Positions 1 to 64,000 of a stretch of 64,000 nt of DNA are shown here, one piece after another. Position 1 is the stretch's first letter. Every line of letters begins with the position of its first letter. This DNA is from Octopus vulgaris (Eukaryota), in contig OX597823.1 in assembly GCA_951406725.2 (NCBI GenBank), positions 43,648,001 to 43,712,000 on the forward strand, in the 5' to 3' direction. The position numbers and the translations under genes are program-made. Below the pieces are notes generated by a model. That model did no database searches, was not told where the DNA came from, and saw nothing but the letters and a program-made list of their open reading frames with translations.

Positions 1-405
1 TAAGTCAGCGCTTTATGCATAATTCAATATTTATAGTTCTCTATTTCTAACAGAAATTCTGTCCTCAATAACTATAGATCTATTTCTAAATGTATTTCTT
101 TTCCTTCATGCACTCCCGTCTGTCTCTTGACAAAGCTTTCTTTCTCCAGCGTTCACCACGTCACCTCGTTAGGGTTAAACAGCCCTTAGCGAAAATTTTG
201 ACTGTCCTGATTTTGTTAGCAGCTTTGACGTTCCACGTATCTCAAATTTTATCTAATTTGGTTTGGGAGAGCAATTGCTTTGACGAAGACACATCTTGTT
301 GCAATGCGGAGCAAGTAAAGTTGCCAACATCTGAGGAAGAGTTGTTTGTTTTTTTTTTATATTCTGCCTTCACGCTATAGTTCTCTATGTAATTAAGATT
401 CTTCT

Positions 406-447
406 GCCAAGCCAAGCCAAGCCAAGCCAAGCCAAGCCAAGCCAAGC
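406..447 (+). repeat. (GCCAA)n pentanucleotide microsatellite
   Basis: gccaagccaagccaa... about 8 units, read directly. Confidence 0.95.
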
Positions 448-1050
448 CTTCTGTTAATAGTGGTACGACCACAGCCATAGCGCTCACTGTGGTCTCGTAG
501 CCGTGGACAGTGTGCCCAATGTCGCCCAGAGCCCAGCTCAACACACTCCTTATACCCTAAGTAAGTCATGTGTAAAATTTGAATGAAATTGGTTGTGTAG
601 TTCTCAAGTTTTAGGGAAACACACAGACAGACAGACACACATTCTCAGATACATAAAAGAATGAGAGTGGGTGATGTTTTGTTTGTTGGACCAATGTATT
701 AAGGTTGTATTGTTTTATTGTTTTAAAACGAAAGAGGCAATGTGTTCGTTTCAAAAATAAAAAAGACAAACGTCCGCCAATGGGAAGACAGTTCATATTC
801 GATTAGAGCACTCTGGGTATAATCATAAAAGTGAAAAATGGAATTTTTAGGCAAATCAAACAGTGAAAAACCAAAAACAAAAACATTAAAAAAATATATA
901 ATATAGAAAATATAAAATTGAAAAATTTAAATTAAATTGAAAATAAAAATTATTAAATTATATTTATAATTTGTTTAAAAATATATATAACTATGAAAAA
1001 GTATGAGAAAGTTTAATATACATAACTACAGATATATACACTTTGTATAT

Positions 1051-1218
1051 ATACATTATATATACATATTTATATATAGAACACACACACACATACATTA
1101 TATATACATATTTATATATAGAACACACACATACATTATATATACATATTCATATATAGAACACACACACACACATACATTATATATACATATTTATATA
1201 TAGAACACACACATACAT
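1051..1218 (+). repeat. Minisatellite, ~35-40 bp unit (atacattatatatacatatttatatatagaacacacac), 4+ copies
   Basis: Unit recurs from about 1051, 1093, 1131 and 1174 with a variable (CA) tract. Confidence 0.85.
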
Positions 1219-1612
1219 ATAAATGAATGCAAGAATATCTGATTCATAATATTTGTTCTCATGCTCGTGTGTTGTTGGTGACAGACAGATACGTAAAAGA
1301 ACGCCGATGTAATGGGAAGGTAAGAAACAGAGTGAGTGAAAAAGAGAGGAAATAGCGAGAGTGACAGATACTTTAAATAACGGTAGTGGAATCTATCAAA
1401 GTTATAGATAAAGGGGAGTGAGAGGGTACTGGAGGAAATAGCTGAGTGAGGAAGATGGCCCCTAGCAACCACACCTTTTAAGATAGGGATTTCTAAGGTA
1501 GCCCACGAGCTTCGTCACCTATTTCTACATGTCCCTGTAAATTTTGGAGCGAATCGGACGGGACGTAGTGGCATTGAAAGCGATCCGAGCGGTATATATA
1601 TATATATATATA

Positions 1613-2240
1613 TCTTATTATAAAAGGCAGATTTTATCTGCCTCCCTTTGTCTCTTATAGAAATCTACAATATAGGATTTCTTCAATTACAATTTACCTA
1701 GCATTTTTAAGAGTAGAATGCATCGGGTCATGCCAGGTCCAGTTTTTAAAATTTCAACCCCAATTAAGCAAAATTTAGAGAAAACTCACATTGTGGTGTG
1801 TAAGTCAAGTGCTTTTCTTATTGTGGGCTAGAGCACACGCACACACACACACACACACACAAAAACGGAGCGATCTGATTCACTCACGCTATCACTCTAA
1901 TTTCTACTCCTTTCTCTTTGTAAGTGTGCAACGATTAAAGTGAAACTATTTCTATAAAACGAGAGAAGTGTACCTTAATAAACAACTAAAAAAAAACACA
2001 GCAAACAGAAACAAATAAATACATAACGATTTACTCCTCAAACAATTTCTTCAATTAGAGTTTACCCATGATTTTTCAAAGTACTCCATTGGGTCATGCC
2101 ATACAAAATTTCTTTCAATTTTACCCCCAATTAAGACAAAATTCGAGAAAACTCAATATTTTAACATTTCACTCTGCATATTACTCCCACTTTCTCTTTA
2201 CACACATAGACACGCAAATATATAAATAAAATTGTAAGCT

Positions 2241-2313
<73 letters not shown>

Positions 2314-3576
2314 CTGTGTGTGTGTGAGGGTGCGTGTGTGTCTGTGTGTGTGTGCGTGTGTGTGAGTGTGTGACAGGGATGAGCAAGTCAAACTGGTCAT
2401 CCTTTTGCTAGATCACCTAACATCTAAAGTTATCTCTAAGTAGCAGTCGCCCAAAAGTGTATATAGACACACACATGTATGTATAATGTGTGTGTATATA
2501 TTTCCATAGAGGTAACCATTCACTCCATACAAAGTTATTTAGGACGAATTGGACGAATATAAGATCTAAAGTATATCCAAGTAGCAGAAAGTATCGCCCA
2601 AAAGTGTATATAGATATTTAAATGTATTTATATATTCATCTATACACACATGTATGTATAATGTGTGTGTATATATTTCCATAGAGGTAACCATTCACTC
2701 CGCACAAAGTTTTTTAGGACGGACGAAAATCTTTATATATAAAAGAAAGGTTGTGTGTCTGTCTACTCCGATTTAGATTCCTAACTACTCCCACATTTTG
2801 TGATGCAGTTTAACCAAAACCGGGTATCTTATAGTCGTGATTCATATCGAGCCCTTCTGGGTATTAGCGCGCGTCTATGATGAGTCTACGATTTTAAAAA
2901 TAATTTACCATCATTTTTTTCCATTTTAATGCATACTTTTTTTTAATAAAGGGAAGTAACACTCAAACTTCACATCAATATGCGTGCTCATATGCGACGT
3001 AATATCACATCAGCAGCATTTCCTCACACCCTCCTTGCACTTGGCGAAGGCAAAATACCAGGGTATGAAAATGATAATATTGCCATCGATTCCATTTGTA
3101 CCATTGTTAAGACGCCTCCTGATCTCAGAGATGCAGTGTTCCCAGATCTACAAGCTAATTATCAGAATATGGATTGGATTGGCAAAAAGGCTGTACTGGC
3201 CCCGAGGAATAAAACTGTTCACCATATTAATGATGAAATGCTAAAACTCATTCCTGGGGAAGTCTATGTATATCAGTCTATCGATACAACTCCTGACCCA
3301 GAGGACGTCATCAACTATCCAATAGAGGTACTCAATTCCTTTGAGCACCCCGGACTACCACCACACTTTCTCAAACTTAAAGTTGGTGCCCCTATAATGC
3401 TCATCAGAAATTTGGTTCCCCCAAAACAATGCAATGGCACACGTTTGATCGTTAAGTCCTTATCTCCCACCGTAAACTTATATCAATATTTGCCTGAATA
3501 ATCATCATAATTCAGTGCAATCATTAACAGTACTTTCAAGCAATTCAGCCCCGTGCAACGCCGGGCAATTCTGCTA

Positions 3577-3577
<1 letters not shown>
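1613..3577 (+). mobile_element. Composite non-autonomous Helitron with two 5' ends, a Pif1 fragment and a 3' hairpin + CTAG
   Basis: A|TC start at 1613 (tcttattataaaaggcag) and a second A|TC start at 2730 (tctttatatataaaag). The 3' end cccgtgcaacgccggg-caattctg-CTAG|T closes at 3577. A/T insertion context, no TSD. Confidence 0.8.
2980..3501 (+). pseudogene. Helitron RepHel Pif1-family helicase fragment (173 aa)
   Basis: Motifs LLALGEG, VFPDL, AVLAPRNKTVHHIN, YPIEVLNSFEHPGLPPHFLKLKVGAPIMLIRNL and CNGTRLIV are typical of Helitron Pif1 helicases. Truncated at both ends. Confidence 0.92.
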
Positions 3578-3626
<49 letters not shown>

Positions 3627-4511
3627 CTGAAGTTGTCTGGATATATGTATGTATGTATGTGTGTGTGTGTATACGTATGTATGTGTAGAGACCTCTTTTG
3701 GCTCCACCTGAGTTTTGAAACTGAATGGGTAAATTTCCCCCTAACTATAGAGCCTTATTGTTCTGTTGAGGAACAATGTTGTTTTATTCAACCGAAGGCC
3801 TTCCCAACATTTGATTGATGTATTTTCCTCTTGACCCATAACCCTTCTAGTTTGTAAAGGGTTTAAATAAATAATATAAGGGTCTTTACCCTTTCAACGG
3901 CAGATCGAGAAATATATTTTTTGTAACTAAACACTTTCAACCTTCGGACACTAACCCTAACCCTAATGTGTCATATAAAACATATTTTACTTTTAATGTT
4001 ACTCTTGACCGCGGCCATGCTGGAGCATCGCCTTTAATCGAGCAACTCGACCCCGGGACTTATTCTTTTTGTAAGCCCAGTACTTATTCTATCCTTAGCC
4101 AATCATATTGTCTGTTTTCATTTGAAATTATTAGCTGCATAATGTTAATGTGACGTAGATAGCTATTTTGTGAGTGGGTAAGCAGTAAGCAAAAAGCTGT
4201 GGTAGATGTGGTTATCATGGCAGTGGTGGTAGTGGTGACAGTGGATGTGTATGATGGCAGCAATTATAGTGTTGGTGTTTTTGTAGAGGTGGTGGTGGTG
4301 GCGGCAGTGGATGATGATGATAATGATGATGATAGTAGTAGTAGTAGCATTGATTATGTTAGGATGTCTCATGGATGGTAGTGTTGGTGTGTGTGTGTGT
4401 GTATGTATGGATCAAAACAGTTTGATTCAAATTCTGTGATTCTTATATATTCATACATACATATACATGTAGATGTATATAACATATATATATTGTATGT
4501 AAACATCTTTT

Positions 4512-4558
<47 letters not shown>

Positions 4559-4632
4559 GTATGCATCTATAATACACACACATTATAAATATATACACAT
4601 ATATGCATATGCATTAGAATATGTGTGTATAG

Positions 4633-4679
<47 letters not shown>

Positions 4680-5511
4680 TATGTTTGTATACATGTGTGT
4701 GTAGCTATTTAGGATCTAGTTAGCTATTTTAGTTAGCTATTTACATGTTTACGTTAACTACGTCACAAAATAGTTGTTTACCCCACAGTAACAATATTTT
4801 GAGAAGCAGTAAATAATATGAGGTCGAAAGAAAGAATATCATTGGTTAAAATTCGAATTATTAAACAACGTTAAACTTAGAAATTACAATTCCGTTTTCA
4901 TTTTGGTTTACAATTATGTTTTCTTTTGACACATTCTACCAGTATACGAAGTTTCAAATTGTTTAGTTAACTAGGAAAATCTGGCTTTCAAAAAGAAAAG
5001 ATCCTGAAAAAGATTCTATGTAGGATCTCAATCTGATAGAACTAACAAATAGATATTCTAAATATCCTCCATCAAAGTACATTTAACAATGTAGTTTTTG
5101 GTAGATTAAGGTTTGGAATTCGATGGTATGATCCCACCTAGAATGTTTTGGGTATTATGTTTAATTGATCAAAAGTACTATGACTCTCCTTGCTACATTC
5201 ATAATATAACATGATATTCGTTGGTGACTTGACACGCTATGTTCTTAAAATGTCATTGGAGTCAACCACATTAGTGTGGTTCAAACTCTCTTAGCTCTTG
5301 AATCCTCCAATATTTTCAGCACAAAGGACAATGAGCCTTCTCGAAACATCCAGATTGTTCGTTTTCCTCTTAGCTCCATTCGGCCGACTCCCATCGCTAA
5401 AATGTCGTCCCGGAACGAACGTACTTCACTATGTCTTCCTTGGTCTTCAACTTGGTCATTTTTCTCCTTCCGGCGTTCACTCCACCACGATGGTAGCATA
5501 TCTATCCTTGA

Positions 5512-5604
5512 TTTGCGCCAGTAGATCGCCCGATCAAGATAAATAACGAAGCATTAGCGCCAAGTAGTATTATTTACCTTGGTCGGGCGATCTACTGGTG
5601 CAAA
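5512..5604 (+). other. 35-bp stem hairpin
   Basis: tttgcgccagtagatcgcccgatcaagataaataa pairs with ttatttaccttggtcgggcgatctactggtgcaaa: 32 Watson-Crick pairs, 2 G-U and 1 mismatch. Confidence 0.9.
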
Positions 5605-5946
5605 CCAGTCAAAGAGCTTACTGACTTACATATAATGCTCCAGCTTTATCAAGTTGGTTCCAAATTGCCTCACTAAGGTACTCCTCATTGACAAGAGCCA
5701 AAAACCCGAAACATCGATGTCTGGGATTCCTAACAGATGGCAACACTGAACGAACTGACCGTTTTCACACCTTTTTACCATAAGAGTGATTTTTTACTCC
5801 ATGGTAATTGCAGTGTATTTGCCTTTTAGCAGTTGAAATATGTGGCAAACATATTTCAATTAGCCTCAATTCTACTCATAGCTAAACACTGCTTTTAACG
5901 CTAATGCTTCACTTTCCTCCGTTTTCCTTTTCTATTGGACTTCCTC

Positions 5947-5984
5947 TGTTTCTGAAGAAGAGCTCTACTCGAAACGTTAAAACA
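5947..5984 (+). ncRNA. Minimal hammerhead ribozyme-like motif in a Penelope-type repeat
   Basis: tgttt-CTGAAGA-a-gag(ctcta)ctc-GAAAC-GTT-a-aaaca gives stem I, the CUGANGA core, stem II, GAAA and a palindromic stem III. Confidence 0.6.
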
Positions 5985-6066
5985 TCTTTCATTCCTTCCC
6001 TGAGCATCTGCTAATACTTTACATGTACTACGTCCTCGCGTCATTGTGTTTTTGAGGGGGGGATTT

Positions 6067-6106
<40 letters not shown>

Positions 6107-6374
6107 AGAGTAAGCACATAAATGTGAAATCAGGTAGGAAAATAGTACTCGAATACCGGATGTAGACTAATATACCACTTAATAATAATATATATATACT
6201 AACACTAATACCCATCGTTGATCGGATAATTACTTTTACATTTTCTCGGGAGCCACATTCAAAGTATTATTATATATATAATTTACTCCTCTTGTATGTA
6301 TGTATTCTACAAAAGAAAACATTTAATAATTCAAGTAGAACAAGAATCAGTTTGATACACGAAATTCTGTTTTC

Positions 6375-6450
<76 letters not shown>

Positions 6451-6721
6451 AGATAGATATACACATATATGTTTTATATATGTGTATGCATATATATATA
6501 TATGTATATGTATGTATGTATGCATGTATGAATGAATGTATGTATATAAGTGATACATGTCGGCGATTTCTTTTTCTTCTTTGGACTTTTCCTCTTCTCC
6601 TCTCCGACAAAGAATTATGCTCGAAACGTCAAACTATCGCTTTTCACCGAGCGTCAAGCTAAAACATTTTTTATGTATGTCCTCTTGTTTTCCGTTAATT
6701 TTACACGTTTATTTGAATTGA

Positions 6722-6809
<88 letters not shown>

Positions 6810-8248
6810 ACAAAACCTTACTTGGAGGAAACGAAATGAAACGAAACGAAACGACGCGAGGGCGCTCAGTCATACAATAGTGTAATAAATAAAATATATG
6901 CATACATATATGTACGTACCTACATCTACATGTATATATACATGCATATATAAATATATATACGTATAGGACACCACAAATAGACGTAGAACTCAACGAG
7001 AAACGAAAACGTAAAAACAAACATGGAAACGGACCTTTTTTTTAACAACGAAAAAACAGAGTACAAGACAAACAACACAAGGAAAATTCCCCTTCATCAG
7101 CTGTATATATATATATATATATATATATGAGAAATATGAGCTCACAAGCATGTCACAGTCACAGTTTCTATAGAAATTGTATTTCATCTGAGATTAGGTA
7201 AAAAATACATTCGAAATCCGTACCATTTATGCTGAAGACGAACTACCAAAAAAGAAAGCAGAATAGTAACAGAAAAATATCACGCAAGAAGAATATAGAA
7301 AAAAATTAAACGAATAAAAATGTAACTAACAATAAATAACACGTGGGGATAGGGTGCGACTACAAAATATTTCTACCAAGATATTTCTGAACCTAATTCA
7401 CTAGGTTTTTGGAGGAGGAGTGGAATATAACGATCTGATCACATGAATGTAATGTAACTGATTGCCCATTATTGGAAGATACTGGAAAATAAAGAGTTAA
7501 CGGAATAGAGAGAAATTTGAGAAGTTCAAAGGGTAAATTATTCAATATATGTTAAGAATTCTTGCTCGTGTGGAAAGTCAAAAAATAAAAGCAGTAACCA
7601 GATTTATATATGTACTACAATATCGAATCCAGAATAACAAGGACAACGGTTTGTGTTTATCTAGAAATACGTTTCTATAAGTGTATCTTCTATAAATGTT
7701 ATAGAAAAGAACAAGTCCGCTACCTTAATCAATGATATACATAGTTATTTTCCGAAAGCATGATAAATTGGGAGGAAGAAAAGAAAAGATTACAGAAATT
7801 GAATATATGCCATATTCGACTCCAGAAGCCAAACGATTTCTTATAAAATGTTTACAACAAAAAGTAAAATAACAATATTTCACCCAAAAAAAAAATAATA
7901 AAATAAACGGGTGAATCATATAAATTGCCCTGTGCTGAAAACAACAATTGCTTAGTAAGGTTTAGGAGAAAATAAAATGAATACAAACAAATTCATGCGG
8001 GCTAGAAAAAATAACTACTGAGAAAATAATGAGAAAAAATTGTATAAATAAATAAATATGCATATTCGAAATGCAATAATTATATAAACAGGAATAGAAA
8101 TAGAAGACAGCTAAATATATTAAAAGTACGTAAAGGAAATATGAAGCTTACGTTCCAAACAACAGGTCAAATGTTATATATATATATATATATACATAAA
8201 TACATACATACATGCATACATACATGCATATATACATATGAACATATG

Positions 8249-8285
<37 letters not shown>

Positions 8286-8423
8286 GCTCTCGCACACAGA
8301 CACATAATTATATACATATACAAATACAACACGGTAAACTTTGAAAAAACACAAACTGTAACCATAAAAAGACGTTGATCATAAAATATGCAGTATTGAT
8401 AACTAAATTCTAGCATGATGTAC

Positions 8424-8454
<31 letters not shown>

Positions 8455-8482
8455 TGTATGTATGTATGTATGTATGTATGTA

Positions 8483-8514
<32 letters not shown>

Positions 8515-8699
8515 AGTCTATGTATCTATATATGTGTGCATATATATGTGTGTATAGCGAATTAATAAGGAAACCTAAAATCCTATCTGTAAGTTTATAT
8601 ACACACAATCACACATAGGCACACACACACACATACATACATACATACATACATACTTACACACACAGACTCACACACACACATACACATATGCTTGCG

Positions 8700-8995
8700 T
8701 CACAACACTTAAACAGAACCATTTGACCTAAACCAGCCCTGATCTCTTTAACATCATGCCAAGACACGTAAAGAGAAAGAATGATCTCATAACTTTTGAA
8801 ACTGTTTCTGGCTGAATATCTCCAAAAATTCTGAATAGACCAGCTACACTCTCTCATATATCTCTGCAAACAGAAACTGCTTACTGGCATGGGTTATAGT
8901 CTCCAAAAAATGATTGTAATATGACATATTAAACATCTTCTATTAGTCATGTCCTGGGCCAATTCTGGCCGAAAGTTATCTAAATATCAAAGTAT
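8700..8995 (+). mobile_element. Degraded CR1-like LINE 3' end
   Basis: Terminal cctgggccaattctggccgaaag...tatcaaagta matches the element end at 37737-37778. Confidence 0.55.
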
Positions 8996-9486
8996 ATATG
9001 CGTGTGTGCACGTGTGTGTATGTGTATGTGTGTGTGTGTATGGGTGTGTGTGTGTGGGTGTGTGTGTGTGTGTGTGTGCATGCATATATACATACACCTG
9101 CACATAAACACAGATAGCTACATTTACATTTACATAAAAAATTATGCAGGCTACCTCTGTATTACCCCGGCTTGGTTTATGCTAATCGACAGTAAGACGA
9201 GTTTGGAATTTTCTCAAATCGTCGACGATGCTCAACCATTGAAATATCGACCAATTACCACAAACTACTGTGGTTTCAGAAAGTTACATAGAATGCAGAG
9301 AAGATTTCTAAAGAAAAGCTCGAGCTGCCAGCGAATGGTCAACGCAATTGAGATACTCTCGTGGTAAAATGGTGAGATGAGTTGTGATCATTAACATTGT
9401 CAGTGGAAGAATGGAATCAGGAAGATATTCCACCAAGTGAAATATTATTTGCGAGTTACATTATTGTCTTTATCTTGTTTGTTGTC

Positions 9487-9532
9487 AACACAACGTTTCG
9501 GTTGATATGCCCTCCAGCCTTCATCAGGTGTC
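9487..9532 (-). ncRNA. Minimal type I hammerhead ribozyme motif, intact core
   Basis: Reverse complement reads gacac-CTGATGA-a-ggctg...caacc-GAAAC-GTT-gtgtt. Confidence 0.7.
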
Positions 9533-9587
9533 TTGGAGAAATTTCGAACCGGGGTTCTCATTACAAAGTTATTTTTCGATGTTGTTG

Positions 9588-9845
9588 TTAAGTATCTTTG
9601 ATCAATTCTTTGAAGTGGGTGGAATTCTTCATGTACAGTATTGACTTTCCTGCTAATGGACTGATTAAATCCACAAGAAACCGACTTAGTGGATGACATG
9701 CTGAACCTCTACAGTTCACTCTAGGTTTTAATGGAATACCATCATTGTGAATCTTAGGGAGACTGTACATGTGTGGTAGTTTACTGTAGTGTTGAGTCAG
9801 TTGTCTGTACTTCATTGGTGTAAAGTGATCCTTGTTCTTGATCAA
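9588..9845 (-). pseudogene. Penelope-like reverse transcriptase N-terminal fragment
   Basis: MYSLPKIHNDGIPLKPRVNCRGS...LSRFLVDLISPL...KNSTHF matches the YGLPKIHK..PLRPIVS motif of PLE RTs. Confidence 0.85.
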
Positions 9846-9884
9846 GATCTATGGCAACTTATAATAATAATAATAATAATAATG

Positions 9885-9946
<62 letters not shown>

Positions 9947-9994
9947 GTGGAAAAATACCTTAAGAATGAGACCCCAGGTACGAAAATTCCCCAA

Positions 9995-10040
9995 GACACC
10001 TGATGAAGGCTGGAGGGTATATCAGCCAAAACGTTGTGTT
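9995..10040 (+). ncRNA. Hammerhead ribozyme motif with a core mutation (GAAA to AAAA)
   Basis: gacac-CTGATGA-a-ggctg...cagcc-aaaac-gtt-gtgtt. Confidence 0.6.
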
Positions 10041-10338
10041 AATAACAAACAAGCTGAGGACAAATATCCGTCAAATGTAAAAAATGTAAATAATTCCTCA
10101 TCTCTTAAATATAGAACTGTAAACAGAGTTAATTTTACTGAAGTGGAACACAAAGCGTTTGAGGTTAACCCATAGCAGGTTCTGTGAGTTTCAGGAAGTG
10201 TGGCAAGAAGAATTGATATCGAACTTGTTAACGTATTTCCTTCAAAATTCCAAGTCATTCTCCAGTAAAGTATATATTCTAAAGATCTTATTCTGCATGT
10301 AGATGAAGAAGAACATTAACAATAGAAAATAATACCTA

Positions 10339-10562
10339 TTTCTTTACTACCCACAAGGGGCTAAACACGGAGAGGACAAACAAGGACAGACAAACGGATT
10401 AAGTCGATTACATCGACACCAGTGCATAACTGGTACTTATTTAATCGACCCCGAAAGGATGAAAGGCAAAGTTGACCTCGGCGGAATTTGAACTCAGAAC
10501 GTAACAGCAGACGAAATACCGCAAAGCATTTCACCCAGCGTGCTAACGTTTCTGCCAGCTCG
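10339..10562 (-). mobile_element. tRNA-type SINE, family A
   Basis: Reverse complement has a B-box-like gagttcaaattcc and the tail ccccttgtgggtagtaaagaaa. Homologous copies at 32795, 45808 and 49747. Confidence 0.85.
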
Positions 10563-10569
10563 AAAAGAA

Positions 10570-11400
10570 TACCTTCAACGACGTTTATTGCTCTGGAACA
10601 AAATTGTGCTCTTAAATTTTAAACTGCGAAAGATAGATTCCCATTGCTTTTTAATAAATAATAACGTTTTAGGAAACATAATATAAAGGCCGGTGTTAGT
10701 CTTCAACTTGGAAACACTTCGTACGTTGATACAGTTAAATAAGTAACAACTGCCCAGTTGTTAAAAGTCTATTGGAAGGCGCGTGTCACAGAGATGCTAC
10801 TCTTGGACTGCTGCACTAGCTATTTTGAACGGCTGTGTACAACTTCTGTATTGGGAATGGTTTATCATTTGAAGTTTTCGGGGGTTTTTTTTTTCTGTGA
10901 GACAACGCTTCTAGCCATCTCTCGAATTTTAATTAAGTTTAAAGTAAACAGAATTTATAGGCCACCAAACGCATCTTTTCTACAACAAATAAACAAAGGC
11001 GTGAGAATAACTTTTAATGTGTTGCTACGCGCAGAATTCTTTTTAAAAATAAGTTTGTTAGACAGATATCCTTATATGATTAAAGTACGAAGTGCAGTCG
11101 TTTCATATTTTACATCAGTCCATTATTTTATACCGCTGGGAAAATGTAGTGCGGTTTAAATGAATTTTTGAAGTTTCACCCGAGTCAAGGAACGACCTAG
11201 TAAGGTTTTTGATTGACTGAGAATTATTATACATTGCATTCAAATGATGTTTCGAAGTTGATAGAAGATAAAAGTGAAGAGGTTTCAGTAGATGACATCA
11301 TGGAATTTATTGTTGATGGAAAAAGAAGACAAAAGACGTTTATGATGAAAAATTATCACATTAGACGGAACACTTGCACACAAAAAGAGAGGAGAAAAAC
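10570..11400 (+). pseudogene. Degraded pogo/Tigger-type (DDE_1) transposase relic
   Basis: Translated patches VYWKARVT and RPPNASFLQQINKGVRITF resemble the LPPNTTSLIQPMDQGVI..FK motif. Many stops and frameshifts. Confidence 0.6.
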
Positions 11401-12497
11401 AACGAATATATACTAGAATTTATCATGGAGATGACGAAAATGTACACCTTTAAACGATTTTTTGCAAACGCTTATTCTTTGATTGATGAGTGTAATTAAT
11501 CACGACTGGCTGAGAAGTAAATTTGTATAAAGGGGGATTTTAAGGAATTCTCAACACATTGTTTTATAATTTTTAACGATAAAATAATACAGGTAAAGCC
11601 TTCTGAATTCATACTTTTGGAAGGTGAAAGTCTTTTAATTTGGTATCTTGACATCAGTGGATGACCACCAACTGTTGCCGCCATTTGTCTTAATGGTAAT
11701 TCCATTCTTAATACTGACTATTTTTGCATCAATTAACATATTCACGAAAATCGGAAAAGCTTATAACACACAGCCACTGCTTAATTTGTATTCTTTTCTT
11801 AGAATGTTTTGAGTTCTGCCAGTCATAAGCCGGTTACCGAGGTCTTATAGCGTATAAGTGATCCAGATCACAAGAGTCACCCTGAAGAAAGCGCCAGTCC
11901 CTCGCTTATTTTACAGGTCCATCACTTATGTTACTTATTATGCAGATGAGTTGAGTCAAGCAAAGTGAAATGAAGTGTTTTTCTCAAGAACAATACACAA
12001 TACCTCATCCGGGAACCGAAAAGACGATCTTACGCTCACGAGTGCAAATTACCCTAACTGCTAGGCCGCACGCCATCACAAATACTTCCCAACAAGCTGA
12101 TTAAAAGTGATTCGTAAATTATCTTGATTGTGGTACACAGATTCATACGAACTTACTATACAGCGTGATGGCAATCGCAAAACGCCTTCTTCTAGAAAAT
12201 GAACAATGCATCTATGAACCAAGCATAAAAAAACCACTGGATACATTGGTATCAAATTAGAAAAGCTTTGAAACAAACATCAAAAGATTTCAGTCAATAA
12301 GAGTGCAAATTCATTACATCATAACATCAGCCGAGATGTTACAGCGTTGCGCTTACGACCACACGATCGTGGGCTCGATATCTAAACCGTTCGGTGCTAT
12401 GCCTCTCTTCAGCCAGGCGCACCATTTCGCGTTGCCTTAGTCTAGTCAACCGAAAATGTATACTAATCTTGAATTGGTGTCTCTCTCGCTCTCTCTT

Positions 12498-12541
<44 letters not shown>

Positions 12542-13286
12542 GCAGTCACATCATCACTGTCCTTCTCAGTAAAAAGATGGGAACTGAGATGTCGTCTGTT
12601 TTTGTTTGCGACTATATAAACACCTACGATAACTAGCGAAAGCATGGAGCATGCAGCCAACTCATACTCGCTTGAGAGTAACGCCTACAATTAATTATCT
12701 AAACCACGGTTTCGATGCAAAATACGGATCTGAAATCCTAGCAACAGACAAAAAAATAATGATAAACACAATCTATTTTAGATGCACATTAACTGCTTCA
12801 CACAAAATTATATACTGCACTTTGATACAAACAAATTTCGTATGGACAAAAATTGCAGTTGGTTGAATCGATTCTTCTACATTGTATGTAATTATTTATT
12901 GATTCATTTATTGATTATACTTGATCTCTGAATATAGTATGTATAAATTCGATCCCGTCAGTATTTCAAATTAAAACATTAAGGCACTCTACTAGATAAT
13001 AGAAAATATCTAGACAGTTCTCTATAAGCTTCCCCGTCTTCACTGCCCTGAAATCGACCAAAACATATATTGCAAACAGCCAAAATGGGAATATGCAAAT
13101 TTAAGCAATCGCTAATTCATTTATGGATGTATTTATTTGTAAATAAGATTTACCTAATAACTAGCTAGAGACAGTTGTTTGCCGCCGTAGAATCTTCTGT
13201 GCAGGAGTATGAATGTGTATATGTGCGTGTATATATTTCTGCATGTTCCTGTGTATGTGTGCGAAACATGTGCATATATACGTAAG

Positions 13287-13353
<67 letters not shown>

Positions 13354-13355
13354 AC

Positions 13356-13389
<34 letters not shown>

Positions 13390-14534
13390 GTATGTATTAT
13401 GTATGTGTGTGTGTGTGTACAAACACATGTATATATACATATATATGTATGGATATATATATGCTTATATATATATATATATATATATAAGCTTATGTGT
13501 GTGTGCATATGTGTATGTATGCATCTATGTATGTATCTACGTATGTATGTATATAGTTCCAACTCTGGGAACTTTCGTCACGAAATCAAGACGGCGTTTA
13601 TCCTCACACTCCCTGTGGATATCTTAATATAGCTGTCAAATTGATTTATCTGTCGGTTATTTTTAGAATAATTTTGGCAGCAATTTCTCAACCTAATTGG
13701 TTTGTTTCTAAAACATACAGCCCCGGTAAGAAAGCGCTTCACTTCATCATTATTCCACGCTGCATGAGTCAAGTTTAATCGACCAGATGAAGTATAGTCA
13801 CAATTATCTAAAGTAACGATGCAAATAAGCATTTAAATGCAATCATGGGTTGTGTGGAAGGGGCGGGAAGATGGGGGCTGTTGGTTTCAGTCCGTAATGA
13901 CCAGTGAATGATACTAGTAAAAATAATAATAATAGTAATAATAATAATAATAACAACAACAACAGCAACAATAACAACAACAATAATAATGATGGTCATG
14001 ATGATCATGATGTTGATGGCTGAGCGACCGCCTTTAAGATATTTTCCTCTGAATGTGCATCTCATTTCTCTTATTTAAGATCTCAATATTTATCGAGAGT
14101 TATATTTCGTTTACTTAGTTCAGTCGAATGATTTCAGAGAAAACGATGGCTCGTCGCACAAAGGGTGAAGGAATGGATTCTGAGATGGATGGATGCATGG
14201 ATGGATATAAGTTCACACTACTCATATTTACTATCAAATCAGTCTGAGACAAATTTCTTTGAGTTCGATTCGGAGTGATGCGCTATCATTGCATTTTTAC
14301 ACAAAATGTGCGTTGAATACAGTTTTGAATTTAAAAGAAAATCATATGCATAGCTGTGTGAGCAAGAAGCTTGGTTTACAACCAAAACATCTCGAGTTCA
14401 GTCCCACTGCTCGGCATCTTGGGAAATTTTCTACCATAGCAATGCATTTCGCGTACATTTCGTGCACGGAAACAAGAGAAGCCTGTCGTAGATATATATT
14501 TTTTTCTCTCTACATTTATTTATCTACGTGTTAA

Positions 14535-14902
14535 GAAGCTTAATTCCCAACCACACGGCTCCTGGTTCACTCTCACTGCGTGGTAACTTAGGCAGGTATC
14601 TTCTGCCAACCAAAACCTTGTGAGCGGATTTGGTTGACGGAAACTGAAAAAAAAGCCGTCAAACATATGTGTGTGTGTTTGTGCGAATGTGTGTGTGTGT
14701 GTATGTCTTTGTGTCCCCCCCCCCCACCATCGAGTGACAACCGATGTTGGTGTATTTATGCACCCGTTATCTAGCAGTTCGGCAAAAGAGAGCGATAGAA
14801 TAAGTACTAGGCTTACAAAGAATAAGTCTTGGGATCGATATCTTCGACTGAAATACTTTAAGCTCCAGCATGGCTGCAGTCAAATGACTGAAACGTAAAA
14901 GA
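14535..14902 (+). mobile_element. tRNA-type SINE, family B
   Basis: Contains gatagaataagtactaggcttacaaagaataagtc and ccagcatggctgcagtc, shared with many copies in the window. Confidence 0.8.
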
Positions 14903-15577
14903 ATATATATATATATCATCTTCTATTCTATATTAATTTGAAGATACCATGTGTTACATGTGCTGCAATACGATGCAATCGTATTTTCGTTTTGTGAAGT
15001 GAAGTTTGATGGTATACCGATTTTTATTAAGCTTGGTAGTACGATGAAATAAAGCCACATGATTGAATTTAGAAGCAACAAAAATGAATTACGGGATTTA
15101 TTTTCTATTTTTTAGATATTTAACTTTAGAACATTCAATATGGTGCGTAGAAGACAACAGAATGCTCATCTGAAAACCGAAATTCCAGAGGTCGAAGGGT
15201 TAGAAAAACACAAGAAAAAAAGCAGGAATGGCTCTAATCTCAGAGACAACGAAATGTGGAGACACAAGAGCAACCAGGCAAGCCCACTAGAGGGAGCGAA
15301 AGGCACCTGAGCAGAAACGTCAGAAACTGGAGTATCAAGCCGATAGGCAAGCTTGCCTGTGGAAGCACGTAACAGCAGAACAGAAACGACGGAAGTTGAA
15401 ATCTGAAGCCGATAGAAATACCACGCTTAAGAGAACAAGTGTTAATAGTATAACTTCAAAGTAACGCAGCCAGGTTAGTATTTAGAACTTTTTCTCGTGA
15501 ACAGTGGCAACTTGCAGCCTTTAACTACGATACATGCCTTATGAAAACATTTGAGTACAGTACAGATCGGGCGACTG

Positions 15578-15661
<84 letters not shown>

Positions 15662-15664
15662 AAT

Positions 15665-16440
15665 CTAGAAAAAGAGAAATTGTCTGGTTCGCCCCTCCCC
15701 CATTTTTCTCAGAGTCAAAATTTACTAAATCTGTTCTTTAAGATTTTGAAAATATATTTTTCCAAGCACCACAAATATTACCCCATATTTAACAGACACA
15801 CTATAAAATTATCTTACTCTACCACGCCGAATTTGGGATCTATAATTGCATCCTCACATATAACTAAAAACTTAGATCACCATAAGTTAACGCATATAAG
15901 TCCAAATAAAATTAATATAACACAATAGTAAGTGTAAATCTAAACGCAATCAATCCCGACACAACTTTAATAAATCCCAGTAAAATTAAAGATAGGAAAT
16001 CAAAAACGTGTAACTATAAGGGCCCCGAATTATGTCAGGTTGCTGGATTTTGTTTACATAGAAATGTAATTTATAAATGCAGTGTGGCAAATCACAAGCG
16101 CCAGATAAGGATATACATAGGAATCACTATAATTTTTAAGAGACGATATAAAACCCATTTAAATTCCTTCAGTAAGCTAAAATATAAAAACTCAACAGCA
16201 CTAGCGAGATACATTAATCATTTAAAATTACAAAACATCAGTTACACATTATATTGGTCTATTATAGATAAGTCTCGCCCCTTCATACAACACGATTATG
16301 GGCAGAGTTGAATGTGCATAAAAGACTAATACACTATTCTCCGCCTGTATAATTCTACTGTATTAAATAAATTTTCCGATGCTATTTATACGTGTAACCT
16401 CAGATATTTCTCAACTGTCATGAGACTTTGAATGTACTTA
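15665..16440 (+). pseudogene. Penelope-like element linker and GIY-YIG endonuclease relic
   Basis: IFNRHTIKLSYSTTPNL, a Cys-rich linker, NVIYKCSV...IYIGIT..FKRRYKTHLNSF...STALARYI...WSII, with frameshifts. Confidence 0.85.
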
Positions 16441-16894
16441 TTAAGTTACGCCGCACAACTTAACATCATATTGCCAACTTAAATATATATTTTAACAAAG
16501 AGACTAAATAATCTAACTTTTACTCCCATCTGCCCTCATGTAGACTTCCACCATTTGCATAGATATATCTGTTCCACCATACAAAGCATGCAGTTACCTC
16601 ATACCTTCGCATTATTTTCTCTTCACTATAATTTTAATTCTTTATAAAAAAAAGTTTTTATCAATAATCCCATACTACAGTATATTATTACTCTGTTTTT
16701 ATATTCATATATTTATATCTCCATATATATATATATTTAATAATCATATATTTTTTACATTTTTACATGTATTTTATATGTATTTTTAGTATATCAATAT
16801 ATTTTTTTGGACAATTTTTATCTTAAATTAAATCCGTATACTTATATGTTCATTCTAGTTTGCCTGATTTGAACTTTCTCCATTCCATTTATTA

Positions 16895-18177
16895 CGAGGG
16901 GCGTTCAATAAGTAATGCCTCTGACCCACTTGCAGTTGTTTGATCTAGCTGACATTTTGCATGTGCAGTTACCTATATCTCTATAGATTAAGTGGCAAAT
17001 TACAGCTCTGAACTAAATGGGGTTTCTGATTTACAGGTGTTTGAACTGAGTCAAGTGTGAAACGGAGCCTGTTGAGTGTCGAGCAGTGATGCGGTTTTTG
17101 TATTTGAAAGGACGCACACCACGGGAGACTTTTGATGAAATAAAAGTAACTTATGGTGATGATGCCCCATCATATGACCTTGTAAAACGCTGGCATCGTG
17201 AATTCAAACATGGTCGGAACTTTGTGGAAACAGCTCCCAGATCTGGTCGCCCCTTCTGCCATTGATGAGGCATCTGTCCGTCAAGTTGAAGCTGCCATTT
17301 TGGAAGATCGACGCATAACTATTCGCCAAATAGCCCATGAGGTCAAGATTAGTACCGGGTCTGTGGAAACTATCATTCATGACCATTTGCATATGCAAAA
17401 GGTGTCTGCCAGATGGATTCCCAGGCTGCTCACACCTTTCCAGAAGCAAGAACGCGTCGATAGCGCGAGGATGAATTTGAAGATGTGCCAAGAAGATGAG
17501 TCAAAATTTTTCAAAAGACTGATTACACAGGATGAAACCTGGGTCCATCACTATGGTCCAGAGACCAAAGCCCAGTCAATGCAGTGGAAGCACCGTGACT
17601 CACCCCCTCCAAAGAAGGCAAGGGTGTAGCCCTCCGCTGGCAAGGTCACGCTCACAGTCTTCTGGGACCAACACGGAGTAGTGATGACAGATTTCTTGAC
17701 AAAGGGTGCCACAATTACAGGAGTATTATGCTTCACTTTTGAGGAAATTAAGAGAAGCTATCAAAATCAAGAGGCGGAGCAAGATCAGCAAAGGCATCCT
17801 CCTCCTGCAGGACAACGCTCCGATCCACAACTCGCGTGTCGCCAGATCAGAAGCACAGGCGTGCGGCTATGAACTCATCCCCCATCTCCTGACCTGCACC
17901 CTCTGATTTTCACCTCTTCCCAGCCATGAAGTTGTTTTTGAAAGGAAAGCGTTTCCCAGATGATGCAGCCTTGATTTCTGAAGTCACGTCGTGGTTGGAG
18001 GACCAAGCTGGGGTCTTCTACAAAAACGGTCTTCAGAGCTGCATCAAACGATGGGAGAAATGCGTAACTCTGGGTGGTTCCTATGTAGAAAAAGACTAAT
18101 AAAATAACTGTGCCAAGTTTCGTTGCTCTACTGCTATGGGAAGTGGGTCAGGGGCATTACTTATTGAACGCCCCACG
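16895..18177 (+). mobile_element. Full-length mariner transposon (1283 bp)
   Basis: 37-bp TIRs (cgaggggcgttcaataagtaatgcctctgacccactt and its inverse, 2 mismatches). TA TSD at 16893-16894 and 18178-18179. Confidence 0.95.
17062..18099 (+). pseudogene. Mariner transposase, inactivated
   Basis: Start codon appears as ACG. Motifs ARWIPRLL, ITQDETWVHHY, LLQDNAPIH and a frameshifted SPDL.PSDFHLF, ending YVEKD*. In-frame TAG at 17627 and several frameshifts. Confidence 0.93.
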
Positions 18178-18261
18178 TATATTTGTTTAACGTCTCAGGT
18201 TCAATGTGAGAACTTCTATGCGGTCTGTATCTTTCGTAAGAAAAATATAACTATATATATA

Positions 18262-18635
18262 TCTATTATATAAAATCCTTTCAGTGTGTCTGCGTGTGTG
18301 TCTTCTAGGATCTCGGCCATCCTCCATCCGATTGCGCTCAAATTTGATATGTAGATACCGACGGTATCAGGGCTTGTATAAGTCTTGCAAAAATTACAAA
18401 AATCGATTCCAGGTGAGAATGTGATGGATAAAGCCGTGGGAACGTGCATTTTGACGCGCAAGTACATAAAAAAGTCTATCTTTAGTTCTTCTCTTGCTGG
18501 TGTCTCACATTTAGGTTAAATCAGTGTTTCTCAAAGGGGAGGATTATTGGACGGTCGGACAAGACGTTTTGAGAAAATGTGGTTTAAATGTTTGACAACT
18601 CAGCACCGTCCAATGGACAAGAGGCGTTTTGCTCA
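18262..18635 (+). mobile_element. Helitron-type 5' fragment
   Basis: A|TCtattatataaaa...gtgtgtctgcgtgtgtg start resembles the other Helitron 5' ends. No CTAG end found. Confidence 0.5.
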
Positions 18636-19254
18636 TATATATATATATACATTTGATTTTGTTACCGAACGACGAATTTTTATTAACATATTACAAGTAA
18701 TCATTTAAGGGAAGTTAAGGATTTCTGTGTACTTCTTAAAAGCTTTTGTTTCGCTAAAAGATCTCAACTCAAAACACTTGGAAGGTAAATGCATAGCAGT
18801 AACATGTGGGTGTATGCGTGTGTGCATGCGTGCATGTGTGTGCGCGCGCGCGTGTGTGTGTGTCTCTGTGTGTGTGTTTGTGTGTGTCTGTATGTTTGTA
18901 TGAATGTATATCTGTATGCATGCATGTTTGTATGTATGTATGTATGTATATATGTATGTCTATATCTACGTGTGTTTCTGTTTGTGCTCAAACATCTCTT
19001 GACAAACGGTGTTGGTTTGCTTACGTTCCTGTAACTTAGCGAAAAGTAACGGAAGCAATAACTGCTATGTATTAAAATAAGTACGGGGACGATTTGTTTG
19101 ATGAAATCCATTAAGTGGAGTGGACAGCAATCGAAACAGATTGAAGCATAAAGAAATGCGTGTGTGGGGGTTGTAGAAAGATAGGAAGTGAGGGTAAGGC
19201 GTGTATGGATGGATAGGTGATAGATGCAAATGAATATTATATCTATCTATCTAA

Positions 19255-19329
<75 letters not shown>

Positions 19330-19332
<3 letters not shown>

Positions 19333-19725
19333 TTATATATAAAAGTAAGGTTGTGTGCTGTCTGTCTCCTACGATTTAGATTCCTAACTACTCCCACATT
19401 TTGCGGTGCAGTTTAACCAAAACCGGGTATCTTATAGTCGTGATTCATATCGAGCCCTTCTTGGTATTAGCGCGTGTCTACGATGAATCTACGATTTAAA
19501 AAAAATTTACCATCAATTTTTCCCATTTTAATGCATTTTTGGCATATATAAGGGAAGTAACTCTCTAATGGTTTATTATTAAATCTCAGAACGTAAATCG
19601 CTACAGTAACACCCCCCCCTTTTGTGGATAACCATATTGAGATGGCTATTATACTTCACATCTCTAAAAATGCTTATATAGTTATTTCCTTTACAAACCC
19701 GAGCAACGCCGGGCAATACTGCTAG
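19330..19725 (+). mobile_element. Short non-autonomous Helitron (~396 bp)
   Basis: 5' ~230 bp closely match 2730-2960. The 3' end is cccgagcaacgccgggcaatactg-CTAG|T. Inserted in a (TA)n tract. Confidence 0.9.
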
Positions 19726-20421
19726 TATAATATAATATAATATAATATAATATATCATTTTATATCATTTTATATCATATAATATTATATTATATTATAT
19801 CGTATTATATGATTGTGTGTATGTACGTATCTGTGTAGTTATTTGGCCTGTAATGATCAAATTGATTATAATAAATACTTAATTATATTAAACATTACAT
19901 ATGATTAGCTGTGAGGTCTCTGATGTATCATCCCAACGTCAGTCAAGCGAATCCAACTTGGGAATTGAAACTAATTCAGGAAAAACATTAAATACGATGA
20001 ATTCACTCATGCGTGTACAATATAAACAAGCCTTCTTGCCTCAAAAATAACCATTTTCTATTTGTCATTTTCCCCCTTTTATCTCCAATGTCTTCGGAAT
20101 TACCGAGACACATTCAGTCATGCTTGAAATATATATTACCTAATTGCTAACTTTTGAAATTAGAATTCAAAAACAGACAGCCCAAAAAAGGCAACGGTTT
20201 AAATTATATCTTTTATGTGTGTATCTATTTGTTTACACCTCTGGTAAGATTGATATGAATCCAATGTAACACAAGGGATTAAAAAAGAATAAAAGCAATC
20301 AAATAATTTCGAAATACATTGTGTGTGTGTGATGTGTGTGTGTGTGTGTCTGTAAATATACATACACACATACGCACGCATGCACACGTATATATATATA
20401 TATATATACTTAAATACATAC

Positions 20422-20470
<49 letters not shown>

Positions 20471-20529
20471 AACATATAAATACACATATATATATGCATA
20501 GACACACACACACGTATATATATATGTAT

Positions 20530-20572
<43 letters not shown>

Positions 20573-21178
20573 GAGTGATACATATACACACACATATATA
20601 ATTGATTTTGATTAGACATATATAGCCACATTTTGAAAAACAAAATTTGAAAAAATTAATTGATCCATTGTATTATTGATAAAGATTTATCAGATATCAA
20701 TGGATCAATGAAAGAAATTATTTCCCCGGCGTTCTCCTGGTATTGTGGTAATGCTATCTGTTTCCTCTTCGCCTCGAGCTGAGTTCGATCTCACTACAAT
20801 GCAGAGCATGTGACTCATACTATAGCTCTTGTTGAATAATATTATGAGTATAATTTGAATGAGCAAAATTGTGCAGAAACCAGTTGAGTATATGTCTTAA
20901 TGTGAACAAGCGCGTTAATGTGGAAACACGAGGAGATGGCAATGATCAGACAAATAAGAAAGTTATCAATAAATGTTGTAGAAGATAAATTACTCGCTAA
21001 AATTGAAGCTGAGAATATGATTGGCGACTTGAATTTTGCACCAGTGTGATCACTGTTTTGCCAGTTGATTGCACAAGCGTGAAATTCGAGTAACAAGACA
21101 AACTCTATTAATTAAAAATATATACATACATACACGCGTGCGCACGTCACTCACCACACGTAGAAACACACATATATG

Positions 21179-21215
<37 letters not shown>

Positions 21216-21496
21216 TTATGTGTGTATGTGTGTGTGAGTGTATGTGTGTATGTTTATATATACATATATATATGTATATACATATACATATATATACATA
21301 CATATGTATATATGTATATATATGTATGTATATATATATATATCTATGTGTGTGTGTGTGTGTGTGTGTATATACATATGTATGGATATACATATAGGTA
21401 CATATATACATATATATATAGTTGGAATTTACGAAAGAAAAACAAAAAAAACAAATGACGAAAAGTATTAGTTTAACGCCCGGGAAGTGAGAATGT

Positions 21497-21532
21497 CTTT
21501 TACATTTCGAGCCTACGCTCTTCAACAGAAAG
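21497..21532 (-). ncRNA. Hammerhead-like motif, CUGUUGA variant
   Basis: Reverse complement reads ctgttga-a-gagc(gtag)gctc-gaaatgtaa. Same family as 58262. Confidence 0.4.
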
Positions 21533-21751
21533 GAACACAGAAATAAGCAGAGATAGAAAATAAGAAAAGGTTTATTGCCTACATATAGGTATGAAAAGGT
21601 TGTATTAGATTCGTCCTTTAATTTGGAGGTTTCTAAAAAAAGGTTTCTAATATTGATTCATCATATTTTGCTGGTAGTTTACAGTCTGTATGAATTAAAA
21701 TTCTTGTATATATACTTTAACATTTTCTCTTCTCCATAAATTCACAATACA

Positions 21752-21817
<66 letters not shown>

Positions 21818-21837
21818 GCACACACATATTTTTTAGT

Positions 21838-21962
21838 TGTTCTATTCGTTTATTTGACTGCAGCCATACTGAACAAATCAACCCCAGGACTTATTCTTTG
21901 TAAGCCTAGTATTTATTCTATCGGACTCTTTTGCCAAACCGCTAAGTTACGAGGGCGTAAAC
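21838..21962 (-). mobile_element. SINE family B fragment
   Basis: ccccaggacttattctttgtaagcctagtatttattctatcgg core. Confidence 0.7.
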
Positions 21963-21987
21963 GCAAATGCTTACATACACACACACG

Positions 21988-22032
<45 letters not shown>

Positions 22033-22135
22033 CAACAACGCTATTGTTCATGTTAGTGATTTATATTGTGAAAGAATAGTGAATATTGCTAAATTAGTAA
22101 TAAACTTATACATCAAGATATAAAGAAACAATACA

Positions 22136-22194
22136 AAATAGAACGAAGCACTCTACCTTCATGGCTATAAAGCTAGAGTGCTTCGTTCTTATTT
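22136..22194. other. Compact hairpin with a perfect 16-bp stem
   Basis: agaacgaagcactcta (22140-22155) pairs with tagagtgcttcgttct (22174-22189), extendable on both sides. Confidence 0.9.
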
Positions 22195-22702
22195 CCCTAC
22201 ATTTTCAGAAGTAAACACATTTGGGGCTGAAACTATTGTCTTGCTTTATTCATTATCAACAATGTCTGAAGAGCGGTCAAATAACTTGAAATAGGAACGA
22301 ATGATCTTATTTACCGGTGTATAGCACACTTTTTTGTTTATTTTAACTGTATGAAAATATTGACCTACACTTAATGCGGTGGTGTTACGGATGAAAGACT
22401 GGGTGTTATAAGGATCCAGATAAGCATAAGTCCACTTGGTCCAATGATTATTACTAATAATAAAATACTAGAAACAAACTTAAGTGTTCATAGATTGTTA
22501 GCACAGACATACGTAAAATTGCTTATTCTACGTCAGCAGTTATGTGATAAGATCACCTCATTTCTATTACGTCTTTCCCCAGCACATCCAATCTACAACT
22601 GATATATGTCTTACATTATTTAAGGAAACATTCTTTTAAATTTTCTATATAAAAATTCTAGTAGAAAGATGAAAGAACGATAAATTTTCATCCAAATATT
22701 AG

Positions 22703-22866
22703 ATCTTTGTAATGAGTGGATTATAACAAAAACTTTTGTGGCCGAGCGCGGTAACAGAAAGTATCACAACCAGAAATATATCCCGCATGACTATTGTTTT
22801 GAGCAAAATATAAACAACTATGGAGTTGATCTGAAAGATGAAGCTGAATTACGCTACATTCACAAC
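22703..22866 (+). CDS. Putative coding exon A of an unknown membrane-protein gene (xLCNEWIITKTFVAERGNRKYHNQKYIPHDYCFEQNINNYGVDLKDEAELRYIHN)
   Basis: tattag| acceptor, AAC|gtaata donor, open non-repetitive frame, phase 1 to 0. Confidence 0.45.
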
Positions 22867-24391
22867 GTAATATATTTTTGTTTAATTTACAGTTCCAAAC
22901 TTTATTCCAGCATACTGTTATAACGTCGTACTTACATGCACAGAAACATGCAATTTCTTCCTCACAAAACATCTTTCAATAAATGTATGCTGAAACTTTA
23001 ACTCTAGAATGACAGAAATTAGAACTTATAATTTCAACAAGAAATCAAACATTTTATACGAGACGAAAAATTTGATGCTGTATGCTCATGATTTTCTCGA
23101 ACATATTTGTGAATTGATATTTCAACAGGAATCAAAGCTACTTCACAGACACAAGTCATGAACTTGACAGAAGTTCTCGGTTTGTCTGAAGTATTCATTC
23201 TCCTCGACGACGGCTTTCTACTACCACAACTCACTGCTTGTTACAATAATTTCGTGATGAATGCCAGTACCGCAAATTTTACAAAATGAAGAGCAATTAT
23301 ATAACATGCAATTGAAAATTGCCTCCACCTCTCCTTTCTCTTTTACTGTTTCATTTCATTTCCGTCTTACAGTATTTTTCGTGTTAATATTGATAGTTTT
23401 GTTTGAATTTGCCGCTGCTGCTGCTCTTGCGGTTGATTTCGTGATTCTTGGTGATTTTGTTGTTTGAAGACTTCAATATGTCAGTCGATAATTCGCAGCT
23501 AACGAAAGTCTTCGTTTTATCCTGTTTTAGTTAACATTGAATTTAATTATGTTTTAATTGCTTTTTATTTTCTGATATCTTCCGATTTAATTTTTCGATT
23601 AGTCAATCATCTCCTCTCCTTCCAACTTTCTCTATCTTCGACTTTCTAAATTATATGGAGAAACTACATCACTGCCTGACATGACTACATGACATTATTA
23701 TCATCACATCACTACACCGCTGTAATACCAATCCTTATAAGCATACCGCTACACTACCAGGTGTCATTGTGTTACCAAACCTAATAACTTAGATTTAGGT
23801 GTTCCCTCGTCGAACAACATATGGTGCAAAGTACTCCAGCTGCGACGCTTTTGCACTTTGAACTCTTTTCATAGCTTGAGGATTTTCTGGGGACAGTGTG
23901 CTAACCTGAAGCCCAGCCCTTTGCATCTATGAAAGAGATTGTAAGTGGAGCTGTCTCTGTTGACTACAAGCTGATGTCTACGAAACATACTATAGGTCAT
24001 CTTCAATCGTGGACACCTAATCGTTGGTCTTTCTGAGACTCCTTCGCTGCGACCGAGCTCCGTTGCCGCAGCTCTTATGTCCACCCTGTAATGCAGTGTC
24101 AATGCCCGCCAGCTAAGGTGGTGTACCGAAGTTAGGAATTTGAAGCAAACACACGAGAGAATTAGAGGTGAGTGAGACACAGTGATACCCGTCCAATCTA
24201 CCAGGTAGGGAGTAGCGTGCGAGGCAGCAAAGGTACTATGTCTACCCAGAGCACCCTACATCCTAAACCAAGGTGATATTATGTGTCAAAAACTATACTC
24301 ATACTACATATGCCAAGTAGGAAAAAGCATGAGGTCAAAATGTTTGTAAAGAAAGATTACAACAATAGCAGTAATTAATTTTATAAGGAAA

Positions 24392-24775
24392 CTAGCAGTA
24401 TCGCCCGGCGTTGCTCAGGTTTGTAAGGGAAATAACTATAAAGCATTTTTAGAGAGTTATAGCCAAAAAATAGCAAAAAAAATGGGAAAAAAATGATGGT
24501 AAATTTTTTTTTAGTTAAAAAAGGTGGAGTTGCGCCCCCTAGACAGTTTGCGGTTTGCGTTTCTGATTCTCGACCCCATGTCGAATTTATCGATTTTTTT
24601 CAGAACTGGGGGAACTTTTGAAAATTTTCGCTGCGTTAGTTTTGAATTATGACATTGGGCTATGTATGTGTCAAGTTTCATCAGAATCGGTTGAAAGCCG
24701 TGGTCAGGGTGAGGGTACAAGCAAACAGACACACAGAAACACGCACAGACAAACTGCCGTTTATATATAGAGAGA
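24392..24775 (-). mobile_element. Short non-autonomous Helitron
   Basis: A|CTAGcagtatcgcccggcgttgctcagg is the inverse of the 3' end at 19698-19725. The opposite end is a TC...tatatataaa-type 5' end with a different body. Confidence 0.85.
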
Positions 24776-25168
24776 TAAATAACATGACACAAGTGTTCAC
24801 TTATTCCCAATTATGATAAACAGGACCTAGCGAAAGTGCAATAAAAATAACTACTATATTTTTACAAAGAAAAAGTGTTACAAGCAGCAGGCACTAGCGA
24901 AAGAATATGACTTTGTAACATGTACCATGTTTTCACTTATTCTTTGGGTGCATGTGTAATGACAAACAGACACACACATCCTCTCTACCTTCTCGATTTT
25001 GACCGTGGTGGGTTAAAGGCGAAAGGCCAGAGAGTGTGACGGCTGAAGAGAGACAGACTATGAGGGAGACTGCTTCAGCACCCTGACTGCTAATCATTGC
25101 AGTTGAGTACACTGGAGGAAGGTAAAATAAATTTACCTTCTCAAGAAACTATCGATGAATGATAGAAT

Positions 25169-25525
25169 TGGCAGTGTTTCAGTGAGTCATAGGATCGCGG
25201 TTTCGATTCCCAGACCGGGCGCTGTGAGTGTTTATTGAGCGAAAACACCTAAAAGCTCCACGAGGCTCCGGCAGGGGATGGTGGTGATCCCTGCTGTACT
25301 CTTTCACCACAACTTTCTCTCACTCTTACTTCCTGTTTCTGTTGTACCTGTATTTCAAGGGGCCGGCCTTGTCACTCTCTGTGTCACGCTGAATATCCCC
25401 GAGAACTACGTAAAGGGTGCACGTGTCTGTGGAGTGCTCAGCCACTTACACGTTAATTTCACGAGCAGGCTGTTCCATTGATTCGAATCAACCGGAACCC
25501 TCATCGTCGTAACCGACGGAGTGCT
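25169..25525 (+). mobile_element. tRNA-type SINE, family C
   Basis: B-box ggtttcgattccc near 25199 and a GC-rich body. A related degraded copy lies at about 46045-46310. Confidence 0.7.
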
Positions 25526-25746
25526 TCCCCCCCCCCCATTCTTTGTGTAATATGACAAAGTCACTTTAATACCGATTGTATTACCCAAAACGTTGAAGTC
25601 CCTTGTACTGAAGTTAGACATTATTATTACTATTACCACCATATGTATCAACTTAAATTATCGTCAACATCATTACGGCTAGTACTGTTGCGATTTAAAA
25701 TATTTATTATTATTTACCCAACCCGACCTAACTCTTCAACGCAACC

Positions 25747-25784
<38 letters not shown>

Positions 25785-26820
25785 TACTCACTTTCTCTCC
25801 TCTATCTCTCTCTCTCTCTGTCACTCACTTTCTCTCCTCTCTCTCTCTCTCACACACACACACTAACACACTGAGCTGGACAATACTTCCCCTTTCCTTC
25901 TAGAGTTCATAACAGATTAACAGTGAATTTTTTTCGCATTTCATGTCTTACGCTCTAACTCTGACCGCTTACAAAAGAGATGAAACTTTTTTAGCCAACT
26001 TGTTAGTGATGCAATGATTTTATATTGTGTGACAGTAAATGTCTTATCTTACTAATTTTTTTCTGAACTAGACGCCATGTCACTTTAGCGTAGTGGAAGG
26101 TACACTCATATATAATCGATTTGTTTGATCTTGCTCTATTACTGATAGTCCTCAATCAAACTAACATGAAAAGACATGGATGCAGCGGGTGTGTGCTATA
26201 GATATACACGCTCTTTGATGTTGTGGAATATTTCTACCCCTTTATAAAATATCTTGGGAGGTCTAGCCAATAGAAAATATTTAAGTTTATCGGATCTTTT
26301 TGATATTTAGCTCTAAAGCAGTCGTCACAAGCAGAGCTATGATCAATAATAATTGTTGCTGTAATGATACCTTCCCTTCTTTTTCGCAATCAAAGTTCAT
26401 TGAGAACTAGACTATCTACGGGTATTTTGATTACTATTTATAGAAGAACGAGTGATCTGCAATGCGCTAAAAAATAAATTATAAAAGGACACACACAGAA
26501 CAGAGCAGTTATAAAGTTTTTACGGGGTTTGACACGATAAAATAATGAATAACCAGGCTACTTTTATCTTGTAATTAAATCAGTTGATAATGCCTTTATC
26601 TAAAAAGTATTCAGACCAAAGACAACGGAAGATGTTCTGGTATCAAGATCTAAGAATACTTTCGGTAATTCCCCAAAATGTCCAGTCAGTTCTTTTTGGA
26701 AATGAATGCAATTCAACAAAGGAATTTTATAGAATTTTATAGATCACAGTGTATTATATATGTGTGCGCGCACGCGTGTATGTATCAGTGTGAATGTGCC
26801 TATCTGTGTGTGTATACATG

Positions 26821-26948
<128 letters not shown>

Positions 26949-27008
26949 GTGTGTACATATATATGTATATGCATATATATATATATATGTACATATATAT
27001 GTATATGC

Positions 27009-27039
<31 letters not shown>

Positions 27040-27114
27040 AAGAGAGAGAATAGGGGTGGACAAAGAGAGAGCGAGACAAATATAGAAGCACATGAACATG
27101 TTTTTCTGCGTCAG

Positions 27115-27154
27115 CATAAAAATTGCTCGGTTTTCTTCTCCTTTTTGTATAAGT
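27115..27154 (+). CDS. Putative coding exon B ([13 protein letters not shown]+)
   Basis: tttttctgcgtcag| acceptor, consensus |gtaagt donor, phase 0 to 1. Confidence 0.45.
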
Positions 27155-27509
27155 GTAAGTCCCTTGGCTTGTGGAGATAAGGTCAGATAATGATCGTTTA
27201 GTCAGGCAATCATCGTTTTGAGGACAGCTAGAAAACCAGAAACATGCGTCTACGATTGTCCTCTCATCTCCACCTATTAAGCCTGCCTTTTTGCTTAAAT
27301 CATATCAATTTTAGACAATGCTTGAATATTGGGATTATCTCCCCTTATTATATGGAGTTGGACTTAAATGTTATTTGGTAATTATGATACATCGCGTAGA
27401 GACAGAGAGGGTTTGAACAAATCAAGAAATAATGTTGTATGGTATATGTCTGTGTTGCTTAAATACATCCCACTGGACACTCTAAATTACTTCTCTTAGC
27501 ACACTTTTG

Positions 27510-27547
<38 letters not shown>

Positions 27548-27549
<2 letters not shown>

Positions 27550-27896
27550 TAATTCAAATGTCGCCATCCATAGGACCAATTTATCTTTTTTATAAGAAAC
27601 AGTTTATAAGAACAGTTTTTTTATATTTAACAGGCTCTATATGGTGACCATTGTTTTGAATACACATTGCAATACGTTTACCCCACTCATGGTGAACTCA
27701 TAATAGCACATCTGGGGATATGTGTGTAAATGAGTTGATGATGCGTTCCTTTAAATCATTTATATGTTTTATCCTTCAAATGCCCCCAAAATAGAAATCA
27801 AGAGGGGTCAGATCAGAAGACCTCGGGGATCTTATAAGCTATCTCTTATAAAAACCTAAATTTTTCCTATATATGGAGACTTTTGAATCACCTTGT
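27548..27896 (-). mobile_element. Internally deleted Tc1/mariner-superfamily element retaining the transposase C-terminus
   Basis: Imperfect TIRs (ggtaattcaaatgtcgccat and atggagacttttgaatcacc) in TA tracts. Minus strand encodes PRSSDLTPLDFYFGGHLK...DLKERIIN...CIQNNGHHIE. Confidence 0.8.
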
Positions 27897-27900
27897 CTAT

Positions 27901-27957
<57 letters not shown>

Positions 27958-28222
27958 CATACATACATACACATACATATAAATATACGAATATGTGTGT
28001 ATATGTATGTATATATATATATATATATATATATGCATACACACAAACTCACACACACACACAAACACACATACATACATATGCATTTGATGTCGTGAGA
28101 TCTATATAGTTTTACGAGATTATGAAAGAACAGTTTTAGAAGTGAATCTTGAAGTATAGGTTAAGTTATAAATAATAGCATATTCGTTTTTAATCCCAAT
28201 ATTTACATGCTGTTATTTATAG

Positions 28223-28385
28223 GTTTAACAGTTTGTATCAAAAGCTTTGTTATATTTCAAGCTTTAATTTATATTTCAAACAAAATTACATATGAAATGC
28301 GGTTGTTTTTCAAAATATGTCGCTTCGTATTTTATTGTCTGTTGCCGTTACTGTGCCAAGCTTATACTATTTGGCTGCTTTTGAA
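28223..28385 (+). CDS. Putative coding exon C (xLTVCIKSFVIFQALIYISNKITYEMRLFFKICRFVFYCLLPLLCQAYTIWLLL+)
   Basis: ttatttatag| acceptor, GAA|gtaaat donor, 163-bp open hydrophobic frame, phase 1 to 2, fitting both neighbours. Confidence 0.5.
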
Positions 28386-28984
28386 GTAAATATATACCTG
28401 CATCCGTTTTCAACCACATCCACATTATTGAATTTCGAAAAATGCGATTATCTGCCGGTGCAAAATCTGGATTGGAGTGAGGCTGAGGCAGCATTTCCAG
28501 TTCCTCGAGTTCAAGTCTGCGCTTGGTAACAATTCGCAGAGTGTACTGTTGTAGAAGTGCCCGTGTTCCACTGACCTACCCGGACTGCAAGCTTTCAAAG
28601 CATCATATACTCGCTGCAATTGTTAAGTAGAAAGGTTAGCATTCATAGTATGACCATCTGGGAAATGCTCGAAGTGCAACGACCGCTCGAAATTTCACCA
28701 AACACACAAAATGATCTTCAGTTTCTACTGCCCTTGTTTGACAATGGGTCGTGATGACTGGCTGGAATGAAGCCACTGATTTCTCTTAGGGAGATTACGA
28801 AAATAAATCCATTTTTCATCCCTTGCTACATTTTAACGCCAAAACACAACCAACTAGAGCAATTACCAACAATCGTTTGCGGATGTTCACACGTCATAGA
28901 CACTGCTCGTTGTTTTGTTCATGATTATATTCTCGATAGCGTCTATTCACAAGGCCGAGATTATGTATATGTCGATTGATGGTG

Positions 28985-29259
28985 CTTTGTGAAGGGTCAA
29001 GTGCTGCAAACAGTTCACGAGTGTTTGTCATTGGCTGCTATTCAACCAATTCTAGCAAAGCCACATTTTCCAGCTTGGTTTTTCTTCGAGGATGACGTCA
29101 CTTTCTTTGATTCACCTGAACCAGTTTTGTGTCACACATTCGTTGACAGTTCCTGTTCCCTCCAGTTCATTAATTTCTTTTGCTCGCTGCCATTGCACTC
29201 AGTCCTTTTTTCCACAGGTAGCACTAAATCACTATAATTTCAATTTTTTGAATACTCAT
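28985..29259 (-). pseudogene. Mariner transposase N-terminal HTH relic in the inverted-repeat spacer
   Basis: MSIQKIEI...YLWKKGLSA...GTGTVNECVTQNWFR*IKESDVILEEKP resembles the mariner WF.RF..GD..LED.PRSGRP region. Confidence 0.75.
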
Positions 29260-29874
29260 TAATGGAGCTGTAAAATAAAGAATAAATAATTCAGTACGAT
29301 TGTACAAGTAGTTGAATCAAATTAATGATATAATGTGCAGTTGGGATTTTCCAAAACTTATCGGTGAGAATACAACAACATCTGCAAACGATTGCTGATA
29401 ATTGCTCTAGTTGCCTGCTTTTTTTGGCGTTGAAATGTAGCAAGGGGTGAAAAAGGGATCTATTTTCTCAGTAAGAGAAATCAGTGGCTTCATTCCAGCC
29501 AGGCATCACGACCCATTGTCAAACAAGGGCAGTAGAAACTGAAGATCATTTTGTGTGTTTGGTGAAATTTCGAGCGGTCGTTGCACTTTGAGCATTTCCC
29601 AGATGGTCATACTGTGAATGCTAACCTTTCTACTTAACAATTGCAGCGAGTATATGATGCTTTGAAAGCTTGCAGTCCGGGTAGGTCAGTGGAACACGGG
29701 CACTTCTACAACAGTACACTCTGCGAATTGTTACCAAGCGCAGACTTGAACTCGAGGAACTGGAAATGCTGCCTCAGCCTCACTCCAATCCAGATTTTGC
29801 ACCGGCAGATAATCGCATTTTCCGAAATTCAATAATGTGGATGTGGTTGAAAACGGATGCAGGTATATATTTAC

Positions 29875-30037
29875 TTCAAAAGCAGCCAAATAGTATAAGC
29901 TTGGCACAGTAACGGCAACAGACAATAAAATACGAAGCGACATATTTTGAAAAGCAACCGCATTTCATATGTAATTTTGTTTGAAATATAAATTAAAGCT
30001 TGAAATATAACAAAGCTTTTGACACAAACTGTTAAAC
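29875..30037 (-). pseudogene. Antisense duplicate of putative exon C with its splice sites
   Basis: Mirror of 28223-28385 with 2 substitutions (I>V, F>L). Confidence 0.5.
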
Positions 30038-30088
30038 CTATAAATAACAGCATGTAAATATTGGGATTAAAAACGAATATGCTATTAT

Positions 30089-30320
30089 TAGAAACTGAAG
30101 ATCATTTTGTGTGTTTGGTGAAATTTCGAGCGGTCGTTGCACTTTGAACGATTCCCAGATGGTCATACTGTTAATGCTAACCTTCCTACTTAACAATTGC
30201 AGCGAGTATATGATGCTTCGAAAGCCTGCAGCCCGGGTTGGTCGGTGGAACACGGGCACTCCTACAACATGACAACGTGACAGTACACTCTGCGAATGTT
30301 ACCAAGCGCAAACTTGAACT
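30089..30320 (+). repeat. Third, more diverged partial copy of the arm sequence (direct repeat of 29533-29752)
   Basis: tagaaactgaagatcattttgtgtg...aacttgaact restarts exactly at the end of the right arm, with substitutions and a small insertion. Confidence 0.92.
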
Positions 30321-30943
30321 TTGACTCAACCTGGTATATGTGCCTCATGATCCAAAAGAGAATTATATATAAACGTGTGTGTGCACGCGCATCTGTGTGC
30401 ACGTGTGTTTAGAGAGAGGAGGAGAGAGTGAGTGTGTGTGTGAGTGAGAGAGACTGATATACTGACAGCATCAAAAGTACGTAGATGATCTACAAACATC
30501 TATTCAGAGATTGACTCAATAATAAAACAAATAGAGCAGGCAATACCCTTCGCACTATTTTAGCTGCATTGAAATCAATAAATATTAAGAGAATATCAGT
30601 GACTTGACGTTAAAAGCATTTTTTCATGAAACTTCGTTTTGATTCGGCCGAGCTTTAAACTCTGCTGCCAACTCAGATTCGTAAACTAAATGAGACTAAA
30701 TGTGAAGTACAATAGATTCGTCATAACCAAACAACGGCACCACACAAAAAGACGTCACGGAAACACGTTCTTTCACATGAGTAATCAATCAGGAGATGAT
30801 TGGAAAACAATGACAGATAAAAATCCCTATTTGAGGAAAACCAACGTGAAATCTTGATAGGACACTAACAATATTATTTCTATGCAATTAATATATATTA
30901 TAATATATAGGCATGAACATATATATATATATATATATATACA

Positions 30944-30976
<33 letters not shown>

Positions 30977-31004
30977 GTGTGTGTGTGTTTTTGTGTGTCT
31001 GTGT

Positions 31005-31150
31005 TTGCATCCCCGTAACTTAGCAGGTAGTCATAAAAGACCGATAGAATAAGTACTAGGCTTACAAAGAATATGTCATGGGGGCCATTTGCTCGATTAA
31101 AAGGTGGTGCTCCAGCATGGCCGCAGTCAGATGACTGAAACAAGTTAATA
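31005..31150 (+). mobile_element. SINE family B 3' fragment
   Basis: gatagaataagtactaggcttacaaagaat...ccagcatggccgcagtc. Confidence 0.75.
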
Positions 31151-31163
31151 AGATAAAAAAAAA

Positions 31164-31228
<65 letters not shown>

Positions 31229-31545
31229 TACATACATAATATTTATAATAGACACGCGCGAACACGCACACATATACAAATTTGTATATCTATATCTCCA
31301 TATATATATATATATATATATACATATATATGGGGCTGTGTGTAGATATAGATATGCAAATTTATAATGTATACTTATAAACGTATCCAAAGCCACAAAC
31401 TCGTGCGAGCAACTGCGTACATATATGCGTGTACATATATGTACGTTTGTATGTGTTGATATATATTTATACACATACAGATATAAATACATACATACAT
31501 CTATGCATATGTGTGTGTGCCTCTGTGTGTGTGTAGGTACATATG

Positions 31546-31579
<34 letters not shown>

Positions 31580-31824
31580 TGTATGTATGTATCTATGAAT
31601 ACATACATGTGACTGTGGAATATTCCATCACTTCAATAAGCTTGGTAGTTTCTTTGATCAAAATATTCAACATTCATGCTTGGAAATTATGACAGTTACC
31701 ATTTATATAATGTATCTTTATATTTTTGTGCCAATGGACTAGTTCCAGCATTCAATCCTTAGAAGAGCAAAGGCTGGTAAAAAAAAAAGTAAGAAAAGAA
31801 AAGAAAAGAAAAATCTCGTTATCT

Positions 31825-32234
31825 TCAATGCAAGCGGCTGAAATGAGCTTCCTTCGAATGGTCTCTGAAATAACGTTACTCGATAGAGTGCGTAGCTCGG
31901 AGATCAGTGAGTCACTCCAGTTCGGACCGCTACTTCTGAGATGTCAAAGCTGGCCTACTACGTACATGTAATTATAACGTCGCAGAAAAGGATTAAAAAA
32001 CGGATGTTTCAGGTTCTGCTAACGGACAGAAGACCTTATAGGTAGACTAAGAACGAGATTGCTGGATAATATCTATATTCCCTGTTGATCACGCTTGGCA
32101 ATCTTGTCGGAAAATTGCCGTTGTTTCTGTTAGGACCGTATGGATAAGGTGCCTGAGGATTCTATCCGCACGGCCCGTTCAGACATAACGCGAAGAGAAA
32201 ATAGATGGATGGATGGATGGATGGATGGATGGAT
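31825..32234 (+). mobile_element. RTE-clade LINE 3' end (Rex3/Expander-like) with a (GATG)n tail
   Basis: QAAEMSFLRMVSEITLLDRVRSSEISESLQFGPLLLR followed by a gatggatggatg tail. Confidence 0.75.
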
Positions 32235-32794
32235 GTATATTTATAAGGGTTCGGTTTAGAGCTTAGGATAAGATTTACGTGTAACTGTTAGTGTTTAAGG
32301 TTAGGCTTTAAAATCGGCGTTTAGAGTTAGGGTTTAGAGATTGGGTTAGGGTTTCGAGTAGAGAAAGAGGAATAAATTGTGAAGGAAATCTTTTAAAAAA
32401 TTGAATTTGTGCAATATTTTTTCATAATCCTTATTTTCCATAAATAGAAAAAGGAAGTCGGGAAAAAATTCCAAAAAGTAGACAAAATAAGTTACGATTG
32501 AGGTACAAGTTCCTAATATTTATATCTATATTTTTATGTCTGTATCTATGGGTGTGTACTCTGTGTGTATGTGCATGTGTGTGAGTGTTTGAGTGCCTGT
32601 GTCTATGCGTATATGTATATATTATATGTAAATATATGTGTGTATGTGAGCATGCGTGTGAATTGCCGGAATAAGAACTCCAAGAACAAGTTAAGCATAT
32701 CATTAACTGCTTCTATACTAATCCGTTTTAAACGTTATCGTACGTAAATAATTTAGTAAAATGTTACGCAATATTGTAGGTCAATTCAGACAGT

Positions 32795-32995
32795 GAGCTG
32801 GTAAAATCCCTTGGACATCAGGCGAAGCCCTTAGCGATATTTCGTCCGTTTTTACGTTCTGAGTTCAAGTTCCACCGATGTCGATTTTGCCTTTTATCCT
32901 TTCGGGGTAAATAGATAAGTACCAAGAGTACTGGGGTCGATGTAATCAACCTATCCCCTTCACCGAAATTTCTGGTCTTGTATCAAACTTTGAAG
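32795..32995 (+). mobile_element. SINE family A copy
   Basis: ttctgagttcaagttccaccgatgtcgattttgccttttatcctttcgggg. Confidence 0.75.
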
Positions 32996-33062
32996 CCAAT
33001 ATTTGCAGTCGGTTACATTGAAGTGTAACTTCATCAGAGTTGCATTTTAAAACGTGCTTAGA

Positions 33063-34038
33063 TGAGAGTCGGCTGAAAAGTTCATAGGTTGACCAAGAGA
33101 ACCTCATAAAATATGACCATACGAGGTTTATTTTTTAACATAGTCCCCTTTATGGTCCACACATTTTTTTCATCGGTAATGCTGTGTTTGAATCTTATTG
33201 GTGAAGAAGCTTTCAACCTGTTATTTAAACAAGTCATCAACAGCAGATACAACGTTGCCATCAATCCGATAATGCTTGCTAGTCAAGTGCCGTTAGATGT
33301 TAGAGAACAGATGATAGTCAGATGGGGCCAAATCAGAAGACTAAGGAGGATGATCAAACTGTTTAAAACCACACTCACGCACAACAGCCATTGAAACTTA
33401 TGTTCTGTGCGCTGGAGCATTGTCGTGATGAAACAAGACCCCTTTTGTCAGTTTTCCTCAGTATATTTTCTTATTAGCTTTTCATAATTACCTAAGTAAG
33501 TTGACATAGTATTTTCCATTGATGGTGTGGCCCATTTGCAGATAGTCAATTAGCACAATGTCTTTTGTATCACAAAAAAAAAGGTTCATCATCTTCTCTG
33601 TAGATGAAACCACGCTAGCCTTCTTTGGGGAAGGTTACGAGGGGTGTTTCCACCGCATGATTTGTCTCTTTGTCTCTGTCTCAAAGTGATGAAGCCAACA
33701 CTCATCCTGAGTTAGGATACATTCAAAGAAACCAGCTGTATCAATCTAAAACAACGTCAGATTTTCCCGTGATGTGATATGCTTGGTGTATTTTTTATCA
33801 GGAGCCAGAAGATGTGGCACCCACGAAGCAGAAACCTTCGGCATGCCAGGTTTATTGTACAGCATATTCAGAACTCCCTCACGGGATATACTAATAGTAC
33901 TGGGTATTTAATTTATAATCAATCACATGAGATGAAACAATGCAGTTGTCAATAAGGGTTGAAATTAATGCATGCAAGATTTCACAGCTGTAGCATCACT
34001 CTTCTATTGTCAGCCAATGAATTTTCAACCCACCTTCG
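33063..34038 (-). mobile_element. Old degraded mariner element, internally deleted
   Basis: Imperfect ~30-bp TIRs. Minus strand shows WVPHLL, HHDNAPAH, DLAPSDYHLF and CVDHKGDYVKK*. TA at 34039-34040. Confidence 0.85.
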
Positions 34039-34061
34039 TATGTGAGGTTGAGAATGTTTGC

Positions 34062-34137
<76 letters not shown>

Positions 34138-34369
34138 GTGTGTATATATATGCATATTTCATATGCAATTATATACGTAAACACACACACACACACGCAC
34201 AGATACATATACATATATATCGGATGTGTTGTCACGGCTGGAATGATTTTATGTTATTTTATATTAGAATATTAAAACGCTAGTAAAATTTTACGGCGTA
34301 CAAAAGAGCAGTCTCTCTCCCCGATACAAAGAATAAAACCATTGAGTTTCATATAACAAATTTATACAG

Positions 34370-34432
34370 AACTATTGCCTTGATATTTATTGAACAATAC
34401 ATTGGACACCGCCTGCATACTTTATTTCCCGG
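34370..34432 (+). CDS. Putative coding exon D (+[20 protein letters not shown]+)
   Basis: tttatacag| acceptor, CGG|gtaacg donor. The only open frame is phase 2 to 2. Confidence 0.45.
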
Positions 34433-34459
34433 GTAACGTCATTCAATGATATATATATA

Positions 34460-34506
<47 letters not shown>

Positions 34507-35048
34507 ATGTATGTATGTATGTACATATATGTGTGTGTATATATATATATATATATATTTGCATATATAGGCATACATAGATACATATATATAGGTATGT
34601 ATGTTTGTATGTATGTATCTATAAATAATTAAGGAGGCTTTTTCGCAAATTATAACCAAATGGCACAAGTAGAGCCGTCTGACTAGTACTTTTAGTTACC
34701 TTAGTTACATCTATATGTGTGTGTGTCTGTGTGTAAGTGTGTGTGCGTGTGTATTCGCACCTATACATACATTCATACATGCATATACATATATACACAC
34801 ACATATATGTATAAATGCATATATTACGTAATAGTAATTTTGCAATCTCTGTTTCATTTCTTTCTTTGTCAATCACGTTCCTTTGATTTTCGTGCCGTTA
34901 AATCAAAACTCGGAGTAAATTCTTTACAGTATTTAGATTCCACTGTCGTTGTTCTAAATCTTTTTATCTCGATGTGATCGATACACAATAAGTAGCAGTC
35001 AGCTACATCTTGCAATTGATTCAATCGATTTTCTTTCTTTGCTTACAG

Positions 35049-35068
35049 ATCTGTGGCCTTGCACCAAC
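35049..35068 (+). CDS. Putative 20-nt micro-exon E (+SVALHQ+)
   Basis: Strong ttttctttctttgcttacag| acceptor, AAC|gtaata donor. Phase 2 to 1 is required to join D to F. Overlaps a decayed SINE-like tail. Confidence 0.3.
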
Positions 35069-35075
35069 GTAATAA

Positions 35076-35458
35076 ATCATCATCATCAACGTCATGATCC
35101 TCATCGTCATCATCATAATATAAATTATGGTCATGGTCATCATCATTATCATCATCTCACCACCACCACCATATTCATCGTTGTCATCATCGTCATTTTC
35201 ATCATCAAAATTATTGTCATTGCCATCATCTCATAATCATCATCGCCATCACCACCACCACAACCACCACCAGCAACAACAACAACGTCGTCGTCGTTGT
35301 CGTTGTTGTCATCGTTGTCATCATCATCTTTATCATCATTATTAATGTTATTGGGGTCGTCCTTATTCTTACGGTCATAATTCTTCTTATTAGTATTATT
35401 GTTAGTATTATTATATTATCACTGATATTATCATAATCATAACGATCATCATCATCAA

Positions 35459-35497
<39 letters not shown>

Positions 35498-35529
35498 TGT
35501 CATCATCATCATCATCATTATCATTATTA

Positions 35530-35579
<50 letters not shown>

Positions 35580-35647
35580 CATCATCATCATCATCATCAT
35601 TATTATTATCATTATTATTATTATCATCATCATCATCATCATCATCA

Positions 35648-35702
<55 letters not shown>

Positions 35703-36303
35703 CTTTGTTATTATTTTATTATTATCGTTTCATAATTTGCCTCGTGTGAGCTTCTTTCCTATGACAGATACTATAAATATTGCTATTACTGTCATTGATG
35801 TTGTCCTCGTTATTATATTAAGAAAAATGTAAGACTGGTACATAGAGAGAAGAAAATAAATTCAAATAATAAATAACAAAACGTATCAATATCATTAATA
35901 TCAATCATGTTCATGTTCATCAATCATCCTCATCACCCTCATCATCATCATCATCATCATCATCATCTTTATTATCGTTAACAAGGTCCATTACAATATA
36001 CGTATATCATTAGTTTTTTTTTTGGTAGCTTTTGTTGTTGTTGTTTTTAGCACGTCTGTCTTTATGTTCTGAGCTCAAGTTCTGGTGAGGTCGACTTGGG
36101 CTTTCAACCCTTTGGTGGTGTTTGAAACAAGGACCAGTCAAGTACTGCGGTGGGTGTAATCCATTAGCTCCCTCCCCATAAATTTCACGCTCTGTACCTA
36201 CAGTAAAAGTCGTTGTTATTGTTGCTGTTGTTGTTGTTATTACTATTATTATTATCATAATCATAACCATCATCATTACCCACATCAACATTATTATTAT
36301 TAC

Positions 36304-36348
<45 letters not shown>

Positions 36349-36478
36349 GCCACATCATCACTGCAATTATTATTTGTAGTATTATATTTATTACCGTTAG
36401 AGTTATTACAATTATTGTTATCACTATCATTATTGCTGTTATTGCAATGGTTGTTGTTATTATTAGTATTAATAATAT
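35076..36478. repeat. Compound trinucleotide microsatellite field (CAT/ATT/GTT/CAC)n
   Basis: Read directly, interrupted by short unique islands and a SINE remnant at about 36040-36200. Confidence 0.9.
35768..35828 (+). CDS. Putative coding exon F (xTINIAITVIDVVLVIILRK+)
   Basis: ttctttcctatgacag| acceptor, AAT|gtaaga donor, TM-like peptide, phase 1 to 2. Confidence 0.55.
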
Positions 36479-36491
36479 CATTTTTTCAAAG

Positions 36492-36549
36492 GATTTACTA
36501 CTTTGTTAGTGTTGTGGATGATGAAACGAAAGGAAAAGCTCGAAACTAA
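36492..36549 (+). CDS. Putative terminal coding exon G (M-IYYFVSVVDDETKGKARN*)
   Basis: ttttttcaaag| acceptor. AT|G joins in frame with exon F and the frame ends at TAA 36547-36549. Confidence 0.5.
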
Positions 36550-36754
36550 AAAAATATCGAAAAAGTAAACATCAAAATAAACGTTAAAGAAAGGAGTTAG
36601 GAGCAAACAAAAATAAATATATTCACATATAAACACACATGATAAATATGTATACATATATATATATATATACATACACGCGCACACACACATATATATA
36701 TATATAAATATACGCACACACGCATGTATATATATACATACTTTTGTTTGCATG

Positions 36755-36812
<58 letters not shown>

Positions 36813-37584
36813 ACATATACATGTGTGTATTTATGTGTATGTATAGATGTGTTTTAAAATATTGGTATATAAATGCATAGAAATATATATAAACATATAC
36901 TTACATATATATAAATATATATATATATATATATCGCTAGAGAGACTCACAGAGGAATACAGAAAGAAGGGGACGTGTGTGGTGTGTATATATAAATAAA
37001 AAATAACAAAAGAATAACAATAATAATAACATGAAATTCAAACGAAATCTAAATATTCCTTCATTTTGCTAAAATGTGGAGTCATCCGTTAAAAATGGTC
37101 TCGGACAGTTTATACAAATCTCATTGAGGTTCTAATACCAAAATAACATTTGTTCTTATTATTTTCTGCCAAGCAATAAACTAGCTTCTATATTTTTCAC
37201 TAAAAATGTTACTTAAAGGAAGTAAACATAACAGAGAGGGAAAAATCATATTAATCAAATGTAGCTATCTTTTTTTTTATATCTTCTTCTGAGCATTATT
37301 TTCCCCATTTTTTTTATTCCTATCCGTCGTTGGAGATTTGGTCATTTTAAAAAAAAATTATATTATATTAGTTTGTGCTCTTTTTGACAATTCTATCTTT
37401 TTTCATTTTTCCAAATTAAAATTAACATGAATAACCATAAAGCGTATAGGTATGTGCGTGTGTGTGTGTTAGCGCGCGTGTATGTATATGGGTTTACACA
37501 TAAATAGTAATATATACACATATATACATAAAAATATATATGTTTATACCTATAAATCTATACATATATATTTATACATATAGA

Positions 37585-37778
37585 AGTCTTTGGACAGATT
37601 CCTTCAAGAAATCCCGGATAAACCCCCTACACCCGGATATGTCTCTGTAAACAATAACTCTCTACTTGAGTGGGCCATAGTGCCCAAATTCTGACTTGAA
37701 AGACTTCACCAGGTGGTGCTATTAAGTTAGACATGGCCTGGGCCAATAATGGCCGAAACCTATCAAAGTATCAAAGTA
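37585..37778 (+). mobile_element. CR1-like LINE 3' end
   Basis: LDRFLQEIPDKPPTPGYVSVNNNSLLEWA C-terminus, a short 3' UTR with a ggcc...ggcc stem and a (tatcaaag)2 tail. Confidence 0.75.
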
Positions 37779-37983
37779 AGTATATAATACATATATATAT
37801 ATATATACATATTTGTGTGTGTTTGTGTGTGTATTTATGCACATACATACATATATATATATATATATATGTATGTATATATATATATGTATATATACTT
37901 TATTTTAAGCAGCAGAAAATTCAACAAAATCTGTTACTCTGAGTTTCTCGTTGCCCACCTTGTTTCACATTTATGTGTTTATG

Positions 37984-38100
<117 letters not shown>

Positions 38101-38595
38101 TTACTGGGTGCGATGTTTTGTGGAAAACAGAAACACCTGTAGTTGATGAGACATCTTAATTTAGTTGATTAAGCCAATAACTATTAAGACTGCTCTATAC
38201 TTAGCTAGGTGTTAGTTGGGGCTATGTAGACGTTTTGAGGTATATAAGAATATAAAAGTATGTGAATATATCTATGTGTGTGTGTTTGTGTGAGTGTCTT
38301 TGTGCGTACGTATTGGTCCGTATGTGTGTGTCGACGTGTGAATGTTTCTATGCTTATAGATCTGCATTTAATACATATGAATGTGTGTGTGTGTGTGTAT
38401 GTGTGTGTGTGTGTGTGCGTGCGCGCGTATAAAGTTTTCATTTCATTAAACAGATAAGCAGAGTGTTGGTTTGGAATATAAAGTGGTTTAAACGTTTGTA
38501 ATATAACAGCTCGAAATACCATCTGACGAGCAATTAATGAAGAAACTTTGAATTCCCAGCCCCTCTGATTATGTTGCAAATATAAAATTAAGAGT

Positions 38596-38633
<38 letters not shown>

Positions 38634-38761
38634 ATTGTATTCTTCTTTGTATCACATTATGACGGCAATGTTTCTTAAAATCATCAAAATATATATATAT
38701 ATATATACATATATACATATATTATATATGTATATATGCATACATATGTATATGTATACAT

Positions 38762-38800
<39 letters not shown>

Positions 38801-39061
38801 GATAGATAGATAGATAGATAGGTAGACAGATAGATAGATAGATAGAATAATAGATAGATCCAATACAAGCAAACAAGCACTTCTTATACAGATGTAAAAC
38901 CTCCAATTTTCACTGGATAACTGTTTATTTTATAATATAGTTGAAAAATGTTTTTTCAATGCAAATATGTATATATACACAATATACAATATTAAAAGGA
39001 AAATGGATAGTTTAAACTGATAATGCTAATTTATTAACATAATATTGTATTATTTTTATTA

Positions 39062-39123
<62 letters not shown>

Positions 39124-40085
39124 TTATAAAAATAAATATAATCCTTACAGTTGTTTCATTTCAAACTCAAAATCCAAAAGTTTATATTATGGAAATATTT
39201 GAGCAAGTATCTCATCAGGGAAAACTGAACGAAAATCACACATAAGAAGTTTGAGATCGTAAATCAGAATGAATCAATATATGTTTATGTTTGTAAGTGT
39301 GAGCGTCAATAATTAATTTTTTTTAAAATAAATAAATAAAAACTGATATAACGGTTATAACATCCGTGTGCATATTTAAGAATACAATTTCTACGCGTTA
39401 GTATTTTAAAACAGAAACAATTCGTCATTAATCTATGGTAAGACAATAAATATCGACTTTCAGTTCTCTACTATTAATAAAATTACATAATATCATAAAT
39501 AATTTTAATTAATTTTATCAATCATATTATAGTCGTTATTTATTAACCATACTAATGAGTACGTGAAGAATTCAATCAAAATTTACTTAGCTTTTTTAAA
39601 AAGGAAATAAATTCATGTAAGTAGCTATAGTTTCGAAAGAAATACAAGAACCGCAGAACACATATTATCATAATACAGATTGGCTAAACAAAAAACACCA
39701 ATATTTATTATTTACACAAAAATTTATCCAGAAAAATACCCTTCACCCTCACCACGCCTAGACTATATTATTATATAATAAATTCCACTGTAATCATTTT
39801 TTGTTATTTGTAATAACATGTAAGTTGAATGATTTAAAATAATTTAATAAAAAGTTTCGTATTTTTATGGGAAAATAAACTCATGTAAATTTATGTTTTT
39901 ATGTTTATGTATTCATACGTGCGAAAAAAACAAAAAAAAACAATTACATATTATTTTAATTAAATTTACTAAAGGTATTATTTTCAAACAACGCTTTATG
40001 TTGTAGTTATTAGCTAATGGCAAATCTGTTTATATAAATACGATAAGCCTTACGATCAATTTATTCAATATGTACCAAATCGCAT

Positions 40086-40966
40086 ATTACATGGGAAAAT
40101 GTGAACAAGAGAAATACTATTAAGATTATAAACCTGGAAAATTACAGGACAATTTATTACACTTGGAAAAGTTCAGGACAACATATTACAATTAGTAAAG
40201 AACATTTTTACTTAAGAACAAGGACATTTTTACTTAAAATATTGCAGGTAGGGATAACATTTCAAATACAATATTTAGATTTTTAAAATATTAGCCTTTA
40301 TTAAAACTAAAAATGTTATTACAAGTTATTCTTCTATTTGTTATTACTTGTTACTTCTAACGGAAATAACAATAATAACTCATAATATTTTTTGCACTTG
40401 AAAAATTCATTTTTTAGAAATATTAATTAATAATTAAAAATTTGAAAATAGGTTATAAAAAATAATAGTAGTACATAATTAGTTAGTACAATAAATAGAA
40501 TAATACAAAACTTAGTTATATATTACTGTAAAATCTACCTTTAACAACAAATTCACAGTAAAATTTGCTTGAGTTATTCCCTAAGTTCTTGCCAAGTCTT
40601 CATGTTTTTAGTGTTGATCCAATGCCTACTTTCTACATAATGATTTTGCCTACCAAAGTAGAATACTTTGCATAAAACTTTAACTATATCGGTACTTCTG
40701 GCTCTCGTTTTTGAAGTATTCTAGTGTTTTAATATTCCAACAAAATGATGGTCCCTGTTTTAATTATAATGTTAATTTGGAAATTAAAATCAAATAATTT
40801 CTAATATTCAAATTTTATCCATAGCTGCAATATTTTAAGTAAAAATGTTCTTTTCCTGATGTAATAAGTTGCCCTGAACTTTTCCAAATGTAATAACTTG
40901 TGCTGTAATTTTCCATGTATATAATCTTAAGTATATTATTTCTCTTGCACGCATTTTCCATGTAAT
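40086..40966. repeat. Old imperfect inverted repeat (arms ~40086-40280 and ~40800-40966), possibly a decayed MITE/foldback element
   Basis: attacatgggaaaat...ttggaaaagttcagg...gaacatttttacttaa is mirrored by ttaagtaaaaatgttc...cctgaacttttccaa...ttttccatgtaat. Confidence 0.8.
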
Positions 40967-41748
40967 CTATGTTTTTTCCAGGCTATGCTATTATGCTAAT
41001 TAATAATGTGTCAAATGTCTCAATTAGCGGTGTCGTTGATAATTTTTCCTTACCTCAATAACGCCGGTGACATATATTAAAAATCCCTTTATAGAACTAT
41101 ATTCATAAAAATGTACAGAACTATATTATCAACCTCAAATTTGAGAAACAAACACTCAAACTTTTGCTTTTAAAACATCATTGCATGAGATTGATGGCAT
41201 GAAATTCCTCGAACTCAATTATATTTAAACTTAATTAAAATATAGTTTCTTTTTAGAATAAAAAAGTTAATTATACTTAAATCCAATGTTTTGCCTCATA
41301 TCTTTTCATGATATTTTAAATAACAAATTTTTTTATACACATTTTTATAGCATGGGCCTAAAACTATAACATTCTTCATGAATTCTTCGATCATTGAAGA
41401 TAAATATATTTTACTTTTAAAATAAAAGAGTTATTTAGATCTAAACTTAGTGGCGTTACTTACTCTCCTATAATGTTGCAACAAATGTTGATGTAAACTT
41501 TTCGTACGGGATCAAATCTCAATTTCTTTATGCTAAAATGTAGCTAGGGAGCAGAACTTTTCAAAATGTTAACTGTTTTCAATTTGGTCGAGAAGTGAAT
41601 TAGCGACAAGCTCTGAAAGATGCTGCATGTGAGTAAATTGCGGCCTTAAGAATATTATTCAGCTACACCAGTAGTCGAATGATTATTTTATTTATTATTT
41701 ATTTAACATATGTAAGTTTAAACTCTCCATTTTCCCCTTATATATATA

Positions 41749-42314
41749 CTAGCAGTATTGCCCGGCTCAACTGGGATTTCAGGGAGTCGCTGGCGATGTA
41801 TCGTGATGATCAAAAATACGGCCTGCTAAAATTTGGTTAAAGTGATTCAAACTGCAGACTCAACGCAAAATGATCACATTTAATTCAAAGCGTTAAAAAT
41901 GTTATGAAAACAATTGGTATGTGTTCACGAAGTCCAAACGATTAATACGAAAAAACCCTCCAGGCTACATCCCGAAAATTCATTTCTTTGCCGAATTTCT
42001 ACAATGTTTACGGCGATTCGTTTTTATATCTTGGTTTTTTTATTTTTCATGCAATTTACGCATGCTTGCACGCGTGGTGAACACAGTTCACGTCAAACAG
42101 CTGACTGAGTAAAGTTCACTATTCAATGCATGGGATAAGGCCTAAACAAATACATTATCGATTTTTGCACTTGCGAGATGAATTTTGGAACAGAAATAGC
42201 GCAGTTCAATTTTCATTTGCCTAAACTTTAAGTGACCCATTTTTTGTGGTTCTACGATTTGTTGGCTAGGAGATGTGCCGGGAAGTTAAACACACAGACA
42301 CACAAGTTGAGTTT

Positions 42315-42325
<11 letters not shown>
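41749..42325 (-). mobile_element. Non-autonomous Helitron
   Basis: A|CTAGcagtattgcccgg...ctggg 3' end. The opposite end is acacagacacac...ttttattatatat. Confidence 0.75.
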
Positions 42326-42348
<23 letters not shown>

Positions 42349-42675
42349 ACATATCTATATATATACATATATAGATACATAGATATATTGATAGATATTG
42401 TATATATGTATGTATAATTGCGCACGCATGCATATATACACAGATTATTTTCGAATGAATACACACACATATGTATGTAGACACATAAATATATATGTAT
42501 GTGTGTACGCTTATATATATGTCTGTGCTTGTGTGTACATATATGTATACATATCATATATATGTACACTAATATATCTACATATATTAATATATGAGTG
42601 TGTGTGTGTGTATACAATAACGAACATACAGAGAAAGTGTGTGAGAAAATTAGAGAAGGTGAAGGAGATAGAAAC

Positions 42676-42912
<237 letters not shown>

Positions 42913-43064
42913 TAGAGAGAGAGATTCATAGGTATATGCCATTACATTTGAATGTATGCATGTATGTGCTATGAATATGTTTATGAGTACATGAATGCAT
43001 ATACTATGGATGCATGTACGTATATATCTATGTATGTAGGTATGTGTGTGTGTTTACGAATGTA

Positions 43065-43119
<55 letters not shown>

Positions 43120-43121
<2 letters not shown>

Positions 43122-43460
43122 TCTTTTACTCTTTTATTTGTTTCATTCAATTGACCACCACCTTAAAGTGTTTTAGTAAACGAAATCGACCCCAGGTCTT
43201 CATCTTTATAAGCCTAGTATTTAGTCTATCGGCTATTTTGCCGATACTCAACGTTACGGGGACGTACACACACCAACATCGGTTGTCAAGCGATGGTGGA
43301 CAAATACAGACACAAAGACGCACATAGCAAATTCACTAGCAAGACTTTGGTCGACCCGAAGCTATAGTAGAAGACACTTGCCCAAAGATGCCACGTAGTG
43401 GACTGAACCCGGAGCCTTATGGTTCGGAGGCAAGCTTATTACCACACAACCACACCTGCG
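43120..43460 (-). mobile_element. SINE family B copy
   Basis: acaccaacatcggttgtcaagcgatggtgg...agaagacacttgcccaaagatgccacgtagtggactgaacc. Confidence 0.8.
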
Positions 43461-44261
43461 CTTACATATACACATATATTTACATGTATATATGTATACA
43501 TATAACCAGCCCATCGTACAAAAAATTATTATTTTAGGAAGCCAATACATGGAAACTCACGAAATACAATTAATCCTCGTATATCCTTTTTGGTTCCAGT
43601 TGGTGACTTTTCCCGGTTAGATTTTCTGTGGTGTAATTACTCTCACATTAGAAGGATTGTCTTTCAGTAAGGTCTGATGTACTCGGATACAGCTATAGGA
43701 ATAACACTATATTACTAATAGCAAATGTTACACGAAAACGTTTTGTGGAATTTTCTTAGATGGTTTTAATATAGTTTGATTAAATTAAGTCCGGACTGCT
43801 ATTTCTCGCCTTAATTTTTTATTCTACTCGCTTACTTCAAATGTAATATAATCTTAATCCATTAAACCGATTTTAAAATGTTATTGGCATACTCTAGAGA
43901 CATTTCAATGTTTCGACTTAATTTCAAGCTAATCTGAGTCGCGTAGATTAATTGGCATTGCTTAAAAGAACGGCGAAACAACGTTGATGAAACAAAAACA
44001 GAAAGCTTTAAAAGCGGCTTTGCATTATCTACTCTATTAGCTGTGACTTCCTCATTTAACATACCATTAAAATATTGAATTATACTTAAATGGTGTACTT
44101 TATGGATTCGTAATTCTAATGGTCCTTAAAATGGACTACTGAAATGTACAGGAAATTGTTGATGAAATGATCCTAAGATATCAAAGGCTGAAACCTTATT
44201 TTAATAACTGAAACTTATAAGTAAGTATGTCTGTGCGTATGTATGTGTGTATATGTAAGTG

Positions 44262-44329
<68 letters not shown>

Positions 44330-44384
44330 GGCGGTGCCCCAGCATGGCCACAGCTCATGAGCTGAAACTAGAATCAATCAATCA

Positions 44385-44429
<45 letters not shown>

Positions 44430-44512
44430 TATATATATATGTGTGAATATATATATGTATATATGTATATGTATATATATACGCACATATATATGTACAT
44501 ATATATACACCG

Positions 44513-44574
<62 letters not shown>

Positions 44575-45506
44575 ATGTATATACATATAGATATAGTACA
44601 TATATTCTTTATTATTCTATCATGTGAATATGTATACGTATGTATGTATGTATGCATGCATGTATATAATACTTTTGTATAGGGTTATAGGAATTCAATC
44701 TTAATAACTAAATATGTTTCACATTTAAATAACAATAAGCTGTGAACTTAATTACAATGCAATGAAATATAAATTAGTATCGTGTGATCTTCTACTGTGA
44801 ATGGGTTGATATAAACAGACACATCGGCTTATTCGGTACTTGGACAATAAAGAATCAACTGGAAGCCGACCAATTTCAGAGGATCGAATGTAACTGCATA
44901 AATCACACACAAAAAGCTTTTGTTTAGTTTAAGCAATATCACTTCATAATATTTAATTTCAAAGTAGGAAAGACATGTGGAATCTTAGAAGAAGCAGGAT
45001 TCTCAGTTTTATTAAAATGTTATTGAAAGCCAGGGCATTGAAATAGTATTAAACTATCAGATAAATTGCAGCACAATTTTAATCAAGAAAATTAATAAAA
45101 TGTAATGTAAAATACTGGTTTTTCTAACAAGACACGAGGCTTTGAATATCCACGGCGCCATTTTTCTAATGGTGTGCAGTGGCTTTTCTGTCGTTCAATG
45201 CGCCTCCAATATGTTCGTGGGATTTTTGTTTTTATTTTATTTCTTCATTTATACATTTATTTATTTTTGCCTTATCGGTTTTCATTGAATCAACTTAAAC
45301 GTCGAACTCTGGTAAAATGGCCTGGCACCGAATAAGATAAAATGAATGGATATGGTCGTGTTAATGTTGCTGTCTCTCCCAGGTCAAATGGTTCCAACTG
45401 AGGAGCAGTATATACACAGTGTGGTTCACAAATCCCTTTGGCGTTTTAATGTTATATAAAATCTATATATATAAAGTCTTACCGTATGTTTTTAATACAA
45501 ATTTTG

Positions 45507-45543
<37 letters not shown>

Positions 45544-45807
45544 CATACATACATATATATATAATAATATATTATATTATATTTATATTATATAATATGT
45601 TATACTATATTATAACATTATACATAATTCTTTTTATTCGATATTTTAGAATAATATCATTGCCTTAAAATGAGAGATATTTGCAGTTCGAAAATGGCGT
45701 AAAATTAATTCCTATCGAATTATCTGTTCATACTTAGATCAATAACAAGGATAACACAAGAGATACTCGGAGTAGCATGAGTCTGACTCGACTGAAATAA
45801 CATATAT

Positions 45808-46008
45808 TCTTTTCTACTATTGGCACAAGGCCCGAAATTTTTGGGGAGGAGATGAGTCGATTAGATCGACCCCAGTACGGAACTGGTACTTAATTTATCG
45901 ACCCGAAGCGATGAAGGGCAAAGTCGACCTCAGTGGAATTTGAACTCAGAGCATAAAGACAGACGAAATACCGCTAAGCATTTCGCCCGGCGTGCTAACG
46001 TTTCTGCC
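45808..46008 (-). mobile_element. SINE family A copy with an alternative tail
   Basis: Core matches 10400-10560. Confidence 0.8.
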
Positions 46009-46719
46009 ACATTTCAAATAACGTATGTTAATCTCTACTATGTGAAGGAGCTTGGCTCTGTAGTTAGGGTGTTCGGCTTGCGATTGTAAGGTCTGGAGGT
46101 CAATATCCAACGGCATGTTGTGTCCTTGAGCATGATATTTTATTTCACGTTACCCCTGTCCATTCAGCTGATAAAAATTAGTAACACCTGTATTTCAAAG
46201 GGTCGACCATGTCACATTCTATGTGTTCTCTCTCAGAACTATGTAAAGGTCTGCCGTGCTCAACCACTTGATCGAATCAACTATAACACTCGTCTCCGTA
46301 CAGTACAGAGTGTCAGTTAATCTGTACTATGGTATTGACTGCAGTCGCCATATTTTATTCAATAAGTACCATCTCTGAAGAGCCTAGGGTGATATAATTG
46401 GGCTGTTATCTAACACGACATTCGGTTAGTATGCCTAATCTATTGACAAATATACTCGGTATATTAGTTTAAATGTTTGTGGCATAGTTCAACTGCTAAA
46501 AGGCAAATTCATTACAGTTAATAGAGAAAATAACTAACCTGTACTAAACTAAATTTTCCTTATGCCTAAAAACTGCTTGGCGCTTATATTTTGTTATTTA
46601 ATATGATCGGCCATCCACCTGAACAAATAAGTCAACGTTGTTGATTGTATTGCACATAATGCTATTGCTTTATAATATGTAATCTCTCATAGTTACCTCC
46701 CATCGATAAAAGTCAACTA

Positions 46720-47780
46720 ACTAGAAACATCGATATCTGGGAGTACTGATAGATGGTAACACTGAACAAATGGGGTGTTTTCACACCTTTTTACCATAAG
46801 AGAAATATTTTCTCTAAGGTAACTGCAGTGAATTTACCTTTTAACAGTTGGAATATGTCACAAATATATTTTAACTAACCTAAACACTGCTTGGCACTAC
46901 ACATTTCCTTTCTCAGTTACTGCCTTCACCACCACCTGAGCCCCAAATGTTTCCGTCTCTATTTCCACCCCATTTTCGATTATACTTCTACCATCTTACC
47001 CATACTCCGCACCACTTCTTACCGCCGTATGCGTGCCACCATTCGTTCTAATCTCTCTAAAATACACACCCTCGACTGCCTTCTCTTTCTCGTTAATTTT
47101 CTTTTTCTTTCTTGCTGCTCAATATCCGTTGCACATTTCACCTTAGCTTCATTCTCCGCCTAAACCACCTCTTCCATGACATTCTGGCTTGTACTCAAGA
47201 ACATAAACTTTACTCTTTTATCCTGTCCCACCCGATGCCACTACTCCCACTCATCCCTCCCTGATTCACTCCCCATCCTCACTACAACCCTTCCATTACT
47301 CCAATCCTCCCACATATCACTTCCTCCTCTCTCTCCTCCCAGCCTCTCACCACCTCCCTCACGTAACTTACCCTCGTGCCCCCCACGTCAGTTTGTGGTT
47401 ACCATTCCTTCTGATCTCTCACTCTCTATCTCTCTGAAGCAGAGCGCTCCATTCTCAGTTAGAATTTGCGCTTCACCCCCATCATTCTATCCAGTAATAA
47501 GTTTCAGACCCGTGCTGATAACCAACATTTCGTGCGCCGCGTCAGGCTACATGCACTATTCCACAACACCGATGGCCGCCGACCATCCTACTGGACGCCA
47601 ACTCCTGGCCAGTTCCAAGCATTTATCATTCTGCAAGCATTTGCTAATGTGTTGTGGTCCGGTTTTACTTAGAAAGACGTCCCCGACATTTCAGTATCTT
47701 CTCGGCCGAATTCTCGGCCCTTCGATGTCTCCGACCCTGCAAAGATATGATCATTGAACCGGCTGACAAGGGTGAAGCTA
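46720..47780 (+). mobile_element. Penelope-like element 5' part (terminal repeat and degraded N-terminal ORF)
   Basis: FVVTIPSDL, LRFTP, FVRRVRLHALF...WTP and IIEPADKG (PLE IIKPADKG motif). 46724-46890 is homologous to 5708-5895. Confidence 0.7.
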
Positions 47781-47901
47781 TATATATATATATCACGTGA
47801 CCGACCATACCATCAGATGTTGTTACACATCGCTGGTAACAATGCGTTCGCATTGTTTTAGCCTTCGAATGACGCCACCCCGCTGGCTAAGCGAGCAGGC
47901 C

Positions 47902-47938
<37 letters not shown>

Positions 47939-49746
47939 GAAAGAGAGAGAGAGAGAGAGACACACACACACACACACACACATATGTATCCTGCCAATAT
48001 ATATATGTACCAGTTTCTTCAAAATAGTTATATGTTTCTTTTACAATGAAAAACATTAAAATTATGTTAGATGTCACCAAGATATATTCACTTAGTTGGG
48101 TACGCAAGTTCACACGTTCACAAGTGTAAGATAAGTTGGGAAGTTGGAAAGTTACAAATTAATGACAATAATTCAGTGAGGAAAGACTCATTATATAAAC
48201 AGAACCAGCAGTCTTAAATTTCGTGTACTATTTTTCCTCTTTTGGCTGAAGAATTTTTGCAAGCTTAGTCATGAATAGGAATTTTACCTTCAGAAACACG
48301 ATTCGTAATTCGGCCGACATAGATCCAAATTTGAGTTTGATTTTGGTTTAAAAAAGACGAAAATATTTCCTCATGCATATTCAAAATGTTGGCAAGTAAA
48401 ATACGTAAATTGTGGTTCCTACTGCAACATTTGTTTGTCTTGGCATTTGTCGTGGCATTCCATTTTATTGCTAGTTTGCTTTCATTTCTCTCTTCGAAAA
48501 ACCAAATATATTGTCATAGAGAATTGAAATGTTTCCAGCTTCATTACGTGAACTGTGATGTGTTATATACGTATTATGCTTAAAAGTGTTTTTAAGGTAA
48601 CATCTTTTAATGATGTCTTTTCTTTACGAAACCTGATAACTTTAAATTTTAAGTTGGGAATGTGTGACTTGAAAATGGAAAATTCCAAAACGTTATTCAT
48701 TTTGATGTGAAATATCCCTTTTCAGTATGAAACACACGTCATATTTCGATGTCATACAAGTAACATAGGTTAGGTAAAGAATTTGAAGCATCTGGAGCAA
48801 TCTTCGATCATTTTTGTGCCTATTTATTAGGGAAAGAAAGCTTGTCAGTTAAAGAAGCGAAGCTTCATGAAAACTAGGGTATCTGATATACAGCCATCAG
48901 CCGATTACATGTAAAGCAAGTGGGAGTGCGGACGCATACATGTGCACCTGTGTGCACGTGTATTTGTGTTGAGTGTGTTGTGTGTGCGTGCGTACATAAA
49001 TGTATATATATATGTGTATATATATATATATATATATGTGTGTGTATATATATATATATATATATACCTATGTATGTGTATATTTGTATATATGCATATG
49101 TAGTATACATGTATATACATAAAGGTATTTTTATATTTATATATATATGTGTGTGTATCTGAGTGTGTAAATATGTATGTATGTATATATGTATGTATGT
49201 ATGTATGTAAAAGCATATGCATTTGTGTATATAAATATAAATATCATTGTCTTCCTTGTGTGTGTGTATATCTGTGTATATTTAATCAAATTGCGCGAAA
49301 CATCACAGTGATATTAACTGTTTAACTGTTTAACGTCACAACAGAGAGATCGAGTTAAATAAAATATATTTCAATAGACTCAAATCTCTCTTGTCGATGT
49401 CCATAAACAAATCCCAACAGAGAGCATTAAGACAGTAATATATGAGTAATAAAACTGTTATGACATGTCCTATGTTATAAAAATAAATATCACATGTTAG
49501 CAATAAAATCTAGAATTATGAAGATCGCCATTTCAGGTATTGCTATATAGCAATTAACATGTAGTTTCCTTTATTGAGGGTTATGGTGGGAAGTCGATTG
49601 GCAATAATGAAACGGAATATGTTGACCTGTAATTAAAATTCTTGTTAATAACGTCAATGTCGTAATATTTCTGTCATTTGTGTCGAACTTTTCTATTTTG
49701 CTTTATTTCGGTTCTGTTTGCTGTTATATATATATATATATATATA

Positions 49747-49958
49747 TTTCTTTATTACCCACAAGGGGCTAAACACAGAGAGGACAAACAAACGGATTAA
49801 GTCGATTATATCGACCCCAGTGCGTAACTGGTACTTATTTAATCGAACCCGAAAGGATGAAAGGTAAAGTCGACCTCGGCGGAATTTGAACTCACGACGT
49901 AGCGGCAGACGAAATACGACTACGCATTTCGCCCGGCGTGCTAACGTCTCTGCCAGCT
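49747..49958 (-). mobile_element. SINE family A copy
   Basis: Closely matches 10339-10562. Confidence 0.85.
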
Positions 49959-50927
49959 GTGTGTGGTTGCGTGTGTTTATCCGAGTGTGTGTAAGTGCTA
50001 ATACATATGCACATATATGCGTCGGTATATATCTAATACACTTATATATGATGTATATATCTATATATAGGTGTATATGTATGTTATATATATGGGGGTG
50101 TATATATGCATACATGTATGTCTTTATTTATGCATGCATGTATGTATGTATGTATGTATGTATGTATGTATGTATGTATGTATGTATGTATGTATGTTGC
50201 AGCACGGTGCGCACAACATCAGGAGAAGGCCGTAAAATCGAGAGGAAGTCGTCCCTTCCGTCTGTAGGCTAGGGTGACACCTTGAACAAACGTTAGCAAC
50301 CCCTTAGGTGTCCGCCAGGTATGTGGTGAGTATGTCGGCAGCAGAACTTTGGATAATCCACCAGGCGGAGAAGTCCTAGATCAACGGTTTGAAGGTTATT
50401 GCAGCAAAATGCAAGATCTATACCATCTGACAATTGTTCATCAACTAGCAAGCTAGCTGCTACTGCGGAGCAGCCTCAGCGTCCACCATGCTCATTGCAC
50501 TCTTGTACACTACTTGGTACTTGGTGCGGGTTAATGTGGGGGCGACGTCAATAGGCGTTCTGCTCGGAGAGGTGAGAAACCCTACGGCGTGTATATGTGA
50601 CGGTAGTCGGTGTAACTGGAAGCCATTAGCAATAGCTCAACAGGCAGGTGGCTCACTCCCGATGGTCGCATTCAGTGCTGACCTCTGAGCACCAGCAGGT
50701 AGAGACAGCAGTATCGGTGTCCGAGCAGCCCTTTTTGGGGAGTACTATCCTCTCCGGAAGCTGAAGGTCCCTTTTTTTCTAAACAGTGCAATCAAAGTCG
50801 ACATACAGAGGACAGCTGCCGAAACATGTATGTAAACACTCAGGCACATACATACATACACATACACACGCGTACATGCCCCACACACACAAACACGCAC
50901 ACACACGCACACACGCACACGCACACA

Positions 50928-50973
<46 letters not shown>

Positions 50974-51051
50974 CATAATATATATATATACTTTTATATA
51001 TATATATATAGATATAGATATACAGACAGGCAGACAGACAGACAGACAGAC

Positions 51052-51147
<96 letters not shown>

Positions 51148-51159
51148 TCTTTCTTTAAG

Positions 51160-51360
51160 CCTTTCTCTTGTTTCAGTCATTCGACTGCAACCAGGCTGGA
51201 ACACCGCCTTTAGTCGAACAAATCGATCCTATGACTCATTCTTTGTAAACGTAGTACTTATTCTATCGGTCTCTATTGTCGAACCGCTAAGTTACAGGGA
51301 TATAAACACACCAACATCGGTTTTCAAGTGATGGTGACGGAGACAAGCACAGTCACACAA
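51160..51360 (-). mobile_element. SINE family B 3' fragment
   Basis: tagtacttattctatcggtctc...aacacaccaacatcgg. Confidence 0.75.
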
Positions 51361-51944
51361 ATATATACATATATCAACTTCCTGTGTTGAACTTCCTGTC
51401 TTTGGCCTCCTAACAAGCTATTTACACACGCACGTATGTATACATCATTACAGTTGCGACGATATCTGATAAATATTTTTAAAAAAACAGAATTTCTAAA
51501 GGTCCTTTCATGTCAGAAAAAAAATTCATACGGAGAAAGACGCCTTTTTCTCAATTAATTAAATGAGGTACTGTATATTGTAAATTGATTTTCCAATACA
51601 TATTTCGGACAATTTTGGAACAAGTCGCCTTATTAAGACTTGATATTTCACATTTAAATTATTCTTGGCGCAAATCGACTTTACACCTTCACTTAACTGT
51701 TTTGTCAGTGTCAACATAGTAACCAGCTATTTACACACACACACACACATATGTATACATCATTACAGTTGTGACAATTTCAGAAAAATAAAATTAAGTT
51801 CCAAAGTTACTTTCATTTTTTATGTTTTCCAGCTTTCTGTTTGTGTAAGATATATGCTTATGTGAGTGTGTGTCAGTGGGAAACAAAATTTCAGACGGAT
51901 TTCATTTAATTGACCAATTGTCAAAAGGGTATAACTATAAATTA

Positions 51945-52681
51945 CTGCCCCTACCCACGACTTTCGATGATCATAACTTTCAGGAAAATGGATATTTCTA
52001 ATGAAATTTTCTACGAATATGTGTTATATCATGTAAATTTCTAATATACAAAATATTTTAGGGAAAAGTTTTTAGGAAGGCGTGAGGGAGGATATTCGGT
52101 TAAAATTCACCGGAGTCCACTTCACTTCACTTAACTTTCAGGAAAAATGGATATATTTTTAAAGAAATTGTCTATAAATATGCTTCGTAATATGTACATT
52201 CCGAGCATATAGGAAATTGGGCAGAAAACAATTGGGGGTTATTTTTGCGAACCGTTCCCCACTCGGGAGTGTTTCGGAACAGGTCGTCCCTATTTGTTAC
52301 TTTTTCTCTGTTTTGTGCGTTTCTGCATCCGTACAATTCTATTGAAGCAACAGGCAATGAAGGCAAATGAAGCCCTTACAAGAAAACTCATACTGAATAT
52401 AATAACTAAATGTCTGGTACACAGATATATGTTATTAAGACGGCTTAACTGTTGCATAAGATATTTTTTTCAATTTCAGTAAATTCCCAGGTAAACGTTT
52501 CTAATACAAAGGCAGAAGACACCAGAAGCAAAAATAAGGAATACACACGCACAGTTAAATATAGGAGTGTAAAGTATAATTTGTTACATAATCTCTATAA
52601 TAAACATGATATTGAATGGAATAACTCCCAGTTTGAACTTTTTCCATTATGTGTGTGTGTGTGTGTGTCTGTGTGTATCTG

Positions 52682-52722
<41 letters not shown>

Positions 52723-53213
52723 ACACTGAGAATAAGCATGCCACCTATTTTTACTTTTAATTTTTCTACGGATTCCGACCTTGTCTCCAACGGAGATTCT
52801 GAATATCCAAAAAATCTACGTTTAGACTTTTTAATACACCCACTACTGAAATTTTCAATTTTTTTCCCGAAATTTTACGACTAGGGTTAAAGGTTATATA
52901 CGGATGCACAAATGCACAAAACGGAGAAACTGAGACAAATATAAGCAACTTGTTCCGAAATACGCCCCAGTGGGGAGCAGTTCGCAAAAGTTTTCCCCAA
53001 AAATCGTATATGCTTGGAATCTACATAGTCCGAGGTATATTTGTAGATGATTTCATTAAAAAAATATCCATTTTCCCCCTTCTAAAAACACTTTCCCCAA
53101 AAAATTTTGTATATTCGGAATTTACATGATATAACACATATTCGTAGAAAGTTTCATAAAAAATATCCATTTTTCTGAAAGTTATAACATCCAAAGTCGG
53201 GTGGGAGTGGCAG
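51945..53213. repeat. Diverged inverted repeat (arms ~51945-52333 and ~52899-53213)
   Basis: ttctacgaatatgtgttatatcatgtaaatt and its exact inverse near 53119-53149, with collinear similarity out to tgcatccgta / tacggatgca. Confidence 0.88.
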
Positions 53214-53254
53214 AAAGCCTGTGGTGAGATGGTACCAAATGTTAATGATATCAT

Positions 53255-53385
53255 AATGCATATGCTCCCAAATATTGCACAAAACTTTAGTAACAGTCAA
53301 TGGCTCTGTGAGCGAGTCATCTTAGATCCAGGTAATGATGCTGTCAACAAAATCAACTGGAATCTCTTGCAGCTGTTGCCTAGAC
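53255..53385 (+). pseudogene. Helitron Pif1 helicase fragment
   Basis: LPNIAQNFSNSQWLCERVILDPGNDAVNKINWNLLQLLP matches the WL.ERAILAP.N..V..IN motif. Confidence 0.8.
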
Positions 53386-54258
53386 AATTTTAACATTGAG
53401 AACATATATATATATATATATATATAAATGATAAACTGTAACACACAACAGATGTTCCTTTGTCAGGTTAAAAAAACACAGTACCAAAAAACATTGTAAT
53501 GTTTTCAGTTCCATTAGATTCGTGACAAATATGACCCACATTATAGAGCCACCCTTATATCTTCCACATACTAACAGTTTTAAGTGCCTGGTACATGCTA
53601 TTAAGATATACTCATTTACAAAAACGTAACTGGAGGACGGGAGAACGCTGGGAGATGGGTATAAATTGGAGTGGAAGCGATAGGGGTGGGAAAGTGGGGT
53701 GGCACTTTTGGTTTTGCCGCATAAGCCTGTACAGGGTCGGAAATGACCCAAGTCAATGGCTGCCTATTGCGGCACACACTCTAGCTATACTATTGCTCGT
53801 ATGTGAGTGACTACTGTGACAGCAGTATGATTCCAGGGCGATTTAGCAGTTCTTTCTAGGAGGTCGTGAGAACGATTTAAAGCTTCTTCTTAAGCTCATT
53901 CTTCTTTCATCGTTAGGTGGGTAGAAAATATATCAGTAAAATACTTACTTAAAACCAATACACTATTCACCGGTGTCTGCAATTGCTAGTCTTCTGTCTA
54001 TGTAAGAGACATCGCTTTGAAGAAAGCTACGGTAATAACCATCATCATCATCATTATCATTGTGGTCGTTATCGACATCATCATTAATATCATCAGTCTG
54101 GCATTTGAGAGAATGGCGTTGTTATCTTTGAGATTTCTATAGAGAAAACTGATGAGTGAACAAAGAGTGGAAGATATTGTTAAGCCGATATATTAAATTT
54201 GTGAGGTGTTTAATTCTTTTTTCTTGGTTGTCTGATGTATGAATATATGTATATATAG

Positions 54259-54327
<69 letters not shown>

Positions 54328-54392
54328 TATATATGTATGTATATATGCATATATATCTATGTTTATTTAAAAAACATGAATATGTCAGGGTA

Positions 54393-54431
<39 letters not shown>

Positions 54432-54708
54432 GTGTGTGTATATATAAATATATATATATATATATACATACATATACAGACACGTATACATATATTTGTG
54501 TACACATTAACATATATATATGCACGAATATTTCTGTGTATAAGCATATATATACACATACATATACACATACATATACACATACATACATATGTAAATA
54601 TTTCTGTATGTAAATGTATATATACATGTATACATTTATGTGTATAGATATACACAAATACACACACATATATGTGTGTGTTATGTGTGCATATATAAGC
54701 ACTTAGAC

Positions 54709-54773
<65 letters not shown>

Positions 54774-54827
54774 CTTAGATGTATTTGATAGTATATACAT
54801 ATATATATATATATATATATACGTATG

Positions 54828-54859
<32 letters not shown>

Positions 54860-55261
54860 TGTATGCATGCATGTATCTACGTATGTGTGTATGTTTGTAT
54901 ATATTTATATTTAAAATTTTGCGCAACAGTCTTTTCAATTAATAAATTATATTTTGCAAGACAGGAGAAGCTTGTTAAAAACTTATTAAAAGAAACTTCA
55001 ACAAGACAGTGTTTTACTTTGAATACTTACGTTAAATACTATATAAATGTGAGTGTAGTATGTATGCCTGTACAACTACAAGAGTAGAGAGTAAGGTATC
55101 GTATTGAGAGAGACGGGCACGGTCAAACAGCGAATGAGTTTCTTCATAAGATAGACGTATCGACACTCAAAGACAGGTAGATTTTAAAGATGTCGATGGA
55201 AAAGAAAGAAAAAGCTATATATATCTATACATATATATGCATACACGCGCGCATATATGTT

Positions 55262-55339
<78 letters not shown>

Positions 55340-55954
55340 AGATATATAATTATTTAATTATAATCATAATTACGTTTACTGGAGAGGCACCAGTAAGCTA
55401 GATAATAAAGTCAAAACTAACTGTTAAACCACATCATGTATTCATATAGCACCGGTAAAAAGATAAATGAACAAAGAAATTAGCAAAAACCTGATGGTTA
55501 ATCCCAGATCGACGATTTCCGGTTTAGTAATAAAATTATTTGCCTTCGTCAGTGGAGATATACCAAAATTAGTACATAATTACAAATATGTATATATACA
55601 ACATACGAATACTTACATACATTTACGCATACATACATATATAATTATATATGCACGTATACACTAGACTAATCCATTTGTCCGTCTGACACCATGTCCT
55701 ATATGGTCAAAAATATCACCACAGTGAATATGATAACATAGAGCGAATATATATTTATATATAAAGAGGATAAGACTATTGTTTAAGGTAACGATCATAT
55801 CATGTGGCAAGCATGGAAAAAACACGTAGAGGTAATAATTACTGTAGATATATAATTATATAAATATAATTGAGGGTAGTGGAGATGTTCCCTTAATTAT
55901 AATTATATATATAAGGCAACGCATGGGAGTCATTACAATTTCATGATAATTCCT

Positions 55955-57150
55955 TTTGGGTAAAAAAGAATGGGGACGAGTTATTTAATGTGGCACTGAG
56001 GAGCTTTAATGGTGCAGAGACAGCCGACGCTGTAGCCCTCTATATCTTAAGTAGACTTACAAAAGAAATAAAAGAAGCCACCATATATTCACATAGAAGC
56101 GATGGGCTGGGATGTAGTAGTACACAAAACGGATACGATATGGATAGGATAAGAAATAATTATGCAAAATATTCAACCAGTTAGGTCTAACAACCACATT
56201 TAATATCAACCTTTACAAAATCAACTTCCTAGATATTAGCATGAACCTTAGCAAATGCAAACTTAAACCCTACCACAAATTAAATGAGGAAACTTCGTAC
56301 AAAGACATAGACTCCAGCCACCGACCAGCAATCATTAAGCAACAATTACTTAATAACGTTAGCAGGCGCGTCTCCAATCTATCCGCCGATAAAGACACTT
56401 ATGAAAAGTCCGCACCATACTATAAGGTCGTTTTTGAAAGGTCCATCTTTAAGAACATCATAAACTACATTGAACCGAATTCATATAGAGCCAGAAGCCG
56501 CTGAGAAAAATGTTATATTTTAACGCACATGATAGCATGAATGTAGTCACTAACATAGCGAGGAAATTCTTAAAATTAATAGATACTAACTCCCCAAATT
56601 CACACAAATACCATATGATCTTCAACAGAAACGCTTATAAACTGAACTACAGTTGCCTCCCCAATATAGGTCGATAATGCTCAACCGCAATAAAAATGAA
56701 TACACCAGGAATACCGCCGAAAGACACTGTAACTGTAGGTCTCCAAACTACTGCCCTCTAAATGATAACTGTTCGAAAAAAGAACTTATATGGAAGGCGA
56801 AAATCATGTATCCCAACGATGTAACAAAGACGTAATCGGAATGACGGGTAACTCGTCCAATGAAAGATACACACAACACCTGGCATAATTCAAGGACGAA
56901 CATAAAAGACATTTGTCATCCCTAAGCAATATGATATGGACATCGAAAGAAGGAGTAAAAACCTCCGTGTAACATGGAACATTATTGTTATAGCCAGAAA
57001 GTTCAGAGGACGGGGAACCAAACGTGAGCTCTGTATCACTGAAAAGCTAAATATCATACAGTCAACAAATAACATTTTGAATATTAGGGCTGAAACCTGA
57101 TCTCCCTGAATACACGAGCAGCATTTCACACTCCGACACTTCTAAGAAGA
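55955..57150 (+). pseudogene. Penelope-like element RT C-terminal half and GIY-YIG relic
   Basis: FNGAETADAVALYIL, degenerate YRDDG (HRSDGLG), INFLDI, KPYHK, SRRVSNLS, CNCRSPNYCPLNDNC and CELCITEKL, with frameshifts. Confidence 0.88.
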
Positions 57151-57420
57151 ACCACCACCAGCACCACCAGACCTACGAGGATATTTTCCTTCCCTGAACT
57201 TGAACATTGAATATATACAACACACGAACTCCACACATGAAAAGAAGCATGCTTCTCTGATGAATTCCTTCAGCATACAAATACACAAATATCCTATACA
57301 CCCAGAATATAATATATAATGCAAACAAATTCACCGTCCAACATGTTTTTTCCCAAAACAAACACCCAAACGGATAGACAGACATACAGACATATATATA
57401 TATATATAGATAGATAGATC

Positions 57421-57562
<142 letters not shown>

Positions 57563-58112
57563 CAACGGTATCAAATGTGATTGCTTGAATAATATAAGTG
57601 CTCATTGTGTATTAAGAGTGTAACAAATTGTTTCATGTGAGTTGTATGCATTTTAAGTGCACTATGTAATCCTTTGGCAATCACGTCCATGTTAGATGAA
57701 CGCAAATGCTTGTAAAAGAGCCAAGGCCAATGCAAGAGAAATAACAATTAAAGAAATTCCCAGATGAGTTGCCCTTATTTATTTGTCTATCTATTAACCA
57801 AAATAAATTTTGAATTGTCACCTAATATATACGCAAGAATACCAACATTTGTCAGTGAAGTGACTGAAACATGCGAAGCTCCCTCATGGCACCATTGCTA
57901 ACCAATGTTAATTCTCAAATATAAAGTACAAACAAGACAAATACAAACACACACACATACACACACGCCCGCACGCACACACGCATACTTATATATTTAT
58001 ATAAATATATATATGTATGAATATGTATGTGTGTCGGTGTGTATGTGTGAATGAATATATGCATTTACATATATACATATACATATATACAGAGAGACAT
58101 GTATACACACAC

Positions 58113-58157
<45 letters not shown>

Positions 58158-58261
58158 TATATAACGGGAAGCTTTATGAAAATAAACAAAAGACGAAGGC
58201 AGGTGGAAAACAAACGAACAATTGTATTAGTATGGCGCTCAGGAAATATAAATAAAACAAG

Positions 58262-58299
58262 TCTTTAACGTTTCGAGCCTACGCTCTTCAACAGAAAGA
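58262..58299 (-). ncRNA. Hammerhead-like motif, CUGUUGA variant
   Basis: Reverse complement reads tcttt-ctgttga-a-gagc(gtag)gctc-GAAAC-GTT-aaaga. Confidence 0.5.
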
Positions 58300-58517
58300 T
58301 ACACAGAGAGAGAAAAACACAGAAAGAAGGAGAGAAAAAAAATGCGTGCAGTAGCTAACGAATCAACATGGCGATCTGATTTCGGCCAGAGGTCAAAGAT
58401 CAAACATGAGACGCGAGAGCGAAATAAGGGGAGATAATAGGGTTGATAAAAGGGTTGAGGGACCAGCTAAAAGGGTTGATATTTATGTATATATTTGTGT
58501 GTTTGCGTACATATATA

Positions 58518-58908
58518 TTCTTTCTTTTACTTGCATCAGTCACTTGACTGCGGCCATGCTGGAGCACTGCCTTTTAGTCGAATAAATCGACCCCAGAACC
58601 TATTCTTTGTGAGCCTGGCTCTTATTCTATCGGTCTCTTTTGCCGAAACGCCAAGATACAAGGACATAAACACACCAACATCGATTGTTAAGTAATGAAT
58701 GGGTGGCAAACACAGGCACAGAGACACACACTTAAATAAATACACACAAATACCCCCCCACACACACACACACACACACATATGACGGACTTGTTTTAGT
58801 TTCTATCTACCAACTCCACTCAAAAGGCTTTGTAGATGACACTTGCTCAAGGTACTGATGCCGGAACAATGTGGTTGAGAAGCAAGTTTCTTATCACACA
58901 GCCACACC
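58518..58908 (-). mobile_element. SINE family B copy
   Basis: gactgcggccatgctggagcac...tcgacccc...acacttgctcaagg. Confidence 0.8.
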
Positions 58909-58925
58909 TATATACATATAGATAG

Positions 58926-58966
<41 letters not shown>

Positions 58967-60149
58967 CATAGATGAGAATCAGATATTCTCCATATGGAAT
59001 ACACTTAATAGTGCTCAAGAGATTTAAACTTGAACGGGTAGAGAAGTAAATGCAGGGATAAGCAAGTTAGATAGATCAATAAATATAAAGTATATTCAAT
59101 ACAAGAGATACAAAAAGTGTGTATACGTTTACATACAAAAGTTTCCAACTTACACAGAATAGAAATGATGTTAAATGTTAAAAGGATTGAAGAAAAATAT
59201 TACATATGCACAACCTGTTTCTGGAGGCTCGTTGGTCTAAAATAATGTATGAAAATTGATTCCATCGTCGGATGAGACGAGCTTCCGTCTTCAGGGAAGA
59301 GATCTTACGTTTGAGGTGGTGAAAGTGTTTGAGGTGTTCAAAGATGGAATGATTTTGCAGAGAGCTATGTTTATTAGAGGGCGGAATTGGGGAGGTATTC
59401 AGATAGAGAATAGTAAGAGGAGAAATTAAATTTTAAGTTTTAGGGGTTAATAATGAGGCTAGTGGGGAGCTATATTAGTAGAGGTCGAAGGTAGGAGGAA
59501 GGGGGAGGGTAGTGTTGGAAATATGTGAACGGTAGTCTATTGTGTTAGTTTGTATGAAGGCTATAGAATTAATGGATGAAATAGTGAGAAAGGGAATGGC
59601 CATTATTTGAGGGGAATAAGTTGGTTGGTTCAGTGACTGAGGGAAATTACTAAGGTATGTACAGAGGTATGAGAGAAGATAGAGAGGGTAGAATGGGGTG
59701 AGTTGGTGGTCAATATAGCAGTTGGGACAATGGAATTGGGTTGGTATTCGAGGTGGGAGTTCCATAGTATGCAGAGGTGTATGAAACTGAAAAGAGGTAC
59801 GTGAATAGGCAGGGAGTAAAGATTGACGGATAAGTACACCAAGGAGTGGGGAAGTATTAAGTACTTTTGGTAAAGAAGAGAAATAAGAGGCTACTTATGA
59901 GGGTGGAGAGGTTATGAGGGAAATGGGAAGTAGTAGTTTAGAATAATTTGGAAAGATTTAAAGGGGAGTTAGTATTTGTTAAGTAGTAGATTGTCTTAGT
60001 TCAAAATTAATTTTGAATATGGATACACATAGTTATGGGATTGCATAGATTTAATAAAATGCGTGAAAGATGAGTAGTACCTGTGTTTACAAGATAAAAT
60101 TAGATTTGATAATCTATTAAGTAATGACGGGTTGTGAATGCGAAGAATG

Positions 60150-61480
60150 GTTAGCGATTCTCTTAAACATAATTTATATATACAAATGTCTTCATTTGCA
60201 GATATGTTGGAGATTCTGCTAGATATGCTTGTGACTACACTATTAAGAGTAAGGTTAATCTGATTAGATAGGACATTGATATATTGGCCACCTTAATGAC
60301 AACTTCGAATAAAATACTCAGGTTGTAGTTTTTTTAAAAAATGTGTACAGTTTTCTTCGTGCGTTCCACAGACGGTCGAGATAATCCAGTTGCTGAAAAG
60401 AGTGCAATATCCCCGTCCACTGCAGACGTTAGGAAAGTATTGTTTAATTCGAGAGAGAAGGAACAGGCCAATTAGGTCAGTAACCTAGATTAAGTCCGAT
60501 GCGTCTATGGTTATGTCGAAGATGAGTTACAGGTGCAATTATTATCAGTAGTTATATAGTATCAAATATAATACAATATAACAGAACTTACTGATTGTTA
60601 ATTTGTTTCTATAATTATTTAGTTGTTGAAGATATGTATTTCTTTATTATATTATATTATAACTGCATGTTATTTTTAAGTTATTACTTAGCCAACGAGA
60701 TATATAGATCGTTAAATAGTTATACGGTTCTTTTAAGATAGGTTATACGTTTATAATTTGCTTTTTCATCTTTAATTTTTTAATATATTTCATAAATATA
60801 TTATATTAATATTTAATATTTAAGTAAGTAATAATGGACTAATTAATTTATTTAGTTTTCATTATATGTCTATATATTTATTGATAGAGTAAATTATGGA
60901 TTTTAATTTTTATATTTTTGATAATAATTTAATTATGATTCTTAAATATTTTACAATTATTAGATTTGAACTTAAATTTAAAAATATGAATAGTGATTAT
61001 TTTGTGAAATAATTTGGTAATTAGATATTGACTATAACTGAGTTTAGGATATTCGTGAGTTTATTATGTTTTTTAAAGCCATGTTATATCTTAATAGATA
61101 AATACATTTTTCTATTTATATTTTTAATTTAAAAATTAATATTTTACATAATAAATGGGTTGTATGACATAATCCTTATTTATTTATTTATTTAAAAATA
61201 TAGTGTAACTCTATTTGCTTATTTATTTAACTATTATCATTAACCTGGAGATTGACTATAATTTTAATTCAATTTAAACTTAGTTGTAATCCGAATTGAA
61301 TTATAGGCATGAAACGTACGTAGTGTTTTTAATTATTATACTATATTAAACTTTTTAATACGTTTTGGTTAGTTTAAAAAATATATATATATATTATATT
61401 AATTATATTTATTTTTCTTTTTTATGTTTTGGTTTATGTCTATCACTGTTTAAGTTGCCTAATAGTGGTATTATCTCTAA
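60150..61480 (-). pseudogene. Highly degraded Penelope-like RT and endonuclease relics
   Basis: Minus strand shows DITID...VTDLIGLFLL, LSRPSVERTKK and SISSRISNISANEDI at 60190-60520, with weaker patches at 60900-61480. Confidence 0.6.
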
Positions 61481-61494
61481 TTTAATTTATATAC

Positions 61495-61555
<61 letters not shown>

Positions 61556-63021
61556 CCGACCAAATCAGCCAATTGTGTTGAGTCAGAACTTGCAATTGTG
61601 ACATCAAAACTGTTAGGCGTATCTTTACGATAAAAACGGCTTATTGATCTGATTTGTTTTCCTTTATTCCCTGACGAGATGATTGCATTGTTTACATCAT
61701 TTTATTCCCTTCGGGATAATATCAATATATTCTTCGAAACATATGTCGGGCGTATAAAGATTTGAATAACACTTGCGTTTGACTCCATTTCTTAATTTAT
61801 ATATATATGTAAATTTAAATTTAAGTATGTTATACATATTTACGTAAATTAGTCATCGTGCCATTCTTTAAGTGTCATAGATTATTCGCTTTCCTGATGT
61901 TATTAAAGTTGCATATTTTTTGCTAATCGAATCCTTTTTTCTCCTTCAGTGAGAGATATATGCAACATTTTGCTTTGTTCTGAGACAAAAACGAAGATAC
62001 ACAGCATCTTTATCAAATATTATATGGACACTTAAACAGAGGCACGCGTGAAAGACCCCTCCCCCTTATAAACATAAGCATTATAGCTAAGGCCATCAAA
62101 TATATGGGAGGGCGTAGTAAATGCAACCTGTGAATGGCGGGAAAATAAAATATTATGACATCAACAATGAACATTTAAAATATTAATAAGAAAATTCTCT
62201 ACTTCATGCACCAGAAACAACTCATACATCGAAATTTTAAGCAGGATCTCGCCACCCGCTACCACCACTCTGCCACCTCTTCAGTATGGATAAGATTTTG
62301 TATATCGATTATATGCACACTATGCTTAATATATACATTATTCATTAAAGACATATTCTCCCATGAACTTATGCTGAATTCCCTAATTACACAGATTTAT
62401 ATACATAGTACATATTCATGAGATCACATTGTTCACAAGCAAAATATGTTTGAACTTATGAAGTCATAACCCCATTAAATCAAGTTGGCGTTAAATTTCT
62501 GTGAAATCCCATAAATGATTATAGGCACATACACAAAAATGAAAGAAACGTCCCACGATTTATGCTTTTATTTCAAGATCCCGTTCAGTTTCGTGTAAGC
62601 TCTAACATGTGGACGAGTAATAACACTTCCATGTGGCACGCTTCAACAATTTTGAAGATCTTCCCATATAAAACCCTGGATTTCCTTGTTAACCACAAAT
62701 AAAGAATATAGATGCATATATGTTTATATATTTATATATGTATATTTATATTATATATAGAGAGAGCGAGAGAGGGAGAGATACACACACATTTACATAC
62801 ATACATTCATGCATACATACATACATACATACATACATACAAACATACACATAGATAGAGATAGATGTATATATGTATAATATATATATATATTTAATCA
62901 GCCGAAATTACTACGATGATCCGGTGCTTGACTGAAGACTGAGGGTTTCGAATGTCCTGTCCGTGTTTATTGTATCGTCTTCTAGGAGTTATACGTTCTT
63001 GTCCATGTTGTATTTTTCTAC

Positions 63022-63077
<56 letters not shown>

Positions 63078-63156
63078 CACACACACACACACATATATAT
63101 ATATGTATATATATATATATAAATATATGCATATATATATATACATATATATATAT

Positions 63157-63193
<37 letters not shown>

Positions 63194-63722
63194 CCAGAGT
63201 AAGCATATAAATGCGAGACAAGGTGGGAAAATATCACAAAAACTGTTATTCAGTGTTTCACGTTCCCATTTGTCGGACAGTTTTGTCATATAGCTGCTGG
63301 TGGAGAGTAGAGGTTCGCTCCCCCAGTAAGCAATGTATTATATATAAAGAGTGATGAGTTTGCACCAAAAAGCAGCCGGTGGAGAATCCGCCTGGGGTTA
63401 AACTAGTAGTAACATTCATCTGCCACTTTGATGTGGCTACTCGCTTTACATTAGCACTCTATCTCTTTTTGAGATTTTATAACTAGTTATTTTGCTTGTT
63501 GCAGATCAATGACCGATGGTCACCTTGTTTACAATATATCGCTGGAGGAAGCGGATCTTAGCTGTCACTCCATTGCGCGAGTGCGCGCGGCTGACGTGAG
63601 CCAATACCGCAAACCCAGGTAGTCCCGAGATTCTGTCTGCAGCTGGGGGGGAGTAGGGGTTCGCTCACCCTCCTGGCGATGCATTGTATATAAAGGGTGC
63701 ATGCCTGCACCGAAAACCTGTG

Positions 63723-63787
<65 letters not shown>

Positions 63788-63788
63788 T

Positions 63789-63876
63789 GTTTCTTTATTA
63801 GCCACACAGGGCTGCACACAGATAGAACAAATTACAAGGTAGATCTTTTCTTTTGAAGGTTTAAAAAAAAAAAAAA

Positions 63877-63907
<31 letters not shown>

Positions 63908-64000
63908 TAAAAAATAAAATAAAATAAAAAAGGGGGGTCGATCAAAAGGGATCGTAAAAGGAGAGAAAGAGGACAAAAAAGGGGGGTTAAAAAAAAGGGG
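63789..64000 (-). mobile_element. Probable LINE 3' UTR end (runs off the window)
   Basis: Reverse complement ends in a pyrimidine-rich tract then gcagccctgtgtggctAATAAAgaaa, next to a microsatellite. Resembles the SINE family A tail. Confidence 0.5.

Follow-up and report, generated by a model that had tools for sequence, protein, structure and literature searches.

How did two inverted arms come to be nearly identical over their outer portions while their inner portions have clearly diverged? This question is raised by a locus in the stretch of DNA that was analysed here (64 kb, referred to below as the window, which contains 0 N). An earlier note, made from the letters of this DNA, had proposed that a recent template switch between old inverted repeats, acting as long TIRs around a mariner HTH relic, captured flanking host sequence including a candidate exon. 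Comparison of the window with itself places the inverted copies at 28171-28887 (left arm) and 29377-30089 (right arm). The features on which the argument relies are as follows.

28167 to 28221, no strand: hairpin with a 15-bp stem, in repeat X (fold z of -2.2 on the minus strand and -3.4 on the plus strand, for a region picked after the hairpin had been seen)
28171 to 28227, no strand: copied host flank, part of the high-copy repeat X and not an exon, as judged by contig depth and loose ends
28226 to 28242, minus strand: 3' TIR-like end of copy A with its TA (28226-28227), from comparison of its right-arm copy (30018-30034) with 30320-30336
28309 to 29259, minus strand: decayed mariner transposase frame, copy A, with stops and frameshifts and with 13 bp missing at the second catalytic motif (the end at 28309 was placed by eye)
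28888 to 29376, no strand: single-copy spacer, holding the 5' half of mariner A with its two HTH regions, the upstream end of A and a linker of ~40 bp
29377 to 29532, plus strand: inner part of an old partial mariner copy, B, residues ~131-185, with 13 substitutions and 2 indels relative to 28887-28728 (tblastn)
29533 to 30088, plus strand: recent 556-bp inverted duplicate of 28727-28172, with 5 differences in 557 bp, carrying the 13-bp loss of A
30088 to 30090, no strand: return junction with 1 nt of microhomology, spanned by record 3 of run X1
30089 to 30336, plus strand: outer part of copy B, residues ~186-260, HDN motif kept, internally deleted, with a 3' TIR-like end at 30320-30334 and TA at 30335-30336
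30339 to 30355, no strand: resumption of repeat X beyond the A+B pair, matching the X4 loose-end consensus at 14/17 positions

The arms differ from one another at two distinct levels. Relative to the left arm, the first 99 bp of the right arm (29377-29475) carry 12 substitutions plus indels of 2 bp and 6 bp, and one more substitution lies in 29476-29532. The outer 557 bp (29533-30089) carry only 5 substitutions (0.9%) and 0 indels, and the difference between these and the 13 substitutions of the inner 156 bp (29377-29532) is highly significant (Fisher P = 5e-6). At 30089 a second copy of 29533-29752 begins, which carries 12 substitutions, one 13-bp indel and one 1-bp indel. When 29377-29532 is joined to 30089-30320, the composite aligns collinearly with the left arm from 28887 to 28508, and the rates at which its two parts have diverged from that arm are alike (13/150 and 14/219, P = 0.42). 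The two-age anatomy is confirmed. The earlier note had therefore read the layout correctly, both in its ~99% identical outer arms beside diverged inner ones and in its more diverged repeat that begins exactly where the right arm ends. Its proposal that an old inverted pair (28509-28887 versus 29377-29532 plus 30089-30320) came first also holds, as divergence along the arms is not uniform and the composite is collinear with the left arm.

Divergence within the old pair is itself patchy. Only 1 substitution falls in the 117 columns around the restart, versus 9.7% elsewhere (P ~9e-5, post hoc). This patch corresponds to 29472-29532 plus 30089-30144 of the window, and it may reflect an earlier conversion or chance. 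It has no explanation in the recent copying event itself.

The arms had been taken for long TIRs flanking an HTH relic, but they are the transposase's own catalytic half. A mariner protein of 343 aa that carries PF17906 and PF01359 (P0004, among the 150 best listed of 357 proteins found at E <= 0.001 in a profile search) aligns by tblastn along 29259-28325 through residues 1-138, 153-233, 235-286 and 289-332, all collinear. Moreover, 28228-28507, the portion of the arm beyond the reach of the old pair, is matched in tblastn by 14 of 14 full-length mariner proteins (E 9e-10 to 0.003), and the reversed-stretch control gives a best E of 0.05. Given these two results, the arms are the transposase's catalytic half and run on into the HTH relic of the spacer. 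When stops are read through as X, 28569-28880 matches PF01359 (E 2e-8; 34.2 bits, cut-off 24); this segment also matches Mos1 (E 2e-7).

Pfam assigned a mariner domain to 0 of 11 short open frames, with weak, chance-level matches in 2 of the 11, and a word-indexed homologue search found none. Reading through the stops placed PF01359 on 1 of 7 stretches and gave weak HTH matches on another. The C-terminal stretch compared with PDB yielded Mos1 at E 0.07, a match that is weak by itself, and it was tblastn with the reversed control that decided the assignment.

The frame of copy A fits a transposase of ~345 aa, with HTH followed by the catalytic domain, interrupted by stops and frameshifts. Its 5' half is still in place at 28888-29259. 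The first and third Asp motifs of the DD34D triad are seen in copy A, whereas the second is gone with the 13-bp deletion and is kept in copy B. For a 5' TIR of A or B and for the source of the ~40-bp linker, 5 local alignments gave nothing better than shuffles; the best comparison on the 5' side reached 8/9, which 214 of 500 shuffles equalled.

These assignments bear directly on the proposed exon. The earlier note gave no coordinates for it, and we assume that it corresponds to the open frames of 75-77 aa at 28296-28575, which encode mariner residues ~235-332, i.e. the C-terminus. Exon capture by a long-TIR element in the manner of a Pack-TIR has in its favour that the A+B pair is bounded on each outer side by a TIR-like end with TA and today includes 56 bp of non-mariner DNA from nearby. 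Furthermore, PMC8277862 describes single-copy Pack-TIRs as products of gap filling that is transposition-independent and biased to cis. However, all 14 mariner proteins match 28228-28507, and the copied non-mariner flank amounts to only 56 bp, which are part of a high-copy repeat. In addition, no non-repeat open frame of at least 90 codons stood out near the locus when inspected by eye. We consider it very unlikely that a host exon was captured.

The outer ends of the two mariner copies can be recognized by comparison. The 3' end of copy A (30018-30034 in the right arm, 28242-28226 in the left) matches the end of B (30320-30336) at 14 of 17 positions, an agreement reached by 1 of 500 shuffles. 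At least four contigs from other loci, across three runs, join sequence resembling 29964-30007 to sequence resembling 30320 onward, and thus 30320-30334 can be identified as the 3' terminus of the family, followed by TA. A high-copy host repeat (repeat X) begins at 30033, the mirror position of 28227, where each run yields 20-25 contigs with loose ends before 30033 and the summed contig depth is 1,235-17,058 in bins 30019-30094.

On the opposite side of the pair, 30339-30355 is the sole site on either strand of the window that matches the reversed X4 loose-end consensus at 13 or more of 17 positions. A search for a second copy of repeat X within the 64-kb window found none. TA lies directly outside both outer 3' ends, and an extra TA is present at 30337-30338. 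These findings suggest that the A+B pair sits, 3' ends outward, inside one TA site of repeat X. In the contigs of the three runs, nothing points to a long-TIR family that is young and dispersed at >=90% identity; in 3 of the 5 bins of 29753-29942, the whole depth at 90% likeness comes from a single contig in each run.

Only 5 bp separate the hairpin at 28167-28221 from the site of mariner insertion, and the copied tract ends within its outer arm (28171). As copied (30033-30089), its stability is no better than that of shuffles (z -0.7). By analogy, the flank hairpin might have had a part in ending synthesis, which we offer only as a suggestion.

The recent tract consists of 500 bp from the 3' part of mariner A (to 30032) and 56 bp of the repeat X flank. 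Because it carries the 13-bp loss of A, which is absent from B, the tract derives from A. B-type letters stop at 29503, and the tract first departs from B at 29592, placing the first switch within 29504-29591. The return is at 30089 (equivalent to 29533) with 1 shared nt, and therefore lies somewhere from 58 bp before the point of departure to 29 bp after it; 1 nt of microhomology is what chance alone gives. Thus, the template switch proposed previously is borne out in so far as 556 bp of the left arm and beyond were copied with a return near the departure point, but what we take to be its candidate exon is the mariner C-terminus. The TA that flanks the tract was also considered as a transposition target duplication and was rejected, as any direct restart gives TA and the tract ends without a TIR.

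The stretch or part of it occurs in 12 of the 24 sequencing runs listed, and the region 29753-30880 was compared with contigs of three of these 12 (X1, X2 and X4) and with raw run X15. Runs X1 and X2 are from organism A (different studies) and X4 is from organism B, a close relative. The comparison covers 24 of 655 contig pieces, 18 of 144 loose ends and 80% of X2, and is of contigs, which drop bubbles. A 3% sample of X15 contained 0 raw reads on 29753-30880 and so has no bearing on the junction.

The return junction is found in organism A. Record 3 of X1 is an 85-bp contig identical to 30034-30118 at 85 of 85 letters, with a depth of 23.8 and with 55 and 30 letters on the two sides of the junction. 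In this run the outer arm has a depth of 35.9 compared with 19.6 for the right flank, and 30089-30144 has a depth of 66.7, corresponding to at least three copies. For X2, the outer-arm depth is 137.7 and record 11 begins exactly at 30089, at a depth that implies a single-copy value of 59 with the duplication or 100 without it, where single-copy contigs have depths of 47-61. No X2 contig across 30088/30089 was found among the pieces listed from the 80% of the run that was covered. Relative to the median depth of single-copy contigs, which were chosen by the analyst for calibration, the arm stands at 1.9 (1.5-2.0) in X1, 2.3 (2.3-2.9) in X2 and 1.0 (1.0-1.5) in X4. Neither the spacer nor the inner arms show an increased copy number, and three copies appear only where the old paralogue contributes one.

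An assembly artefact, produced by stitching two inversion haplotypes together or by a mis-walk through the repeat, might be entertained given that 0.9% resembles an allelic distance and that the restart lies inside an exact repeat. Such an error is nonetheless highly improbable, since the junction occurs at single-copy depth in an independently assembled contig and the arm is two-copy in both organism A runs. X1 may be the source sample of the assembly, yet contigs derived from reads would not reproduce a scaffolding error. The 30088/30089 junction is genuine and not a misassembly.

Organism B appears to lack the tract. Contigs of X4 differ from the window at 9 of ~990 aligned bases, and their arm depth of 49.5 is similar to the 48.4 of the outer part of B with its flank. 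Record 20 of X4 shows that the outer part of B and the right flank are present. Record 19 passes through 30089 with 13 other letters upstream, and record 18 departs at 30089 for 103 other letters; we assume that these letters of records 18 and 19 represent the left flank and 29520-29532, respectively. A sister lineage without the tract, which the earlier note had advised looking for, is thus apparently found, on indirect evidence from one run, namely an arm at 1.0x with the outer part of copy B present. The 556-bp tract is therefore likely absent in organism B, and the direction of change would be a gain on the lineage of organism A. The 13-bp loss of copy A is common to organism B, indicating that it predates the duplication.

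At the 5 sites where the arms differ, the single copy of organism B has the right-arm letter in 5 of 5 cases, and the left-arm letter is shown at 2 sites by X1 and at 0 by X2. The arm differences therefore look like left-arm haplotype changes, and the true age of the event may be less than 0.9% would imply. These same letters mean that 0.9% is no clean clock, which suits a scheme wherein the duplication is older, its arms were kept alike by repeated gene conversion, and organism B lost the tract through a direct-repeat deletion. The low-divergence patch hints at earlier conversion, and a deletion between the 59-bp direct repeats would likewise yield the state of organism B. However, identity of 99% extends without an indel up to the AT-rich tip at 28171/30089, whereas the adjoining inner arms have not been homogenised. 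We regard this scheme as quite unlikely.

In the right flank, the window agrees with organism B against both organism A runs at 30661 and 30675 (one substitution and one 3-bp indel). The simplest reading of this pattern is a polymorphism shared between very close lineages.

The explanation that we favour, and that is probably correct, is a recent inverted copying from A into B of an old head-to-head mariner pair, rejoined by 1 nt of microhomology. The old layer would have comprised a full mariner A on the minus strand and a doubly deleted B on the plus strand, head to head with 3' ends outward, both within one TA site of repeat X and drifted 6-9% apart. B may have inserted beside A or been derived from it. 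In the recent layer, copy B would have been broken, or a fork stalled in it, near 29533, and the 3' end so produced would have paired with A where the two copies are most alike (in the right arm, B and A show no difference from 29504 to 29588). The first switch (29504-29591) falls inside the 117-column patch, a natural site of strand invasion. Reverse synthesis along A could then have proceeded past the limit of homology with B (28508), through the 3' end of A and 56 bp into the flank (28171), and the new strand would have been joined at 30089 to B's opposite end. The product would be a 556-bp inverted insertion made without transposition and with no coding gain.

At the level of sequence, a fork template switch with order 3-2-1-4 or 3-2-4-1 would be equivalent. 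In long-tract conversion, a one-sided invasion can be followed by end joining. By analogy with such systems, the repair pathway may have been long-tract homologous copying closed by end joining, or a template switch at a fork.

As no single molecule was seen to span both junctions, the spacer between the near-identical arms could lie in either orientation. This bears on an inversion with flanking duplication, in which the spacer of the ancestor was reversed. Here, a fork moved from the left patch to the right patch and copied back the spacer, the left arm and the flank before joining at 30089. As reasoned from the alignment, this path yields the exact sequence of the window, and it is compatible with short-read contigs that break at the shared patch. 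Likewise, the same two junctions are described as arising in several conformers in PMC11293582. It would nevertheless have to return within ~60 bp of the site of invasion by chance, whereas the insertion model expects a return to the broken end. An inversion of this kind therefore seems unlikely, and we retain copying from A into B as the working explanation.

The rearrangement is a real, recent and small example of known inverted-repeat template switching, and it can be compared with several described systems. In the DUP-TRP/INV-DUP rearrangements as described in PMC11293582, one junction lies in inverted repeats and the other has 1-9 bp of microhomology in 14 of 24 cases and is blunt in one. 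Our locus shares the homology junction in an inverted repeat, the reverse copying and the second junction with minimal microhomology. It differs from the rearrangements described there in its sub-kilobase scale, in its use of transposon relics that are 6-9% diverged rather than low-copy repeats of >99% identity, and in being found in 2 of 2 organism A samples rather than as a patient mutation. Its inverted piece comes from outside the interval, so that the locus lacks a triplicated unique segment and does not belong to that class as PMC11293582 presents it.

The event fits the four-point model of short-range template switching (PMC7954356), at a larger size. As in the events described there, a nearby reverse-complement fragment is inserted, the return lies close to where copying departed (order 3-2-1-4 or 3-2-4-1), and a near-perfect inverted repeat is made from an imperfect one. 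A three-fragment alignment, with the ancestral state drawn from X4, represents the descendant as the left part of the ancestor, a local reverse-complement fragment and the right part. Unlike those events, whose searched sizes are given as 'tens to hundreds of nucleotides', the fragment is 556 nt from ~800 nt away, at or above that range, and point 1 of the model is placed no more closely than 29504-29591. Features in common with long-tract gene conversion and FoSTeS/MMBIR, as reviewed in PMC4888836, are over-long copying off a homologous template and a return with microhomology, although the pathway is not readable from one junction.

Rearranged mariners with long TIRs made from one duplicated end have been described as Rpmar17 and Rpmar49 (PMC4678618) and as Dromar MITEs (PMC4161770). 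Our locus resembles these in its long inverted arms of transposase-coding sequence and its two 3' ends facing outward. Unlike Rpmar17 and Rpmar49 as portrayed in PMC4678618, it keeps its 5' half, and no end has been replaced by a copy of the other. Compared with the accounts in both papers, it also gives no sign of amplified copies at >=90% identity, and its near-perfect arms arose long after the elements decayed. With single-copy Pack-TIRs (PMC8277862) it shares a transposition-independent cis capture of nearby DNA by template switching. However, unlike the Pack-TIRs of that account, the element itself supplied 90% of the filler, by way of long homology, and the remaining 56 bp are repeat with no gene fragment. 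No earlier paper on this locus was found in the literature searched.

Long arms that are almost perfect and have TA at both ends can therefore form without transposition, which calls for caution in repeat annotation and in calls of 'exon capture' made from sequence only. The locus provides a clean animal germ-line example that involves two dead transposon copies and is dated by a sister lineage. With no host gene affected, the rearrangement probably has no biological consequence, although the new 557-bp inverted repeat could let the 0.8-kb interior flip.

Of wider interest is the conversion of a dead mariner dimer, with no transposition, into a unit with 500-bp near-perfect arms. This unit (28228-30032, 1.8 kb) has arms of 99% identity, each followed by TA. 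It is conceivable, though doubtful, that the locus displays both missing steps in the birth of a long-TIR mariner, namely a head-to-head dimer in one TA site and then a template switch that creates the unit. If so, the dimer would be the progenitor that PMC4678618 only hypothesised, in proposing a mariner dimer or close copies as the source of long TIRs, and dead elements would look young in TIR-based annotation. Should such switches recur at mariner dimers genome-wide, they would offer a general route to rearranged mariner elements, whose origin is called elusive in PMC4161770.

The window holds additional decayed elements. A second mariner-type transposase, distantly related and near full length, occupies 17065-18093 on the plus strand (profile E down to 2e-26), and a third, comprising residues ~89-341, occupies 33131-33907 on the minus strand (profile E 5e-42). 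An old inverted pair at 51942-52333 and 52899-53216, with 75-87% identity, a ~570-bp spacer and ~85-nt subrepeats inside its arms, looks like a decayed TIR or foldback element. Finally, an open frame of 183 codons at 2950-3501 on the plus strand encodes a Pif1 helicase 2B domain (PF21530, E 3e-15) and is probably a Helitron fragment.
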